Shown: positions 1-64,000 of the stretch, piece by piece
Numbering within the stretch: position 1 is the first letter of the stretch
How the letters are laid out: the number at the start of each line of letters is the position of its first letter
Assembly (NCBI GenBank): GCA_045106775.1
Contig: JBGCFE010000041.1
Location: forward strand, 9,948 to 73,947
DNA: 64,000 nucleotides
Source: Halioglobus sp.
GTDB lineage: Bacteria; Pseudomonadota; Gammaproteobacteria; Pseudomonadales; Halieaceae
Direction: 5' to 3'
The notes under the pieces: model-generated
Seen by the model: the letters and a program-made list of their open reading frames with translations, nothing else
Databases searched by the model: none
Told to the model about the DNA's origin: nothing
Position numbers and translations under genes: made by a program

Positions 1-607
1 CTGTTACCTGTCGCAGTGCCATTTGGTCAGAAGCGAGAAAGTTCTCGCCAATGCCCACGCCGACCACTAGCGGGCTACCCTGACGAGCCCCAACTACAAG
101 CCCTGGGTTTTGCCTGTCGATTACGGCTAGAGCAAAAGCACCCTCTAGGCGAGTCACTGCAACACGCAAAGCGTCCAGCAATGAACTACCTTTTTCGAGC
201 TCTCGATGAATTAGGTGAACCACAACTTCAGAGTCGGTCACCGAAGACATCGTATAGCCAGCAGCAACTAACTCATTCCGCAACTCTGCGTGATTTTCAA
301 TGATGCCGTTGTGAACAAGCGCTACCCGATCACCCGATGCATGGGGATGCGCGTTTTCTTTAGATGGCTCGCCATGGGTTGCCCAGCGCGTGTGCGAAAT
401 ACCGGTTGACCCATGGTAAGGGTGTTCGGCCTGCGCTTTTTCTAGCTCACTGACCTTTCCCTGACGTTTGTGCATCTGCAATTCATTCGCACTACTGATC
501 AACGCCATTCCCGCCGAATCGTAGCCGCGATATTCAAGCCTGCGAAGCCCCTCAAGAAGGATTTCAGACACTTCACGCCGCGCGGCGGCGGCCACTATGC
601 CACACAT
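1..607 (-). CDS. glmS: Glutamine--fructose-6-phosphate aminotransferase, 5' part (continues past window start)
   Basis: Not in the ORF track. The minus strand from ATG at 607 reads MCGIVAAAARREVSEILLEGLRRLEYRGYDSAGMA, the GlmS N-terminus with catalytic Cys; begins 3 nt after the glmU stop. Confidence 0.96.
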   Translation of the reverse strand, partial: MCGIVAAAARREVSEILLEGLRRLEYRGYDSAGMALISSANELQMHKRQGKVSELEKAQAEHPYHGSTGISHTRWATHGEPSKENAHPHASGDRVALVHNGIIENHAELRNELVAAGYTMSSVTDSEVVVHLIHRELEKGSSLLDALRVAVTRLEGAFALAVIDRQNPGLVVGARQGSPLVVGVGIGENFLASDQMALRQVT

Positions 608-610
608 ACT

Positions 611-1981
611 TTATTCCTTGGCTTCTGCTTTAGAAGGCCGTTCCCAGCCATCAATATTTTTTTGTCGGGCTCGACCAACAGCAAGCTCACCATCGGCAAC
701 CGTTTTGGTGACCGTGGAACCTGCGGCAACAAAGCCAGCGCTTTCAATGCTGAGCGGTGCAACCAGGGTGCTATTAGAACCCACAAATACATTGTCGCCC
801 ATTGTCGTCTTATGTTTGTTCACACCATCATAGTTGCAGGTAATCGTTCCCGCGCCGACATTTACGCCTTCACCCATTTCACAATCGCCGATGTAACTGA
901 GGTGATTGACTTTACTGCCCTTTCCTATCGTTGCCTTTTTGGTTTCTACAAAGTTACCTATGCGCGCGCCGTTAGACAGCACAGTACCAGGACGCAAACG
1001 CGCATAAGGCCCAACGTTACAACCCTGTCCAACTGAGGCATCTTGCAAGTGGCTCATAGGATGAATGTGTGTATCGGCGGCCACATCAACATTTATTAAT
1101 ACGCAATTTGCGCCAACCGATACGCCATCACCTAAAGAAACCTTCCCCTCAATAACAACATTCACGTCTATAAATACGTCTTTGCCGCAGGTAAGTTCTC
1201 CGCGAATATCCAAGCGCAGTGCATCCGCCAAATTCACTCCGTCTCGCATCAAGGCTTCTGATTGCAAGCGCTGATATTCGCGCTCCACTTGATTGAGCTG
1301 AACTCTGTCATTAACCCCAAGGATCTCTAGCTCTGAGCCGGCCTCACAGGACGCAATATTTTTTCCATCCTTAACAGCTAGGCTAAGTACATCGGGTAGA
1401 TAGTATTCTTGCTGTTTGTTGGCATTACCCACTAACGGTAAGTAATGGTTCAGATCGCTCGCCGGTGCTGCCAACAAACCCGTATTGATTTCTTTAATTG
1501 CCCGCTCTTCATCGTTGGCATCTTTTTCTTCAACAACACCCAGCAAGTCTTTTTGTTCGTTGCGCACAATTCGCCCATAACCGGTGGAGTCCTCTAAAAA
1601 AGCCGTTAGCAATGCTGGCCCTTGATCGGCAACACCCACAAGTTGTTGTAATGTTTCGAGCTGAGTCAGTGGCACATCACCATAAAGAACGAGCACTACG
1701 CTATCTTTTTCGATCGCGGGCATCGCCTGCAGAACCGCGTGGCCAGTACCAAGCTGCTCCTGTTGGATAATCCAGTTGATAGTGTGATGTGACAGAGCGT
1801 CTTTGACAGTTTCGGCACCGTGGCCAATAACAACATGCAGAGCTTTGGGCGACAGCTTCTGTGCCGTATCAATTACGTGCTCTAGCAAAGGCTTGCCAGC
1901 AACTTTGTGCAACACCTTGGGCAGATCAGACTTCATCCGCGTGCCTTGGCCTGCTGCGAGAATCACGACTTCGAGGTTCAT
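611..1981 (-). CDS. glmU: Bifunctional UDP-N-acetylglucosamine pyrophosphorylase / acetyltransferase
   Basis: VILAAGQGTRMKSDLPKVLH motif and C-terminal hexapeptide repeats (GSKVNHLSYIGD, GAGTITCNYDG). Start moved from ORF 2065 to ATG 1981 (MNLEVVIL). Confidence 0.97.
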   Translation of the reverse strand: MNLEVVILAAGQGTRMKSDLPKVLHKVAGKPLLEHVIDTAQKLSPKALHVVIGHGAETVKDALSHHTINWIIQQEQLGTGHAVLQAMPAIEKDSVVLVLYGDVPLTQLETLQQLVGVADQGPALLTAFLEDSTGYGRIVRNEQKDLLGVVEEKDANDEERAIKEINTGLLAAPASDLNHYLPLVGNANKQQEYYLPDVLSLAVKDGKNIASCEAGSELEILGVNDRVQLNQVEREYQRLQSEALMRDGVNLADALRLDIRGELTCGKDVFIDVNVVIEGKVSLGDGVSVGANCVLINVDVAADTHIHPMSHLQDASVGQGCNVGPYARLRPGTVLSNGARIGNFVETKKATIGKGSKVNHLSYIGDCEMGEGVNVGAGTITCNYDGVNKHKTTMGDNVFVGSNSTLVAPLSIESAGFVAAGSTVTKTVADGELAVGRARQKNIDGWERPSKAEAKE

Positions 1982-2270
1982 GGTTGCCTTTCTTCTATAT
2001 TTGTCATTATTCGCCTTCTTGTTTAGGTGGCCTTCGCAACAGCGACGGCGGGCGTTTATCAACATATTATGCGCCGCGGCCCCCGCAACTTAAACTGCGC
2101 AGTGTGATATGTGTAACAACTGCTGCAAAAATAGCATTTCTGGGTGCTGTAGACCCATTTGATTATCGAAAGCCCTCCGTTGGTCGATTACAGAGACTCC
2201 TCTAGCTGAGTGAGATCGAGGGCTGTATTGAGCTCAAGTAACTGTTAGCCAGGACGCGGTTCAAACAGGC

Positions 2271-2302
2271 AAAAAAAAGCCCCGGTAGTTACCGAGGCTT
2301 TT
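2271..2302 (-). terminator. Intrinsic terminator after the atp operon
   Basis: Minus strand GCCTCGGT-AACT-ACCGGGGC followed by T8, ~30 nt after the atpC stop. Confidence 0.85.
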
Positions 2303-2331
2303 ATCCAACCGCTTTCTAAAAAATCGAGGTA

Positions 2332-2760
2332 TTAGCCCCGACCGGAGCGATTCTTTAATTTTCTCAAGGTTGCTAGCTGCGCCGCGGCTTCAGCAAGCTG
2401 AGCCGAAGCCCTACCATAATCAAAGTCTCCACTTTGATTGGCAATTGCCTGCTCTGCTTCTTTACGCGCTTCTTCAGCGGCGGCTTCGTCCACGTCATCA
2501 GCACGAATTGCAGTGTCAGCAAGGATCGAAACTACGCCGGGCTGCACTTCAAGAAAACCGCCAGAGACGTAGAACACTTGCTCTTCGCCATCTTGCATCT
2601 CTACGCGAACAGGCCCCGGAACCAAAGCTGTAAGCAGCGGTGCGTGACCATAGCTAACGCCTAGCTCACCCTCTTGACCCGTAACGTTCAGCGTTGCAAC
2701 CAAACCAGAAAAAATTTCCTCTTCGGCACTAACGATGTCGCAATGAATTGTGATTGCCAT
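2332..2760 (-). CDS. atpC: F1 ATP synthase epsilon subunit
   Basis: [15 protein letters not shown]...[14 protein letters not shown]; last gene of the atp operon. Confidence 0.96.
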
Positions 2761-2793
2761 AGCTTTACTCTCTCAACAGCCTAGCTCAATAGC

Positions 2794-4275
<1,482 letters not shown>

Positions 4276-4278
4276 CTA

Positions 4279-5142
4279 TCAGCTAATCGCAGCAGCGCCG
4301 CTCACAATTTCAGAGAGTTCTTGTGTAATAGATGCTTGGCGAGCCTTGTTGTAAATAAGCTGTAAGTCATCAATGAGATCGCCAGCATTATCAGTAGCGT
4401 TCTTCATCGCCAGCATTCTAGCCGCCTGCTCACACGCTCCATTTTCGACAACCGCCTGATAAACCTGCGATTCTATGTAGCGCGTCAACAAACCTTCCAG
4501 CAGCTCTTTCGCATCGGGCTCATAAATGTAATCCCAGTGATGCTTCATTTCGTCGCTGTCTTCTGGCTCAAGCGGCAGTAACTGCTCTACCGTCGGCTCT
4601 TGAGTCATTGTGTTCACAAATTGATTGCCCACTAAATACAGGCGATCAATACGCCCTTCTTCATAGGCATCAAGCATTGTTTTAACGCCACCGATCAAAT
4701 CAGACAAAGACGGCTCTTCACCAATATCACGAGTGGCTGATATAACATTGCCGCCAAAGCTGTTAAAAAACGCTGCAGATTTAGCACCGATCAAGCTCAT
4801 GTCGATCTCAATGCCCTGCTCATCCCACTCTTTCATGGACTTGATGGTTGTCTTAAACAAGTTAATGTTTAAACCACCACACAAACCACGATCAGTTGAA
4901 ATAATAATGTACCCAACACGTTTTACATCGCGTGTCTTCATATACATATGACGATACTCTGGCTCAGCATTGGCTATATGGCCAACAACCGAGCGCATGC
5001 GTCGGGCATACGGTTTACCCAGCTGCATACGATCCTGAGCTTTGCGCATTTTACTTGCCGCCACCATTTCCATGGCGCTAGTAATCTTCTGCGTGCTCTG
5101 GATGCTAGAGATTTTCGTCCGAATTTCTTTTCCGGCTGCCAT
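4279..5142 (-). CDS. atpG: F1 ATP synthase gamma subunit
   Basis: [31 protein letters not shown]; DRGLCGG; [16 protein letters not shown]. Confidence 0.98.
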
Positions 5143-5158
5143 CTAACTTCCCTCAGCC

Positions 5159-6703
5159 CTACCAGGTCTGTGTGCTTTTGAACTTCTCGATCGCTTCTTT
5201 AAAGCTAGCTTCGATCTCGTCGTTGTAATCACCAGATTCAACAATGCCGCTCATCAGGTCGCCATACTCAGCATGCGCAAATGAAAGCAAAGCCGATTCA
5301 AAATCTAGGATCTTGTTGACTTCAACATCATCCAGATGGCCTTCGTTAGCCGCGTAAAGCACCAGCCCCATCTCTGAAATGCTACGTGGCGAATACTGCT
5401 TCTGCTTCATCAGCTCGGTGACACGTTCACCATGGTCGAGCTGAGCACGTGTTGCATCATCAAGATCGGAAGCGAACTGCGAGAATGCCGCCAGTTCACG
5501 ATACTGCGCGAGCGCAGTACGAATACCACCCGAGAGCTTTTTCATGATCTTTGTTTGCGCAGCACCACCTACTCGCGATACCGATATGCCAGCGTTCATT
5601 GCCGGACGCACGCCCGCGTTAAACATGTCAGCTTCCAGGAATATCTGGCCATCAGTAATCGAAATCACGTTAGTCGGTACGAAGGCGGAAACGTCACCGG
5701 CCTGTGTCTCAATAACAGGTAGTGCTGTGAGAGAACCCGTCTGGCCTTTCACTGCACCGTCGGTGAACTTCTCAACGTAGTCAGCGTTTACGCGGGCTGC
5801 ACGTTCAAGTAAGCGAGAGTGCAAGTAGAAAACGTCGCCTGGATACGCTTCACGGCCTGGAGGACGACGAAGAAGCAGAGAAATCTGGCGATACGCCCAA
5901 GCCTGCTTAGTCAAGTCATCGTAAATGATTAGAGCGTCTTCACCGCGATCGCGATAATACTCGCCCATTGAACAACCGGCAAAAGGCGCGAGGAACTGCA
6001 TCGCTGCGGGATCTGAGGCTGTTGCTGCAACGACAATGGTGTGATCCATGGCGCCGTGTTCTTCAAGCTTACGTACAACGGCCGCTACCGAAGAAGCCTT
6101 TTGGCCAACCGCAACGTAGATACATTTAATACCAGAACCTTTCTGGTTGATGATGGCGTCGACGGCAATAGCGGTTTTACCGATTTGGCGGTCACCAATA
6201 ATCAATTCTCGCTGGCCACGACCAATGGGCACCATCGCATCAATCGCTTTCAAACCAATCTGTACGGGCTCATCAACAGACTGACGAGCAATTACACCTG
6301 GGGCTACCTTTTCAAGGGCGTCGGTCATAGCTGCGTTGACCGGACCTTTACCGTCAATAGGGTTACCTAGCGCATCTACAACCCTGCCTTGTAGCTCGGG
6401 GCCAACAGGCACTTCCAGAATGCGGCCTGTGCAACGACATGACTGGCCTTCCGAAAGCGATTTGTAATCGCCCAGGATTACTGCACCGACAGAGTCACGC
6501 TCAAGGTTAAGCGCCATACCGTATACGCCACCTTCAAACTCGATCATTTCACCGTACATAACATCGGCCAAGCCGTGTATACGGATAATGCCGTCAGTCA
6601 CCGATACCACGGTGCCTTCGTTGCGAGCCTCTGAGCTGACATCGAGCTGGTCGATGCGCGCTTTGATAATCTCGCTAATTTCTGATGGATTCAGTTGCTG
6701 CAT
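5159..6703 (-). CDS. atpA: F1 ATP synthase alpha subunit
   Basis: [13 protein letters not shown]; GDRQIGKT; [22 protein letters not shown]. Confidence 0.98.
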
Positions 6704-6731
6704 GCTCTGTTCCTCAATCCCAATGCTTTAT

Positions 6732-7268
6732 TTAGGAATTCATTGCTTCGGCAAGTTTGTTTAACCTGCCGCGCACGGACCCGTCGATCACTAGATCGCC
6801 GGCTCGAATTAAAACACCTCCCAACAACTCACTGTCGGTAGAAGTGCGAACGTTTACTTCACGTTCTAATTTTGCTCCCAGGCCACGCGCCAATTTGTCG
6901 CGCATTTCATCCGACAGGTCGAACGCTGAAATCACTTCAACATCAACTGACTTTTCCTGGTTTGCCTTGAACTGCTCGTACTGCTGTAATATTTCAGGCA
7001 GTAACGGAAGACGCTTATTGTCAGCTAGAACCGAAACGAAGTTTTTCACGTCGCTTCCGATAGCATCGCCACAGACTTCGATAAGCGTATTGGCCTGCTG
7101 TTGTGCGGTAAGACCAGGATCAGCCAGAACCGAGGCCAGCGCATCATCAGTGGTAACGGCAGCAGCCGTGCCCAGCTCTTGTAGCCACTGTGGCAGCTTG
7201 TCAGCATCACGGGCGTATTCAAACGCGGCTCGTGCATAAGGGCGCGCTAATGTGCTCAATTCAGCCAT
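6732..7268 (-). CDS. atpH: ATP synthase delta subunit
   Basis: MAELSTLARPYARAAF; LLGGVLIRAGDLVIDGSVRG. Confidence 0.96.
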   Translation of the reverse strand: MAELSTLARPYARAAFEYARDADKLPQWLQELGTAAAVTTDDALASVLADPGLTAQQQANTLIEVCGDAIGSDVKNFVSVLADNKRLPLLPEILQQYEQFKANQEKSVDVEVISAFDLSDEMRDKLARGLGAKLEREVNVRTSTDSELLGGVLIRAGDLVIDGSVRGRLNKLAEAMNS

Positions 7269-7279
7269 GTATTCCCGCC

Positions 7280-7750
7280 TTATAGCTCGGCTGCTAGCTT
7301 TTCAACCAGGTCGGCATGCGCCTGCTGATCGATAGCCGAGCCAAGAACCTTTTCTGCGCCAGCGAGCGACAAAGCGGCAACCTGGCCACGCAACTGCTCG
7401 CGTGCACGATTGGTTTCCTGCTCAATTTCTGCCTGCGCTGCCACTTTGATACGATCTGCTTCGGCAGACGCAGCTTCTTTGGCTTCATCAATGATTTGGC
7501 TGCTGCGCTTGTTCGCAGAATCAACAATACCGGCAGCTTCCTCTTTGGCTTCCTTCAGACGCTCAACGGCTTTTTCCTGCGCAAGCTCAAGATCATGGCT
7601 AGCACGATCAGCAGCGGCGAGGCCGTCGGCAATCTTCTTTTCCCGTTCTTTCATGCTGGCCAGTATGGGAGGCCATACGTACTTCATGCAGAACAGAACA
7701 AAGCAGACGAAGGCAACCATCTGTCCGAAAAACGTAAGATTAAAATTCAC
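7280..7750 (-). CDS. atpF: Fo subunit b
   Basis: GTG start; [27 protein letters not shown] followed by coiled coil. Confidence 0.96.
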
Positions 7751-7833
7751 GCCTTGCTCCTAAAAGAGTGATAAGAGCTGCCAAACATTCGCGCAGCAGC
7801 TCCGTTTCGTTGATAACGTTTATGCAGCGGGTT

Positions 7834-8073
<240 letters not shown>

Positions 8074-8116
8074 CTAGCGTTTAAATAAGCAAAGCTTACA
8101 AGTTTTAAAAAATTAA

Positions 8117-9001
<885 letters not shown>

Positions 9002-9041
9002 CTACTCTAACTCTTGCTTAACTGTTGCATTAGCTGTTGCA

Positions 9042-9434
9042 TTAGCTGTTGGACTGCCTAATTAGCAGCCAGCTACCACTTATCTGAACGACCAACATCA
9101 GTACAAAACCAACAAATACTGCCGGGCCGTGAATTGGTCTAACCAGAGCGAACACCAGCGCAAAGCCAGCCACGCTCAAAACAAACTTGCCAATCTCTGC
9201 ACTATAACCTGCACGGGCGATTGCCTGCGCTGACCGCGCACCGCGCCATCGAAAGGCTCGAATCGCAAAGTACGCCTGAGGCAAAATCGCCACCAAGCCA
9301 CCACACAGGAAGGAATAGGCTACAAATACAGCCTTTCCTGAAATGACCAAGCCGAGCCCAACCGGCACCAGTATGGCTAGTTGAGCCAGCGGAATACGGT
9401 GGATGGGAGGGCGCGCTATTTCAGCACCGGTCAT
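9042..9434 (-). CDS. atpI: ATP synthase protein I
   Basis: Four hydrophobic segments, first gene of the operon; start ATG 9434 with a GGAG RBS. Confidence 0.85.
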   Translation of the reverse strand: MTGAEIARPPIHRIPLAQLAILVPVGLGLVISGKAVFVAYSFLCGGLVAILPQAYFAIRAFRWRGARSAQAIARAGYSAEIGKFVLSVAGFALVFALVRPIHGPAVFVGFVLMLVVQISGSWLLIRQSNS

Positions 9435-9528
9435 CGCTAACCATCTCCACCTTTTGCCTGTGTCGCGAGGGGCTACCTCGATCAAAATCTTGCCCTACAG
9501 CACACTTATCCTCGCCGCGAGCGCGCGC

Positions 9529-9557
9529 ATTATAGGGCCATTGGTAGACGCGTTCAA
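9529..9557 (-). promoter_or_regulatory. sigma70 promoter of the atp operon
   Basis: Minus strand TTGAAC-17 nt-TATAAT upstream of atpI. Confidence 0.75.
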
Positions 9558-9730
9558 CCAACGAATCGCCCTTAGAGGCTCGGTTATCGCTGTTCTTTCC
9601 GCTGGCGGATCGAGGTTATGGCCGAACGACTAATTGGTCTCTCCTTGTTTGGCACAGCATCTAGTGTTCGCGGTAAAGTGGGCCACTAGATAAGGTGCCC
9701 AAAGACAATGACTCTGTCCTTTCTACACCC

Positions 9731-10627
9731 CTACTTAATGTGCCCCAATATACCGTCGAGCTCATCAAGACTGGTGTAGGACACCACCAACTTTCCCTTC
9801 CCACTGGCCGAGTGCGAAATCTTAACTTTACTGCCTAATTTTCGCGACAGGTCGTCCTGCAGCCTTCTGATGTTGGGGTCCAGCGATTTCTGCGCCGCAT
9901 CAGGCTTAGCCGGTGTCTGTAATGAGCGAACCAGTGCTTCTGTCTGACGCACCGTCAATTCTTTGCCTACCACTGTCTGGGCTGCTCGCGACTGGTCGGC
10001 GCTCGATAGTGCCAGCAATGCTTTAGCGTGGCCCATTTCCAGATCGCCATGCTCCACAAGGCGCATGACATCGGGCTGCAGCGTCATAAGCCTCAGCATG
10101 TTAGCTACCGTCGAGCGTGATTTGCCGACCGCTTTAGCGACTTCTTCCTGAGTTAGCTCAAACTCCTTTTGCAGCCTTTGCAGTGACGCCGCCTCTTCAA
10201 TCGGGTTCAGATCTTCCCGCTGAATATTCTCGATAAGCGCCATCGCAATAGCGGCCTCATCGCTGACATCACGAATGACAACGGGAATACTCTCCAGACC
10301 GGCTTGTTGTGTAGCCCGCCAACGACGCTCTCCGGCGATAATTTCATACTTTTTGTCTGAGATGGGCCGCACGACTATCGGCTGCATCACACCTTGTGCC
10401 CTGATGCTATTTGCTAATTCTTGGAGGGCCTCTGGTTCCATATCACGGCGTGGTTGGTACTTGCCACGCTGTATAACATCGACGGGCAATTCTTTTAGAG
10501 CTTGACCCGATGCAGGTGCAGCCGCTGCTTCTTGGCCGTCGGGCGCCTTGTCCGTAGGCTGCGCATTCGAGCTTGCGCCCAGCAGTGCATTCAGGCCCTT
10601 CCCCAAGCCTCTTTTTTTAGCAGACAT
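9731..10627 (-). CDS. parB: Chromosome partitioning protein ParB
   Basis: KKRGLGKGLNALL ParA-activating peptide, YEIIAGERRWRA, ENIQREDLNPIEEA, HTH KSRSTVANMLRL. Confidence 0.97.
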   Translation of the reverse strand: MSAKKRGLGKGLNALLGASSNAQPTDKAPDGQEAAAAPASGQALKELPVDVIQRGKYQPRRDMEPEALQELANSIRAQGVMQPIVVRPISDKKYEIIAGERRWRATQQAGLESIPVVIRDVSDEAAIAMALIENIQREDLNPIEEAASLQRLQKEFELTQEEVAKAVGKSRSTVANMLRLMTLQPDVMRLVEHGDLEMGHAKALLALSSADQSRAAQTVVGKELTVRQTEALVRSLQTPAKPDAAQKSLDPNIRRLQDDLSRKLGSKVKISHSASGKGKLVVSYTSLDELDGILGHIK

Positions 10628-10659
10628 CTGCACTCTCCAATTTAATTGGGCAGCCGGTT

Positions 10660-11448
10660 TTACACACCGGACGCTACTACCTGTTTCTCCCGCCGGCGAA
10701 TCAACTCTCCCGCGAGCGCCATATACGCTTTTGACCCTCGAGAGTTTCTATCGTAGTACATCGCCGGCACGCCATGGCTAGGCGCCTCGGCCAAGCGGAT
10801 ATTCCTCGGCACGACTGTGCGAAAAACCTTATCACCAAAGTGTTCGTGAAGCTGCGCTGAGACCTGACTAGTCAGGGCATTGCGCGGGTCATACATCGTG
10901 CGCAGAATGCCTTCGATTTCTAGATCGCTCGCCGTAGATTGCGCTACACCCTGCACGGTTTCAATTAACGCAGTTAGCCCCTCCAGGGCAAAGTACTCGC
11001 ACTGCATAGCAATTAGTACGCCATCTGCAGCAACCAGGCCATTAAGCGTCAGCATGTTGAGTGAGGGTGGGCAGTCAATAAGTATGTAGTCATAGCTGGC
11101 TGAAACCGCAGCTAGCGCCGAACGCAGTCGACTCTCGCGGTTATCCAGCTCGAGAAGCTCTACCTCAGCAGCAGTTAAATCGCCATTCGCGGGCAGTACT
11201 TTGAAGCCGCCCTCTGGCACTTCGCAGGCAACGACGCTCACCTGAGCCTGATGTACCAGAACATCATATACACTCTGGGACACCGCGTACTTATCTATCC
11301 CGCAGCCCATGGTGGCATTGCCCTGTGGATCAAGATCGACCATCAGGACCCGCTGGCGCATCGCAGCCAATGAGGCAGCAAGGTTTACGCTGGTTGTTGT
11401 TTTACCAACGCCTCCCTTCTGATTGGCTACCGCTATTACTCTGGCCAA
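10660..11448 (-). CDS. parA: Chromosome partitioning ATPase ParA/Soj
   Basis: ANQKGGVGKTTT deviant Walker A; DLDPQGNAT; IDCPPSL. Confidence 0.97.
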   Translation of the reverse strand: MARVIAVANQKGGVGKTTTSVNLAASLAAMRQRVLMVDLDPQGNATMGCGIDKYAVSQSVYDVLVHQAQVSVVACEVPEGGFKVLPANGDLTAAEVELLELDNRESRLRSALAAVSASYDYILIDCPPSLNMLTLNGLVAADGVLIAMQCEYFALEGLTALIETVQGVAQSTASDLEIEGILRTMYDPRNALTSQVSAQLHEHFGDKVFRTVVPRNIRLAEAPSHGVPAMYYDRNSRGSKAYMALAGELIRRREKQVVASGV

Positions 11449-11527
11449 TGAACACTGCCTCTGCTTAATTTGTGGTTCTACGTAGTGAATCGAAGCCCGA
11501 GACGAGCCGGTTACCTATTCACAATTA

Positions 11528-12229
11528 TTATAGACTGTATGTGGTTTGTGGCATCAGCGTAACCAGATGCCGCGCTTCATCAAGACCCGGTATGTTCAGC
11601 GAGTGCACGGCGCCGGAAACTTTGTCCTGTGGGTTCTGCTTAGCCAATAAATCTTCAAGTGCCTTTAGCTCTGCACTTGGCTCTGCTCCCTTCATCGCCA
11701 GACACTGGCCGGAGGCATCGAGTAAATGCCGGCAGCCAATGTACATATCGCTAAGCGTTGCAAATGCCCGGGATGTAATAGCCTTAAACTTAGCGGGAGA
11801 CTCGAAGGTCTCGACGCGGGATTGATGAACCACCATGTTATCCAACGCCAGTGCAGTTTTCACCTGAAAAAGAAAACGGGTTTTTTTGCCATTGCTGTCC
11901 AGCAGATGAAACTCACTCTCGGGCCGCATAATGGCCAGAGGCACACCAGGCAGGCCTGCACCCGAGCCAACATCGAGACACCGATCTGCATGATAGAACG
12001 GGAGTACTGCCAGGCTGTCCAGCAAGTGTCGAGTGATCATTTGCGCCGGCTCTCGCACAGCCGTCAAGTTGTAAGCCTTATTCCACTTACACAGCAATTC
12101 AATGTAACCAATAAGCAGAGTGTACTGATGGGCACTGGGCGAAATGCCCAGCGCTTGGCAACCGGTTGCCAGACGGCTTTCGAGTTCGCGAATACTATCC
12201 GACAAGTTGACGTTGCGCGTCTGCACCAT
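11528..12229 (-). CDS. rsmG: 16S rRNA m7G527 methyltransferase (GidB); start uncertain, overlaps mnmG end
   Basis: [38 protein letters not shown] motifs. Confidence 0.95.
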
Positions 12230-14105
12230 CGCTGGCAAGCGCGCCGCGTTTTTTGAGGTAGATAAGTAACAACGCTACGGCTGCTGCAGTAACGCCCGGG
12301 ATGCGTGATGCCCGGGCCAGTGTGGCAGGGCGGGACTCTGTAAGCTTCTGACGAACCTCGTTCGACAAGCCATCAACAGCGCTGTAGTCCAGATCATCAG
12401 GCAATGGCGTATTTTCATGCCTGCGCAGGCGCTCTATGTCCTCCTGCTGGCGATCAATGTAGCCTGCATATTTTGCTTGAATCTCAACCTGTTGCGCGGC
12501 CTGCACATCATCGCAGGCGTTCCCGCAGGTTTGCGCTAGATCTGCGTAGGTGAGTTCTGGCCTTTTCAAAAGTTCAGCCAAAGAATATTCGCGAGCAATC
12601 GGGTTTTTTAATTTTTGGTTGAGATTACTCGCCTGTGATGTGCCAGGGTGCACGAACGTTTTTTCTAAGCGAACAGTTTCACTAGCAATTGCTTCGCGCT
12701 TAGCTTCAAAGCGCGACCAACGGGCATCATCAACCAGGCCCAGCGCTCGACCCTTCTCGGTAAGACGCAAATCTGCATTGTCTTCGCGCAGTAACAATCG
12801 ATACTCCGCTCGAGAAGTAAACATTCGGTAAGGCTCGATGGTGCCCATCGTAATCAAATCATCAACCAGCACACCGATATACGCTTCGTCGCGCCGCGGG
12901 CACCAGGGTTCTTTATTCTGTATATAGAGCGCTGCGTTTAAGCCCGCTAACAAACCCTGAGCGGCGGCCTCTTCGTACCCAGTTGTGCCATTGATTTGCC
13001 CTGCGAAATACAAACCCGGCAGCGCTTTGGTTTCTAGAGAGTAATGAAGATCACGTGGATCAAAAAAATCATATTCGATTGCATAACCGGGCCGAGTAAT
13101 ATGCGCGTTCTCGAACCCCTTTATTGAATGCACCAGCTCCATTTGCACATCAAAAGGGAGGCTCGTGGAGATCCCGTTGGGGTACAGTTCGCACGTGGTC
13201 AGACCTTCTGGTTCGATAAACACCTGATGTGAATCTTTATCGGCAAACCGGTGAACCTTATCTTCAACACTGGGGCAATAGCGTGGGCCGACGCCTTCGA
13301 TGACACCCGAAAACAACGGTGAACGATCGAGGCCGCCTCGGATAATGTCATGCGTTTTTTCATTCGTATACGTAATCCAGCAACAGCGCTGTTCCGGATG
13401 TTCTTCAACACTGCCCAGAAAAGACATGACGGGCTCTGGCTGGTCGCCCCACTGCTCCTGCAGCCCGGTAAAATCGACACTGCGCGCATCAATGCGCGGT
13501 GGTGTGCCGGTTTTCAGCCTGTCGACTCTAAAAGGCAATTCGCGTAAACGCTGGGCCAGAGCAATTGAAGGCGGATCTCCCTGCCTGCCGCCGGCGCTAT
13601 TTTGCAACCCTATATGCAACTTTCCACCCAGAAAAGTGCCCGTCGTAAGCACTACCTGCGGCGCACGAAAGATCACTCCCATCTGAGTGATCGCGCCCGC
13701 TACGCGCCCTTCTTCAACGAGCAGGTCATCGACAGGCTGTGCAAAGATTGAAAGATTCGGCTGGCTCTCTAACATCTGACGGATGGCGTTTTTATACAGC
13801 ACGCGATCGGCCTGTGCTCGAGTCGCACGCACGGCAGGGCCCTTGCGCTGATTCAAGACTCGAAACTGTATACCGGCCTGATCTGTCGCGCGGCCCATCG
13901 CGCCACCCAGAGCATCAACCTCTCTGACAATGTGGCTCTTGCCAATCCCTCCGATGGCAGGGTTGCAAGACATCTGGCCGAGGGTTTCCATCGCGTGTGT
14001 CAGCAGCAAGGTGCGACAGCCCATGCGTGCAGCAGCCAGGCACGCTTCTGTGCCGGCATGCCCTCCACCGATGACAATCACATCAAACTGTTGCTTATAT
14101 TCCAC
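12195..14105 (-). CDS. mnmG: tRNA uridine-5-carboxymethylaminomethyl modification enzyme (GidA)
   Basis: [16 protein letters not shown] motif; [12 protein letters not shown]; RLKTGTPPR; [11 protein letters not shown]; [16 protein letters not shown]. Confidence 0.98.
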
Positions 14106-14189
14106 GGCCTACCGCCTTTTAACCCGAAACCTGCTAATTCAAGCCCATAATCCGGGAAACAGGGCTCTAACTCCAATCAGGGGGGCGGG

Positions 14190-14218
14190 ATTATACGTGC
14201 GCGCCGCCACTTGATCAA
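14190..14218 (-). promoter_or_regulatory. sigma70 promoter of mnmG-rsmG-parAB
   Basis: Minus strand TTGATC-17 nt-TATAAT upstream of the mnmG GTG. Confidence 0.7.
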
Positions 14219-14236
14219 AAAATAGTCTGCGACAAA

Positions 14237-15076
14237 TTATGCTGCGCAGTGTCGGTCACACCACCGCAAAATGTCGTTCATAACCTCAGCCTGCTCTGGC
14301 TCATTCAATATCTCGTGGTAGAGATCCGGATAGAGCTTCACCGTTTTGTCTGTCGAGCCCAGCGCGCGCTCCAAAAATCTGGAGCCCTCTGGTGCCGCCA
14401 TGGTGTCCTGCTCGCCATGCAACACAAGCATCGGCACCTGTATCTCAGCTGATCGAGCCTGAGTGTCTTCCATCGCGGCAAAAAGCTCACGAAGTTTGCG
14501 CACGGACATTTTCCCATGGTGCACAAGAGGGTCCTGTTCGTAATTGTGAACAACAGCGGGATCTCTGCTCACACCGGCGGCATCAAGCTGGAGAATTCCT
14601 AGCGTTGGCCAGATTATCGCCAGCGTTTTAATCAACATCATCTGAATAGCAGGGGGCTTCAGCGCTGTCATAATTGCTGGCCCAGATAGAATACCACCAG
14701 CAAAATCATGCTGATATTTCAGTAGATACTGTGTCGCAATTAGCCCACCCAAGCTGTGGCCCAACAAAAAAAGTGGTAGCCCAGGAAACTGTTCTAAAAA
14801 TTGATTCTGCAGTGTGTGCAAATCTTGTAAGTAATCATCAAAGGCAATCACATGCCCGGGTACACCCTCAGAGCGCCCGTGGCCATTATGGTCCAGCGCA
14901 GCAATAGCATAACCTCGGGCAACGAAAAAAGAAGCGACGTGGTTGTAACGGCTACTATGCTCCCCGGCACCATGCGCCAAAAGTATGAGAGCCTTCGGCG
15001 AGCTTTCAGGTGACCATATCTGAAAAAAAATGTTGCGTCCGCGACAGCCTGCAAATGTGCCTTCCCGGTGCATCAT
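14237..15076 (-). CDS. Alpha/beta hydrolase, monoacylglycerol lipase / lysophospholipase-like
   Basis: LAHGAGEHSSRY, DHNGHGRSEG, nucleophile GHSLGG, LHGEQD, YHEILNEP. Confidence 0.88.
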   Translation of the reverse strand: MMHREGTFAGCRGRNIFFQIWSPESSPKALILLAHGAGEHSSRYNHVASFFVARGYAIAALDHNGHGRSEGVPGHVIAFDDYLQDLHTLQNQFLEQFPGLPLFLLGHSLGGLIATQYLLKYQHDFAGGILSGPAIMTALKPPAIQMMLIKTLAIIWPTLGILQLDAAGVSRDPAVVHNYEQDPLVHHGKMSVRKLRELFAAMEDTQARSAEIQVPMLVLHGEQDTMAAPEGSRFLERALGSTDKTVKLYPDLYHEILNEPEQAEVMNDILRWCDRHCAA

Positions 15077-16200
15077 GCTGCCGCCTTTGCTTTATCAGGG
15101 CCATCAGCTTCTTCAGCATTGTTTTTTATAGTGGAGGGTAGCTCAGAAAAAAACTGCTCAATGGCCTGCCAGGCTGCGCGCGCTTCAGGTAGTTGGGGAT
15201 AAAACATATGCCAAACGTGCGGCATGTTATTCCAGGCTTGCAAATGCACTGGCGAGCCTGCTGCGGCCGCTTTATTCACGTACCTTTGCGAATCGTCGAA
15301 CAATACTTCTGTTTCACTGGCATGTAAGAGTGTCGGTGGCAGGCCTGCCAAGTCACCATAAACGGGAGATATCACCGGATCACTTGGCGAGCTTCTGTTC
15401 TGTATCAAGCCGGCCCACAAAAGTAGCGGCCTGGGAACCCGCAGAACTTTTTCAAACATTGGCCCTAGCATCGTGTCTGATGCCAAATTCGTTTGCAGGC
15501 TCGGTGCACTAAACGTAGCGTCAGTAACCGGAGAAAGTGCCACAGCTGCATCTACCTGTCGCAGCCCCTGATCGCGAATCCACTGAATCAACATTAAAGC
15601 CAGGTTCCCGCCAGCAGAGTCTCCTGCAACAAAAATTGCAGCGGGATTTAGTGGTAAAGGATTATCTGGCGAATCCGGACCATTACTCAACAACCACGTG
15701 TAGGCATGACGACAATCCTTGACGCCTGCAAGACGCGGATTCTCTGGCATCAACCGATAATCAATCGCAAGCACAGCTGCATTGGCAACGCGGGAAAAAG
15801 CGCTGGTAATGTTTCGATGACTTTTTGGGCTGCCCATCATGAATGCTCCGCCGTGGATGTACAAAAAACGTCGCGATGGATCGACGCCCGGTGCCAAAAC
15901 CCATTCTGCAGATATGCCATCAACATCGACTGGAGTTATGTGCGCGTCGATCTCCTGTGTATCTGGAATCGCATCCATATACTCACGCATTAGCCGAACT
16001 CGCTCTTTCTGCGATTTCGGGTTTATCGACCTGGGGCCATTGGCAAGCGCCAACTCAACCTCAGTACGCTCCTTGGCTGAGTGATCACCCAGATCAAATC
16101 GTTCGCCTACAATGGCGTCGTAAGCGCGTAAATCCTCGCCAGGCAGATAAAAGTAGGTGATGCAAAAAATCGCCGCTCCGGCAAGCGCCAGCCAAAACAT
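15073..16200 (-). CDS. Hormone-sensitive-lipase family esterase with N-terminal hydrophobic anchor
   Basis: HGGAF oxyanion motif, DYRLMPE, GDSAGG, MPHVWH; stop overlaps the next start (ATGA). Confidence 0.88.
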   Translation of the reverse strand: MFWLALAGAAIFCITYFYLPGEDLRAYDAIVGERFDLGDHSAKERTEVELALANGPRSINPKSQKERVRLMREYMDAIPDTQEIDAHITPVDVDGISAEWVLAPGVDPSRRFLYIHGGAFMMGSPKSHRNITSAFSRVANAAVLAIDYRLMPENPRLAGVKDCRHAYTWLLSNGPDSPDNPLPLNPAAIFVAGDSAGGNLALMLIQWIRDQGLRQVDAAVALSPVTDATFSAPSLQTNLASDTMLGPMFEKVLRVPRPLLLWAGLIQNRSSPSDPVISPVYGDLAGLPPTLLHASETEVLFDDSQRYVNKAAAAGSPVHLQAWNNMPHVWHMFYPQLPEARAAWQAIEQFFSELPSTIKNNAEEADGPDKAKAAA

Positions 16201-16370
16201 CCCAATCTCCAAGTCAGTGGCCTGATTCAGCCGACCGCGCCAGTATACCGGAGGATGTCCTCCGGGCTAAGGCCAGTGAGCCCGTGGGTTTCGCTTGTCA
16301 CTGCGGCCGAAATACAGTTAGCATGCTAGGGCTCCTCTCGATAATAAAATACTGAAACTGGAGAACAGAT

Positions 16371-18362
16371 ATGTCTGAGTATTTAGCTCTTCCCCCTATT
16401 CTGGGGTTGGCCGGTTTAGTCATGGCCTTTGTCATCTACCAACTAATGAGTAAACAAGACCCTGGTGAAGGCGCCGTAACCCGCATCGGTGATCAAATTC
16501 ACCTAGGTGCAATGGTCTTTATGCGCCGTGAGTACCAAATGCTTGGAATGTTCGCAGCCGTTCTGCTGCTAGGCATTGTGATATCTCCATTAGGCGTAAA
16601 CACCGCAATAGCATTTGTCGCAGGTGCGGCCTCTTCTGCGACTGCCGGCTATTTGGGTATGTATGCAGCAACTAAGGCAAATGTTCGTACAGCTACCGCC
16701 GCGCATAAGAGCGGACAGAGTGCTGCGCTTTCTGTTGCCTTCTATGGCGGCTCTATTATGGGTCTATGCGTTGCTTCGCTCGGCCTGATCGGTCTGGGTG
16801 GCCTGTACTGGTATTTTGGTGGCGACCCAGAGACCGCTCATGCAATCCACGGCTTTGGCATGGGCGCATCGGTTGTCGCACTATTTTCGCGCGTCGGCGG
16901 AGGCATCTTTACAAAAAGTGCAGACGTTGGGGCTGATCTGGTGGGCAAGGTAGAAGCCGGGATCCCGGAGGATGATCCACGCAACCCAGGCGTGATTGCC
17001 GATAACGTCGGCGATAACGTCGGCGACATTGCTGGAATGGGATCTGATATTTTCGAATCCTACTGCGGCTCTATGATCGCCTGTATCGCTATCGCAGCAA
17101 CGGTAGCAACTGCCGACCAGGGAGCTATGATGTTTCTTCCCTTGAGTCTGGCTACTATTGGTATCGTTGCATCTGTTGCGGGTATTGGCTTGGTGCGCAT
17201 GCGCGCCGGAGCAGCACCTGAGTCAGCACTGCGGTCGGGAACACTAGCAGCACCGGTTCTTTTCGTCATAGCTGCCTGGTTCTTAATAGAAAACATGGGG
17301 CTGCCCTCGCATATCTGGTGGTCAGTGTTATCAGGCGCTGTTGGGGGTGTAGCGATTGGTCTCATTACTGAGTACTACACTGGCTCTACCCCAGTTCAAA
17401 AAATTGCTAAGTCTGGCGAAACGGGTCCGGCAACGGTCATGATTACCGGCCTTGCTGTGGGTATGCAGTCGGTAGTACTCCCCATACTGTTTCTTGCAGC
17501 CATTATTTATGTGTCCACCAGTCTGTCAGGCCTTTATGGCGTAGGTATAGCCGCGGTAGGCATGCTCGCCACCGTTGGTATCACAATGGCTATTGATGCA
17601 TATGGCCCGGTGGCAGATAACGCGGGTGGTATTGCTGAGATGGCGGGAATGGGTGAAGACACTCGCGCCATCACGGATGGGCTGGATGAGGTCGGTAACA
17701 CCACCGCAGCTATCGGTAAGGGGTTTGCGATTGGCGCTGCGGCTCTAGCAGCATTGGCTATTATCGCTGCTTTTGTTGAAACCGTGCAGGCTCACAATCC
17801 AAACTTTGAGCTATTGATAACCAACCCAACTGTTCTGGTTGGCATGTTTATCGGTGGCACTATCCCCTTCCTGATCGCATCTATCACTATGACTGCTGTA
17901 GGCGAAGCAGCCTTCGATATGATCAATGAAATACGTAGGCAGTTTCGTGAAATCCCTGGGTTACTCGAGGGTACCGCAGAGCCTGATACTGCCAAGTGTG
18001 TAGACATCGCCACAACTGCTGCACTGCGACGCATGATACTTCCCGGCGTGATAGCTGTAGGTGCACCCGTTATCGTTGGATTTAGTTTAGGTGCTGCTGC
18101 TCTTGGCGGCTTGCTTGCTGGCGGCCTGCTGGCTTGTGTACTGATGGCACTCATGATGGCTAACGCCGGTGGTGCATGGGACAACGCTAAAAAGTTCGTA
18201 GAAAAGGGTAACCTGGGAGGCAAAGGCTCAGAGACCCATGCTGCCGTGGTTGTTGGTGACACAGTAGGTGATCCCTTCAAGGACACCTCAGGCCCATCCA
18301 TGAACATTTTGATTAACGTAATGGCTATCGTCAGCCTGGTAATCGCGCCGCTGTTGTCCTAG
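16371..18362 (+). CDS. hppA: Membrane-bound ion-translocating pyrophosphatase, K+-dependent, probably Na+-pumping
   Basis: [56 protein letters not shown]; many TM helices. Confidence 0.95.
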
Positions 18363-18387
18363 CGGATTCATTGTTCTGTTAAGCCCC

Positions 18388-18420
18388 TGCGTAGTCCAGC
18401 TCTTCCAGTTGGGCTACGCA
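18388..18420 (+). repeat. Intergenic 14-bp stem-loop without U tail
   Basis: TGCGTAGTCCAGCT-CTTCC-AGTTGGGCTACGCA; 12 Watson-Crick pairs plus 2 G.U pairs on the + strand. Confidence 0.7.
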
Positions 18421-18443
18421 AATCATTTCTGAGGAGTTGTAGT

Positions 18444-18902
18444 ATGAGCCGATGGAGTCGCAAAGAAATCGAAGAGGCTTTCGACAAGTTTCAGGCAGCT
18501 GCTCTGAAGGGCGGTCAGACGAAAGACTGGACTGACTGGGCGAATTGCTTCACGGAAGACGCAACTTATTTCGAACATCACTACGGGCGTTTCTGGGGTA
18601 GGGAAAATATACTGACCTGGATTACCAAAACAATGAACACCTGGCCCGCCACGGAAATGACTGCATTTCCAATCACCTGGTATTCGATCGACAAAAATAA
18701 AGGCTGGGTAATTTGTGAAGTAATGAATCGAATGCGTGATCTCGGAGATGGCAAGATTCATGAAGAACCCAACATCACCATTCTTCACTACGCGGGCAAC
18801 GGGCTCTTTTCTTATGAAGAAGACGCTTACAACCCACATAATATGGGCGTAATGATTGGTGCATGGCACGAGTCTATGAAAGCGTTAGAAGCTTCCGAGT
18901 AA
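18444..18902 (+). CDS. SnoaL-like / NTF2-fold protein
   Basis: WANCFTEDATYFEHHYGRFWGRENI pattern; GAGGAG RBS. Confidence 0.8.
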   Translation: MSRWSRKEIEEAFDKFQAAALKGGQTKDWTDWANCFTEDATYFEHHYGRFWGRENILTWITKTMNTWPATEMTAFPITWYSIDKNKGWVICEVMNRMRDLGDGKIHEEPNITILHYAGNGLFSYEEDAYNPHNMGVMIGAWHESMKALEASE

Positions 18903-18945
18903 AAACCTTCTTTCCACTTGCTCTATCGTCACTAAGCATCCCCCT

Positions 18946-19932
18946 GTGCACACCATAAAGACACGCAACATCGTGTTGCGCTTTGACATGCGTAGCTCTC
19001 CGGACTGCCCAGACACACCCAGCGATCGCTATCATGCGGCTATCGATATGGCCTGTTGGGCTGATCAGCAACCAGTAGATGTTGTAGGTCTGTCTGAACA
19101 TCATGACACAGAAGATGGATTTTTGAGCGCGCCGTTAGCACTGGCTGGCATGATGCTAGCCAAAACTCAGCGAGTTAGCGTCAGTGTGAGCGCCCTGCTT
19201 GTACCACTGCATGATCCGCTCAGGCTTGCAGAAGACATAGCGTTACTAGACTTGATTGCTAAAGGCCGTTTTTCCGTGACATGCGGTCTTGGTTATCGTG
19301 AACAGGAGTATGAGCGTTTTGGTGTTGAGTGGAAAACACGCGGGACAACATTCGATGACAAACTGGACACACTAGTCGCTGCGCTGACAGGCTCCTCGTT
19401 CAAATACAATGGCGGAACCACCCAACTAAACCCATCGCCAATTACACCAGTTCAAGCACTGTTATTAATCGGTGGAAACAGTAAAGCCGCAGCCAGGCGC
19501 GCAGCAAGATTAGGGTTAGGATTTTGTCCTGCTATTGATGATGAATCTCTAGCTAGCGCTTATTCTGCTGCCTGCAAAAACTATAATGTTGAATTCGGGT
19601 TTATTGTTTTTCCTCGAGAACCATCAACAACGATTATTAGTGAGGATCCACAAGCCTGCTGGAAAAAGTTTGGGAAGTTTTTGATGTACGATGCGATGGC
19701 GTATGGGAAATGGCATCACCCAAATCGGCGAGCCTATGCAGAGTCTTTTGCCAACACTGTCGAAGAGCTTGAAGCAGAAGGAAAATACCGAATTATTTCA
19801 CCGGAACAAGCGATAGAAATTGTCGAGAAAACAGAATCATTGCATTTGGCTCCATTAGTGGGCGGAATACCAATCGATATCGGCCTAACAAGCCTCGAAC
19901 TTTTTTCTGAAAAGGTTGCTCCCTTTATCTAG
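18946..19932 (+). CDS. Luciferase-like (LLM class) flavin-dependent oxidoreductase
   Basis: LSEHH, PLHDPLRLAEDIALLDLIAKGRF, GLGYR. Start uncertain (GTG). Confidence 0.88.
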   Translation: MHTIKTRNIVLRFDMRSSPDCPDTPSDRYHAAIDMACWADQQPVDVVGLSEHHDTEDGFLSAPLALAGMMLAKTQRVSVSVSALLVPLHDPLRLAEDIALLDLIAKGRFSVTCGLGYREQEYERFGVEWKTRGTTFDDKLDTLVAALTGSSFKYNGGTTQLNPSPITPVQALLLIGGNSKAAARRAARLGLGFCPAIDDESLASAYSAACKNYNVEFGFIVFPREPSTTIISEDPQACWKKFGKFLMYDAMAYGKWHHPNRRAYAESFANTVEELEAEGKYRIISPEQAIEIVEKTESLHLAPLVGGIPIDIGLTSLELFSEKVAPFI

Positions 19933-19955
19933 TGTCTTTAAGACTTACCTAACAC

Positions 19956-21134
19956 CTAACAAGCTTTCCATAAATCTGACTTCTTTTCCGCCAGATTTAA
20001 CATCTCTAACTTACTTAGCGCGTCTTCAATTTCAAAATCCAGCTCGCACTGTAATTCCTCTTGAAACCAATCTTGTATTTTTTTATCTAACGCCTCTGCT
20101 GTTATGCTCTGGGTTTCTGTCAGTAGAAAGTGAAGCGCTAGGATGCTTTCTTTAACTTCTGAATCTTCAGCATCATCAAGAACCCGATAGATAACACCAG
20201 CATTATTATCCAAGAGTTTAAAATATAGGTTTTCCGTAAGTGCCTGCGTGTATTTCAGTTTTCTGTTTCGATAATTTGAAAACTGTTTCCATAAGTAGCC
20301 CCCAAGTGCAAACAAGCTAGCGGCCACAGCGATCATTGCAGCTTTATCAAGCTCTACAGGCTCCGATGAAATACCCAACCAGAAGCCTAACAACGATGCT
20401 ACCAACAATAACGTCGCACCCAGCTTTGTACTTACCACAACAAAACCACTGACTAGAGCAGGTACACCAATCATTAGTTTGTCTATAAGTCTCATGCCAA
20501 TTCGGATATTGGGGAATAGCATTTCAAGATCAGAAGCAGGTACGTTTTGGAACAACTTCAGTAGGGTACTGCCTGGCGGGCACTCGCCCAAGGTAGATTC
20601 ATTGTCAACCGTCGGTTTTAGGCGTAAAAACAAAACAACCCTATCGAAATTGGTAAACTTTACACGCCGTTTCCAAAGTCCAAAAAACTCAGACAATGTC
20701 TCTTCCCGCTGACTTGCGCCGCGGGTATAAAGTAGTATCTCTTCAAAATCATCAACCTCTACAACCAATCTCACCTGAAAAAGTGATGAAGACTTCAAAG
20801 CTTGTTGGAGGTTTTCATCGCTCACCTTATCGTAATTGGCACGAATGAGAGCAGACTCAAGGCTCTTCAATAACTCACTGGCTGCTGCCTGTGAATTTTT
20901 GTCGTCTAAAACGCGCGTATCTCGATCGGGATCTAACGAAGCATAGACAGATTTCAGAGATTTTTTTAGCTCTCCAAAGTCGCTCAAAAAATGCGCTTCT
21001 ATTTTTTCGGTGCCAGATGTAAACCGAGTGGCCTTTGCATGATCGGACGAAAAATTCTGAGCTAGAACACGAACGATGTCTTGTCTTTGAAAGGGGATAA
21101 AACGTAAAGGCTTTACAGTTTTTGACTCTGTCAT
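19956..21134 (-). CDS. DUF3754 / TMEM143-like membrane protein
   Basis: RFIPF N-terminus, LKLFQNVPASDLEMLFPN, two TM segments, LYFKLLDNNAGVIYRVLDDAEDSEVKE; family recalled from memory. Confidence 0.7.
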   Translation of the reverse strand: MTESKTVKPLRFIPFQRQDIVRVLAQNFSSDHAKATRFTSGTEKIEAHFLSDFGELKKSLKSVYASLDPDRDTRVLDDKNSQAAASELLKSLESALIRANYDKVSDENLQQALKSSSLFQVRLVVEVDDFEEILLYTRGASQREETLSEFFGLWKRRVKFTNFDRVVLFLRLKPTVDNESTLGECPPGSTLLKLFQNVPASDLEMLFPNIRIGMRLIDKLMIGVPALVSGFVVVSTKLGATLLLVASLLGFWLGISSEPVELDKAAMIAVAASLFALGGYLWKQFSNYRNRKLKYTQALTENLYFKLLDNNAGVIYRVLDDAEDSEVKESILALHFLLTETQSITAEALDKKIQDWFQEELQCELDFEIEDALSKLEMLNLAEKKSDLWKAC

Positions 21135-21266
21135 ATTCAATTGTTAACACTAAAGTAAGAAACGGTTTAGTCTATTGATTGAGCTATAGTATAGAGGTAG
21201 AGAGTGACTAACCAAGTACTGCTTTCAGTCTTAGCACGTTAACAGTAAATAAACGGAAGAAAAATT

Positions 21267-22814
21267 GTGATAAATGAAATCAATATCGGACAGGCCTTAA
21301 CTAATCGGGCTTATCTTAGCCCACACAGAGAAGCGATTGTTGATCTAGAAACTCGGCGCAGAATCTCTTTTTCGGAGCTAAACAGTCAAGCTAATCGGTG
21401 TTGCAATTTTATTACTGACCTGGGCGTAGGTAAGGGGGATAGGCTGGCCATCCTCTCGCAAAACAGACCAGAATTTTATGAGAGCTTTTTTGGGCCCGCA
21501 AAGGCAGGCATTGTGCTTATGCCATTGAATTGGCGCCTAACACCTGACGAACTAGCGTTCATTCTCAAAGATGGCGGGGCGACAGCAATAATCTTTGATG
21601 ACGAGTTTGCTCCGGTTATTGAAGAAATACGTGCCAGAGGCAGTGATGGCAGTGATTTAGAGCACTTTATTTGCATCGGCGATAAATGCCCTGAATTTGC
21701 AAACAACTATCAGCAACTCTGCCTCAATGCGAGCGAACAGGAACCTGAGGGCGCTGCAGAGGCGCAAGATAATCTATTCATCATGTACACGTCAGGTACT
21801 ACAGGCCATCCGAAAGGCGTGGTACACACCCATGGCACGGTGTTTTGGGCTCTACTGACCTTGAACAATTCAGGTGATACGCGTGCTAGTGATAACTATC
21901 TGGTTCTTTTGCCCCTATTTCACGTGGGTGCGCTAACGCCAATGATTTCAGGAATATACCGCGGTAATACAGAGATTATCATGCGTGCCTTTGACCCAGT
22001 GGCCGTATGGAGATGTATTGAAGAAGAAAAAGTAAACACGACACTAGCAGTACCCGCGATGTTGGGTTTCATGCTTCAGGTACCAAACTTGTCAGAGTTT
22101 GACAGTAGCAGCTTACGGTATATTAGTAGTGGTGCTGCGCCACTGCCGGTCAGTACGATTGAAGCCTATGCGGCATTAAATATTGAAATTCACCAGGTTT
22201 ATGGCATGACCGAAACCTGCGGTCCCGCGTGCATTATTGGCCCCGATGATGCCATCAATAAAATTGGCTCAACCGGGAAGTCATTTTTTCACACTGCCGT
22301 ACGAGTGGTCGATGGCGATGGAAATGACCAGCCACCAGACATAGCAGGTGAAGTCATTGTTCAGGGCCCGCATATCATGAAGGAATACTGGAATAGGCCA
22401 GATGCGACAGCGGAGGCCGTTGTGGATGGTTGGTTATACACAGGTGATATAGCCACCATGGATGCGGAGGGCTTTGTAACCATTGCCGATCGTAAAAAGG
22501 ACATGATTATTTCGGGAGGTGAGAATGTGTATCCCGCCGAGATAGAAAATGTTCTTTTGCAGCACCCTGACATTATTGATGCGGCAGTTATTGGTCAGTT
22601 AAGTGATAAGTGGGGAGAGAGCCCCCTGGCTGTCGTTGTAAGCGATAATAGCGCGTTAGCTATGGCAGAGGTTATTGAGCACTGCAACGGGAAGCTCGCT
22701 CGATACAAGCAGCCTCGGTCGGTGGAATTTATTGAAACGATTCCGCGTAATCCTAGTGGGAAGATATTAAAGCGTGTTTTGAGAGAACAATTTCCTGGCC
22801 CTGCTCAGGAATGA
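21267..22814 (+). CDS. Long-chain acyl-CoA synthetase (AMP-binding enzyme)
   Basis: IMYTSGTTGHPKG, YGMTET, GWLYTGD, DRKKDMIISGGENVYPAEIE, PRNPSGKILK. Confidence 0.92.
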   Translation: MINEINIGQALTNRAYLSPHREAIVDLETRRRISFSELNSQANRCCNFITDLGVGKGDRLAILSQNRPEFYESFFGPAKAGIVLMPLNWRLTPDELAFILKDGGATAIIFDDEFAPVIEEIRARGSDGSDLEHFICIGDKCPEFANNYQQLCLNASEQEPEGAAEAQDNLFIMYTSGTTGHPKGVVHTHGTVFWALLTLNNSGDTRASDNYLVLLPLFHVGALTPMISGIYRGNTEIIMRAFDPVAVWRCIEEEKVNTTLAVPAMLGFMLQVPNLSEFDSSSLRYISSGAAPLPVSTIEAYAALNIEIHQVYGMTETCGPACIIGPDDAINKIGSTGKSFFHTAVRVVDGDGNDQPPDIAGEVIVQGPHIMKEYWNRPDATAEAVVDGWLYTGDIATMDAEGFVTIADRKKDMIISGGENVYPAEIENVLLQHPDIIDAAVIGQLSDKWGESPLAVVVSDNSALAMAEVIEHCNGKLARYKQPRSVEFIETIPRNPSGKILKRVLREQFPGPAQE

Positions 22815-23190
22815 ACAAGCGCTAACGGAATTATAGATATTTATTATTTATATTATATTTAGTGAAGAATATAAGGATTATTGTTGTTACTACTATTAGG
22901 CTCGCTGTTTTTTGTTGATAGGTGTGTTTATCTTTTGGAAAACAATAAGTTGGACACATGATAACTACACGTAAAAAAGCTTTGTTAGCTGTCTGTATGT
23001 TCTGAATATGCGGTGTTTAAAAGCGGTGAAAATGTGGGTAACTTTTAAGTGACGCTAGATCTGGGGATTAGTCGGATTTTTGTCCGTGAGTTATACCCCT
23101 CAGGCGCAACGTTTGTGCACACAGTGGAAGTTTCGTGGACGTATTTTTGCAAGTTGTGGATAAACTGTTTGTGACTAAAGAAATAGCGAG
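22815..23190. other. Candidate oriC: AT-rich unwinding element plus DnaA-box cluster
   Basis: Very AT-rich 22828-22898. TGTGGATAA 23155-23163 (perfect). One-mismatch boxes TGTGGGTAA 23033-23041, TTGTGCACA 23113-23121, TGTGACTAA 23170-23178. Weaker boxes at 23062-23070 and 23091-23099. Confidence 0.7.
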
Positions 23191-23191
23191 C

Positions 23192-24565
23192 TTATTTTCC
23201 AATACAGAAACTGGAAAAAATATCACCAAGAAGATCATCAGTAGAGTATGTGCCTGTAATCTCTCCTAGCGCCAAATGCGCATGGCGCAAATCTTCTGCT
23301 AAAAGCTCGGCAGCCGATTGGTTATTGAGCATCTCTTGGCCGCTGGATAAAAACTGTCCTGTTTTTTTAAGCGCTTCTAGATGCCTTCGCCTGGCGCTGA
23401 ACTGACCTTCTTGATTTACTTTGTACCCCATTGAGTCAGCCAGGTGTTGTTTGAGTAAGTCCATGCCGGCGCCTGTTTTGGCCGAGAGTACAATTGTCTT
23501 GGCACTTGTCTGGCGGTTCTTGTCGGAATACACCGTGGGTTCCCGTTCAACCAGGTCACATTTGTTCGCAACAACCGTTATTGGAACAGCGTCTGAAAAG
23601 TATTGCCCCGCTAGTTGTTTTAGCTGTTGTAGGTGTTGTGTTGTTGATTCATTGGATTCACTGTCTGTCACTAGCAGAAGATGGTCCGCGCTCTCCATTT
23701 CGTGATGTGCGCGGCGAATACCCTCTTGCTCAATTTCATCTTCACTGTCGCGTAATCCAGCGGTGTCAACAATGTGCACTGGCATTCCTGCTATTTGGAT
23801 ATCATCGCGAAGTACGTCTCTAGTTGTACCGGCGACAGCGGTAACAATAGCGAGGTCACGCCCTGATAGAGCGTTTAGAAGGCTTGATTTTCCGGCATTG
23901 GGTTTGCCCACAATAACGAGCTTCATACCTTCTGTAAGCAGGGTTCCTTGCTTGGCCTCACTGTTTACTGCTTCGAATTTTTCCAAAATAACACTTAACT
24001 TCTCTTTGACCTGACCCTGCCCGATAAAATCGATTTCTTCTTCTGGAAAATCTATAGCGGCCTCTACGAAAATTCTCAGGTCAATGATTTCCTGGCTAAG
24101 CGAGTGAATTTTTTTTGAAAACGCTCCTTTTAGCGACCGCCCTGCGCTGCGTGCTGCTTGCTCTGTTGAGCTGTTGATGAGGTCGGCAATCGCTTCTGCT
24201 TGAGCTAAATCCAGCTTGTCGTTTAAAAAAGCTCTTTGTGAAAACTCTCCAGGTTCTGCCTGTCGCGCACCGAGTTCAATGGCTTCGCGGACAAGTAGGT
24301 CAAGCACGACTGGGCCACCATGTGCCTGAAACTCAACAACGCACTCACCGGTGAATGAATTTGGGGATGGGAAATACAAACATAAGCCAGAGTCTAGAGG
24401 CTCTTGTTCTACCCAAAATTCTGTGTAAAGGGCAGTTCTAGGTTCCACTGACTTCCGCGTAATAGCGAGGCTGATAGATTCAGCTAGCGGGCCTGATACC
24501 CGGACAATACCGATACCACCGCGTCCTGCTGCGGTCGCGACTGCCACGATCGTATCGGTTTGCAT
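23192..24565 (-). CDS. mnmE: tRNA modification GTPase MnmE (TrmE)
   Basis: DTIVAVATAAGRGGIGIVRVSG; GKPNAGKSSLLN; GTTRD; DTAG; FSSFCIGK C-terminus. Confidence 0.98.
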   Translation of the reverse strand: MQTDTIVAVATAAGRGGIGIVRVSGPLAESISLAITRKSVEPRTALYTEFWVEQEPLDSGLCLYFPSPNSFTGECVVEFQAHGGPVVLDLLVREAIELGARQAEPGEFSQRAFLNDKLDLAQAEAIADLINSSTEQAARSAGRSLKGAFSKKIHSLSQEIIDLRIFVEAAIDFPEEEIDFIGQGQVKEKLSVILEKFEAVNSEAKQGTLLTEGMKLVIVGKPNAGKSSLLNALSGRDLAIVTAVAGTTRDVLRDDIQIAGMPVHIVDTAGLRDSEDEIEQEGIRRAHHEMESADHLLLVTDSESNESTTQHLQQLKQLAGQYFSDAVPITVVANKCDLVEREPTVYSDKNRQTSAKTIVLSAKTGAGMDLLKQHLADSMGYKVNQEGQFSARRRHLEALKKTGQFLSSGQEMLNNQSAAELLAEDLRHAHLALGEITGTYSTDDLLGDIFSSFCIGK

Positions 24566-24569
24566 GGTG

Positions 24570-26285
24570 TCAGGTAGTAGCGGCGTTCTCTATTTGGCGA
24601 GTAATAACATACTGTTGAGTCATAGACAGTATGTTGTTGACTACCCAATACAGAACGAGGCCGGCTGGGAAAAATAGGAAGAAGAAGGTAAAGACCACCG
24701 GCATCCACTGCATAATCTTAGCTTGCATGGGGTCAGGTGGCGGAGGGTTCAGCTTTTGCATGAAGTACATGCTCGCGCCCATCATGAGCGGTAAAACGAA
24801 GTATGGGTCCATTACCGAGAGATCTTTAATCCACAGTATAAAGGGCGCATGACGCAGCTCTACGCTTTCCATCAGCATCCAATACAAGCCAATAAACACG
24901 GGCATCTGAACAAGAATAGGGAGACAACCACCCATTGGATTGATTTTCTCTTTCTTGTAGAGCTCCATCATTGCCTGCGACTGTTTTTGCTTGTCATCGG
25001 CATATTGTTCGCGGATATCAACCAGCTTAGGTTGTACTCGGCGCATATTGGCCATGGATTTATAAGACGTAGCGGATAGGCGGAAGAACACTGCTTTGAT
25101 GACGACAGTCAACAAAATAATGGCCACGCCCCAATTGCCAACCAGGCTCTGTATTTTTGTGAGCAGCCAAAATAGCGGTTGTGCAATCCACCAGAGCCAT
25201 CCGTAGTCAACTGAAAGATCGAGATACGGAGAAATTTCTTTGAGGCGATATTGGTCTTTTGGACCTGCGTAAAACCCCGCGCTTAAACTTCCTGAATTAC
25301 CTGGGTCCAGAACCAGTGCCGGCGTTGTAAATCCACCGATGTTGTAGCCGCTACTGGTAGCCCTTGCACTGTAGTTATGAGTCTGATCTGAGTTGGGTAT
25401 CCATGCACTTAAAAAGTAGTGCTGAATCATAGCAATCCAACCGCCAGGAAGCTGGCCTTTGTAAGGCTCGTCTCTTACGTCTTCAAAATCGAATTTTGTA
25501 AATCGGTCATCAGGCTGAGTGATGGCGAAGCCCAGAAAAGGCTGCATTCCCATAGCTGCGGATTCTGCTGCCGGGGGCTGTCGGCTGTCGCGTTTTATTT
25601 GTCCAAATAAATTCGCTTTCCAGCGCTCACTACCGTTATTTTCGATCAGGTATTCGACGTTGATTAAGTAATCGCCTCGTGTGAACGTAAAGCGCTTGAT
25701 AACATTTACGTCGCCGCTACCCTCCCAAAGCAAATCTACATTCAGTGAGTCTTGGCTTTCTGCTAACTCAAAACGGGCTTGTGTTGTTTTAAATGAGGCT
25801 CTGCCAGAGGTATCTATACCATTGGTGCCAATCAGTCCGCTTTGTGCGACATAGACGAGCTGGTCATTTTGCTCCAGAAGTACGAATGGATCGTTAGGAT
25901 TGTCCTGGCGAGCTAGATGTTTGGTAAGAGCCAGTTCAACGATATCGCCGCCAAGCAGGTCGATTGCTATTTCAAAAACGTCAGTGTTTATGAAAATAAT
26001 GTTACCGGTGGCCGTTTCTTGCGCCTGTTGTGCAGCGTTATCAACCACTGATGGGATGTCTTCTGATGGCGCAGCCGGTATCTCTTCATTTTCGCTTGCT
26101 GCTACAACGGCCGGCAGAGTGTCAGGCCTATCAACGGGCTGTTCTGGGGTGTCTCGGTTTATCAGCCGAGTCGTTTCCTGTGAGGCTGTGACTTTGCGCT
26201 CTTCTTTAAAGTTTACCCACTCCGTGAGCAACATGAAGGAGAGAAAAACCATGGCACCTATAAGGAGTGTGCGTTGCAAATCCAT
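24570..26285 (-). CDS. yidC: Membrane protein insertase YidC
   Basis: VDYGWLWWIAQPLF; NWGVAIILLT; NPMGGCLPILVQMP; GLVLYWVVNN. Confidence 0.97.
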   Translation of the reverse strand: MDLQRTLLIGAMVFLSFMLLTEWVNFKEERKVTASQETTRLINRDTPEQPVDRPDTLPAVVAASENEEIPAAPSEDIPSVVDNAAQQAQETATGNIIFINTDVFEIAIDLLGGDIVELALTKHLARQDNPNDPFVLLEQNDQLVYVAQSGLIGTNGIDTSGRASFKTTQARFELAESQDSLNVDLLWEGSGDVNVIKRFTFTRGDYLINVEYLIENNGSERWKANLFGQIKRDSRQPPAAESAAMGMQPFLGFAITQPDDRFTKFDFEDVRDEPYKGQLPGGWIAMIQHYFLSAWIPNSDQTHNYSARATSSGYNIGGFTTPALVLDPGNSGSLSAGFYAGPKDQYRLKEISPYLDLSVDYGWLWWIAQPLFWLLTKIQSLVGNWGVAIILLTVVIKAVFFRLSATSYKSMANMRRVQPKLVDIREQYADDKQKQSQAMMELYKKEKINPMGGCLPILVQMPVFIGLYWMLMESVELRHAPFILWIKDLSVMDPYFVLPLMMGASMYFMQKLNPPPPDPMQAKIMQWMPVVFTFFFLFFPAGLVLYWVVNNILSMTQQYVITRQIENAATT

Positions 26286-26305
26286 AAGAGATATCTATTG
26301 TCAGA

Positions 26306-26554
26306 TTAGAGAGTGTGGTGTTTGTGCTTGTGTTTATTGGTACAAGGCGGCACAGGGTCTTCCCCACCTTCGTGCCAAGGATGACATTTGCAAAGCCGTT
26401 TTATGCCGAGAATGGAGCCGGTGATTACACCGTGCTCTGAAATTGCATCTTGAGCGTAATGCGAACAGCTGGGGTAAAAGCGGCAGTTGTTACCGAGAAA
26501 AGGGCTTAAGCAGGCTCTATAAGCAGAAATGATAGCGATCAGCATGCGGCGCAT
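26306..26554 (-). CDS. yidD: Membrane protein insertion efficiency factor YidD
   Basis: [11 protein letters not shown]...[17 protein letters not shown]; located between rnpA and yidC. Confidence 0.95.
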
Positions 26555-26572
26555 TGCGTGTTCCAATAACGT

Positions 26573-26977
26573 TTAATCAGAGCGGTTTTTAGCTATTTGT
26601 TTCTGTAACTTCTGCCATTGCTGCAGCAATATAGAGGATAGTTCTTCATTATCCAACTCGGCTATTCCCTTGCGAGCAAGCAGTACAACATCGAGAGTGG
26701 GCGGTTGAGAAGGAAGCTTGCGGAAAACTTCTCTTGCTAGCCGCTTAATGCGATTGCGCTGTACGGCCAGGCGAACATGCTTTTTGGCAACTACCAGCCC
26801 GAGCCTGTTGTGTTCGCCTTGGTTGCATCGGCCTAGAAGCAACAGGTGACGGTGTGATGCTCGAGCATCGTTTTCTTCGAAAACTTTGCTGTAATGGGCT
26901 GCGTTGAGTAGCCGTTTAGCCTTATCGAAACGAGCGTCAATAGGCGTGTTTGATGCCCGAGGGTTCACGTCGGGCAA
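26573..26977 (-). CDS. rnpA: Ribonuclease P protein component (start uncertain)
   Basis: RLGLVVAKK, AVQRNRIKRLARE (RNR motif). Confidence 0.95.
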   Translation of the reverse strand: MPDVNPRASNTPIDARFDKAKRLLNAAHYSKVFEENDARASHRHLLLLGRCNQGEHNRLGLVVAKKHVRLAVQRNRIKRLAREVFRKLPSQPPTLDVVLLARKGIAELDNEELSSILLQQWQKLQKQIAKNRSD

Positions 26978-26983
26978 AAGCTG

Positions 26984-27118
26984 TTAGGCAGAAAGACTCT
27001 TGCGGCCTTTGGCGCGACGGCGATTGAGTACATGGCGGCCGCCTTTAGTAGCCATACGTGCACGAAATCCGTGTGTGCGCTTGCGCTTAATGACGCTGGG
27101 CTGGAATGTTCTTTTCAT
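26984..27118 (-). CDS. rpmH: 50S ribosomal protein L34
   Basis: [44 protein letters not shown], 44 aa from ATG 27118. Confidence 0.98.
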
Positions 27119-27206
27119 CGTAATGCTTCCAAGTAATTGTTCAGTGTCTTTTGGCGCGAGGCGTTTAGCGTAGTGTAAGCGCGGTTGTGCCAAAAAAAGG
27201 TGCGCC

Positions 27207-27235
27207 ATTCTAGAGAAATGTGGCGGCTAATTCAA
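27207..27235 (-). promoter_or_regulatory. sigma70 promoter of rpmH-rnpA-yidD-yidC
   Basis: Minus strand TTGAAT-17 nt-TAGAAT. Confidence 0.65.
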
Positions 27236-27406
27236 CGTTTGTTGAATGCCTTTTCACTCGCCTTTTTTCTCCTTTTTCGTTCGTTAACTCCTGCTCTGTG
27301 TCCTGGTGACTTGAGGAAAGATAAGAGGTGTGAGAAATACAGCATTCTCAGAGATAACAGGGACTTGCGCCACTCACACACATCTTTTTCAAAAGATATA
27401 AACACG

Positions 27407-27534
27407 TTATACACAAAAATGCTTATCCAAGTGGGGTTTTGATGAAGGTGCCTAATAATTGAGCTAAATATGCGTAAGTTGTTGAAATAATTATATAAAA
27501 ATAATTTATATCTTAGCGATATTTGTGTGGATAA
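27407..27534. promoter_or_regulatory. DnaA boxes and AT-rich tract upstream of dnaA
   Basis: TTATACACA 27407-27415, TTATCCAAG 27423-27431, TGTGGATAA 27526-27534; AT-rich 27485-27515. Confidence 0.75.
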
Positions 27535-27633
27535 CAGCGGTTTTGGAGAGTATTATTCTGTCTCTGGTCAATGCAGACCATCTGAAACACCAATTGTTAT
27601 TATCATTAGTTAATTTCCTGGGTAAATTCTAGG

Positions 27634-29151
27634 TTGGGGGTTTTTTTGCCCGATATTGTATGGCAACAATGTGTAGACCGGTTACGAGATGAGCTGCCCT
27701 CGCAGCAGTTTCATACCTGGATACGTCCATTGTTTGCGCAGCGCAATGATAGCGCAGTCATCCTGTTTGCTCCCAATCGCTTCATCAAAGACTTCGTGGC
27801 TGAAAAGTATCAAGAGCGTATACAGGAGTTGGTGCGAGAAATCGCCCCGGACAGCGTTCTTGAGGTTTCCATCGATATTGGAGATGCGGGTTTAGCACCT
27901 CAGATAGCCGATCAAGTGTCTGCAGCTCCTGAGCTCGTCGTTGACAATGCCCAGTCAGACAATGTCCAGGCGTTCGCCGCGCCAGAAAGAGTTGGCCAGG
28001 CAAATTCCGGGGCCGTAGCCGCACGCCCTCTTAATAGCCCACCCAGTGTCGTTGGAGAAAGTACGGTAACTCGCGACGTTGGCTTTCAAGCTCCGCGAAG
28101 GGTCGAGGTTGAAGGGTCGATTACGCACCAGCAGCACTCGTTGGTTGACAATTACACGTTCGAGAGTTTCGTAGAAGGTAAGTCAAACCAGCTTGCCTTG
28201 GCTGCAGCTCAACAAGTCGCTGAAAACCCCGGAGACTCCTATAACCCGCTCTTTTTATATGGCGGTGTAGGGCTTGGTAAGACTCACTTGATGCACGCTG
28301 TCGGGCACGCGTTGAAAGCGCAAAACCCTGAAGCAAAAGTAGTGTATTTGCATTCTGAGCGTTTTGTGGCCGACATGGTAAAAGCGCTTCAGCTAAATGC
28401 GATAAACGATTTCAAGCGATTTTATCGGTCTGTTGATGCGCTACTCATTGACGACATCCAGTTTTTTGCCAAGAAAGATCGCTCTCAAGAGGAGTTTTTT
28501 CACACGTTTAATGCGCTGTTGGAGGGTGGTCAGCAGATGATCCTCACGTGTGATCGCTATCCGAAAGAAATAGATGGCCTTGAAGAGCGGCTAAAGTCAC
28601 GGTTTGGTTGGGGCCTTACGGTTGCAGTAGAGCCGCCTGAACTCGAGACAAGGGTCGCGATTTTGATGAAAAAAGCGACTGAAGCGAAGGTTGATCTTCC
28701 ACCGGACGCCGCTTTTTTTATCGCACAGAGAATACGCTCTAATGTGAGAGAGCTAGAGGGTGCCTTGAAGCGAGTGATGGCGAGCGCTCACTTCGTCGGC
28801 AAGCCGATCGATATCGAGCTGATCAAAGATAGCCTTAAAGATCTGCTCGCTCTGCAAGATAGGCAGGTGAGTATGGACAATATCCAGCGTACAGCCGCTG
28901 AGTATTACAAGATCAAAATAGCCGACATGATGTCTCGTCGGCGCAGCCGCTCCGTCGCAAGGCCGAGGCAAATGGCAATGGCTTTGTCAAAGGAGCTAAC
29001 CAACCATAGTCTGCCAGAGATAGGTGACAGTTTTGGTGGTAGAGACCACACAACAGTTCTGCATGCATGTCGAAAAATTAAGGAACTTCGTGAAACTAAC
29101 TCCGATATAAGGGAAGATTACAAGAACTTGTTGCGATCTCTCACAACATGA
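27634..29151 (+). CDS. dnaA: Chromosomal replication initiator DnaA (start uncertain)
   Basis: [17 protein letters not shown]; LLIDDIQF; [12 protein letters not shown]. Confidence 0.98.
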
Positions 29152-29284
29152 AAAAACAAAACCTAGCTTTATAAAACGACATATATTCGGGAGCTTCAAT
29201 TGGAGATAGTTGTTGAAGCGATATAAAAAGCAGTACTAAAACAGCATTACAAAGCAGCAACATTAGGGAAGGAAACACACCGCT

Positions 29285-30394
29285 ATGAAGTTTAGCATCG
29301 CCCGGGATACGCTCCTGAAATCTCTGAACCTAGTCGCCGGCGTAGTAGAGCGCCGCCAGACGCTACCTATTCTTGCCAACGTACTCATGGTGCTCGAAGG
29401 AGACCGTCTCTCGTTGACTGGTACCGACCTGGAGGTCGAGTTAGTAGGCAGACTCCAGGTATCAGGGAGTACAGAGGCGGGAGAAGTCACCGTGCCTGCC
29501 AGAAAGTTGGCCGACATTTGTAAGTCGTTACCCGAAGGGAGCGATATTCATTTTTCGCTGAAGGATGGTAAGGCCACGGTCAAGTCGGGCCGCAGCCGCT
29601 TTACGCTTTCAACCTTGCCTGCTAGAGAGTTTCCGAATGTTGAAGACAGCATAGGAACGCATCAGCTGACGCTGAAGCAGGGCCAGTTAAAGCGGTTAAT
29701 CGATAGAACCGGGTTTGCCATGGCCCAGCAGGATGTACGCTACTACCTTAATGGCATGCTTTGGGAGCTGGATAAAAACCAATTGCGTGTTGTGGCAACC
29801 GATGGCCATCGCCTGGCGATGTGCACACTGGCGGACAAGCTTGACGTTAATGGAGATGGAGCTGCGCAGGTTATTTTGCCCCGGAAAGGTGTTTTGGAGC
29901 TCGCTCGCCTACTTATGGATGATGCAGCGGATATCGCAATTGTTATCGGCAGCAATCACATTCGTGCAATGACAGATGATTTCACATTCACTTCTAAGCT
30001 GGTCGATGGAAAGTTTCCAGACTACAAGCGTGTTCTGCCACGCTCGCCTGACAAAGTTGTGCTGGGTTCTAGGCTAGAGCTTCGGCAGGCTTTCACTCGC
30101 ACAGCCATTCTTTCAAACGAAAAGTATCGCGGTGTGCGTTTAAAACTGGCGGATAACACGCTGGATATTGTGGCTAACAACCCAGAGCAGGAGGAGGCAG
30201 AAGAAACTGTTTCTGTAGATTACGCGGGAGAAGCGTTGGAATTAGGCTTTAATGTTAGTTACCTCCTCGATGTACTGGGTGTGTTAAGCGGTGAGCAGAT
30301 AAAGCTGTCCCTCGCCGACCCCAATAGCAGCGCCCTGTTGGAAGAGTCTGAAGACGGCGATTCACTCTATGTAGTGATGCCAATGCGATTGTAG
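29285..30394 (+). CDS. dnaN: DNA polymerase III beta clamp
   Basis: TLPILANVL; QQDVRYYLNG; VATDGHRLA; YVVMPMRL. Confidence 0.98.
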   Translation: MKFSIARDTLLKSLNLVAGVVERRQTLPILANVLMVLEGDRLSLTGTDLEVELVGRLQVSGSTEAGEVTVPARKLADICKSLPEGSDIHFSLKDGKATVKSGRSRFTLSTLPAREFPNVEDSIGTHQLTLKQGQLKRLIDRTGFAMAQQDVRYYLNGMLWELDKNQLRVVATDGHRLAMCTLADKLDVNGDGAAQVILPRKGVLELARLLMDDAADIAIVIGSNHIRAMTDDFTFTSKLVDGKFPDYKRVLPRSPDKVVLGSRLELRQAFTRTAILSNEKYRGVRLKLADNTLDIVANNPEQEEAEETVSVDYAGEALELGFNVSYLLDVLGVLSGEQIKLSLADPNSSALLEESEDGDSLYVVMPMRL

Positions 30395-30457
30395 GGGTCT
30401 GCCGTTTTCTCTTTGCAGTTCTGCTTTGCGACAAACCTGGGCCACGAGCAGCGTTGA

Positions 30458-31558
30458 GTGGCCCTGAACCAGCTGAAAATCGATGGAATTCGAAACCTCC
30501 GGGACGTTAGTCTTGAGGGGCTTGAAGCCGTAAACGTTTTTTATGGTATCAACGGTAGCGGCAAAACCAGTGTTTTAGAGGCTATTCACCTACTCGGCAT
30601 GGCGCGCTCCTTTCGCGGTAATAGCGTGAAGTCGGTTATCACGCATGGCGAGGATAGCTGTGTTGTTTATGGTTCATTGGCTGCCCCCTCCACTAATAAA
30701 CCAGCGCTAATGTTGGGTATTAAAAGAAACAGGGTCGGCCAGGCCCAGATCAAGGTCGGTGGCCAGCCCGTTCGCACCGTAGCAGAGCTTGCTGAGCAGC
30801 TTCCCCTTCAGGTGATTAATGCCGATACATTTGGCCTGTTAACAGGTTCGCCCTCCTCTCGGCGGCAATATTTGGATTGGGGGGTGTTCCACGTGGAACA
30901 CGCCTTCTTTTCAGAATGGCAGAGGTTTCAGCGTTGTATTAAACAGCGCAATAAACTGCTGCGCCGTGGTAAACTGACGAACAAAGAATTAGATATCTGG
31001 ACCCGCGATCTCGCAGCTTCAGGCGCTGCTATTAGCGATTACAGGAAAAACTACTTTAAAGAGCTGGCACCGCGCTTTCGGGCCATTATGGCCAGCCTGG
31101 CCCCTTCGCTTGAAGAGCTAGAGTTGCATTATCGGCAAGGCTGGGATCGCCAGCTGAGCTATGCCGAAGCTTTGGCCCAGGGCGTATCGGCAGATTTAGA
31201 GCAGGGATACACGCATACCGGGCCGCAGCGGGCAGACTTGCGGGTGACGACTGCTGGATATGGGGCCGCAGAGACTCTGTCGAGAGGCCAGCAAAAACTG
31301 GTGGTATGCGGGTTGAAGCTTGCACAAGGCCAGATGATGACAGAGCTTGGCAAGGGGTCATGCACTTATCTCATCGACGATTTGCCGTCTGAGCTAGATG
31401 AGGCCCATAGTCGGCTTATATGCCAATGGTTGGCGGACATGGATGCCCAAGTGTTCATAACCTGCGTAAAGTTAGATGAGATCCGGTCTGTTTGGCCTCC
31501 AAACAGTCCGTTTGGAGTGTTCCACGTGGAACAAGGGTCGGTGGTAGCTGCAGGCTGA
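30458..31558 (+). CDS. recF: DNA replication and repair protein RecF
   Basis: GINGSGKTS Walker A; RRQYLDWG; LSRGQQK; YLIDDLPSELD. Confidence 0.97.
   Translation: MALNQLKIDGIRNLRDVSLEGLEAVNVFYGINGSGKTSVLEAIHLLGMARSFRGNSVKSVITHGEDSCVVYGSLAAPSTNKPALMLGIKRNRVGQAQIKVGGQPVRTVAELAEQLPLQVINADTFGLLTGSPSSRRQYLDWGVFHVEHAFFSEWQRFQRCIKQRNKLLRRGKLTNKELDIWTRDLAASGAAISDYRKNYFKELAPRFRAIMASLAPSLEELELHYRQGWDRQLSYAEALAQGVSADLEQGYTHTGPQRADLRVTTAGYGAAETLSRGQQKLVVCGLKLAQGQMMTELGKGSCTYLIDDLPSELDEAHSRLICQWLADMDAQVFITCVKLDEIRSVWPPNSPFGVFHVEQGSVVAAG
30885..30900. other. parS site (perfect palindrome) inside recF
   Basis: TGTTCCACGTGGAACA, matching the bacterial parS consensus. Confidence 0.9.
31518..31533. other. parS site (perfect palindrome) near the recF 3' end
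   Basis: Second exact TGTTCCACGTGGAACA. Confidence 0.9.
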
Positions 31559-31610
31559 TCAATTGCTATGCAGCTAGGATTAGCTGGCAATAAGCTCGGC
31601 CCAGCACTAA

Positions 31611-35746
<4,136 letters not shown>

Positions 35747-35859
35747 GGGTGAGCGCCTAGTGTAAATCAAAGCCGTTATTAGCAGGGGAAAACTGTGGGT
35801 GCTCTGGTTTTATCTGTCGCCTTTTCGAGCAGGCACGCAGGCGCGCCTGATGAGAAAGA

Positions 35860-37938
35860 CTATTTGGTGACCGCGAGTTGTGAGATGTCCGCCACCGCTA
35901 GAAATTGATCACGCAGTTGCTTAAGGAGGTTTAGGCGATTGTTCCGTAGAGCATCATCGTCTGCGTTTACCATGACCCCATCGAAAAAGGCATCAACTGG
36001 CCCACGTAGGCCGGCGAGGGCTGAGAGAGCCGCTGTATAATCTCCCGACGATAAAGACCTACTGCTTTCTTTGGAAAGTGCTTCGAGGCTCTTTGAGAGC
36101 CCTTTTTCTTCAGCTTCTGCGAGTAAGTTGGTGCTAACTTCGCCAAACTGATGGCCAGCATCCAGCTTGCCCAGAATGTTAGAAACGCGCTTATTCGCTG
36201 CGGCCAATGCCTGGGCTTCTGGAAGCTGCGAGAATGCATGCACTGCCAGTACGCGCCTATGAATGTCCAAGGGCTGCACAGGCTCAGTGGCCGTTACGGC
36301 CTTAAAGACTTCCACAGGAATCGCGTCTTCTTCGTACCACGCGCGGAAGCGTTCGATCATGTAGGCGAAGACGGCATCAACGGTTCCTTCTTCTAAAACG
36401 CCATGAGCAAAACCGGCGGCAGCTTCAGAGACACAGCGGTGCAAATCGAGATCCAGGCCCTTCTCTACAATAATGCGTAGCACAGCCAATGATGCCCGAC
36501 GCAAAGCGAAGGGATCCTTAGAGCCAGTGGGCGCCTGCCCAATGCCGAAGATTCCGACCAGAGTATCGAGGCGATCGGCCAGGCCCAGGGCGCACGCGAC
36601 AGGCTCCTCCGGTAATTGGTCGCCAGCGAACTTTGGCCAATACTGTTGGGCGATTGCCTGTGCGACGCTCGCCGCTTCACCATCGTGTTCAGCGTAATAG
36701 GCACCGGCAACGCCCTGCATGTCGGAAAACTCGAGCACCATATCGGTGACCAGATCGCACTTACTGAGCAGCGCTGCGCGCTCGGCTGAGGCAGCATCGG
36801 CCCCTACTTCAGTCGCTAGCGTTTTGGCGAGAGAGGCAATCCGGCGCGTTTTGTCCGCCACGGACCCCAGCTTTTTCTGGAAGACAATGCCCTCAAGCTT
36901 CACCAGCCGGTCAGCCAGCGGAGTCTTCTTATCGGTCTCAAAGAAGAAGGCCGCATCGGACAGCCGCGGCCGAATAACGCGCTCATTGCCCGCGATGACT
37001 TGAGCTGGGTCAGTGCTTTCAATGTTCGACACGGTGATGAAGTACGGCTTTAAGTTGCCCTCTTCATCCACCACATGAAAGTACTTCTGGTGCTCCTTCA
37101 TAGAGGAGATAAGCGCCTCCGCAGGAACCTCCAAAAAGCGCTCCTCAAAGGAGCCCGCGAGCGCAACCGGCCACTCGACCAACCCAGTCACTTCGTTGAG
37201 CAAATCTTCTTCAATGACAGCCACGGCGCCCAGTGCATCGGCTGCCGCGTTAACGCTCTCGACAATACGTGCCCTTCTCTTATCGAAGTGAGCGATCACT
37301 TTCGCTGAAGATAAGACAACCTCATATTCTTCAGGCTTGCTGAGCGTTAACTCACCCGCTGAATGGAATCGGTGCCCGCGCGTGGTATTACCGTATTTCA
37401 GACCCAATACCTCGCCTTCTAGTGTTTGTTCGCCCAGCATGGCGGTGACCCAGTGAACGGGCCTAACAAACTCGACGCGGTTTGCACCCCACCGCATCCG
37501 GCGTGGAATGGGCAGGCCAGCAATGGCCTCGTTGATTACCGCTTCTATGCATAGCGCCGTGTTTACGCCAGCCTCTGTTCGTTTTACACCCAGCCGCTCA
37601 CCCTTTGGTGTATCAATAACGGCAAGCTCCTCCGGTGCGATGCCCTGCTTCTTGGCAAAGCCGGCTGCGGCTGGCGTCCAATTGCCATCAGCATCTTTGG
37701 CTTTGTCTGCCGGCGGGCCCAGTAGTTCGAGGTCTTTATCGGCGCCGCGTAATGGCACGTCGCTAATGAGCACCGCAAGCCGTCGCGGTGACGCAAACCA
37801 CTCGAACTTCCCCAACGTTAGATCACGCTGATTGAGACCATTTACCACACCATCGGCAAATGCTACCCCAAGCGCGTGCAATGCTTTGGGTGGCAACTCT
37901 TCGGTGCCCAACTCAATAAGCAGTGTTGCGGTACTCAT
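35860..37938 (-). CDS. glyS: Glycine--tRNA ligase beta subunit
   Basis: [12 protein letters not shown]; FVRPVHW; [10 protein letters not shown]; RNNRLNLL. Confidence 0.97.
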
Positions 37939-38915
37939 GATGCCTTTGCCTCTTCTTCTAGTTTGGCCAGTGCTTCGTCACGCAGAGGTTGGGTGGCCAT
38001 TGGGAAACCCAGCGCCGCCCGCGAGAGCAGATACGCCTGTGCGACTTCTCTGGCCAGTGTACGAACGCGAAGTATGAATCGTTGCCGCTCGGTAACGGAG
38101 ATGGCGTGTCGCGCATCCAACAGGTTAAAGGCATGGGACGCTTTCATCACCATCTCGTAGGCAGGAAGAGGCAGGCCTTTTTCTACCAGGCGTAGAGCGT
38201 CTTTTTCGCACTGGTCAAAGTAGCTAAACAAAGCAGGCACATCAGCTTCTTCAAAGTTGTACTTAGACATTTCTACTTCATTCTGATGAAACACGTCGCC
38301 ATACGTTACGCGGCCATTGGGCGTGTCTGCCCACAGCAAATCATAGATGCTATCTACACCTTGTAGATACATGGCGATTCGCTCGATGCCGTAGGTAATT
38401 TCGCCGGTGACCGGATAACACTCTAATCCACCAGCTTGCTGAAAGTAGGTGAACTGCGTCACCTCCATGCCATTGAGCCATACCTCCCAACCCAGGCCCC
38501 ATGCGCCCAAGGTGGGTGACTCCCAGTTGTCCTCAACGAAGCGAATGTCATGAATGGCAGAGTCTATACCCAGCGTGCTTAACGATTCTAAATACAAGCT
38601 TTGGATTTCAGGCGGTGAAGGCTTTAGTGCAACCTGAAACTGATAGTAGTGCTGCAAGCGGTTTGGGTTCTCGCCATACCGGCCGTCGGTAGGCCTCCGG
38701 CAAGGCTGTACGTACGCAGCATTCCAGCTTTCAGGGCCAACGGCTCGTAAAAATGTTGCGGGATGAAAGGTACCTGCGCCCACTTCCATATCCAAAGGCT
38801 GCAAGACAACGCAGCCATGCTGCGCCCAAAACTCTTGCAGTTTGAGAATGATCTCTTGAAACGTCAGCGTAGAATTGGATGCGCTATCTTCTACATTAAC
38901 TTCGCTATTCATCAC
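37935..38915 (-). CDS. glyQ: Glycine--tRNA ligase alpha subunit
   Basis: [12 protein letters not shown]; [19 protein letters not shown]; [18 protein letters not shown]. Confidence 0.98.
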
Positions 38916-39017
38916 GGGCCTACCTACTGGATGCTTGCAAAAAGCCGCCTATTATACAGTCTCTTAAGGCGGCATAATACGCGCTTTAGTCAAAAGTGAA
39001 ATCGCCCGGGGCGTCTG

Positions 39018-39815
39018 TTGTACGGAAAACTGATAGGTGGAATTTTAGGGTTTTTGGCTGGCGGCTTTTTCGGCCTGATACTTGGATTATTGGGTGGCCA
39101 CGCTTTTGACCGGGGTGTATTTCAGGTATTTCGTCTCGCTTCACCAAAAAACCTCAAGTTAGTCCGTGACACCTTCTTCGATACTACGTTCCTACTCTGT
39201 GGCCATTTGGCGAAAGCCGATGGTCGAATCTCCGAAGCTGAAGTCGCGCACGCCGAGCAATTATTTTTGCAGCTGGGCTTACAGCCAGAGCAGCGTAAAC
39301 AAGCCATAGCCCAGTTTCAGGCCGGGGCAGCACCTTCATTCAAAATTGAAGATGCCACCAAGGTCTTCATTGCTACCTGTGGGCGTCAGCCCCAGCTTGT
39401 TAAAACACTGCTTCTGTTTCTGATTTCTCAGGCCCATGCCGACAGCAAGCTTGATGAAGTTGAGCGCGAAGTTTTGATCAACATAGCGCGCGAGCTGGGT
39501 GTTGACGCCGTGGCGCTGCACCGTTTGATTAACATGGCCCAGGCACAGCAGCAGTTTCATTCTGGCGCTGGCGGAGCGGCGCAAACCTCAAGAGCCACGT
39601 CGATAGAGGCGGCGTATGCTGCGCTGGGTGTCGACTCCACGGTGGATGACAAAGGCCTAAAGCGCGCCTATCGAAAGCTGATGAGCGAACATCACCCTGA
39701 CAAGCTGATTGCCAAAGGGGTGCCCGAGGCAATGATAAAGGGGGCTACCGAGCGCTCGCAGGAAATTCAGTCAGCCTATGAGGCTGTGCGCAAACATCGC
39801 GGTCTGGTGAAGTAA
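39018..39815 (+). CDS. djlA: Co-chaperone DjlA (TM, TerB-like domain, J domain)
   Basis: GKLIGGILG..GHAFD N-terminus; AKADGRISEAE; C-terminal HPD motif (EHHPDKL). Confidence 0.92.
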   Translation: MYGKLIGGILGFLAGGFFGLILGLLGGHAFDRGVFQVFRLASPKNLKLVRDTFFDTTFLLCGHLAKADGRISEAEVAHAEQLFLQLGLQPEQRKQAIAQFQAGAAPSFKIEDATKVFIATCGRQPQLVKTLLLFLISQAHADSKLDEVEREVLINIARELGVDAVALHRLINMAQAQQQFHSGAGGAAQTSRATSIEAAYAALGVDSTVDDKGLKRAYRKLMSEHHPDKLIAKGVPEAMIKGATERSQEIQSAYEAVRKHRGLVK

Positions 39816-39820
39816 GGCCC

Positions 39821-41269
39821 CTAAAGCCGCCAGAACATCGGCGTAAACAATACCAGCAGCGTAAAAACTTCTAGTCGCCCCAGCAACATCGTGAAGCAAA
39901 GTAGTGCTTTGGCAAACTCGCTGATAGAGCCGTAGTTAGCCGCGACATCACCCAGGCCAGGGCCGAGGTTGTTTAACGCAGCAGCAACGGCAGAAAATGC
40001 GGTTGTAAAATCCAGGCCGGTCGCCATCAAAAGCAACATAATGATGATGAAGCATGTTGTGTAAACAGCGAAAAAGCTCCAAACAGCGCTGACGACAGAT
40101 GCTTCAACGCGGTTGCGCCCAACCTTAAGTGGGATGACGGCATTGGGGTGTATCAGTTGCTTTAATTCGCGCACGCCCTGTTTGTAAATGAGCATAATGC
40201 GCATTGCCTTCATCCCGCCCCCGGTTGACCCTACGCAACCGCCCATAAACGAAAACATCAACAGCATGACGGGAAGAAAAGAAGGCCATGCCGCGAAGTC
40301 TTGTGTGGCAAAGCCTGTGGTGGTGGTAATAGAGATAGCCTGAAATACACCGTGTATTAAAGAATCCCCCGGGCGCAGTGTGCTGGTAATCATTAGGTAC
40401 GCGCAGGTGATAAAGATGCAAATGGCCAAAACCGAAAGGAAAAACTTTGTTTCGGAGTCTTTGGCGTAGACCCAGATAGTGCGCCGCCGCCAGCTTAGAA
40501 AGTGCAGCCCAAAATTGACGGCGGAGATTGTCATAAACACACTGCAAACAACGAGAACGCTTTCGTTTTCGAAAAACCCCATGCTCGCATCGTGCGTAGA
40601 AAACCCGCCTATCGCTACAGTCGACAGCGCGTGCGCGATGGCATCAAACCCTGACATGCCGACTAGGTAGTATGCCAGTGCGCAGGTTATCGTTAGCCCA
40701 ATGTAAACCGAGGCCAACGCTTTAGCGGTTTCTGTGATGCGCGGGGTCAGCTTGGTGTCTTTGGATGGCCCTGGTGTTTCGGCTTTGTAAAGCTGCATGC
40801 CGCCAATACCGAGCATAGGCAGTACTGCCACGGCGACAACGATAATACCGATGCCGCCCAGCCATTGTAGTAATTGTCGGTAGATTAAAATGGATTGCGG
40901 TAATGCGTCTAAGCCCACAATAACGGTAGCGCCTGTGGTTGTTAATCCAGAAATGGATTCGAAGGCAGCTTCGGTTGGGGTTAGGTCGAGGCCGGGGCTT
41001 AAGGCAAAGGGCAGTGCACCAAATAGCCCCAGTACAGTCCAAAACAGCGAAGTCACTAGAAATCCATCACGTATTCTTAGCTCATGTTTTGCATTGCGTG
41101 TTGGTAGCCAAAGAAACAAACCAGAAAAAAACGTAATAGCCATCGCCGCTAGAAAGCCAGACACCGTATTTTCACCGGCAAACAGCGCAAGCAGTAACGG
41201 TGGCAAGTTTGCAATGCTGAAGAGCATCAGCAGCACACCAAGAATTTTAAAAATGACGGAAAAATGCAA
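39821..41269 (-). CDS. trkH: Trk potassium uptake membrane protein
   Basis: FESISGLTTTGAT; GGCVGSTGGG; LGRLEVFT. Confidence 0.96.
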   Translation of the reverse strand: MHFSVIFKILGVLLMLFSIANLPPLLLALFAGENTVSGFLAAMAITFFSGLFLWLPTRNAKHELRIRDGFLVTSLFWTVLGLFGALPFALSPGLDLTPTEAAFESISGLTTTGATVIVGLDALPQSILIYRQLLQWLGGIGIIVVAVAVLPMLGIGGMQLYKAETPGPSKDTKLTPRITETAKALASVYIGLTITCALAYYLVGMSGFDAIAHALSTVAIGGFSTHDASMGFFENESVLVVCSVFMTISAVNFGLHFLSWRRRTIWVYAKDSETKFFLSVLAICIFITCAYLMITSTLRPGDSLIHGVFQAISITTTTGFATQDFAAWPSFLPVMLLMFSFMGGCVGSTGGGMKAMRIMLIYKQGVRELKQLIHPNAVIPLKVGRNRVEASVVSAVWSFFAVYTTCFIIIMLLLMATGLDFTTAFSAVAAALNNLGPGLGDVAANYGSISEFAKALLCFTMLLGRLEVFTLLVLFTPMFWRL

Positions 41270-41278
41270 AGCGCAGCC

Positions 41279-42655
41279 CTAGGAAAAGAATCCGAGGCCA
41301 ACGGCAAACAGTTTCTCTACGGCTTTGATCTTGCCGCGGTCAACGAGAAACAGAATGACGTGGTCGTCAGGCTCCACAACAATATGACGATGCGCTATCA
41401 ATACTTCATCGTTGCGTACAATTGCACCGATGGTGACGCTTTCAGGCAGCTGAATTTCATCCAACCGTCGGCCTACCACTTTTGAGGAAGAGGAATCACC
41501 GTGTGCAATCACCTCGATGGCTTCTGCGGCGCCGCGTCGTAAAGAGTGCACGTTACTAATATCCCCACGCCTCACATGAGTGAGCAAACTGCCGATGGTA
41601 ATTTGCTGCGGGGAAATAGAAATATCGATTTCGTCGCCAACGAGCTCTGCGTACGCCGGGTTGGTAATCAACGTAATGACTTTCTTGGCTCCCATCCGCT
41701 TGGCCAACATAGACATCATGATGTTGGATTCATCATTATTGGTAAGGGCACAAAACACATCCATAGACTCAATGTTTTCGGCCACCAATAGCTGCGGCTC
41801 TGAAGCGCTGCCGTTGAGTACGATGCAGCGCTTTAGTCGCTCAGACAGTACGCGACATCGGCTATAGGACTTTTCAATGATTTTGACTTGGAGGTTATCT
41901 TCTAACTTTTGCGCGAGAGTGGCGCCGATGTTACCGCCACCTGCAATCATCACGCGCTTGTAGGGCTTGTCTACTTTGCGTAGCTCAGACATTACCGCTT
42001 TGATGTTTGGTTTTGCGGCAATGAAGAAAACCTCATCGTTCACCTCAACGACGGTGTCGCCCTCGGGGATGATAGGCCGGTCGCGTCGAAAAATAGCAGC
42101 GACTCGCGTGTCCACATTGGGCATGTGTTTGCGAATATCGGCAAGCTCGTGCCCAACAATGGGCCCGTCGTGGTAAGCGCGAACGGCCACCAATTGCACT
42201 TTACCGTCGGCGAAATCGAGCACCTGCAGCGCACCGGGGTTGGCGATGAGTCGTTGAATATTCTGTGTTACTAATTGCTCGGGGCCAATAATGACATCAA
42301 CCGGAACATGCTCGCGTGTAAAGAGTTGCTCTGAATAGCTGAGATAATTGGGCGAGCGTACCCGCGAAATTTTGGTGGGCGTATTGAACAGAGTGTGCGC
42401 CACTTGGCAGGCCATCATGTTGATCTCGTCGCTGCTGGTAACAGCAATCAACATATCGGCATCTTCAGCGCCGGCTCGGTACAGTACGCTGGGATGTGAA
42501 GCTTCACCTGCCACCGTCCCTATATCCAAATTGTCTTGCAGCGAGCGCAGTTTGTCGCCGTCAGTATCGACTACGGTGATATCGTTTTGTTCGTTGGCCA
42601 GGTGCTCGGCGAGTGTGCCGCCTACCTGGCCAGCCCCGAGAATGATGATCTTCAT
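41279..42655 (-). CDS. trkA: Trk potassium uptake RCK protein
   Basis: [12 protein letters not shown] and a second Rossmann motif GGGNIG. Confidence 0.97.
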
Positions 42656-42800
42656 GGCTCAATGAGCTCTTATTGGGTTATGCGTATGCGGGCGCTAGCA
42701 ATGTAAGCACAGTAAAGAAACCGCTCGCGGATTGTAAGTTCTGTGGGGGCGTAATTGTGCACAACTCTTTGCACGGATGAGAGAGGCATTGCCCTGCTAA

Positions 42801-44126
42801 TTAATTGCGTATCAGGCGGCAATAAAACAATCCATCACTCCCCTGCGCATGGGGAATGAGTTGTAAGGCGCCGTTTATCGCTTCGCCGAAACCGGTTGTG
42901 ATGGGATCGATGCTGGCATCAGGCGTTTGTTCTCTAAATGCATCCACTACTTGTTGGTTTTCTTCTTTTAAGATTGAACAAGTGGCGTACAGCAGCGTGC
43001 CGCCTTTTTTTAGCCGCGGCCAAACGCCTAGCAGTATCCGCAGTTGTTGTGCAGCGAAGGATTGGAGATCTTCGGGCTGGCGCAGAATTTTGACGTCAGG
43101 GTGACGCCGGATTACGCCTGATGCAGAACAGGGTGCGTCCACCAGAATTCGATCAAATAATGCGGGTGATTCTGTTTGAGGGGCCTGCGGCGCTGTCTGA
43201 GATGTCTGCGGAGCTTCACCTGCGTCTGCCGCTGCCAGTGTTGCGCTCAAGCCAAGCCGGCTGAGGTTTTCTGATACCTTTTCGAGCCGTTCGGCACTGA
43301 TATCTTCGGCCACTAATACCTCCAGGCCAGGTTGGAGCTCAAGCACATGGCAGGTTTTACCGCCTGGTGCTGCGCAAGCATCAAGAATGCGCTCTCCAGC
43401 TTGAGCATTTAAGAAGTGAGCCGCCACCTGTGCCGCTTCATCCTGAACGCTTACATCGCCCTGAGCAAAACCGGGCAAAGCTTCAACGTCTAACGGTTGG
43501 CGAAGTGTGATTGCCTGTGCGCTTAGGGTGCCGGCGGCGGCGTCGATCCCCGCCGCGGCAAGTGTCTCTAAATAGCCGGCTCGCGATACTCGGGCGGCAT
43601 TCACCCTCAATGTCATCGGCGGCTGGGCGTTGTTGGCGCTCACGATGGCTTGCCAGTGCAAAGGCCACTGCTTGCGAATTTTGCCAAATAGCCACGCTGG
43701 GTGGCTTGCTGCTGTGGCCTCATCCAAACTGTCCAGCAGCGCTTCCTGCTCACGAAGAAAGCTACGTAGCACTGCATTGGTGAGGCTGCGAGCCCAGGGT
43801 TTCTTCAAATGTTTGATGGCGTCTACTGTCTGCGCGACTGCGGCATGGTCAGGTATGCGCATCGACAGGAGTTGATAGATGCCGATCAGTAATAGTGCTT
43901 CTACATCTGCATCTTTGCGCCTTAACGGTTTATCCAGCAGCGGCTCAAGTAGGCCCAATAGCTTAGGTGCCTCTCGCAGAGACCCGTAGCACAGTTGCTG
44001 GAGTAGGGAGCGCTCTGATGCCTCCACTTTATCTAAACCCCAGGGCAATGCGCTGTTTAGTGACTGGCCTTCAAACACTTTAGCGATGGTTTGTGCGGCG
44101 ATGCCGCGAACATCATTACTCGCCAT
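42801..44126 (-). CDS. rsmB: 16S rRNA m5C967 methyltransferase
   Basis: NusB-like N-terminus; VQDEAAQ; DACAAPGGKT; DAPCSASG; YATCS. Confidence 0.96.
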   Translation of the reverse strand: MASNDVRGIAAQTIAKVFEGQSLNSALPWGLDKVEASERSLLQQLCYGSLREAPKLLGLLEPLLDKPLRRKDADVEALLLIGIYQLLSMRIPDHAAVAQTVDAIKHLKKPWARSLTNAVLRSFLREQEALLDSLDEATAASHPAWLFGKIRKQWPLHWQAIVSANNAQPPMTLRVNAARVSRAGYLETLAAAGIDAAAGTLSAQAITLRQPLDVEALPGFAQGDVSVQDEAAQVAAHFLNAQAGERILDACAAPGGKTCHVLELQPGLEVLVAEDISAERLEKVSENLSRLGLSATLAAADAGEAPQTSQTAPQAPQTESPALFDRILVDAPCSASGVIRRHPDVKILRQPEDLQSFAAQQLRILLGVWPRLKKGGTLLYATCSILKEENQQVVDAFREQTPDASIDPITTGFGEAINGALQLIPHAQGSDGLFYCRLIRN

Positions 44127-45121
44127 TAGCTTGCACTTACCGCAGGAGCGTCAAACGTTTGGCCAACCGTGAATAGCGCCTGTTTTGCACGCAGCACGTC
44201 CTGGGCGGACAGTTGTTTGCCTCCAGGGAGTTGTAGCCGCTCTATTTCGAGAAGGCCGGTTCCGCAAGCAATCACCAGCCCGCCCACATCCGCTTGTACT
44301 ATTGTTCCGGGTGTTAGTGTGCCGCTGGCCGAGTCTTTGGCTTCAACTGCGTTGGTTACAGGTTTGGCCTGCCAAATGCGAAGCCGTTCGCCTGCGAGCG
44401 TCGAAAAGCAAATGGGCGCGGGGTTAAATGCGCGGATTTTGGTGTCTAGGGTGGCGGCTGAAAGGGTCCAGTCTATAGCGGCTTCAGGCTTTAGAATCTT
44501 GTGTGCGTAAGTGGCCCCTTCTGTAGGTTGAGCCTGCCGGTTTGCCTGATGATTTTCCAGGTCGTTGAGTACGCTCAGAAGCAGGGGAGCGCCCAGTTCT
44601 GCCAGTGAGTCATGCAGTGTAGCGGAGGACATTTGGGGGGTAATTGCGCAACGCTGCATCGCGAGAATATCCCCGGTATCAAGCCCTTCATCCATCTGCA
44701 TTATGGTGATCCCGCTCTCTTGATCCCCAGCCTCAATGGCGCGTTGAATGGGAGCGGCGCCGCGCCAGCGAGGAAGTAAAGAAGCATGCACATTCAGGCA
44801 GCCCAGGCGCGGCGCATCGAGCACGGCGGCAGGGAGTATCAAGCCGTAGGCCACAACGACGAGTACATCCGCCTCAAATGCGGCCAGCTCTGCCTGAGCC
44901 TCAGGTGTCTTCAGAGTGGCCGGTTGGCACACTGGGATGGCTGCCTCCTGAGCGACAAGCTTAACGGCGCTGGCTTGCAGCTTCTTGCCTCGGCCCGCGG
45001 GCCTGTCAGGTTGCGTGTAGACGCCCGTAAGTTGGTGCTTACTATCAATGAGGTGCTTTAAATGAATGGCCGCAAATGGCGGGGTGCCTGCAAAAAGAAG
45101 GCGCAAAGGAGCTTGGCTCAT
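44126..45121 (-). CDS. fmt: Methionyl-tRNA formyltransferase
   Basis: FAGTPPFA; [19 protein letters not shown]; MDEGLDTG. Confidence 0.97.
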
Positions 45122-45633
45122 GCGCTATTTGCGCGTTGTCGGTGGTCTTTCTCTAACTTCTTGCGGATACGCTGCCGTTTCAAAGAGGAGAGATAATCCA
45201 CAAACAGCTTGCCGTTGAGATGATCAATTTCATGCTGCAGGCAGGTTGCTAGAAGGCCATCGACTTCACGGGTAAATGACTCTCCATCGCGGCCCAGGGC
45301 GGTAACCGATATGGCCCCGGGGCGGGCTACTGTTTCATAGTAGCCGGGCACCGACAGGCAGCCCTCATCATACTCGCTGAGTGCTTCGTCCAGCACGGTG
45401 ACTTCTGGGTTGATGAAGACCAAAGGCTCGCTTTGGTCTTCTGAAATATCAATGACAATGACGCGCTTGTGCACGTTGATTTGGGTTGCCGCCAGCCCGA
45501 TGCCAGGCGCTGCATACATGGTTTGAAACATGTCGTCGATGAGCGTGCGAGTTGTATCGTTGACGCTCTCAACCGGGGTCGCTGTGGTGCGTAATCTGGG
45601 ATCGGGAAATTCCAGTATTTCCAGTACTGCCAT
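45118..45633 (-). CDS. def: Peptide deformylase
   Basis: GIGLAA, EGCLS and QHEIDHL metal-binding motifs. Confidence 0.97.
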
Positions 45634-45806
45634 GGTCAAAAGGGCTCTAAAAGTGGCCGAAATTGGCTGCGTGAATTAATAACATTTGGGGTTGCCACCC
45701 TGTAACCGTGGCAGCAAACTGTGGCAAGTATACCGCTTGTGAATACGGGGTGCCTAGCTTCAACCTAAAGATGAAGCGCAAGCGAAGAGATACAGGCGAA
45801 CACAGA

Positions 45807-45837
45807 ACAAGCACAGCACAAGTACAAAACAAGTACA
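45807..45837 (+). repeat. Three direct repeats ACAAG(C/T)ACA at 11-bp spacing
   Basis: Units at 45807-45815, 45818-45826 and 45829-45837 in the def / LysM intergenic region. Confidence 0.75.
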
Positions 45838-45921
45838 GAATAAAACAGCAGTACATAACCGCTGCAATAAATAGAAACATAAATTGGCTGAAATAAAAGA
45901 AGCCATATAGGGACGTATACC

Positions 45922-46953
45922 ATGAAGAGACAGTTACTAGCGGTTGGACTGCTGCTGGTGTCGCTATTGTTCAGCGGCATTACCCAGGCAGCCGTGGCGC
46001 TGAATAAGGATATGCCTGAGACCTATATCGTTAAAAAAGGCGATACTCTCTGGGGCATTTCAGGCATGTATCTCGAACAGCCATGGTTGTGGCCAGAGCT
46101 ATGGGATGTAAACCCTCAAATTGATAATCCTCACCTCATTTTCCCAGGCGATGAATTGTATTTGGTGTGGGTTGATGGCAAGCCCCGTTTGCGCCTGCGT
46201 CGTGGCCGCAACGTCAAACTATCGCCCAACATGCGGGTTGACCCACTCGACCTTGCGATTCCAGTTATTCCGCTGGATCAAATTGGCCCCTGGTTGCTTC
46301 GTCATCGCATTATGGATGCTGGAGAGCTCAACAATTCTGCTTATGTAGTCGCAGGCGACCAAATGCATCTTATCAGCGGCCCTGGCGACAGAGTGTTCGG
46401 CCGTGGTTTTTTCCCTGACGATGAGCGCTCTTATGGCATTTACCGCGCTGGCGAAACGTACTACGACCCAAAAACAAATGAGTTGCTGGGGTATCAGGCT
46501 CAGGATATCGGCAATGCGCGAATGGTCACCAGTAACGCAGAAGACATTGTCGAACTAGAGGTTACACGGGTAGCAGAAGAGGTCCGTCTTGGTGATCGGC
46601 TATTGCCTTTGGAAGAACGGATACTTGATGCAACCTTCCATCCCAAGCCACCTTCAGTGGAGCTTGAAGGCGCACTGATGATTTCTGTGCACGGCGGCGT
46701 TACACAGGTCGGCGAAATGAGTATTGTCGTAATCAACAGAGGCGACAGAGAAGGCCTGGCGATTGGAGACGTGGTTGCTGTCTATCAGGCGGGCGAGCTG
46801 GTGTACGATAAAGTCGCCGAAGAAAATGTGTTGCTCCCTGATACCCGCGCAGGTCTGGCGCTGGTGTTTGAAGTCTTCGAAAAGGCAAGCTACGCCATCA
46901 TCATTAAAGCGAGCCGGCCTCTCAAGCTTTTGGACAAGGTTAAGAACCCCTAG
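45922..46953 (+). CDS. Exported LysM-domain protein (TsaP-like)
   Basis: Signal peptide; YIVKKGDTLWGIS...NPHLIFPGD LysM; def-LysM-dprA synteny. Confidence 0.88.
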   Translation: MKRQLLAVGLLLVSLLFSGITQAAVALNKDMPETYIVKKGDTLWGISGMYLEQPWLWPELWDVNPQIDNPHLIFPGDELYLVWVDGKPRLRLRRGRNVKLSPNMRVDPLDLAIPVIPLDQIGPWLLRHRIMDAGELNNSAYVVAGDQMHLISGPGDRVFGRGFFPDDERSYGIYRAGETYYDPKTNELLGYQAQDIGNARMVTSNAEDIVELEVTRVAEEVRLGDRLLPLEERILDATFHPKPPSVELEGALMISVHGGVTQVGEMSIVVINRGDREGLAIGDVVAVYQAGELVYDKVAEENVLLPDTRAGLALVFEVFEKASYAIIIKASRPLKLLDKVKNP

Positions 46954-46990
46954 AAATGTAAACCTCACTTCATTACTTCAAGGATGACGT

Positions 46991-47938
46991 ATGAAGACAG
47001 CACAACCGCCCACCGCCTCTTCCGAGGCGGTGGGCTTTTCTCTTATCGCTATTGGCGATGATCGCTACCCTCCTCTACTTAGAGAAATACATGATCCGCC
47101 TCCTGAGCTTTATGTCCGTGGAGACGTAGCTGCTCTTGCGCAGCCGCAATTTGCCATCGTGGGGAGTCGCAGAGCCAGTGTGGCAGCACTGCGTGTTACC
47201 CGTTTGCTGGCCAGCCAGCTTAGTCAGTCAGGTTTGAGCATTTGTTCGGGCCTGGCGCTCGGGATTGATGGAGCAGCACATCAAGGTGCCATTGGGTGCC
47301 AGGGTACAACCGTGGCCGTTACCGCTACCGGTATAGATACGATTTACCCGTATAGACATAGAGGCTTGGCCACTGAGGTTACTTCATCTGGCTGTGTCGT
47401 TACCGAGTTCCCCCCGGGCACGCCGCCGCGTAAGGGAAACTTTCCTCAGCGAAACCGCATTATCAGTGGCATGTCTCTTGGCGTTTTGGTGGTCGAGGCG
47501 GCACTGCAAAGCGGCTCTCTCATTACCGCCCGTACAGCGAACGAGCAGGGGCGGGAGGTATTTGCGCTGCCGTGGTCTATGCTCCACGAAGGTGGCAAAG
47601 GCTGTCTGCAGCTGCTGCGAGATGGCGCCAAAATGGTGCTAGATGTTCACGATATAGTGGACGAGCTCGGCCCTTTGTATTCTCAGCACCAACGTGAAAG
47701 TCAGCGTTCCAGCGATGATGTGACTGCTCTGAAACAGGACGCCGCTGAGGCCGGCCTGGGTTTGCCTACATCAAAAAATGAAGCATTGATTCTGGCACTG
47801 CTAGGCTATGATGCATCTGCGCTTGATGAACTGGCGCAGGCCAGCGGGTTGCCGGTTAACACCGTTCTTTCAGTCCTCAGTGGGCTGGAAGTTTCTGGCC
47901 GTGTCGCGCGCAGTGATGGTGGCTATGTGAGGGTTTAA
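46991..47938 (+). CDS. dprA: DNA-processing protein DprA (Smf), short N-terminus
   Basis: DPPPELYVRG; AIVGSR; SGLALGIDG; FPQRNRIISG; VEAALQSGSLITA; C-terminal winged helix. Confidence 0.93.
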   Translation: MKTAQPPTASSEAVGFSLIAIGDDRYPPLLREIHDPPPELYVRGDVAALAQPQFAIVGSRRASVAALRVTRLLASQLSQSGLSICSGLALGIDGAAHQGAIGCQGTTVAVTATGIDTIYPYRHRGLATEVTSSGCVVTEFPPGTPPRKGNFPQRNRIISGMSLGVLVVEAALQSGSLITARTANEQGREVFALPWSMLHEGGKGCLQLLRDGAKMVLDVHDIVDELGPLYSQHQRESQRSSDDVTALKQDAAEAGLGLPTSKNEALILALLGYDASALDELAQASGLPVNTVLSVLSGLEVSGRVARSDGGYVRV

Positions 47939-48020
47939 CCCCGCGCGGTTTTATCTTGCCAACGTCGCCCCGCTTGTTTAAATTGCGCCGTCGATTGGCC
48001 AACGGTTTCTGTGACTATTT

Positions 48021-48581
48021 ATGCCTCCTTCTCCTATTCATTTGGCAAGTGCGATGGGCGCTCTCTATGACGGCGGCCTTGTGGCCTGTCCAACAGAGGC
48101 AGTGTGGGGGCTGAGCTGCGACCCATTTGATGCGCTGGCGGTTTCGAATTTGCTGAGCGTAAAACGTCGGCCGGTGGCAAAGGGTTTGATACTGGTGGCC
48201 TCCACAATCGATCAGCTGGCCTTCTTGCTAGATGACGTTACAACAACGCAGCGCGAGCTTCTCGAGGCGTCCTGGCCGGGGCCTTCCACTTGGCTGGTGC
48301 CCCATCGTGGGCGTGTGCCTGCTTGGATAAGCGGCGATTCTAAGAGCGTTGCGGTGAGAGTGAGCGCTCACATCGCAGTTGCTGCGTTGTGTGATGCCTG
48401 GCATGGGCCTCTCGTATCCACCTCGGCCAATCCTGCCGGAGCACTACCCGCAAAACAGGCCTTTCAGGTGCGTCGATATTTTGGCCATAGGGTCGACTTT
48501 GTATTGCCGGGCCGCCTCGGCGACTCCTCTGCACCCACAACAATTAGAGATCTTATTAGTGGAGAGACGATACGTGCTTAG
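48021..48581 (+). CDS. tsaC: L-threonylcarbamoyladenylate synthase (YrdC/Sua5)
   Basis: PTEAVWGLSCDP; KRRPVAKGLIL; WPGPST; STSAN. Confidence 0.92.
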   Translation: MPPSPIHLASAMGALYDGGLVACPTEAVWGLSCDPFDALAVSNLLSVKRRPVAKGLILVASTIDQLAFLLDDVTTTQRELLEASWPGPSTWLVPHRGRVPAWISGDSKSVAVRVSAHIAVAALCDAWHGPLVSTSANPAGALPAKQAFQVRRYFGHRVDFVLPGRLGDSSAPTTIRDLISGETIRA

Positions 48582-48626
48582 TAAAGACTCGTCTGCCATG
48601 GGTATAATGCGCGCCTCTTCATATAG

Positions 48627-50431
<1,805 letters not shown>

Positions 50432-50461
50432 TCGATGGCCTTGCCGCTGTGGGTGTTGAGC

Positions 50462-51022
50462 TCAGCCTGGTTCCAAAGCGTCGATATGTTGGTCTTTGAG
50501 CTGCACGTAGTTCTTTGCGCTGTAGACAAAATAATCCATCTCTTTTTCTGTTAATGCGCGCATTTGTCGGGCCGGGCTACCGGCGTACAGAAAACCGCTA
50601 CTGAGCGTTTTGCCTGGTGTTACCAGTGCCCCGGCGGCTATCACTACATCATCCTCGACAACGGCACCGTCCATGACAATGGCGCCCATGCCGACCAGTA
50701 CGCGATTTCCTACGTGGGCACCGTGTAGCACCGCGTTATGGCCAATAGTGACATCGCTGCCAATAGTGAGTGGCCACCCATCTTTATTGTATGGCCCAGC
50801 ATGCGTGATATGCAGTATGCAGCCATCCTGAATACTGGTGCGAGCACCGACAGTAATGGTGTGCATGTCACCGCGAATTGCCACCTGTGGCCAAACTGAA
50901 ACATCATCACCGAGAGTGACATCTCCCAGTACCACTGCACTGGGGTCTATTAATACGCGGTGGCCCAGCGTGGGGCTGTGGCCCGCAAAACGCCGAACAC
51001 TCTGGGCTGTATGGTGCTGCAT
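50462..51022 (-). CDS. Gamma carbonic anhydrase family protein (YrdA-like)
   Basis: Hexapeptide repeats; IRGDMHTI; QDGCILH; GHNAVLHG. Start set at ATG 51022. Confidence 0.92.
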   Translation of the reverse strand: MQHHTAQSVRRFAGHSPTLGHRVLIDPSAVVLGDVTLGDDVSVWPQVAIRGDMHTITVGARTSIQDGCILHITHAGPYNKDGWPLTIGSDVTIGHNAVLHGAHVGNRVLVGMGAIVMDGAVVEDDVVIAAGALVTPGKTLSSGFLYAGSPARQMRALTEKEMDYFVYSAKNYVQLKDQHIDALEPG

Positions 51023-51102
51023 TTCAAGATCTCTACGGGGTTGCCTGGCTGGTACAATAGCGGCCATTGTTTTTGCTTGCCAGCCAAAATTAGAGAGTAA
51101 CC

Positions 51103-51387
51103 ATGCACAAAAGCCCGCCAAAGCGCCGCTTTATTGCCGGCGCCGTTTGTCCGCGTTGTAGCTTGATGGATAAAATCGTGGTTGAAGTCGATTCTGATGC
51201 GCGCCATTGCATCAGTTGTGGGTTTTCAGAAGCTAGACCTACGGCGCAAACGCCTCAACATTCCACCGAGGTGCCCACCAGGGTCAATAGAGCGTCGGCG
51301 CGACGCATAGAGACGCCAGCCGAGGCGGTGAAACTGGTGGACCCCAGCGCATCACAAAAAAAGCAACCTAATGACAATGAAGAGTAA
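51103..51387 (+). CDS. YheV family zinc-ribbon protein
   Basis: KRRFIAGAVCPRC...CISCGF (two CxxC motifs). Confidence 0.85.
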   Translation: MHKSPPKRRFIAGAVCPRCSLMDKIVVEVDSDARHCISCGFSEARPTAQTPQHSTEVPTRVNRASARRIETPAEAVKLVDPSASQKKQPNDNEE

Positions 51388-51442
51388 TCGCCGAGCCGAC
51401 GTTTTTGTTTGAGATACCACGTGTGCGTGCCAGGCAGCGGGG

Positions 51443-52066
51443 TCATGAGGCCAATCTTAGCCGGATTTCTTCCAGTTGCGGCGCCAGTTCCTGTCTTTTC
51501 AGCTCTGGATAGCCAGAAGTTGCTCCCGCCTTAACGGTTTGCCATGCGCGCTCATGCCGCAGTAGCCCGCTGGCCGTGTAGTCCACCAGTTGCTCAAGGC
51601 GTGTTGCCAGGTCATCACCGATCAGGTGGTGGACGATGATATTCGCTTCAGTCATATCAAATGGCAGTAGCGGGCGCTGCAGGTGTTTGATATGGCTATC
51701 ATTCACCTCTTCTAGCAGCCTATGGGCCAGAAAAGCCTCATCTAATAGAGCTTCGAGGCCTTCGCTTTTTCCTACTTCATCGGGCGGCTGTAGGAAATAG
51801 TCCTCTGCAAGGCGAATAAACGGCGCGGCATATTCGAAGAAACCCTGCCGCTTGCTGACCGCTGTAACGAGCCGTAAGCAGCTGGGCACGCTGCGGATAT
51901 AGCGAGTCACGAAGCGCACGAGTGCGGCAACGGGGGCATCGGCTGGCAGAACCAGCGCTGATTCGAGCTCAGGGAGCCGCTGTCTGAGCACCGTATTGAG
52001 GCGGCCGTGCTTCGACTCTTGCTCTACAGCGATTTCGATAAGCTCGCGGATCAGAGGTTGATTCAT
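51443..52066 (-). CDS. Conserved hypothetical protein divergent from the cox cluster
   Basis: 207-aa ORF filling the gap, with normal composition; no motif recognised. Confidence 0.75.
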   Translation of the reverse strand: MNQPLIRELIEIAVEQESKHGRLNTVLRQRLPELESALVLPADAPVAALVRFVTRYIRSVPSCLRLVTAVSKRQGFFEYAAPFIRLAEDYFLQPPDEVGKSEGLEALLDEAFLAHRLLEEVNDSHIKHLQRPLLPFDMTEANIIVHHLIGDDLATRLEQLVDYTASGLLRHERAWQTVKAGATSGYPELKRQELAPQLEEIRLRLAS

Positions 52067-52505
52067 AAAGGCGCGCAGTGCATTTGTAGTAAAGGTCGGA
52101 TTGAGGCTAGTACAGAATAGTCAAATTACTACCCGGTGGAGCCGCGAACTTGCCCCATCCTGGGGAGTGCAGCAGCATAAAATGCGCGTGGTTCGAAACT
52201 TTGTTAAAACCCCACAAAGGGTGCATCTATGTATGATTTTGGTGAGCAGTTCCGCTATAATTCGCGCGCTCCCCGACACCCTTTGGGGTACAGGAGCGAG
52301 GAACACAAATCAGCTGGCAAACCTAACCAGTCAAAAGCCCTGGCCAAGAGCCGTAATAAAGGGATACCTCTGGCGACATATCAATACGCACTGGGCAGTC
52401 CTCAAATGATCGTTTCTACGCAAACCGTGCGTGAACGTAAACAGTGGGCGACACAGGTCGGGTTGGCAGCTTTGAACACAGAATTTATAGAATGGAGACA
52501 CGGGG

Positions 52506-53660
52506 ATGGATTTTAAAGCGAAGCAGCTGAGCACGCTCGCGCTTAGTCCTGTGCTGATGTTGATGAGCGCTGCAACGATGGCGGCTGCCACCGTCGACAG
52601 CGAGATCAGTTCGGTCAACATGCCGATTGGCGTGACGGATATCGGCAAAGAAATTTATGATCTGCATATGCTGATCTTTTGGATATGCACCGTTATCGGC
52701 GTGATTGTTTTTGGAGTCATGTTTTACTCCATCTTCTATCACCGCAAATCGCGCGGTGTGACACCGGCTACTTTTCATGAGAGCACCAAGGTAGAAATCG
52801 CCTGGACGATAATCCCCTTTTTCATTCTGGTGGGCATGGCGTTCCCTGCTACCTCAACGTTGTTGAAAATTTATGACACTGACGATGCTGAATTAGACGT
52901 ATTGGTCACCGGTTATCAGTGGAAGTGGAAGTATGAGTACCTGAATGAAACTGGCGAAAATGTCAGCTTTTTCAGCAACTTAAGAACACCGCAAAGCGAA
53001 ATCTACAATAGCGAGTCAAAGGGCGAACACTACTTACTTGAAGTGGACGAGCCGCTGGTACTGCCCGTAGATACCAAGGTGCGTTTCCTGGTGACAGCAA
53101 ACGATGTGATTCACTCCTGGTGGGTACCGCAGCTTGCCGTTAAGCGTGATGCGATTCCCGGGTTCATCAATGAAACCTGGACCAAAACCAGCCAGGTGGG
53201 TGTCTACCGCGGCCAGTGTGCCGAGCTATGCGGTAAAGACCACGGCTTTATGCCCATCGTTGTTAACGTGGTGAGCAAAGAAGATTACGCTGCGTGGCTT
53301 GTGCAGAAGCAGGGCGAAGCCGCTCAGATCAAAGAGCTAATGGCGCAGAGCTTCTCGCTCGATCAGCAGATGGAGCGTGGCAAAGCGGTTTACGATCGCA
53401 ACTGCCTTGCCTGCCACGGTGCGAACGGTGAAGGCGGCGTGGGTACAGCCATTGCAGGTAGCGCGATTGCCACAGGCAATCTGAAAGAGCATTTGGACAT
53501 TGGTGTTAACGGCGTACCAGGCACTGCAATGCAGGCATTTGGCGGCCAGTTGAATGATGTCGATATGGCGGCGGTGATCACGTATCAGCGCAACGCATTT
53601 GGCAACAATATGGGCGACACTGTTCAGCCCATAGATGTCTTCAACTACAAGAAAGGCTAA
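52506..53660 (+). CDS. coxB: Cytochrome c oxidase subunit II with C-terminal cytochrome c domain
   Basis: GYQWKW; CuA ligands HSWWVP and CAELCGKDHGFM; heme c motif CLACH. Confidence 0.96.
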   Translation: MDFKAKQLSTLALSPVLMLMSAATMAAATVDSEISSVNMPIGVTDIGKEIYDLHMLIFWICTVIGVIVFGVMFYSIFYHRKSRGVTPATFHESTKVEIAWTIIPFFILVGMAFPATSTLLKIYDTDDAELDVLVTGYQWKWKYEYLNETGENVSFFSNLRTPQSEIYNSESKGEHYLLEVDEPLVLPVDTKVRFLVTANDVIHSWWVPQLAVKRDAIPGFINETWTKTSQVGVYRGQCAELCGKDHGFMPIVVNVVSKEDYAAWLVQKQGEAAQIKELMAQSFSLDQQMERGKAVYDRNCLACHGANGEGGVGTAIAGSAIATGNLKEHLDIGVNGVPGTAMQAFGGQLNDVDMAAVITYQRNAFGNNMGDTVQPIDVFNYKKG

Positions 53661-53675
53661 TCGGAGGAGTTAACG

Positions 53676-55238
53676 ATGGGCGATCATCATCACGGTCCCG
53701 CAACGGGCCTGAGCCGGTGGCTTTTTACCACCAACCATAAAGACATTGGCACCATGTACCTCTGGTTCTCGTTTGCCATGTTCATTCTCGGCGGTTCGTT
53801 CGCCATGATCATTCGCGCCGAGCTGTTCCAGCCCGGCATGCAACTGATAGAACCTGCTTTTTTCAACCAGATGACGACGCTGCACGGCCTCATCATGGTC
53901 TTTGGGGCAATCATGCCCTCCTTCGTGGGCTTGGCTAACTGGCTAATCCCCATGATGATTGGCGCGCCTGATATGGCGCTACCACGCATGAACAACTGGA
54001 GCTTCTGGATTTTGCCACCGGCTTTCCTATTGCTCGCTTCTACATTGTTCATGGAAGGCGGCGCTCCCGCAGCGGGTTGGACGTTCTACGCTCCACTCTC
54101 TACGACCTATGCAGCACCTTCTGTTACCTACTTTATCTTCTCTATCCACGTGTTGGGTCTGTCATCCATTATGGGTTCGATCAACATCATCGCTACTGTG
54201 ATGAATATGCGCGCTCCGGGTATGACATACATGAAGATGCCGCTGTTCGTATGGACATGGCTGATCACGGCATTCTTGCTCGTTGCGGTTATGCCTGTGT
54301 TAGCCGGCGCTGTAACGATGATGCTGATGGACGTGCACTTTGGCACCAGCTTCTTCTCTGCGGCAGGTGGTGGTGACCCAGTATTGTTCCAGCACATCTT
54401 CTGGTTCTTCGGGCACCCTGAGGTTTACATCATCATTTTGCCGGCCTTCGGTGTGGTGAGCCAGATCATTCCAGCGTTTTCTCGCAAGCCTTTGTTTGGC
54501 TACGACTCAATGGTGTATGCAACCGCTGCTATTGCGTTCCTGTCGTTCATTGTTTGGGCACACCACATGTACACCGTGGGTATGCCTGTCGCGGGTGAGC
54601 TGTTCTTTATGTACGCAACGATGTTGATTGCCGTGCCTACCGGTGTGAAGGTTTTCAACTGGATCAGCACAATGTGGCGTGGTTCCCTGACGTTTGAGAC
54701 CCCAATGCTGTTTAGCATTGGCTTCCTGGTACTGTTCACCATTGGTGGCTTTACCGGTCTCATGCTCTCCATCGCACCAGCGGATTTCCAGTATCACGAT
54801 TCTTATTTCGTTGTGGCTCACTTTCATTATGTGATGGTGGCCGGAGCTGTATTTTCCATGACAGCGGCTATCTACTACTGGCTGCCTAAGTGGTGCGGCA
54901 AGATGTACAACGAAACCATGGGTAAGACCCATTTCTGGATCTCCTTCATTGGTTTCAACGTAGCCTTCTTCCCTCAGCACTTTGTGGGCCTTGCAGGCAT
55001 GCCGCGTCGTATTCCCGACTACGCGCTGCAGTTTACTGACTTCAATATGATGTCCAGTATCGGCGCTTTCGTTTACGGCGCTTCGCAGATACTGTTCCTT
55101 TATAACGTTATCGCCACAATCGTTTCTGGTAAGCCGGTTAGCGATGAAAAAGTGTGGGAAGGTGCAGAAGGGCTTGAGTGGAGTATTCCCACACCAGCGC
55201 CCTATCACACCTTTGAAACACCACCTTTGGTTAAGTAA
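53676..55238 (+). CDS. coxA: Cytochrome c oxidase subunit I, A1 type
   Basis: NHKDIG; WFFGHPEVY; WAHH; HFHY. Confidence 0.98.
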   Translation: MGDHHHGPATGLSRWLFTTNHKDIGTMYLWFSFAMFILGGSFAMIIRAELFQPGMQLIEPAFFNQMTTLHGLIMVFGAIMPSFVGLANWLIPMMIGAPDMALPRMNNWSFWILPPAFLLLASTLFMEGGAPAAGWTFYAPLSTTYAAPSVTYFIFSIHVLGLSSIMGSINIIATVMNMRAPGMTYMKMPLFVWTWLITAFLLVAVMPVLAGAVTMMLMDVHFGTSFFSAAGGGDPVLFQHIFWFFGHPEVYIIILPAFGVVSQIIPAFSRKPLFGYDSMVYATAAIAFLSFIVWAHHMYTVGMPVAGELFFMYATMLIAVPTGVKVFNWISTMWRGSLTFETPMLFSIGFLVLFTIGGFTGLMLSIAPADFQYHDSYFVVAHFHYVMVAGAVFSMTAAIYYWLPKWCGKMYNETMGKTHFWISFIGFNVAFFPQHFVGLAGMPRRIPDYALQFTDFNMMSSIGAFVYGASQILFLYNVIATIVSGKPVSDEKVWEGAEGLEWSIPTPAPYHTFETPPLVK

Positions 55239-55252
55239 CGCGTTAGATAGAA

Positions 55253-55813
55253 ATGCTGAAACTGAGTCAAAATCCTTCCATCGATACTGCGGCCAAATTG
55301 GTCGTAGTAGCGATTGGCATGTTTGCTTTTGTTTTCGTTGTTATGGTGCCGCTTTACAACGTGCTGTGTGATGCGTTGGGTATCAATGGCAAGACCAGCA
55401 CGCAGGCCTACACTGCTGTACCCGCAGCCGTGGATGAAAGCCGCGAGATTAAGATTCAGTTTGTTGCTACCAACAATGACGGCATGCCGTGGGAGTTTGG
55501 GCCCAGCACAAACTTTATGAAAGTGAATCCAGGCGCAGTGAATGACACTGTGTTTTTGGCTAGAAATCCGTTGGCACACCCTATGGTGGCGCAGGCGATT
55601 CCAAGTGTTTCACCTTCGCGTGCTGCAGAGTATTTTCATAAGACAGAGTGTTTTTGTTTCAACCAGCAGCCCTTGGATGCCCTTGCGTCTACTGAGATGC
55701 CGTTGCAGTTTATTGTTGATCAAGACCTGCCAAAAGACATTAAAGTCATCACGCTGTCCTATACCATTTTTGATGTAACAGATTCTGCGAGCGGCCCCGT
55801 AGCCGCACGCTAA
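55253..55813 (+). CDS. ctaG: Cytochrome c oxidase assembly protein CtaG/Cox11
   Basis: YNVLCDALGING; KTECFCF copper motif. Confidence 0.94.
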   Translation: MLKLSQNPSIDTAAKLVVVAIGMFAFVFVVMVPLYNVLCDALGINGKTSTQAYTAVPAAVDESREIKIQFVATNNDGMPWEFGPSTNFMKVNPGAVNDTVFLARNPLAHPMVAQAIPSVSPSRAAEYFHKTECFCFNQQPLDALASTEMPLQFIVDQDLPKDIKVITLSYTIFDVTDSASGPVAAR

Positions 55814-55828
55814 AAACGGAGAGACCAC

Positions 55829-56797
55829 ATGAGTACCACCACAGAGTACGAAAAGTATTACGTACCAGAAAAAAGCCGGTTGGCTATCTGCGCCACCATT
55901 GGTCTGATGCTGAGCATTTACGGTGCCGCCAGCATTATGAACGATATGACCTTTGGTGACCCTAACGAGCCCACCAGTTCCTGGACGGTCTTTATGGTCG
56001 GCCTGTTTTTCTTTGTGGCCACACTGTTCAGCTGGTTTCGTATCACGATTCGCGAGAACATCGCGGGCATGAACAGCGCCCAGCTGAAGAAGTCGTATGT
56101 GTTGGGGATGTTCTGGTTCATTTTCTCTGAAGTGATGTTCTTCTTTGCCTTCTTCGGTGCACTCTTCTATGTCCGTAATCTCGTCGGCCCCTGGCTAGCG
56201 GGTGAAGGCGACGCAGGGCGCATGAATGGGTTGCTCTGGGAAGGGTTTGAGTACACCTGGCCGATGATGCAAACCCCTCAGGAAGCGGTAGGCGGTGCAG
56301 CAGTGCAGCCTATAGCCAATAACGGTGGGTTCACAAGCGCAGAAACAAGCATGTCTTTTGGTGACGCTTCTGCATGGTACAAGTGGCTGCCGATGTGGAA
56401 CACTTTGGTGCTGCTGACTTCCAGTGTGACTTGTCATATTGCGCACACCGGTATCCTGGCTGGCGACCGCAAGAAGTTTAATATCTGGCTGGGTATTACC
56501 GTAGCTCTGGGTGTTCTTTTCGTATTTTTGCAGGCGTTTGAATACTACGAAGCTTACGCACACTTTGGCCTGACACTGAACTCGGGAATCTATGGCTCAA
56601 CGTTCTTCATGTTGACGGGTTTCCACGGTTTCCACGTGTTCATGGGTATGACGATGTTGGCGATCCAGCTACTTCGCTCAGTAATAGGTAAGCAGTTTAC
56701 TGCCGAAGACCACTTCGGCTTTGAGGCCTCCAGCTGGTATTGGCACTTTGTTGACGTGGTTTGGGTCTTCCTGTTCCTGTTCGTTTACATCATCTAG
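55829..56797 (+). CDS. coxC: Cytochrome c oxidase subunit III
   Basis: WFIFSEVMFF; TGFHGFHV; FEASSWYWHFVDVVW. Confidence 0.96.
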   Translation: MSTTTEYEKYYVPEKSRLAICATIGLMLSIYGAASIMNDMTFGDPNEPTSSWTVFMVGLFFFVATLFSWFRITIRENIAGMNSAQLKKSYVLGMFWFIFSEVMFFFAFFGALFYVRNLVGPWLAGEGDAGRMNGLLWEGFEYTWPMMQTPQEAVGGAAVQPIANNGGFTSAETSMSFGDASAWYKWLPMWNTLVLLTSSVTCHIAHTGILAGDRKKFNIWLGITVALGVLFVFLQAFEYYEAYAHFGLTLNSGIYGSTFFMLTGFHGFHVFMGMTMLAIQLLRSVIGKQFTAEDHFGFEASSWYWHFVDVVWVFLFLFVYII

Positions 56798-56799
56798 CG

Positions 56800-57054
56800 T
56801 TACTCGGATGATGTGTTGGGGGCCTGCTCTGAAGCGGGCCCTCTATCCCACGGGGTTCCGTGGCCAAGCTGTCCAGTGCTTACACCGTAAACAATCAAAC
56901 CCATAAGCGTTACCGCCAGCGTGACGCGAACACCCAGTGAGTTTAGCGTTCGACGCTTTGTTTTATCCCCCTGGTCAACCATCAGGTAGTAAAATCCGCT
57001 CCCAAGGCTGGCCACCAGTGCCACCATGAGGAGTACAATAGCTGTCTTCAACAC
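56800..57054 (-). CDS. Twin-transmembrane small protein (DUF2909 / HIG1-like)
   Basis: Two TM helices, LASLGSGFYYL..RTLNSLGVRV; GTG start at 57054 after a GGAG RBS. Confidence 0.82.
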   Translation of the reverse strand: MLKTAIVLLMVALVASLGSGFYYLMVDQGDKTKRRTLNSLGVRVTLAVTLMGLIVYGVSTGQLGHGTPWDRGPASEQAPNTSSE

Positions 57055-57121
57055 TTGCTCTCTCCTTAAATTAACGCACGCAGTATAAACGAGCTGCGCT
57101 TGTTTGCCTCGGAGTAAAATC

Positions 57122-57898
57122 ATGTCGGATAGCCGATCCGATTTCCGCTTTAATCCAGAATGGCGAATTACCCTGTTTACCGTGTTGATGCTTCCAGCAC
57201 TATGCGGCCTGGGTGTGTGGCAGTTGCAGCGTGCCGATGAAAAAGCAGCGTTAGCGCTCGCATTTGCTCAGCAGCAGAGTATGCCCCCTGCCCCACTCGC
57301 CGAGTTACAGGGCAAGCCAGATAAAGAGCTTGCCTATCGCCCTGCGCTCCTCAACGGAGAGTATGTTGAAGGTGCGTATTTTTTACTGGATAACCGTACG
57401 CGCAATGGCCGCTTTGGCTATGAGGTGTTACATATTGTTCGAACTAACGATGGCGCCGCGGCGCTGGTCAATCGCGGGTGGGTGCGCGGGGATGCATCGC
57501 GACAGTCATTGCCTGCGCTAGAGCCGCTTTCGGGTCGGTTTGAGATGACGGGCCATGTGTACGTCGCCCCGGGCAAACCTTACTTGCTCGCGCCTCAGGT
57601 GCTCACTGATGGCTGGCCAAAGCGTATTCAGGCGGTAGAGATGGCGCTTTTAGCGCCTGCCGTGCAAGATACCGTGGATGCGACGGTATTCCCCTACCCT
57701 ATTCGCCTGGACGCAAATCAGCCAGGGGCGCTGGACATTGACTGGCAATTCATTAATGTGAGCCCCGCAAAGCACACCGGTTACGCTGTGCAGTGGTTTT
57801 CGATGGCGGCTGTGCTGGCGCTAGTCTACCTTTTCCAAGCTAGTAACCTGTGGCAGATGTTACGCGGTAAACAAGAAAACGGAGCAAGTGATGAGTGA
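57122..57898 (+). CDS. SURF1 family oxidase assembly protein
   Basis: LGVWQLQRADEK; LVNRGWV; HTGYAVQWF. Confidence 0.93.
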   Translation: MSDSRSDFRFNPEWRITLFTVLMLPALCGLGVWQLQRADEKAALALAFAQQQSMPPAPLAELQGKPDKELAYRPALLNGEYVEGAYFLLDNRTRNGRFGYEVLHIVRTNDGAAALVNRGWVRGDASRQSLPALEPLSGRFEMTGHVYVAPGKPYLLAPQVLTDGWPKRIQAVEMALLAPAVQDTVDATVFPYPIRLDANQPGALDIDWQFINVSPAKHTGYAVQWFSMAAVLALVYLFQASNLWQMLRGKQENGASDE

Positions 57899-58574
57899 CT
57901 CTTCATCCGATCCAGCCGGCCGCCCCGGCTCTGGTCGCATGGTACTGCTGCTAATTGGCGGGGTGCCGGTAACGATCGTATTGGCTGCCACCTGGCTGTG
58001 GTATTTCGGTACTAGCGGAAACTTCGATGTTGTAGGCGCACTGGGTACCGGCAATAGAGGGCAGCTTGTACAGCCGCCCCGACAAATGGATGAGTACACC
58101 TTAAGCGAAAATGGTACACCGGCCACGCGTATAACGTGGTCGGAGCTGGAACCGCGCTGGACCATGTTGGTGCCTAACTCTGGAGCAGGCTGCGAGAAAG
58201 CGTGCGAGAAAAGCCTCTACTTAACCCGTCAAATCCACACAGCGATGGGCAAAGAGTTTAACCGTCTTCGGCGGATTTATGTTGGCACTGTGGCAGCTGA
58301 AAATGCGCAATTACAGGTGGCGATGCTGGAAGATGGCCGCCCTGCCCCAGCGGCGACTTTCGCTCAGTTTCTAGCCGGTGAACACCGCGGATTAAAAGCG
58401 CTGGTGGTTAAGTCGTCCGACTTTGCCGTTTTATACCCAGAGCTCGTTGCTAACCCGTCAACCTGGTACCTAGTAGACCCTCGGGGCTGGGTGATGATGG
58501 CCTACAACAGCGATATCCCGTATAAAGATGTGATTTCTGACCTTAAATTCCTGCTTAAAAACTCGAGCGGCTGA
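57888..58574 (+). CDS. Membrane-anchored cox-cluster protein with a CxxxC motif
   Basis: N-terminal TM; GCEKAC; [11 protein letters not shown]; position matches conserved cox-cluster genes. Confidence 0.75.
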
Positions 58575-58581
58575 AAAACGT

Positions 58582-59481
58582 ATGTCTACAACAGTACAGG
58601 CAGAGGCAGCCACTTGGCGTGATTACAAAGAGCTGACCAAGCCCAATGTCGTATTGCTCATGATCCTTACATCGGTGATTGGTATGTTCATGGCGGTACC
58701 GGGTATGGTGCCGCTGGATGTATTGATTCTTGGCAACCTCGGTATAGCCCTCTGTGCCGGAGCGGCGGCTGCCGTGAATCATTTGGTCGACCAGAGTGTT
58801 GATCAAAAAATGGCGCGAACGCATAGCCGGCCGATAGCGCAAGGTAGAGTCAGTACGTTACAGGCTTCGGTGTTTGCTCTGGTTATTGGTGGTTTGGGAA
58901 TGTTTATTCTGCTGGTGTGGGTTAACGCCCTCACGGCGTGGCTGACACTGGCTTCTTTGATCGGATATGCCTTTATTTATACGCTATTTCTCAAACGGGC
59001 GACGCCACAGAACATTGTGATTGGCGGTTTAGCCGGCGCCGCGCCCCCCTTGTTGGGCTGGACAGCTGTGACGGGAGAAATACACGGCCACGCCCTACTC
59101 CTTGTCCTCATTATTTTTGCTTGGACTCCGCCACATTTTTGGGCGCTTGCGATTGCACGGCGTGAAGAATACGCGGCTGTAGAAATTCCCATGTTGCCGG
59201 TGACCCACGGCGTCGCGTTTACCAAGCTGCATATATTGCTGTACACCATCATTATGTTTCTCATTACCCTACTGCCCTTTGCTACCCGTATGAGCGGCCC
59301 GCTGTATTTGGCTGGCGCTGTTGTGTTGGGCATTGGCTTTCTGTATTGGGCGATTGAATTACTACGCGACAAAAACCCCAACGCGCCTATGTCTACATTC
59401 AAGTACTCCATTACGTACCTAATGGTGTTGTTCGTTGTGATGTTGGTAGATCACTATATTTTTCCGGTGGCCACGCTATGA
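58582..59481 (+). CDS. cyoE: Heme O synthase (protoheme IX farnesyltransferase)
   Basis: ELTKP; [11 protein letters not shown]; [13 protein letters not shown]; [10 protein letters not shown]. Confidence 0.96.
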
Positions 59482-60125
59482 GCCAAGCACGCAATATCAA
59501 ACTCACCGTAGCTGCGGTGCTTATTTTTATAACCTTCATCGTGGCGGGCTTTGTGCACCGGATATCATTGCCGAGAATGATGACCGAAGCCGATATGAAG
59601 GCGAACGGACTTTACCTGCATCAAACACCACGCGACATTGGTGATTTCGCGCTGCTAGATCACCACGGAAAACCCTTCACACCCGAGCGCCTTGAGGGGC
59701 AGTGGAGTCTCTTATTTTTTGGCTTCACATTCTGTCCCGATATTTGCCCAACAACGATGGCTTTCCTGAATAGTTTTGCCGCCAGCCTGGAGGGTACCGA
59801 GGCTCAAGATACACAAATCATCATGGTTTCAGTTGACCCTGCACGCGATACAGTCGAGCAGCTGGCGATTTACGTGCCTTACTTTAATCCCGAATTTACC
59901 GGTGTCACGGGAGAATTCCTGGATATCCACCGCTTTGCCACAGCGCTGAATACGCCTTTTCGGAAAGTGCCCGGGCAGGGCGAGGACTACCAAGTAGACC
60001 ATAGTGCCAATATAGTACTAATAAACCCCAAGGGCGACTATCACGGCTTTTTTAAGGCTCCTCTAGATCTGGCGAAAATGAAGGTCACCTATCGATCGGC
60101 GATTGCTTGGTGGGATAGGCAGTAA
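59478..60125 (+). CDS. SCO1/SenC copper chaperone
   Basis: [12 protein letters not shown]; DPARDT; VDHS. Confidence 0.93.
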
Positions 60126-60207
60126 ATGCAATGGTTTTGTTGCTTGTAAGCGCTTACAAACAGATACTTTATCCTCGGTCCTTGGGTCCGCTCTAGCGAG
60201 TTCTATT

Positions 60208-62991
60208 ATGGCTTCTACTGCTAACGTTTCGGATAAGACTGCAGGGCAGGGTTCGAAGAATGCCCCCATCGTTCTCGTCGATGGTTCCTCCTATGTTTAT
60301 CGTGCCTATCACGCGCTGCCCATGCTCACGACCTCCAGCGGTCAAAATACCGGTGCTGTTCGCGGTGTAATCAGTATGTTGCGCCGTTTGGTGGTGGATT
60401 ATCCAAACAGCCCCATTGCGGTGGTATTCGACGCCAAAGGCAAAACCTTTCGCGACGAGATCTACGATCAGTACAAAGCGCAGCGTCCGCCCATGCCGGA
60501 TGAGCTGCGCGAACAGATCGACCCCATACATGCGATTGTTAAAGCAATGGGGTTGCCTTTTCTCTGTGTGCCCGGCGTTGAAGCTGATGATGTGATTGGG
60601 ACACTCGCGCAACAGGCCAGCGAGCAGGGTAGGGACGTGATTGTTTCAACCGGCGATAAGGATATGGCACAGCTGGTCAACAAGCATGTGACCTTAGTGA
60701 ACACGATGACGGAAACAGTCTTGGATGAGCCGGCTGTAGAAGAAAAATTTGGTGTGCCGCCCAAGCTGATTATAGATTTGTTGGCGTTGATGGGTGACAA
60801 GGTAGATAACATTCCGGGCGTAGCCGGCGTAGGAGAAAAAACAGCATTGGGCCTGTTGCAGGGCATTGGTGGTCTGGACGACATTTATAAAAACCTCGAA
60901 AAAGTGGCAGAGCTTTCTTTTCGCGGTGCAAAAAAAATGGCACCAAAATTGGAGGCGGAAAAAGACAACGCCTACCTTTCTTACGAACTCGCCACCATCA
61001 AGCTCGACGTACCGCTAGAGGTAACGCCAGGATCATTAGAAAATGCTGAGCCGGATACGCAGGCGTTGGTCGATTGGTACACACGATTAGAATTTCGCGC
61101 ATGGCTCGATGATGCACTAGGGCAGGGCGGTTCAGCGGCAACACCAGCTTCGGGGGCCTCACCGGAAAAGCCGCCGGAAGTGGCGGTGAACTACGCCATA
61201 GTCACTGATCAGGCAGAATTCGAAGCTTGGGTAGCTCGGCTGGAATCTGCAGACTTATTTGCTTTCGATACAGAAACTACCAGCCTCAATTACATGGAGG
61301 CGCAAGTGGTGGGTGTGTCTTTCGCTGTTGCACCCGGCGAGGCAGCCTATGTTCCGTTTGGGCACGACTATCTTGGTGCGCCGGAGCAACTAAATCGCGA
61401 TGACGTGCTCGCCAGGTTAAAGCCTTTGCTAGAAGACGAAAACGCAGCGAAGGTAGGACAAAATCTGAAATACGATGCGAATGTGCTCGCCAACCACGAC
61501 ATTACTTTGCGAGGCATTCGTTTCGACACAATGCTGGAGTCGTACGTACTGGATTCAACTGCCACGCGACATGACATGGATAGTCTGGCTTTGAAATACC
61601 TGGGCCGCAAAACAGTTCACTTCGAAGACATCGCTGGCAAAGGCGCCAAACAGTTAACGTTTAACCAGATAAAACTGGAAGAGGCGGGGCCCTATGCCGC
61701 AGAAGATGCCGACATTACATTGAGCTTACATGAGGCGTTGTGGCCGAAGCTGCAAAAGCAGGGTGATTTACCTGCGGTTTTTAGCGAAATAGAGTTGCCA
61801 TTGGTTCCTGTGCTTTCGAAAGTGGAGCGCACTGGCGCTTTGCTTTCCCAGTCGATGTTGCATGCGCAGAGCGCTCAACTGGGTAAGCGGCTTGACGAGT
61901 TGGAAGGGGAGGCCTTTGAGTTAGCAGGCGAAGAGTTTAATCTGGGTTCGCCAAAACAAATTGGCAAAATTCTGTTTGAAAAACTTGAACTGCCTATTAT
62001 CAAAAAAACGCCCAAGGGTGCACCGTCGACGGCAGAAGACGTTCTGGTGGAGCTGGCTTTAGACTATCCGCTACCAAAGTTGTTGCTCGAACATCGCACG
62101 CTTAACAAGCTCAAATCGACTTATACCGATAAGTTGCCAGAAATGGTGAACCCGAAAACGGGGAGGGTGCATACCTCATATCATCAGGCGGTTGCTGCAA
62201 CCGGCCGCTTGTCATCGTCTGATCCTAACCTTCAAAACATTCCGATTCGAACGGAAGAGGGCAGGCGAGTACGCCAGGCGTTTATAGCGCCAGACGGCTA
62301 TCGCATCATGGCGGCGGACTATTCGCAGATAGAGCTGCGCATAATGGCGCACCTATCGCAAGACGATGGTTTGTTGCGTGCTTTCAAAGAAAACCAGGAT
62401 GTACACAAAGCCACCGCGGCAGAAGTGTTTGAGGTGAGTTTAGATCAAGTGTCCGGTGAACAGCGTCGCAAGGCTAAAGCGATTAACTTCGGCTTGATCT
62501 ATGGCATGTCTGCCTTTGGTCTTGCAAAGCAGTTGAACCTAGGCCGCAACGAAGCGCAGCAATATATCGATCGATACTTTGAGCGCTACCCGGGCGTTGC
62601 CGATTATATGGATTCGACCCGGGCGTTGGCGAAAGAGCAGGGCTATGTAGAAACACTGTTTGGCCGTCGCCTTTACCTTCCGGAAATAAATGCGAGCAAT
62701 AAAATGCGAGTGCAGGCAGCAGAGCGCACCGCGATTAACGCACCGATGCAGGGCACAGCTGCAGATATTATTAAAAAAGCCATGCTGGCGGTAAGCGACT
62801 GGTTGAACACCGGCGCAGCAGACGCCCGTATGATTATGCAAGTACACGACGAACTCGTGTTTGAAGTGGCAACAGGCCAGGCACAGCAGATAGCGGATGA
62901 CGTTTGTCAATTAATGTCAGGCGCGGCGCAGTTATCCGTGCCTCTGTTGGTCGAAGCCGGTATTGGTGATAACTGGGATGAGGCGCACTAG
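60208..62991 (+). CDS. polA: DNA polymerase I
   Basis: VLVDGSSYVYRAYH (5'-3' exo); FDTET (3'-5' exo); DYSQIELR; KAINFGLIYG; QVHDEL. Start set at ATG 60208. Confidence 0.98.
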   Translation: MASTANVSDKTAGQGSKNAPIVLVDGSSYVYRAYHALPMLTTSSGQNTGAVRGVISMLRRLVVDYPNSPIAVVFDAKGKTFRDEIYDQYKAQRPPMPDELREQIDPIHAIVKAMGLPFLCVPGVEADDVIGTLAQQASEQGRDVIVSTGDKDMAQLVNKHVTLVNTMTETVLDEPAVEEKFGVPPKLIIDLLALMGDKVDNIPGVAGVGEKTALGLLQGIGGLDDIYKNLEKVAELSFRGAKKMAPKLEAEKDNAYLSYELATIKLDVPLEVTPGSLENAEPDTQALVDWYTRLEFRAWLDDALGQGGSAATPASGASPEKPPEVAVNYAIVTDQAEFEAWVARLESADLFAFDTETTSLNYMEAQVVGVSFAVAPGEAAYVPFGHDYLGAPEQLNRDDVLARLKPLLEDENAAKVGQNLKYDANVLANHDITLRGIRFDTMLESYVLDSTATRHDMDSLALKYLGRKTVHFEDIAGKGAKQLTFNQIKLEEAGPYAAEDADITLSLHEALWPKLQKQGDLPAVFSEIELPLVPVLSKVERTGALLSQSMLHAQSAQLGKRLDELEGEAFELAGEEFNLGSPKQIGKILFEKLELPIIKKTPKGAPSTAEDVLVELALDYPLPKLLLEHRTLNKLKSTYTDKLPEMVNPKTGRVHTSYHQAVAATGRLSSSDPNLQNIPIRTEEGRRVRQAFIAPDGYRIMAADYSQIELRIMAHLSQDDGLLRAFKENQDVHKATAAEVFEVSLDQVSGEQRRKAKAINFGLIYGMSAFGLAKQLNLGRNEAQQYIDRYFERYPGVADYMDSTRALAKEQGYVETLFGRRLYLPEINASNKMRVQAAERTAINAPMQGTAADIIKKAMLAVSDWLNTGAADARMIMQVHDELVFEVATGQAQQIADDVCQLMSGAAQLSVPLLVEAGIGDNWDEAH

Positions 62992-63033
62992 GGCGGTTAC
63001 AGAATTTTTTCGAAAAAACTTTTCTATCTGGCA

Positions 63034-63060
63034 GAACTTTTGGCAGGTAGCCCAGTCTTA
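63034..63060 (+). promoter_or_regulatory. sigmaE/AlgU-type promoter
   Basis: GAACTT-16 nt-TCTTA; the established consensus is GAACTT-N16/17-TCTNA. Confidence 0.75.
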
Positions 63061-63066
63061 TATTGC

Positions 63067-63189
63067 GTAGTGAGAGCTACATCCCTAGGTGGCTTATCTT
63101 CATGGGCCACTGCGAGTACGTCTCTATCTCCAGGAGACATTTTTGAATGCCCCGGCCGTTTTCCCTAGAAACTGCCGGGGTCTTTTTTT
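63067..63189 (+). ncRNA. Candidate sRNA at the Spot 42 / ErsA position downstream of polA
   Basis: Promoter immediately upstream, three short hairpins, strong terminator with U tract; no credible ORF. Confidence 0.65.
63150..63189 (+). terminator. Intrinsic terminator
   Basis: CCCCGGC...GCCGGGG stem followed by TCTTTTTTT. Confidence 0.85.
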
Positions 63190-63219
63190 CTCTGCTTTAT
63201 ATTTCTCCGCGCCGTTCCA

Positions 63220-63292
63220 GGTTTGGTTCGTTAGGCGGTTACCAGTCGCTCCACGGGATTCGCTTGGTGGTAACCGCCTAACGAACCAAACC
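63220..63292. repeat. Hairpin 1: perfect 25-bp inverted repeat with 23-nt loop
   Basis: GGTTTGGTTCGTTAGGCGGTTACCA (63220-63244) / TGGTAACCGCCTAACGAACCAAACC (63268-63292). Confidence 0.95.
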
Positions 63293-63342
63293 CTGATATC
63301 GAAGTACGTGCAAATCTGATGTAAAACACAAACCGAAGAAAG

Positions 63343-63358
63343 ACTGCCCGTAGGCAGT
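63343..63358. repeat. Small hairpin between the two long hairpins
   Basis: ACTGCC-CGTA-GGCAGT; on the minus strand the loop is c(UACG)g, a UNCG tetraloop. Confidence 0.7.
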
Positions 63359-63374
63359 GCTCCGCAGCGAGGCG

Positions 63375-63441
63375 CCGGCGCGTGAGACGGTGATCACCAA
63401 GCGAATCCCGTGGAGCGACTGATCACCGTCTCACGTGTCGG
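63375..63441. repeat. Hairpin 2: perfect 16-bp inverted repeat (22 bp with G.U on + strand) with 23-nt loop complementary to the hairpin 1 loop
   Basis: CGTGAGACGGTGATCA (63381-63396) / TGATCACCGTCTCACG (63420-63435); loop CCAAGCGAATCCCGTGGAGCGAC. Confidence 0.95.
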
Positions 63442-63501
63442 AGCCTAGAGTTCACTACCACCTCTGGGCCCTATTCACGCGTAAGTAATGAAAGCTTATG
63501 C

Positions 63502-64000
63502 CTAGCTAGAATCGTCGTCAGCATAAACACTATCATCCGTCAGCCACCGATCCAGCACCGAAATAAGCGCCGGGTGCCCATCATGCTTAAGCGCAGAAAA
63601 TAACTGCGCCGTGGCCATGCCCTCAAACTGCTCTAGCGCCTTTTCAACCTTCAGTAGCGTGCTCTTAGCCGGCCCACGCTTCAGCTTGTCTGCTTTTGTG
63701 AGCAAAATATGCACCGGCATTGAAGCGGCCATCGCCCAGCCCAGCATTTGGGTATCGAAGGGCTGCAGTGGGTGGCGGACGTCCATCAGCAGAACCAGGC
63801 CCCGCAGGCTCTCGCGCCGCTGCAGATAGTTCTCGAGTTGTTTGGTCCACTCTTCTTTGACCGCCATGGGTACTTTAGCAAATCCGTAGCCGGGTAAATC
63901 AACCAACCGCTGGTTTTGGGAGAGTTCGAAGAAGTTGATCAGCTGCGTGCGGCCTGGTGTTTTCGAGGTCTTAGCGAGCTTCTTATTGTTGGTTAAGCTA
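63502..64000 (-). CDS. engB: Ribosome biogenesis GTP-binding protein YihA/EngB, 3' part (starts beyond window end)
   Basis: Frame stays open to the window edge: [17 protein letters not shown]...VDLPGYG...LTKADKL. Confidence 0.95.

Follow-up and report, generated by a model that had tools for sequence, protein, structure and literature searches.

Whether the polA locus encodes small RNAs in further bacteria is a question that the authors of the work on sX13 had already asked (PMC3771888), and it is raised again by the spacer between polA and yihA/engB in the stretch of Halioglobus sp. DNA analysed here (64,000 nt in all, hereafter the window): does this spacer carry an sRNA gene with a promoter of its own and, if so, to which of the RNAs known from this position would it be akin? 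The comparisons were made with a related strain, X4 (contigs of public DNA runs, depth ~63), and with 160 polA loci obtained by PolA-guided retrieval (80 genome loci and 80 metagenome loci), those with recognisable homologues of the RNA forming, together with the window, the clade referred to below.

Promoter, fold and surroundings of the predicted RNA

The polA–engB spacer of the window is 510 nt long; the predicted sRNA lies on the polA strand, and engB is convergent with both polA and the sRNA. Counted from the polA stop codon, the promoter begins 43 nt downstream and the RNA 76 nt downstream. The features are as follows:

60202–62991, plus strand: polA (DNA polymerase I), an open reading frame with its stop codon at 62989–62991 (NCBIfam PRK05755, 1211 bits).
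63003–63029, plus strand: A/T-rich stretch upstream of the −35, read from the sequence; it varies in strain X4.
63034–63039, plus strand: −35 element GAACTT of the sigmaE/AlgU (ECF) type; GAACT[TA] is invariant in 7/7 clade sequences and enriched after polA.
63055–63060, plus strand: −10 element (G)TCTTA, 16 nt past the −35; GTCnnA is kept in the clade, with a variable spacer.
63067–63080, plus strand: predicted start G63067 and 5′ hairpin 1 (GUAGU-GAGA-GCUAC), with an invariant stem and a variable loop; in six clade members the start is 6 nt past the −10.
63081–63087, plus strand: linker AUCCCUA, which both the MFE and the consensus fold leave single-stranded; it is the first of the exposed C-rich motifs.
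63088–63111, plus strand: hairpin 2, with the tetraloop CUUC at 63098–63101 and TTATCTTCATGG at 63094–63105, from the fold and from compensatory changes at four pairs in the clade.
63120–63138, plus strand: hairpin 3 (GUCUCU/GGAGAC) with the loop AUCUCCA, from the fold and the alignment; relatives carry AAUCCCCA.
63139–63149, plus strand: U-rich linker AUUUUUGAAUG before the terminator, unpaired or weakly paired in the fold, a candidate Hfq-binding module.
63150–63189, plus strand: Rho-independent terminator, with a GC stem and an inner stem, the loop CCCUA at 63163–63167 and U7 at 63183–63189, from the fold and from compensatory changes at four pairs.
63502–64000, minus strand: yihA/engB (ribosome-biogenesis GTPase; TIGR03598, 181 bits), with its stop codon at 63502–63504, running past the end of the window.

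The promoter elements stand exactly where the initial annotation had placed them, with GAACTT at 63034–63039, a spacer of 16 nt and TCTTA at 63056–63060, and no sigma70-like promoter was found in 62700–63700, where the ECF-type motif is present instead. In the window as a whole, the pattern GAACTT-N16/17-TCNNA is observed once against 0.8 expected, with at least one match in 54 of 100 shuffles, and the relaxed GAACTN form has only two occurrences on both strands of the 64 kb. Since the motif is at chance level in one window, the promoter motif alone is not significant, and its significance derives from its conservation in homologues and from its enrichment at the same position in other genomes. 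Judged by these sequence criteria, the promoter would most likely be recognised by a sigmaE/AlgU-type sigma factor. The A/T-rich stretch upstream contains a perfect A/T palindrome, TTTTTTCGAAAAAA, at 63005–63018, 16 nt upstream of the −35, in and around which strain X4 varies (63002, 63011, 63013, 63019); the stretch with its palindrome may be an UP-like element, or else a weak stem of polA.

The predictions that had been made for the body of the RNA were also borne out, in that GTAG begins at 63067, 6 nt after the −10, the stems GTAG(T)/(G)CTAC (63067–63080), GTGGC/GCCAC (63089–63093 with 63106–63110) and GTCTC/GAGAC (63120–63124 with 63134–63138) are all present, the terminator CCCCGGC/GCCGGGG is found at 63150–63156 and 63174–63180 with T7 at 63183–63189, and the length proposed at the outset, about 123 nt, is that of the predicted RNA, 63067–63189. 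When this segment is folded with RNAfold the same four hairpins are obtained, at −46.4 kcal/mol (z = −3.7; 0 of 200 shuffles equally stable), and the resulting molecule is highly structured, with almost no long single strand. Hairpin 3 together with AUUUUU (63120–63144) was itself flagged as terminator-like, by which a shorter isoform of ~78 nt would be possible; this U-run is not kept in relatives.

No terminator-like site was found in 62992–63119, a range that takes in the DNA between the polA stop and the sRNA promoter. As polA has no terminator of its own there, read-through from polA probably ends at the sRNA terminator, and for the same reason the RNA may also be embedded in the polA 3′ UTR, from which, and not from the promoter, part of it could derive. 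On the other side, the end of the RNA and engB are 313 nt apart in the window, a distance that includes two inserted hairpin repeats (63220–63292 and 63370–63446). These are long perfect hairpins, with stems of 25–27 bp and z of about −7 to −9, which have one and the same 25-nt loop, CCAAGCGAATCCCGTGGAGCGACTG, oppositely oriented in the two, and whose stems differ by compensatory changes. In the X4 run the contig depth rises 19–34-fold over the core of the CCAAGCGAATCCCGTGGAGCGACTG loop and many contigs break there; this would be a dispersed repeat, present tens of times in each genome, in which it is the loop that is conserved rather than the stem. None of the 160 related loci has it, and the two inserted copies account for the long polA–engB spacer of the window. 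A bidirectional terminator that would also serve engB was considered and rejected, because the minus strand has no T-run after the hairpin.

Conservation in relatives and across polA loci

In strain X4, the last 90 nt of polA differ from the window by four substitutions and the 42 nt before the −35 by five substitutions and one indel (~14%); the sole change in the promoter lies in the spacer, at 63045, with the −35 and the −10 unchanged, there are no differences at all across 63046–63302, the whole RNA included, and more than 20 appear in 63432–63517. Another contig, X5, is identical to the window except in the loop of hairpin 3 and for a tail longer by one U.

Among the retrieved loci, the nearest PolA C-termini are only 81–83% identical to that of the window, and their carriers are MAGs labelled Gammaproteobacteria and Pseudomonadales, followed by Halieaceae, Spongiibacteraceae and Cellvibrionales. 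Recognisable homologues of the RNA are present in L001, L081, L002, L085, L087 and L083, the last of which is cut by the end of its contig, so that the alignments comprise six full sequences and the promoter comparison seven. All seven have [T/G]GAACT[T/A] at the −35, GTCnnA at the −10 and GTAGC exactly 6 nt past the −10, with a spacer that is variable and ends in CCCnG, and with upstream DNA that is unalignable. The consensus obtained with MAFFT and RNAalifold contains the same four hairpins, and when the six full sequences are aligned under guidance of the model, 94.4% of the cells are paired, compared with 35–40% in slid controls. Compensatory changes occur at eight pairs in the clade, all of them in hairpin 2 and the terminator (hairpin 4), and the stems of hairpins 1 and 3 show no sequence change whatever. 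As for the exposed segments, the core A-CCC of the linker (columns A15 and C17–C19) is invariant in the six-sequence alignment, the CUUC loop of hairpin 2 aligns with CUCC in the relatives and in the broader family, and the CCCCUA of the terminator loop is kept in the relatives. L085 carries the RNA with its promoter ~870 nt past the polA stop (629–1501), compared with 40–110 nt elsewhere, and in L002, L001 and L081 the sRNA terminator lies 0–22 nt from the engB stop.

Over the whole set of 160 loci, the polA-strand spacers (59.9 kb) contain the strict promoter motif 27 times, where 0.49 would be expected from the 12 occurrences in the remaining 1.46 Mb (55-fold enrichment); for the relaxed motif, 71 occurrences, in 68 of the 160 loci, stand against an expectation of 1.9 (37-fold). 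These figures come from loci that belong to many families and are not phylogenetically independent. Very distant lineages have the motif in this place, directly downstream of polA and on its strand, in Endozoicomonas, Moraxellaceae, Methylococcales, Woeseiaceae, Porticoccaceae, Sedimenticola and Ketobacteraceae, among others. A covariance model built from only four clade sequences (R1) gives 35 matches, every one of them downstream of polA on its strand and nearly all of full length, and a second model (R2), built from 24 of the matches of R1, gives 80 matches at E<1, just three of which are not on the polA strand after polA; on many loci outside its training set, R2 reaches E values of 1e-8 to 1e-5. 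Taken together, R1 and R2 indicate full-length relatives in about 60 loci, each time in this same place, and in 53 of 58 model matches the promoter motif ends 0–9 nt before the modelled 5′ end. In the 24-sequence alignment 91.8% of the cells pair, which, as the alignment was fitted to the model, is an upper bound, and compensatory changes are seen at 29 of 30 pairs.

The RNA was not found where the polA–engB spacer measures 6–43 nt (L008, L010, L018, L080, L082, L098, L100), and these loci, several of them Halieaceae-like, suggest that it has been lost repeatedly in compact genomes. In Halopseudomonas L054, where ErsA would be expected, engB does not come after polA, and an sRNA was not seen either. 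Endozoicomonas has tandem copies, three in L012 (4239–4830) and two in L023 (4607–4980), each with its own GGAACTT-N16-TCTnA promoter; an ErsA-like seed, ACUCCUUGUGUGUUUAGUGUUGG, is common to them, and they fall below the RF01719 threshold. Two model matches in tandem are also found in L029 (1262–1650), likewise from Endozoicomonas.

With the promoter and structure of the six homologues and the enrichment of the motif, the central claim of the initial annotation, that the polA–engB locus, the site of Spot 42 and ErsA, here carries an sRNA gene preceded by a promoter of the sigmaE type, is supported as a prediction from sequence.

Described small RNAs and the Rfam families

When the whole window was searched with Rfam at the gathering thresholds no match was obtained, which agrees with the expectation that this RNA would have a sequence of its own; at E≤10 on 62900–63600 only noise appeared (miRNA models on the downstream hairpins, sX11, SdsR, anti-hemB), and neither RF00021 nor RF01719 was among the matches.

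The window RNA shares several features with ErsA (RF01719). Both RNAs lie between polA and engB on the polA strand, both have a sigmaE/AlgU-type promoter (GGAACT[TA]-N17-TCAGA in the six RF01719-checked loci), a 5′ hairpin at the start, a U-rich terminator and a length of ~120–135 nt, and ErsA likewise has C-rich loops in its last two hairpins, CCCCGCCCUAG and CCCCCUCCCCAUA. They differ in the promoter spacer (17 nt in ErsA, 16 nt in the window) and in that ErsA has a long unstructured U/G-rich seed, GCUCCUAUGUUGUGUUAAGUGUUGG, at nt 26–56 (PMC5819304), whereas the window has a closed hairpin 2, which is supported by covariation and bears no similarity to GCUCCUAUGUUGUGUUAAGUGUUGG. ErsA is an independent, sigma22-dependent transcript that binds Hfq and pairs at the ribosome-binding site of algC, and its targets algC, oprD and amrZ are reached through the U-rich unstructured region (PMC6321483; PMC5819304). 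The ErsA reference sequences used here are RF01719 matches in soil-metagenome loci, six of which score 110–133 bits, and the window RNA stays below the gathering score of 50 bits. R2, for its part, finds 12 of the 12 ErsA genes of the set (the six RF01719-checked ones included) at full length, with 25–32 bits and E values of 5e-4 to 9e-3.

The second described RNA, sX13 (RF02232), also lies downstream of polA, at 175 bp, and consists of consecutive stem-loops with the C-rich apical loops AUCCCCUG, UCCCCAAG and CCCCCUG (PMC3771888), which resemble the AUCCCUA, AAUCCCCAG and CCCCUAG of the window clade. It is an RNA of 115 nt with three C-rich loops that represses mRNAs with GGGG near the start codon, it accumulates under stress, in NaCl, at 37 °C and in minimal medium, it acts without Hfq and represses hfq, and mutations in its loops and targets show a dependence of the pairing type (PMC3771888). 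It differs in that the window RNA has an extra 5′ hairpin and C-runs that amount only to CCC, CUUC and CUCC, and in that sX13, according to its report, which does not state the sigma factor, is confined to Xanthomonadaceae and independent of Hfq (PMC3771888). The window RNA scores below the RF02232 threshold (at least 50 bits), without any sX13 match at E≤10 on 62900–63600. L081 gives a sub-threshold match of 20.9 bits, in which hairpins 2, 3 and 4 align to stem-loops 1, 2 and 3 of sX13. As regards the C-runs, those of the linker and the terminator loop are CCC in the window, where loop 2 reads CUUC and loop 3 contains CUCC; in the relatives, loop 3 and the terminator loop both carry CCCC, and with its weaker runs the window lacks the strict “4C” seed of the sX13 type.

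With anti-hemB (RF02837) are shared a length of ~100 nt, a first hairpin with a loop of the CUCCUCCCUGA type and a terminator at the end; this family, however, was defined in Betaproteobacteria, next and antisense to hemB (PMC1950547), and the neighbours of the window RNA are polA and engB. Anti-hemB is terminator-ended and is expressed in Burkholderia cenocepacia as ncS04 (PMC1950547; PMC5688073). The window RNA obtains 14.1 bits (E = 1.7), below the threshold of at least 49.5 bits, and the best two sub-threshold Rfam matches of L081 are anti-hemB (21.5 bits) and the sX13 match given above, its 13.4 bits against RybB being at noise level. Twelve other polA-locus RNAs reach 31–50 bits on anti-hemB, and two of them attain the gathering score, namely the metagenome polA-locus RNAs L134 (2138–2264) and L101 (2044–2133). 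L134 is matched at once by anti-hemB, sX13 (31.9 bits), Pseudomon-1/ErsA, alphaproteobacterial ar7, 6C and LhrC, all but anti-hemB below threshold; since 6C and LhrC, which are unrelated RNAs with C-rich loops, also match, the similarity may be partly one of shared architecture, or convergent.

Spot 42 (spf; RF00021) has in common with the window RNA the polA–yihA/engB intergenic position, the orientation and a similar length, yet no similarity of sequence or structure: R2 on Spot 42 gives E = 0.34, and the window RNA scores below the RF00021 threshold (at least 80 bits). Its promoter is of the sigma70 type, repressed by cAMP-CRP, and its seeds are single-stranded and U-rich (PMC3771888 and its references). 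The enterobacterial and Shewanella loci give RF00021 matches of 87–126 bits. In the Shewanella loci a second, weak R2 match (24–31 bits) lies ~90–110 nt further downstream (L017, 4644–4727; L024, 5185–5297; L027, 4909–4999; L036, 4658–4787), which in L017 is a hairpin with a C-rich UUCCCAAA loop and a terminator, no sigmaE motif being seen.

The initial proposal, a positional orthologue or analogue at the locus of Spot 42 and ErsA, can thus be refined: sX13 and anti-hemB come nearest to the window RNA in sequence and structure, ErsA less closely, and with Spot 42 no similarity was detected. By its sequence the window RNA fits the class of sigmaE-dependent sRNAs, having a sigmaE-type promoter, a short predicted non-coding RNA and an intrinsic terminator. 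In this class a sigmaE promoter gives rise to a short, terminator-ended RNA that represses the mRNAs of envelope proteins, by which the loop of the envelope-stress response is closed. A logic of this kind, as in MicA, RybB, MicL, VrrA and MicV of enterobacteria and vibrios, would be expected here too; those RNAs differ in their loci, sequences and seeds, the latter being 5′ and single-stranded. The window RNA is thus a predicted sigmaE-type sRNA at the polA locus, of the ErsA and sX13 sort, that belongs to no Rfam family as currently defined, and the comparisons point to a widespread and poorly annotated group of RNAs at this locus that would include ErsA and that resembles sX13. Among the papers of the library searched, none names ErsA and sX13 together.

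Proposed mode of action, rival readings and possible origin of the family

When 49 members of the family are folded singly, their unpaired positions are 37.6% C and 8.4% G, and exposed C-runs are found in every one of them (2.5 on average), exposed G-runs in none. In the window the exposed sites are AUCCCUA (63081–63087), CUUC (63098–63101), AUCUCCA (63126–63132) and CCCUA (63163–63167). The single-stranded loop of hairpin 2 had been put forward as the seed; it is indeed an exposed C/U-rich candidate, but only one of four, with just CUUC unpaired in the fold, and the conservation of YCCCUA, which occurs both in the linker and in the loop of the terminator, is no lower. A duplex-energy scan against 291 start regions of the window was uninformative, as it ignores intramolecular structure and has no genome background.

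From the exposed C-rich, G-poor loops across the family, a trans-acting pairing with G-rich ribosome-binding regions can be proposed, in the following terms: (i) an RpoE/AlgU-type ECF sigma factor would recognise GAACTT-N16-(G)TCTTA, with a start at about G63067; (ii) the intrinsic terminator with its U7 would end the RNA at about 63189, after roughly 123 nt; (iii) the four hairpins would display C/U-rich, G-poor single strands; (iv) envelope stress would free sigmaE, by which the RNA would be made and would act in trans; (v) the exposed motifs would pair with the G-rich Shine-Dalgarno or enhancer sequences of several mRNAs, which would then be translated less; (vi) and finally, the loops of the window would be a version weakened by C-to-U change, in which pairing with G would be kept by wobble. 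This mode of pairing would most likely be comparable, by analogy, to that of the CCCC loops of sX13 and to that of ErsA at the ribosome-binding site of algC. The U-rich 63139–63149 and the U7 tail would fit an Hfq module, again by analogy; Hfq is bound by ErsA and is not needed by sX13. The pairing, its targets and the participation of any chaperone are in this sense expectations derived from the loops and from the described RNAs.

It could be thought that the hairpins are no more than the 3′ UTR and terminator of polA, that the promoter match is coincidental and that the small RNA is a product of processing or termination without regulatory use, since no terminator stands between the polA stop and 63120 and a motif of this kind is expected 0.8 times per window; nevertheless, this is very unlikely when the −35, the −10 and the distance to the +1 are invariant in seven sequences whose spacer and upstream DNA vary, the motif is 37–55-fold enriched at this position in 160 loci, L085 has its RNA and promoter ~870 nt from polA, and ErsA, found by the same model, was shown experimentally to be an independent sigma22 transcript (PMC6321483). 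Transcription from this promoter might also run convergently, or antisense, into engB and interfere with it, past a leaky terminator and with the hairpins incidental, as the convergence of RNA and engB and the 0–22 nt between terminator and engB stop in L002, L001 and L081 would allow; we hold this to be highly improbable, given a strong terminator (GC stem and U7), the 313 nt that separate the RNA from engB in the window, and an RNA body that is conserved and covarying, which interference would not require.

The nature of the product has been weighed in the same way. SpfP is a small protein translated from Spot 42. An analogous reading here would be a coding or dual-function transcript in which the 14-codon ORF at 63102–63146 (MGHCEYVSISRRHF), with its ATG in the hairpin-2 loop and its end within the RNA, is translated, in line with the coding capacity of Spot 42 at the same locus (reviews PMC12310071 and PMC12612679). 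It was rejected as extremely improbable, because the ATG has no Shine-Dalgarno sequence upstream and is replaced in L085 (ACG) and L087 (ATT), L002 has indels that put it out of frame, and the substitutions follow base pairing, without a periodicity of 3 nt. That the RNA serves chiefly to bind a protein (ProQ, Hfq or a protein that binds C-rich RNA), whether as scaffold or as sponge, with mRNA pairing secondary, seems unlikely. Such a role could explain why the stems of hairpins 1 and 3 are invariant in sequence, beyond what structure conservation asks, it would suit a highly structured molecule with almost no long single strand, and sX13 both represses hfq and acts without Hfq (PMC3771888); against it, exposed C-rich and G-poor loops are the signature of the whole family, the mutations of sX13 show pairing-type dependence (PMC3771888), and ErsA pairs with algC, oprD and amrZ (PMC6321483; PMC5819304).

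The promoter and terminator elements, their conservation, the covariation of hairpins 2 and 4, the position of promoter plus RNA across gammaproteobacteria and the C-rich loops are all seen directly, and on this basis it is probable that 63034–63189 is an independent sRNA gene of the sigmaE type, the ~123-nt product of which would act in trans through its C/U-rich loops; its transcription and the identity of the sigma factor we infer from the same elements.

As to origin, the window RNA, ErsA, sX13, anti-hemB and the unnamed RNAs downstream of polA could be the descendants of one ancient proteobacterial sRNA gene located beside polA/engB, ancestrally driven by an RpoE-type factor and directing C-rich loops at G-rich ribosome-binding regions, Spot 42 being a later replacement in the same place or a radically rewired derivative there. 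This we advance tentatively, as a possibility that falls somewhat short of probable. If it were true, several Rfam families would make up a single clan, and control by sigmaE should extend to sX13 and anti-hemB; the comparisons suggest that a common clan could be made of ErsA, sX13 and anti-hemB.

In summary, a well-supported, unannotated and predicted riboregulator is added to a Cellvibrionales-like bacterium, marine or associated with plants. The polA–engB spacer carries the promoter-plus-RNA module in ~40% of the diverse gammaproteobacterial loci sampled, the type of promoter is the one that in Pseudomonas has been tied experimentally, through ErsA, to envelope stress, and the combination of this promoter with the position after polA offers a simple rule for the annotation of RNAs that Rfam largely misses.

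Follow-up and report, generated by a model that had tools for sequence, protein, structure and literature searches.

The window, i.e., the whole 64-kb stretch of DNA that was analyzed, carries polA (positions 60208 to 62991), downstream of which lies a conserved sRNA-like gene (63034 to 63190, + strand) with promoter-like boxes (GAACTTTT-N16-AGTCTTA) and three hairpins. The strong terminator of this gene (63147 to 63190) marks the left limit of an insertion, to which the sRNA-like gene itself is outside context. Two hairpin modules, scored with a covariance model, make up the recognizable part of the insertion; module 1 occupies 63220 to 63292 (− strand, 94.2 bits), and module 2, an inverted copy of it, occupies 63370 to 63446 (+ strand, 90.4 bits). 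A left junction of 29 nt (63191 to 63219) runs from the T-run of the sRNA terminator to the base of hairpin 1, a spacer of 77 nt (63293 to 63369) separates the modules, and a right junction of 55 nt (63447 to 63501) leads from hairpin 2 to the stop codon of engB (63502 to 63504, − strand).

Twin hairpins in the polA-engB spacer

The two arms of hairpin 1 (63220 to 63244 and 63268 to 63292; 25 nt each) are 100% complementary, giving a perfect 25-bp stem, and enclose a 23-nt loop (63245 to 63267) that reads GTCGCTCCACGGGATTCGCTTGG on the + strand and CCAAGCGAATCCCGTGGAGCGAC on the − strand. Those of hairpin 2 (63370 to 63396 and 63420 to 63446; 27 nt each, 89% complementary) likewise enclose 23 nt (63397 to 63419), the exact reverse complement of loop 1, and the complementarity of the two loops spans 27 nt once the closing bases are counted. 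On the + strand, hairpin 2 comprises, from the loop outward, 16 perfect pairs, a G.U, one pair, a G.U, and three pairs (22 in total); with wobbles counted, 26 of its 27 positions pair overall. The folding strand favored across the family described below (F, with the CCAAGC loop) is the − strand for module 1 and the + strand for module 2.

The homology of the two hairpins extends along their stems, as a 55-nt inverted repeat (85%) in a repeat search of the window, and stem differences between them are compensated within each hairpin. Within the 64-kb window, the 23-mer GTCGCTCCACGGGATTCGCTTGG has two exact occurrences, 63245 to 63267 (+) and 63397 to 63419 (−), and no further match at ≤3 mismatches (0.01 expected). 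RNA folding of 63200 to 63470 was far beyond chance (z = −8.4 on + and −7.2 on −). DNA folding gave z = −9.7 and −9.8 for hairpin 1; for hairpin 2, z was −7.0 and −4.6, and the fold reached −31.0 kcal/mol on the + strand versus −26.5 kcal/mol on the − strand.

The spacer holds a small tetraloop hairpin (ACTGCC-CGTA-GGCAGT, 63343 to 63358), followed on the − strand by CTTTCTTCGG, which makes it terminator-like for transcripts coming from engB; otherwise, the spacer was without similarity to those of other subfamilies. A search in and around the window module revealed no sigma-70-like promoter. A mini-stem (TCC/GGA) within the window loop was discarded as not conserved, because the central two loop bases vary freely. 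The geometry given in the first-pass annotation was borne out throughout, i.e., the perfect 25-bp stem, the 16 pairs of hairpin 2 that become 22 with G.U on the + strand, the exactly complementary loops, the tetraloop hairpin between the twins, and the lack of any other copy in the window. Its suggestion of a guide-like RNA found no backing, as neither stem matched the rest of the 64-kb window.

A search of the window region against Rfam 15 at permissive thresholds returned only miRNA-precursor models (32 bits against a threshold of 117), which scored because of the generic hairpin shape. Eight related loci gave nothing in Rfam but 6S RNA and tRNA elsewhere in the loci, ARAGORN detected no tRNA or tmRNA, and a full-text literature search with the loop, written as DNA or as RNA, retrieved no papers.

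A dispersed, covarying repeat unit

Both hairpins match a repeat unit that consists of a ~26-bp sequence-variable, strictly complementary stem (foot motif AGG...CC(G)G) and a near-invariant 23-nt loop, GTCGCTCCACG-NN-ATTCGCTTGG. The unit recurs at >130 loci in Halieaceae metagenome-assembled genomes (MAGs) and in sediment, estuary, and soil metagenomes. Ten further loci, from Halieaceae MAGs and one Lysobacterales MAG, have the exact loop, each with a different stem; the degenerate loop pattern was found at at least 120 metagenome loci, and a scan for copies yielded 169 distinct ones. When 141 distinct copies were aligned, 92% of cells were paired, 25 of 26 pairs had changed on both sides, and the covariation score was 0.79, versus 0.19 for shuffles and 0.11 to 0.18 for slid controls. 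Stem variation by compensatory change is incompatible with coding. The loop is conserved more than the element ends and is common to subfamilies with unrelated tails and spacers; an optional 15-nt mini-hairpin inserted in it is conserved in three lineages. No earlier description seems to exist of this family and its almost invariant 23-base loop.

Copies sit between ordinary housekeeping genes, mostly at gene 3' ends, with neighboring genes arranged convergently (30 cases), in tandem (25), or divergently (5). Single hairpins beside tandem genes had no orientation preference (7 versus 6). Of 19 TATAAT-bearing ends, 10 faced the 5' end of a gene, compared with 23 of 96 other ends. The main subfamily has a 92-nt spacer, in which neither a conserved promoter nor a conserved structure was detected, and some spacers hold a bidirectional terminator between the hairpins. 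Recent bursts are not in evidence, since paralogues of one genome have diverged by 15 to 25% and the number of copies per genome appears to be low.

Pairs are usually built in the same way: the order +− accounted for 53 cases and the other orders for 5, 4, and 2. On either strand, this gives a polar inverted pair, with a GTCGC-loop hairpin, a spacer of ~25 to 220 nt, and a CCAAGC-loop hairpin, the paired loop sites being inverted, asymmetric, and 79 to 278 bp apart; about half of all loci have a single hairpin. Loops are complementary mainly because the hairpins are inverted copies of one repeat unit. Partner loops were identical in only 20 of 50 twin modules, and whole subfamilies hold 3 to 5 loop differences between partners, with stable mismatches in the L046/L050/L058/L110/L122 subfamily and in three paralogues of MAG 5NakV-04. 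The central dinucleotide nonetheless matched between partner loops in 30 of 50 modules (11.8 expected), in seven different matched states.

Strands are not equivalent either. Wobbles and mismatches counted on the GTCGC strand comprised 249 A.C versus 44 G.U, and the outward-reading (CCAAGC-loop) strand folded better in 139 of 163 copies (mean, −5.3 kcal/mol; P = 5e-21). Because the two hairpins of a pair favor opposite strands, no single transcript carries both in the favored form. C→T deamination on the favored strand was considered as a cause of the wobble asymmetry and, by inference, judged unlikely, since the unpaired tail of that strand is C-rich. Hairpin cores of a related element were present in metatranscriptome contigs, which are unstranded, at a word depth of up to 131 versus ~4 in the flanks. 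A search for RNA runs that cover the window came back empty.

Element ends, mobility, and erosion

Intact members are non-coding, 320 to 440 bp long, with a twin core of ~230 to 260 bp and no conserved open reading frame. They carry terminal inverted repeats (GGYTCWTCGC), abut A/T runs, and often begin directly after the T-run of a neighbor's terminator. The repeats read GGTTTATCGCACATTACCGGGG and GGTTCTTCGCACATTAGCGGGG in locus L043 and were also present in L047, L086, L088, and L098; a repeat tip lay ≤200 nt away from 39 of 131 hairpins (~30%), versus 8 to 16 in controls.

Filled and empty alleles were recovered at one locus, a junction of MFS and carbamoyltransferase genes, in relatives that are 96 to 100% identical. 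Here, L043 has a 409-bp element between ATAAAATA and GTAAAATA, and L142 (98%) has the empty site gATAAAAATTAacgc with a single ATAAAAAT(TA), the duplication in L043 being 8 bp. In L143 (96% protein identity), this site is occupied by a deletion derivative with one hairpin, whose right flank is the same and whose left flank is nearly identical, and in L144 and L145 (88%), the two genes overlap and there is no element. The clean empty/filled comparison with an 8-bp duplication comes from this one site; among other end pairs, duplications were suggestive in L047 (A-run) and L088 (T-run) and not in L098.

At polA-engB, the closest relatives have deleted or chimeric remnants and more distant ones have nothing. 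Among the orthologous loci, L133 retains a remnant, L131 a chimeric hairpin, and L132 one hairpin, and L134 and L135 (PolA identity, 86% and 84%) are without the module, which is lost or broken in 88 to 91% relatives. Both window loops read GG..TTGG, and the surviving loops of L131 and L132 both read TG..TTTG. Comparison of these loci shows, at the level of sequence, an insertion that is confined to the window's clade and eroding by deletions.

Neither junction of the window copy had a recognizable canonical tail, terminal repeat, or target duplication, and a candidate TATAAA tail remnant was dropped because its alignment scored no better than shuffles. Assignment of the window copy to the family is based on its hairpin modules, their arrangement, and comparison with relatives. 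Lacking recognizable ends, the copy is regarded as a relic; it has probably lost its ends and is probably immobile, and its residual effect is likely structural, i.e., hairpins plus a terminator-like site at the engB 3' end.

An autonomous partner or transposase was not found in ~880 kb of loci around copies, and no terminal-repeat pairs 0.9 to 3.5 kb apart enclosed a transposase there. A tblastn search with Escherichia coli RayT in 876 kb around ~130 loci (flanks of up to about 10 kb) gave only noise (E of at least 1.4), a tblastn search near copies with TnpA of ISPpu12 from pWW0 gave no ISL3 transposase match, and no recurring neighbor gene family or recombinase gene was found beside copies. 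The complete element had no blastn match in plasmids, and the exact loop, the degenerate loop, and the terminal repeat had none in viral contigs; a shorter loop core had five matches in viral contigs, all without hairpins, which were taken as chance. The first-pass annotation had tied a known REP/MITE class to many dispersed copies beside a RAYT or IS gene; dispersed copies proved to be numerous, and no such gene adjoined them in the loci searched.

Origin and significance of the element

It is probable that a dispersed mobile element, MITE-like and non-coding, left a degenerate copy here whose two modules are the twin hairpins. Its copies would have been dispersed in trans by an ISL3-type DDE transposase, a type suggested by the tip of the inverted repeat (IR) and by the 8-bp duplication. 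ISArsp7 of the ISL3 family has an 8-bp direct repeat and a left IR that begins GGCTCTTCGCGGTT and is given as GGCTCTTCGCGGTTGGTGGTGAAT (PMC6305408, Table 3); its tip, GGCTCTTCGC, matches 10 of 10 positions in the right end of L047 and 13 of 14 in the left end, the consensus being GGTTCATCGC. The duplication length agrees with ISL3 at the one cleanly resolved site. Unlike ISL3 elements, no copy has a transposase gene in it or nearby, and ISPpu12, also ISL3, has a different IR (GGGTATACGG...); the link to an autonomous element is the IR-tip match to ISArsp7 from the literature only. Each hairpin would act single-stranded, on the strand that reads 5' to 3' out of the element, and its loop would be contacted sequence-specifically by a trans-acting factor that propagation requires, a role that would explain why the loop is better conserved than the ends. 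The folded strand may be RNA or DNA.

The element resembles bacterial MITEs, of which Neisseria Correia elements and enterobacterial ERIC are examples (reviewed in PMC10969869), in its small size, non-coding content, the terminal inverted repeats of intact members, the target-site duplication of one cleanly resolved site, AT-rich intergenic targets, and presence/absence polymorphism among close relatives, as well as in the stable stem-loops formed by transcripts or strands and in possible outward-facing promoter-like boxes. It differs from them in that the element ends are not paired together and there are two separate internal hairpins of ~79 nt, in that the 23-nt loops are better conserved than the ends and are common to subfamilies with unrelated tails and spacers, and in strand-specific folding at each end and an apparently low copy number per genome. 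A plain MITE model leaves two observations unexplained, namely, the conservation of the loop above that of the ends and the co-variation of partner loops. Rhizobium-specific intergenic mosaic elements (RIME) are intergenic mosaic repeats around two large palindromes; they belong to a different phylum-level host group, and we know of no sequence relation between them and the family described here.

An RNA element selected by the host, possibly by exaptation, as a 3'-end protector, RNase III site, or insulator, with a conserved RNA-binding protein on its loop, would be compatible with a mobile origin and is considered unlikely. The location of copies at gene 3' ends fits it, as do the long, near-perfect stems, in which G.U is tolerated and A.C is almost absent from the favored strand, the terminators in some spacers, and the conserved mini-hairpin of the loop, which is typical of structured RNAs. 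Single hairpins, however, are unoriented relative to tandem genes, a neighbor's transcript would reach the favored strand second and often past a terminator, and modules decay rapidly at orthologous loci. The bias of TATAAT ends toward gene 5' ends is also in its favor, but spacers of 23 to 36 nt are too short for dedicated promoters; similarly, the excess depth of hairpin cores comes from unstranded metatranscriptome contigs, in which DNA carry-over or pooled copies are possible. The first-pass annotation had proposed a structured ncRNA with loop-loop pairing, in a kissing complex or through a toggle to one long duplex, and this we now regard as very improbable. The exact complementarity of the window loops, the shared central dinucleotides in seven states, the loops at polA-engB (both GG..TTGG in the window, and both TG..TTTG for the survivors in L131 and L132), and the hairpin cores in metatranscriptome contigs are all as such an RNA would have them, but the matching dinucleotides are also accounted for by gene conversion between the inverted copies or by template switching, and the hairpins are inverted copies of a dispersed unit whose partner loops differ in 30 of 50 twins, stably so in some subfamilies. 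Moreover, single hairpins occupy about half of the loci, close relatives lack the module at this locus or have it in broken form, the two hairpins favor opposite strands and are separated in some spacers by a bidirectional terminator, and neither a promoter-like site nor an Rfam family was found.

Spread by a RAYT (HUH Y1) enzyme acting on single-stranded hairpins, as for REP/BIME/REPIN palindrome pairs, is very improbable too. The element is like BIME/REPIN doublets in that both are extragenic inverted palindrome pairs with an oriented (polar) linker and compensatory change that maintains stem complementarity, and BIME/REPIN are thought to act as single-stranded hairpins, as proposed here, where folding is strand-specific; copies here also lie mostly at gene 3' ends. 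REPs, however, are 20 to 40 nt long, conserved in the stem, marked by a GTAG-type box, associated with a RAYT gene, and free of terminal repeats and duplications, whereas the unit here is ~79 nt, is conserved in the loop rather than the stem, and has the foot AGG...CC(G)G without a GTAG/GTGG box. Intact copies have terminal inverted repeats and, at one clean site, an 8-bp duplication, features that HUH transposition does not generate, and the RayT search around the copies was empty. An invertible DNA switch, in which the 23-bp loops would be inverted crossover sites and a recombinase would flip the segment between them, is barely credible. Its asymmetric, inverted sites at 79 to 278 bp and the two freely variable central positions, which tend to match between partners, would suit a crossover, but flipping would exchange the inner arms and so abolish both hairpins, and no arm-swapped state at both sites was seen among 200 loops (0 of the 12 loops without paired arms). 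In addition, the half-sites lack dyad symmetry, no recurrent recombinase gene lies nearby, and 20 of 50 pairs are mismatched. Integron attC sites were rejected as well, since an invariant center with a variable stem is the opposite of the attC pattern, in which R''/L''-L'/R' boxes are conserved at the base of the stem, the center varies, and sites form direct arrays beside cassettes, and the copies form inverted pairs and no cassette arrays.

A mobile element remains the preferred reading, and a more specific proposal about its hairpins is offered as speculative and rather unlikely: hairpin and near-invariant loop would form the functional core, a structure-specific recognition site for a putative trans-acting protein, possibly one for strand exchange or end pairing in which the central dinucleotides are required to match. 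The substrate of this protein would be hairpins extruded as single strands at both element ends. If so, the complementary loops would reflect a genuine constraint, end synapsis or crossover, that either adds to the DDE-type ends or does not depend on them, and the mode of mobilization would be one not described for bacterial MITEs. The strand-specific wobbles, the near-invariance of the loop, and the co-varying central dinucleotides lend some indirect support to a broader idea raised in the first-pass annotation, that of paired single-strand hairpin sites for a trans-acting enzyme.

Read as a MITE-like copy, the twin hairpins at polA-engB would be the relic of a repeat insertion behind a conserved sRNA terminator and not a locus-specific riboregulator. 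The analysis defines a family of elements, widespread and apparently not described before, that occurs in Halieaceae and in other gammaproteobacteria of sediments, estuaries, and soils and has an unusual architecture (two long covarying hairpins, a near-invariant loop, a defined folding strand, and partner loops that change together) that implies a trans-acting partner. The family should be masked in predictions of sRNAs, terminators, and miRNA-like hairpins for these genomes. Inserting by terminators and inside operons, perhaps with an outward promoter, these elements can rewire the expression of neighboring genes.

Twin hairpins at the polA-engB junction

The spacer between polA and engB carries two long hairpins with mutually complementary 23-nt loops. 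Hairpin 1 has a perfect 25-bp stem (63220-63244 with 63268-63292); in hairpin 2 (63370-63396 with 63420-63446), 24 of 27 stem positions are Watson-Crick pairs, and the + strand forms 16 perfect pairs counted from the loop, or 22 with two G.U pairs. Between them is a small hairpin (63343-63358) closed by a 4-nt loop; read on the - strand it runs into CUUUCUUCGG, and the two together could act as an engB terminator. All three hairpins were recomputed as described in the first-pass annotation, which was also right that the window holds no other loop copy: GTCGCTCCACGGGATTCGCTTGG has one site per strand (63245, +; 63397, -) and no further site in 64 kb, even at 3 mismatches (0.01 expected). Folding energy of the twin hairpins lay 5-10 standard deviations past shuffles, both as RNA and as DNA. 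A point missed in the first-pass annotation is that the hairpins are homologous past their loops (55-nt inverted repeat, 85% identity); four near-loop stem differences between them are each compensated inside their own hairpin.

The window PolA is of Halieaceae type, sharing 91% identity with the PolA of an uncultured relative and ~80% with that of Halioglobus japonicus. An sRNA-like gene directly after polA (63034-63190, +) is kept, nearly identical and with its terminator, in all five relatives fetched (L131-L135). It has GAACTTTT-N16-AGTCTTA boxes (RpoE-type look), a ~120-nt body containing three hairpins, and a strong terminator, and had no match above noise in Rfam; its place behind polA would correspond to that of spf/ErsA in E. 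coli and Pseudomonas. The twin module is absent from L135 and L134 (84% and 86% PolA identity), reduced to a remnant of one hairpin 1 arm in L133 (88%), represented by the hairpin 2 equivalent alone in L132 (89%), and chimeric in L131 (91%), where the 5' arm of hairpin 1 and the 3' arm of hairpin 2 flank the loop and do not pair with each other. The module has thus decayed at this locus, having inserted within the clade and since been eroding by deletions, a history that does not support the proposed switch. The window module stands directly behind a terminator T-run, as in other members; its flanks had no significant similarity to canonical tails or repeats, and the copy is probably immobile.

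A dispersed family of polar, inverted hairpin pairs

An exact-match scan (one genome per species) located the 23-mer at 10 loci besides this one, all in Halieaceae MAGs (Halioglobus, Luminiphilus, and others) except for one 'Lysobacterales' MAG, each time as the loop of a ~26-bp stem of different sequence. The degenerate pattern TCGCTCCACGNNATTCGCTTG occurred at at least 120 metagenome-contig loci (sediment, estuary, and soil samples), with no match in viral contigs. All fetched loci together yielded 185 hairpin copies (169 distinct), in which free variation in the loop was limited to two central bases; the most frequent loop was GTCGCTCCACGATATTCGCTTGG (69 copies), and the GG variant of the window was a minority (12 copies). 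The covariance model alignment comprised 141 distinct copies, with 92% of cells paired, both-side changes in 25 of 26 stem pairs, and a covariation score of 0.79 (0.19 for shuffles, 0.11-0.18 with the partner column slid). The unit is a dispersed repeat with a constrained hairpin. It matched no Rfam 15 family, and no paper containing the loop was found in literature full text; we found no description of the twin-hairpin family in either. The loop is common to subfamilies with unalignable tails, spacers, and stems, and is more conserved than the terminal repeats. In three lineages from different organisms (L009 1613-1725; L027 5983-6095; L063 448-560), the loop of one twin hairpin, in every case the partner hairpin, is extended between GTCGCTCC and ACG by the same 15 nt (CGGAGTGCCGGACCA), which form a 4-bp mini-hairpin. 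A folded single strand accommodates such an insert more readily than a bipartite binding site on duplex DNA would.

Most loci contain a second, inverted hairpin, with 79-278 nt (mode, 147-149) separating the two loops. A GTCGC-loop hairpin precedes a CCAAGC-loop hairpin in 53 cases, the three other orders accounting for 5, 4, and 2, so pairing is both polar and inverted. Loop complementarity arises mainly because twins are two inverted copies of one unit, and polA-engB is no exception in having it. Within a module the hairpins differ in stem type, and paralogous modules within a MAG share both types (L001 with L002; L003 with L006 and L009). Conservation with a fixed orientation extends, in the subfamily sampled most deeply, to the 92-nt spacer and to sequence beyond the hairpins. 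The central dinucleotides of partner loops matched in 30 of 50 twins (11.8 expected; 0 of 10,000 shuffles). Seven distinct matched states were seen, some of them in loops that differ at other positions; at polA-engB, both window loops read GG..TTGG, and both L131 and L132 read TG..TTTG. Stable mismatches also occur, with AT/GG kept by three paralogues in one MAG and AT/GC by one subfamily. These data fit a functional need for matching, and equally well conversion or template switching of one inverted copy by the other.

Several local variations accompany the modules. In a Halioglobus MAG subfamily (L001 6180-6290; L002 3690-3830), the spacer between twins is itself a long hairpin (AAAAAGTGGGGTCAGATAAGAC...GTCTTATCTGACCCCACTTTTT) resembling a bidirectional terminator. 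Arrays of 3-4 units (period, ~110-130 nt), plus one oppositely oriented unit, lie downstream of an EF-G-like gene (L008 327-821; L108 237-802), and partial repeats in tandem (2-4) of the 3' arm of the right hairpin with its flank (..CACTTTCCCGCCCGGGACCGCTAGACTGA..) occur elsewhere (L012 2400-2530; L124 1620-1700; L061, L069, and L100). Microsatellite-like runs of variable length (CCAAACC, CCCAAA, CCCTGAG, and similar) on the outer flanks, directly outside the hairpin foot (L054 from 196; L041 from 2070; L130; L053 from 1800; L081 from 8944), suggest replication slippage beside the hairpins. A 6S RNA gene (103 bits; L003 4024-4203) ~3.4 kb from a twin module is apparently coincidental context.

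Ends, insertion sites, and strand asymmetry

Intact members have a ~95-nt tail outside each hairpin with an inverted repeat at its end (consensus, GGTTCATCGCACATTACCGGGG), and their termini adjoin runs of A or T, in many cases the one that closes a neighbour's intrinsic terminator. Neighbours are unrelated housekeeping genes (SDR, ABC-F, EF-G, P450, TonB receptors, acyl-CoA dehydrogenase, DbpA, and others), with no gene family recurring among them; crude gene calls gave 30 convergent, 25 tandem, and 5 divergent flanking pairs, so the element lies mainly at gene 3' ends.

At one MFS/carbamoyltransferase junction, a 409-bp element (L043 2211-2619) is set between ATAAAATA and GTAAAATA. The same site holds a single-hairpin deletion derivative in L143 (96% protein identity; same right flank, near-identical left flank) and is empty in L142 (98%), where ATAAAAAT(TA) occurs once; in L144 and L145 (88%), the two reading frames overlap (2001-2004), and another site further downstream likewise lacks an insertion. 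The junction is thus an insertion polymorphism with an 8-bp duplication, at this one site. ISArsp7, of the ISL3 family, has a published IR and makes 8-bp direct repeats (PMC6305408). The repeat tip GGCTCTTCGC / GGTTCTTCGCGGTT (L047) matches the ISArsp7 IR, a single literature example; ISPpu12, also ISL3, has a different IR. The surroundings of the copies yielded no transposase of any kind. One tail contains a perfect, outward-reading, promoter-like TATAAT. Of 19 ends with this box, 10 face the 5' end of a gene, versus 23 of 96 ends without it (P = 0.02 on crude gene calls). The L043 box is directed into the carbamoyltransferase gene of the operon split by the insertion, where it may substitute for lost operon transcription.

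Stem mismatches on the GTCGC strand comprise 249 A.C and 44 G.U, an excess that places wobble pairs on the opposite strand (loop CCAAGCGAAUNNCGUGGAGCGAC), which folds more stably in 139 of 163 copies (mean, 5.3 kcal/mol; P = 5e-21). Favoured strands are opposite within a twin, each reading 5'->3' out of the element. Deamination bias seems an unlikely cause, since the unpaired tail of the favoured strand is C-rich. Hairpin cores were found in metatranscriptome contigs, which are strandless and may represent pooled multicopy DNA. At L079 2700-2790 (metatranscriptome runs X12, X14, and X20), word depth was 55-131 at the top of the right-type hairpin, 10-27 at the left-type hairpin, and ~4 in the flanking gene, a gap that, in these strandless contigs, could stem from carried-over DNA or from numerous near-identical copies being pooled.

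Origin and role of the hairpins

The twin hairpins are, with good probability, the relic of a mobile twin-hairpin repeat, and their interpretation as a local riboregulator of polA-engB is a false lead. A kissing-loop RNA or switch, as the first-pass annotation had it, draws on the complementary loops, which are real; these belong to polar inverted copies of a dispersed unit, and the idea is highly improbable. A REP/RAYT element is very unlikely, since size, conservation pattern, ends, and the lack of a RAYT near the copies all fail to fit; the element is not a REP, BIME, or REPIN, and its likeness to BIMEs and RIMEs is limited to the oriented palindrome pair. That the inverted pair is an inverton is scarcely credible. 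An RNA element selected by the host is unlikely but compatible with a mobile origin.

As a mobile repeat, the element behaves in the manner of a MITE, most of whose features are present in intact members; it differs in that no autonomous partner was found and the window copy lacks the end features. An ISL3-type DDE transposase would spread copies in trans, the hairpin would work single-stranded on the outward-reading strand, and the loop would be what a trans-acting factor required for propagation binds; the window copy would have only local structural effects. The role of the hairpin is much less certain than the mobile-relic reading: it may be a module recognised during mobilisation or may act at the level of RNA, with roughly equal probability. 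For the family, the testable question is what reads its near-invariant loop.

Follow-up and report, generated by a model that had tools for sequence, protein, structure and literature searches.

The window analysed here is a stretch of 64,000 nt from a Halioglobus sp. contig, in which two large hairpins lie between the stop codons of polA (62991, + strand) and engB/yihA (63502, − strand). Homologues of the EngB encoded there place the window in Halieaceae, the protein being 75–78% identical to its counterparts in the named relatives Halioglobus, Seongchinamella and Pseudohalioglobus. The hairpin-bearing region is limited on its left by a small-RNA-like gene, which carries GAACTT-N16-TCTTA at 63034–63060 and a terminator hairpin with a T-run at 63150–63190. 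Rfam holds no match for this gene. It is strongly kept in three of the relatives examined below (L131, L132 and L133), and the sequence beyond its T-run is not kept. The features of the region are as follows.

63034–63190, + strand: small-RNA-like gene, a neighbour outside the element, conserved in L131, L132 and L133
63215–63297, − strand: unit A, stem 63219/20–63244 with 63268–63292/3, loop 63245–63267
63298–63366, no strand: spacer between units A and B
63367–63449, + strand: unit B, stem 63370/71–63396 with 63420–63445/46, loop 63397–63419 (CCAAGCGAATCCCGTGGAGCGAC)

Hairpin A extends over 63219–63293 and hairpin B over 63370–63446. A repeat search reproduced the inverted repeat on which the initial annotation of this DNA had been built, namely two 55-nt segments (63229–63283 and 63381–63435) that are complementary at 47/55 positions (85%) and have 97 nt between them. 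Direct reading of the sequence confirmed that the inner arms, CGTTAGGCGGTTACCA and CGTGAGACGGTGATCA, agree at 12/16 positions and differ at positions 4, 7, 12 and 14, that each of the four differences is mirrored on the partner arm, and that the loops are identical. The hairpins are as then described in kind, but their stems extend further than first stated, to 25–27 positions each: the local palindromes, with 23 nt between the arms of each, run over 63220–63244/63268–63292 (25 nt, 100%) and 63370–63396/63420–63446 (27 nt, 89%). In hairpin A, 25 perfect pairs are joined by a G·T pair on the − strand (63293/63219) to give 26 pairs, while in hairpin B, with its 27 positions, the + strand shows two pairs of G·T type and a single G·A mismatch. 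The outer 9–11 bp of the two stems are unrelated to each other. The loop, GTCGCTCCACGGGATTCGCTTGG, has exactly two copies in the window, at 63245–63267 (+) and 63397–63419 (−), without a mismatch, against a chance expectation of 0.01. Read on its − strand, unit A has the sequence ATCA-GGGTTTGGTTCGTTAGGCGGTTACCA-CCAAGCGAATCCCGTGGAGCGAC-TGGTAACC..., and the 5′ feet of both units, TCAGG in unit A and GCGAGG at 63367–63372 in unit B, are directed towards the spacer. The spacer itself contains a small G+C-rich hairpin (63343–63358) that is terminator-like on the − strand only (ACTGCCTACGGGCAGT then CTTTCTTCGG).

The region folds far better than shuffled sequence, with z-scores of −9.0 (+ strand) and −9.4 (− strand) and none of 200 shuffles as good. 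We compared the folding energies of the two conformers open to the + strand, the pair of local hairpins (−120.9 kcal/mol as RNA, −72.3 as DNA) and the single long hairpin formed between the units (−107.3 as RNA, −55.7 as DNA). The two-hairpin fold is better by 13.6 (RNA) or 16.6 (DNA) kcal/mol, in agreement with the earlier proposal that divergent stems make collapse into a single long hairpin less favourable.

Hairpins A and B are not a structure specific to this locus; they are one copy of a dispersed palindromic repeat family, which is probably mobile. The loop is present in more than 200 hairpins from Halieaceae MAGs, a Lysobacterales MAG, and marine, salt-marsh and saline-soil metagenomes. 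An exact scan for a 20-nt loop core in one genome per species gave 10 loci (in Halioglobus, Luminiphilus, other Halieaceae MAGs and the one Lysobacterales MAG), with two of the MAGs contributing several loci each, and a degenerate loop pattern, in which the central dinucleotide was left free, added at least 120 metagenome stretches among the matches listed. The combined collections hold 188–213 units among the matches listed, and more than 200 units in 131 loci. The central dinucleotide is AT in 94 copies, TG in 31, AA in 22 and GG in 14, with others making up the rest, and a structure-aware search found a small number of copies in which the loop is altered or enlarged (L009 1621–1717 and L010 4592–4673 among them). 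The same degenerate scan gave 0 matches in viral contigs, and blastn gave none in a plasmid collection. Nothing in the whole window matched Rfam at gathering score, and the hairpin region searched at E ≤ 10 returned generic long-hairpin (miRNA precursor) matches only. Literature searches with the loop sequence found unrelated primers only, and those on repeats in Halieaceae found no description of the family, which is apparently not yet described.

The arms around each loop are self-complementary, and their sequence is unrelated from copy to copy. When 192 units with full flanks were anchored on the loop alone, the median stem was 26 bp, and the stem began at the same offsets in 175 of them, which defines a 23-nt loop. 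Between 108 representatives sharing less than 85% identity, the arms are 44% identical and the loop region 93%, the latter figure being inflated because the copies were retrieved through the loop itself, and each of stem positions 7–24 is filled by 4–6 types of pair. In an ungapped alignment of 79 non-redundant units (A1), 95.1% of stem cells are paired, a value reached in none of 500 shuffles (55.0%) and far above the 37–47% obtained when the partner is slid by 1–3 columns. The covariation score for the same units is 1.009 against a control of 0.21, and all 26 stem pairs show changes on both sides, with which a separate count on the 108 representatives agrees. Sequence is thus conserved in the loop and a few adjoining pairs, and the remainder of the stem is conserved as base pairing only, which upholds the initial suggestion that stems are selected for pairing and loops for sequence.

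Several known motifs were considered for these hairpins and set aside. GTTAGGC and GCCTAAC, which resemble the 5′-RYYYAAC ... GTTRRRY-3′ boxes of an integron attC site, occur in hairpin A in the opposite order and are absent from hairpin B and from the family consensus. A CsrA-type GGA is found only in the GG variant of the loop, the commonest loop having AT, and neither the sigma-54 promoter consensus nor that of an IHF site fits the loop. The resemblance to a tRNA-like T-loop is superficial only. Our scan found no T-tract or terminator at either hairpin, and the family consensus past the stem is CCGNT..., so that with no T-run the hairpins were also rejected as intrinsic terminators.

The imperfect pairs in the stems are informative as to which strand is under constraint. 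On the strand with loop TCGCTCCACG..ATTCGCTT (the TCGC-loop strand), 2,808 stem cells include 41 G·T/T·G and 157 A·C/C·A cells (binomial p = 3e-17). Each A·C cell becomes a G·T when the complement is read, and wobble is therefore tolerated on the opposite strand, that with loop CCAAGCGAAT-NN-CGTGGAGCGAC. The constrained strand was chosen from this asymmetry, independently of the bases 5′ of the stem, and on it these bases usually read C-[G/A]-A-G-G, a minority of units having GTAGG. The layout of a unit on the constrained strand is therefore a 5′ C[G/A]AGG foot, the stem, the CCAAGCGAAT-NN-CGTGGAGCGAC loop and the returning stem at the 3′ side. As each unit is constrained on the strand with this loop, A works on the − strand and B on the + strand, and the imperfections in the window agree, those of B being G·T and G·A on the + strand and the 26th pair of A being G·T on the − strand. 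Under a covariance model built from the family on its constrained strand, unit A scores 85.4 bits on the − strand and 33.7 on the +, and unit B 80.7 bits on the + strand and 27.3 on the −; the model finds no further copy in the window with E < 1. Units A and B are accordingly a tail-to-tail heterodimer in the terms of PMC3733652, with their feet inward and their constrained strands opposite.

Doublets whose partners have unlike stems are the rule in the family. Among 68 adjacent pairs of units, 55 are inverted as in the window, 6 are inverted in the opposite sense and 7 are direct; 128 units are paired and 33, lying away from contig ends, are alone. Start-to-start spacing ranges over 103–302 nt, with modes near 115, 140 and 172 (153 in the window), and the spacers are variable in length and only moderately conserved. 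The partner arms of 49 distinct doublets are identical at 8–19 of 26 positions and never at more, showing the divergence that disfavours a long hairpin to be a pattern of the whole family; the window pair, identical at 15/26 positions over the whole arm and at 12/16 within the inner stem, is an ordinary one in this respect. The relation of stem type to spacer side is fixed across unrelated loci. The units are extragenic and lie mainly at gene 3′ ends: of the 56 elements whose flanking genes could be classified, 24 lie between convergent genes, 26 between genes in tandem and 6 between divergent genes, while 65 further elements, about half, stand at contig edges. Lone units show no bias in orientation relative to the upstream gene (14 sense, 16 antisense), which argues against a part in host mRNAs.

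To see how the locus varies, we compared the polA–engB spacer in six relatives with EngB 75–90% identical. Five of these spacers (L131, L133, L135, which is Halioglobus maricola, L136 and L137) contain no unit, and the sixth (L132) contains one decayed unit of 33.5 bits with uncompensated mismatches. The doublet is present in a relative from a sequencing run (X4) that is ~96% identical in polA, and there it differs from the window at 3 of ~267 positions, two of them in the spacer (63303 and 63306) and the third a G>T at 63374 that turns the G·A mismatch of hairpin B into a T-A pair. The non-coding DNA flanking the doublet differs heavily between the two, and the near-identity of the doublet could reflect constraint at the level of the host rather than a selfish element. 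Over the loops, the contigs of X4 reach 15–33x the single-copy depth, which suggests ~48 units in its genome. In one Halioglobus MAG, the whole ~323-nt doublet, including a spacer hairpin, is found on two contigs (L001/L002) with 84–92% identity and different flanks, and from this one clear case it appears that the doublet as a whole is the unit copied. L003 and L007 represent a single locus sampled from two genomes, with the second unit missing in L007, and the singlets in L132 and L007 look like decayed remnants. Neither a target-site duplication nor a clean empty site was recovered. Together, the comparisons show gain and loss between relatives, and they indicate that the doublet is dispensable and probably mobile.

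At three independent loci (L082, L102 and L114), a unit is interrupted by a ~1.2 kb element encoding an IS110-family recombinase (PF01548 + PF02371). The junctions read ...CAGTCG-CT | IS | CT-CCACG... in the same orientation at all three, so that the target is the loop CT of GTCG-CT-CCACG. This element is the sole IS present, and it interrupts units rather than carrying them. Members of the IS110 family insert into REPs around a CT core (PMC11208160, PMC12288879), and the REP targets of IS621 and ISPpu9 described there are like the present ones in their fixed CT and single orientation; the difference is that the target here lies in the single-stranded loop of a large hairpin, whereas there it is a short REP.

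We postulate that the doublet is a REPIN-like non-autonomous element recognised as a single-stranded hairpin, a reading to which we give a probability of roughly 0.6. HUH/Y1 enzymes (RAYT/TnpA-REP and the TnpA of IS200/IS605) treat REPs and IS ends as folded single strands. In our proposal a trans-acting factor would likewise recognise the units in their folded, single-stranded DNA form, with the loop supplying sequence specificity and the stem supplying shape only, and this recognition would copy or move whole doublets. The unlike stems within a doublet would serve to avoid one long perfect palindrome, which would otherwise be deleted by the cell. The copy in the window would be a recent acquisition of the lineage to which this genome belongs, inserted with the small-RNA terminator on one side and the 3′ end of engB on the other. 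The tolerance of G·T fits RNA as well as single-stranded DNA; single-stranded DNA and an enzyme of HUH/Y1 type are favoured by the foot motif, by the opposite-strand architecture of the doublets, which is common to REP dimers, and by the lack of orientation bias relative to transcription.

A search around the units for the partner that this proposal would entail was negative. A scan of ~880 kb for the HUH...Y..NP motif was negative, no RAYT, Y1 or other transposase was seen beside any unit in that sequence, and clustering of the 1,690 ORFs within 2.5 kb of units yielded no recurrent neighbour gene, the clusters consisting of spurious repeat-spanning ORFs and housekeeping genes. Where units themselves are clustered (L008, L098 and L110), their neighbours were assigned by Pfam to EF-G, S7, TM2, aldehyde dehydrogenase, PEPCK and AcrB, with no transposase among them.

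Some of this evidence would also be accounted for if the units were host-functional RNA hairpins, whether stabilisers of mRNA 3′ ends and barriers to RNase, protein-binding motifs or small RNAs, in which the loop binds protein or RNA, the stem need only pair and dispersal is secondary. The asymmetry of 157 to 41, being of G·U type, is as expected from an RNA constraint, and the units are enriched between convergent and tandem genes. Another copy of the family occurs in a metatranscriptome contig (X18), the doublet is almost the same in the window and X4 while the neighbouring non-coding DNA is not, and a like argument has been made for many REPs by Di Nocera et al. (PMC3733652). We nevertheless regard a host RNA function as unlikely. 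The lone units have no preferred orientation relative to the upstream gene, and because the constrained strands of a doublet point away from the spacer, one transcript would hold one sense and one antisense unit. Moreover, no T-tract follows the stems and no Rfam family covers them, the six relatives have either no doublet or a decayed one at this locus, and in three of four metatranscriptome assemblies, at low depth, the genes flanking L058 are covered but its doublet is not. No RNA sequencing run was found for the window itself. The narrower RNA reading implied by the initial annotation, in which both hairpins stand on one transcript and their 23-nt loops pair while stem divergence keeps the hairpins separate, is scarcely credible. 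The loops in the window are perfectly complementary and the two-hairpin fold is 14–17 kcal/mol better than the long hairpin, yet this complementarity arises automatically because two copies of one unit stand inverted, and is not a selected interaction. The claim that loop–loop pairing had been preserved is further disfavoured by the central dinucleotide, which is unequal between the partners in 20 of the 55 doublets, by the existence of the 33 lone units and 7 direct tandem pairs, and by the constraint on each unit, which acts on its own strand, the strands of the two partners being opposite.

Two further explanations descend from the alternative first offered for the locus, a MITE-like or invertible segment. 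The MITE-like version has come nearest to the truth, in that the doublet is a short non-coding element with inverted units as its boundaries, its canonical copies start and finish with GGTTTGGTTT-like sequences, and it has been duplicated as a whole in one genome. A classical IS-derived MITE, however, whose terminal inverted repeats would be recognised in double-stranded form by a DDE transposase from another locus, we find very unlikely: double-stranded recognition would conserve the sequence of the arms, not pairing within them, and would give no strand asymmetry, the stems differ between the two ‘terminal repeats’ of an element, and neither a target-site duplication nor a parent IS with such ends was seen. 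Inversion of 63284–63380, with the 55-nt units as inverted repeats and the flip effected by recombination across the identical loops, is in our judgement highly improbable, even though the loops do provide 23 bp of identical inverted repeat and the decayed unit of L132 shows the pattern expected from an inversion followed by a deletion. That unit is chimeric, with a left arm like A and a right arm like B and mismatches exactly at the A/B differences, and the sequence past it aligns to the reverse-complemented window spacer with a score of 39 (best of 200 shuffles, 37.5), which is of borderline significance. Against this, no recombinase gene is adjacent, and contigs of four runs show the orientation of the window only, although contigs drop rare variants. 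Furthermore, doublets at unrelated loci are built in the same way, with stem type and spacer side in fixed relation, as befits a repeat family and not a switch.

It is conceivable, if rather doubtful, that the family represents more than an oversized REP and forms a distinct ‘loop-specified’ class of hairpin repeat, ranging from Halieaceae to Lysobacterales, in which the 23-nt loop would be read by a widely conserved putative partner, the 26-bp stem would be free to drift, and the bridge-RNA homing of an IS110 element would have evolved to the loop. Candidates for the loop-reading partner of such a class are a single-strand DNA enzyme other than a RAYT and a factor that binds RNA. Whatever the partner, more than 100 different stems carrying one loop constitute an unusually clean natural experiment on hairpin recognition. 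If a trans-acting partner is found, it would show that a palindrome can be spread by an enzyme that reads the loop rather than by one that reads foot and stem. The loop-homing IS110 element, for its part, offers a ready-made natural pair of bridge RNA and target. On the practical side, the repeats break short-read assemblies of abundant coastal bacteria.

The family has much in common with REPs, that is, with the GTAG-tagged superfamily and BIMEs (Di Nocera 2013, PMC3733652; Quentin 2018, PMC6006769). Both are extragenic palindromes lying mostly downstream of genes, both appear to carry, on one strand, a purine-rich tag left unpaired at the hairpin's 5′ foot, and in both the stems fall into subfamilies related by compensatory changes and include G·T pairs. 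Both occur mostly as inverted dimers 20–100 bp apart, often heterodimers, as well as in tandem clusters, and both are targeted by IS110-family elements. Heterodimers, tail-to-tail dimers, G·T pairs and compensatory subfamilies have all been described for REPs (PMC3733652, PMC3116915), and REP heterodimers have been proposed to give protection from the removal of long palindromes by SbcCD-type enzymes (PMC3733652). The differences are chiefly of size and of what is conserved. The stem is 26 bp here and 6–13 bp in REPs, and the unit of ~75 nt is about twice as large as any described REP (20–40 nt). The conserved 23-nt loop contrasts with REP loops, which are mostly 2–3 nt and not the main conserved feature. 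The foot is mostly C[G/A]AGG, with GTAG in a minority, and recalls the GT[AG]G foot by which REPs are defined (PMC6006769, PMC3733652). Finally, the loop is conserved across families and orders, while a REP family is usually confined to one species or genus, and no RAYT was found linked to the repeats in the ~880 kb scanned. Since one REP finder has defaults of ≤11 nt for the loop and ≤32 nt for the palindrome (PMC12306157), size limits such as these would cause current finders to miss the family.

REPINs (Bertels & Rainey 2011, PMC3116915) provide the closer parallel for the doublet as a whole. They too are inverted doublets with a less conserved spacer and are far commoner than singlets, with frequent compensatory changes, tandem clusters and apparent copying of the whole doublet. 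A REPIN, however, forms one long hairpin in which its conserved ends pair together, whereas here each unit folds alone, the stems of the two partners differing too much to form a long hairpin. The subterminal hairpins of IS200/IS605 and other HUH substrates resemble the units in the strand-specific recognition that we propose, structure and a short sequence being what matters and the helix being free to vary, but the IS200/IS605 hairpins end an element that encodes its own enzyme, and both stand on the same strand, while here no linked enzyme gene was found in ~880 kb and the units are on opposite strands. The eye-catching structure in the window is thus ordinary repeat biology, which makes a locus-specific RNA mechanism unnecessary; as an explanation of the locus the family is ordinary, and as a repeat family it is moderately interesting. 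In its distribution, dimer organisation, compensatory subfamilies, wobble pairs and targeting by IS110 it resembles REPs and REPINs, and by its size it falls outside the definition of a REP.

Directly after polA, and upstream of the hairpin doublet that separates it from engB, the window carries a conserved small-RNA-like gene:

Window 63034-63190, + strand: small-RNA-like gene, conserved, directly after polA

It contains GAACTT-N16-TCTTA (63034-63060), a motif resembling an extracytoplasmic-stress sigma (RpoE/AlgU) promoter; ~120 nt come after it, closed by a terminator hairpin and T-run at 63150-63190. Across the polA-engB regions of three relatives (L131, L132 and L133) the gene is almost unchanged while its flanks are divergent. 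The gene has no match in Rfam. Spot 42 of E. coli and ErsA of Pseudomonas occupy this same place in their genomes. Not every member of the family Halieaceae has polA and engB meeting convergently: in Halioglobus maricola CP036422 (L135, 10871-11740) the two are separated by a Peptidase_M90 gene.

Comparison of the window with X4, a public sequencing run from an otherwise ~96% identical relative, revealed only 3 differing positions in the doublet, as against ~17 in the adjoining ~55 nt that lead from hairpin B to the stop codon of engB (63446-63500). The doublet could thus be under constraint, or could have been recently exchanged. The spacer of another relative holds a single decayed unit:

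L132 3212-3281: single decayed unit in the polA-engB spacer

Its left arm resembles that of hairpin A and its right arm that of hairpin B, with mismatches located exactly at the positions where A and B differ. Beyond the unit, the sequence can be aligned with the window spacer in reverse complement at a score of 39, compared with 37.5 for the best of 200 shuffles. The pattern fits, on borderline evidence, a past inversion across both loops followed by deletion.

Unit loops are also interrupted by an IS110-family element, at three separate loci and in one common orientation at all three, with the junction GTCG-CT/.../CT-CCACG:

L082 ~790-1945: IS110-family insertion sequence, DEDD_Tnp_IS110 and Transposase_20 domains
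L102 ~1240-2400, - strand: the same insertion sequence
L114 1-1018: the same insertion sequence

The loops are the break points for contigs of all public runs (X1-X4; window 63394-63422 and 63233-63279), where many short contigs of other family copies are stacked. In metagenome loci, every second element is located at a contig end. The hairpin repeat family is a systematic cause of broken assemblies in these bacteria.

Canonical doublets of ~330 nt, as at L054, L011, L113, L047, L076 and L036, often show a partial tandem duplication of the 20-30 nt that flank the outer foot on its far side (GGTTTGGTTTT.GCCAGCGG / CCGCTAGACTGA...). In some copies this stretch runs on as short repeats, for example CCAAAC or CTGGC. 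Elsewhere three to four units form clusters, tandem or mixed:

L008 335-820: unit cluster
L098 276-800: unit cluster
L041 672-930: unit cluster
L110 5190-5600: unit cluster

These adjoin housekeeping genes (fusA/rpsG, a TM2-domain gene, PEPCK and an AcrB-type pump), and ~100 nt of flank is repeated together with the unit, in the manner of BIME-2-like or REPIN clusters.
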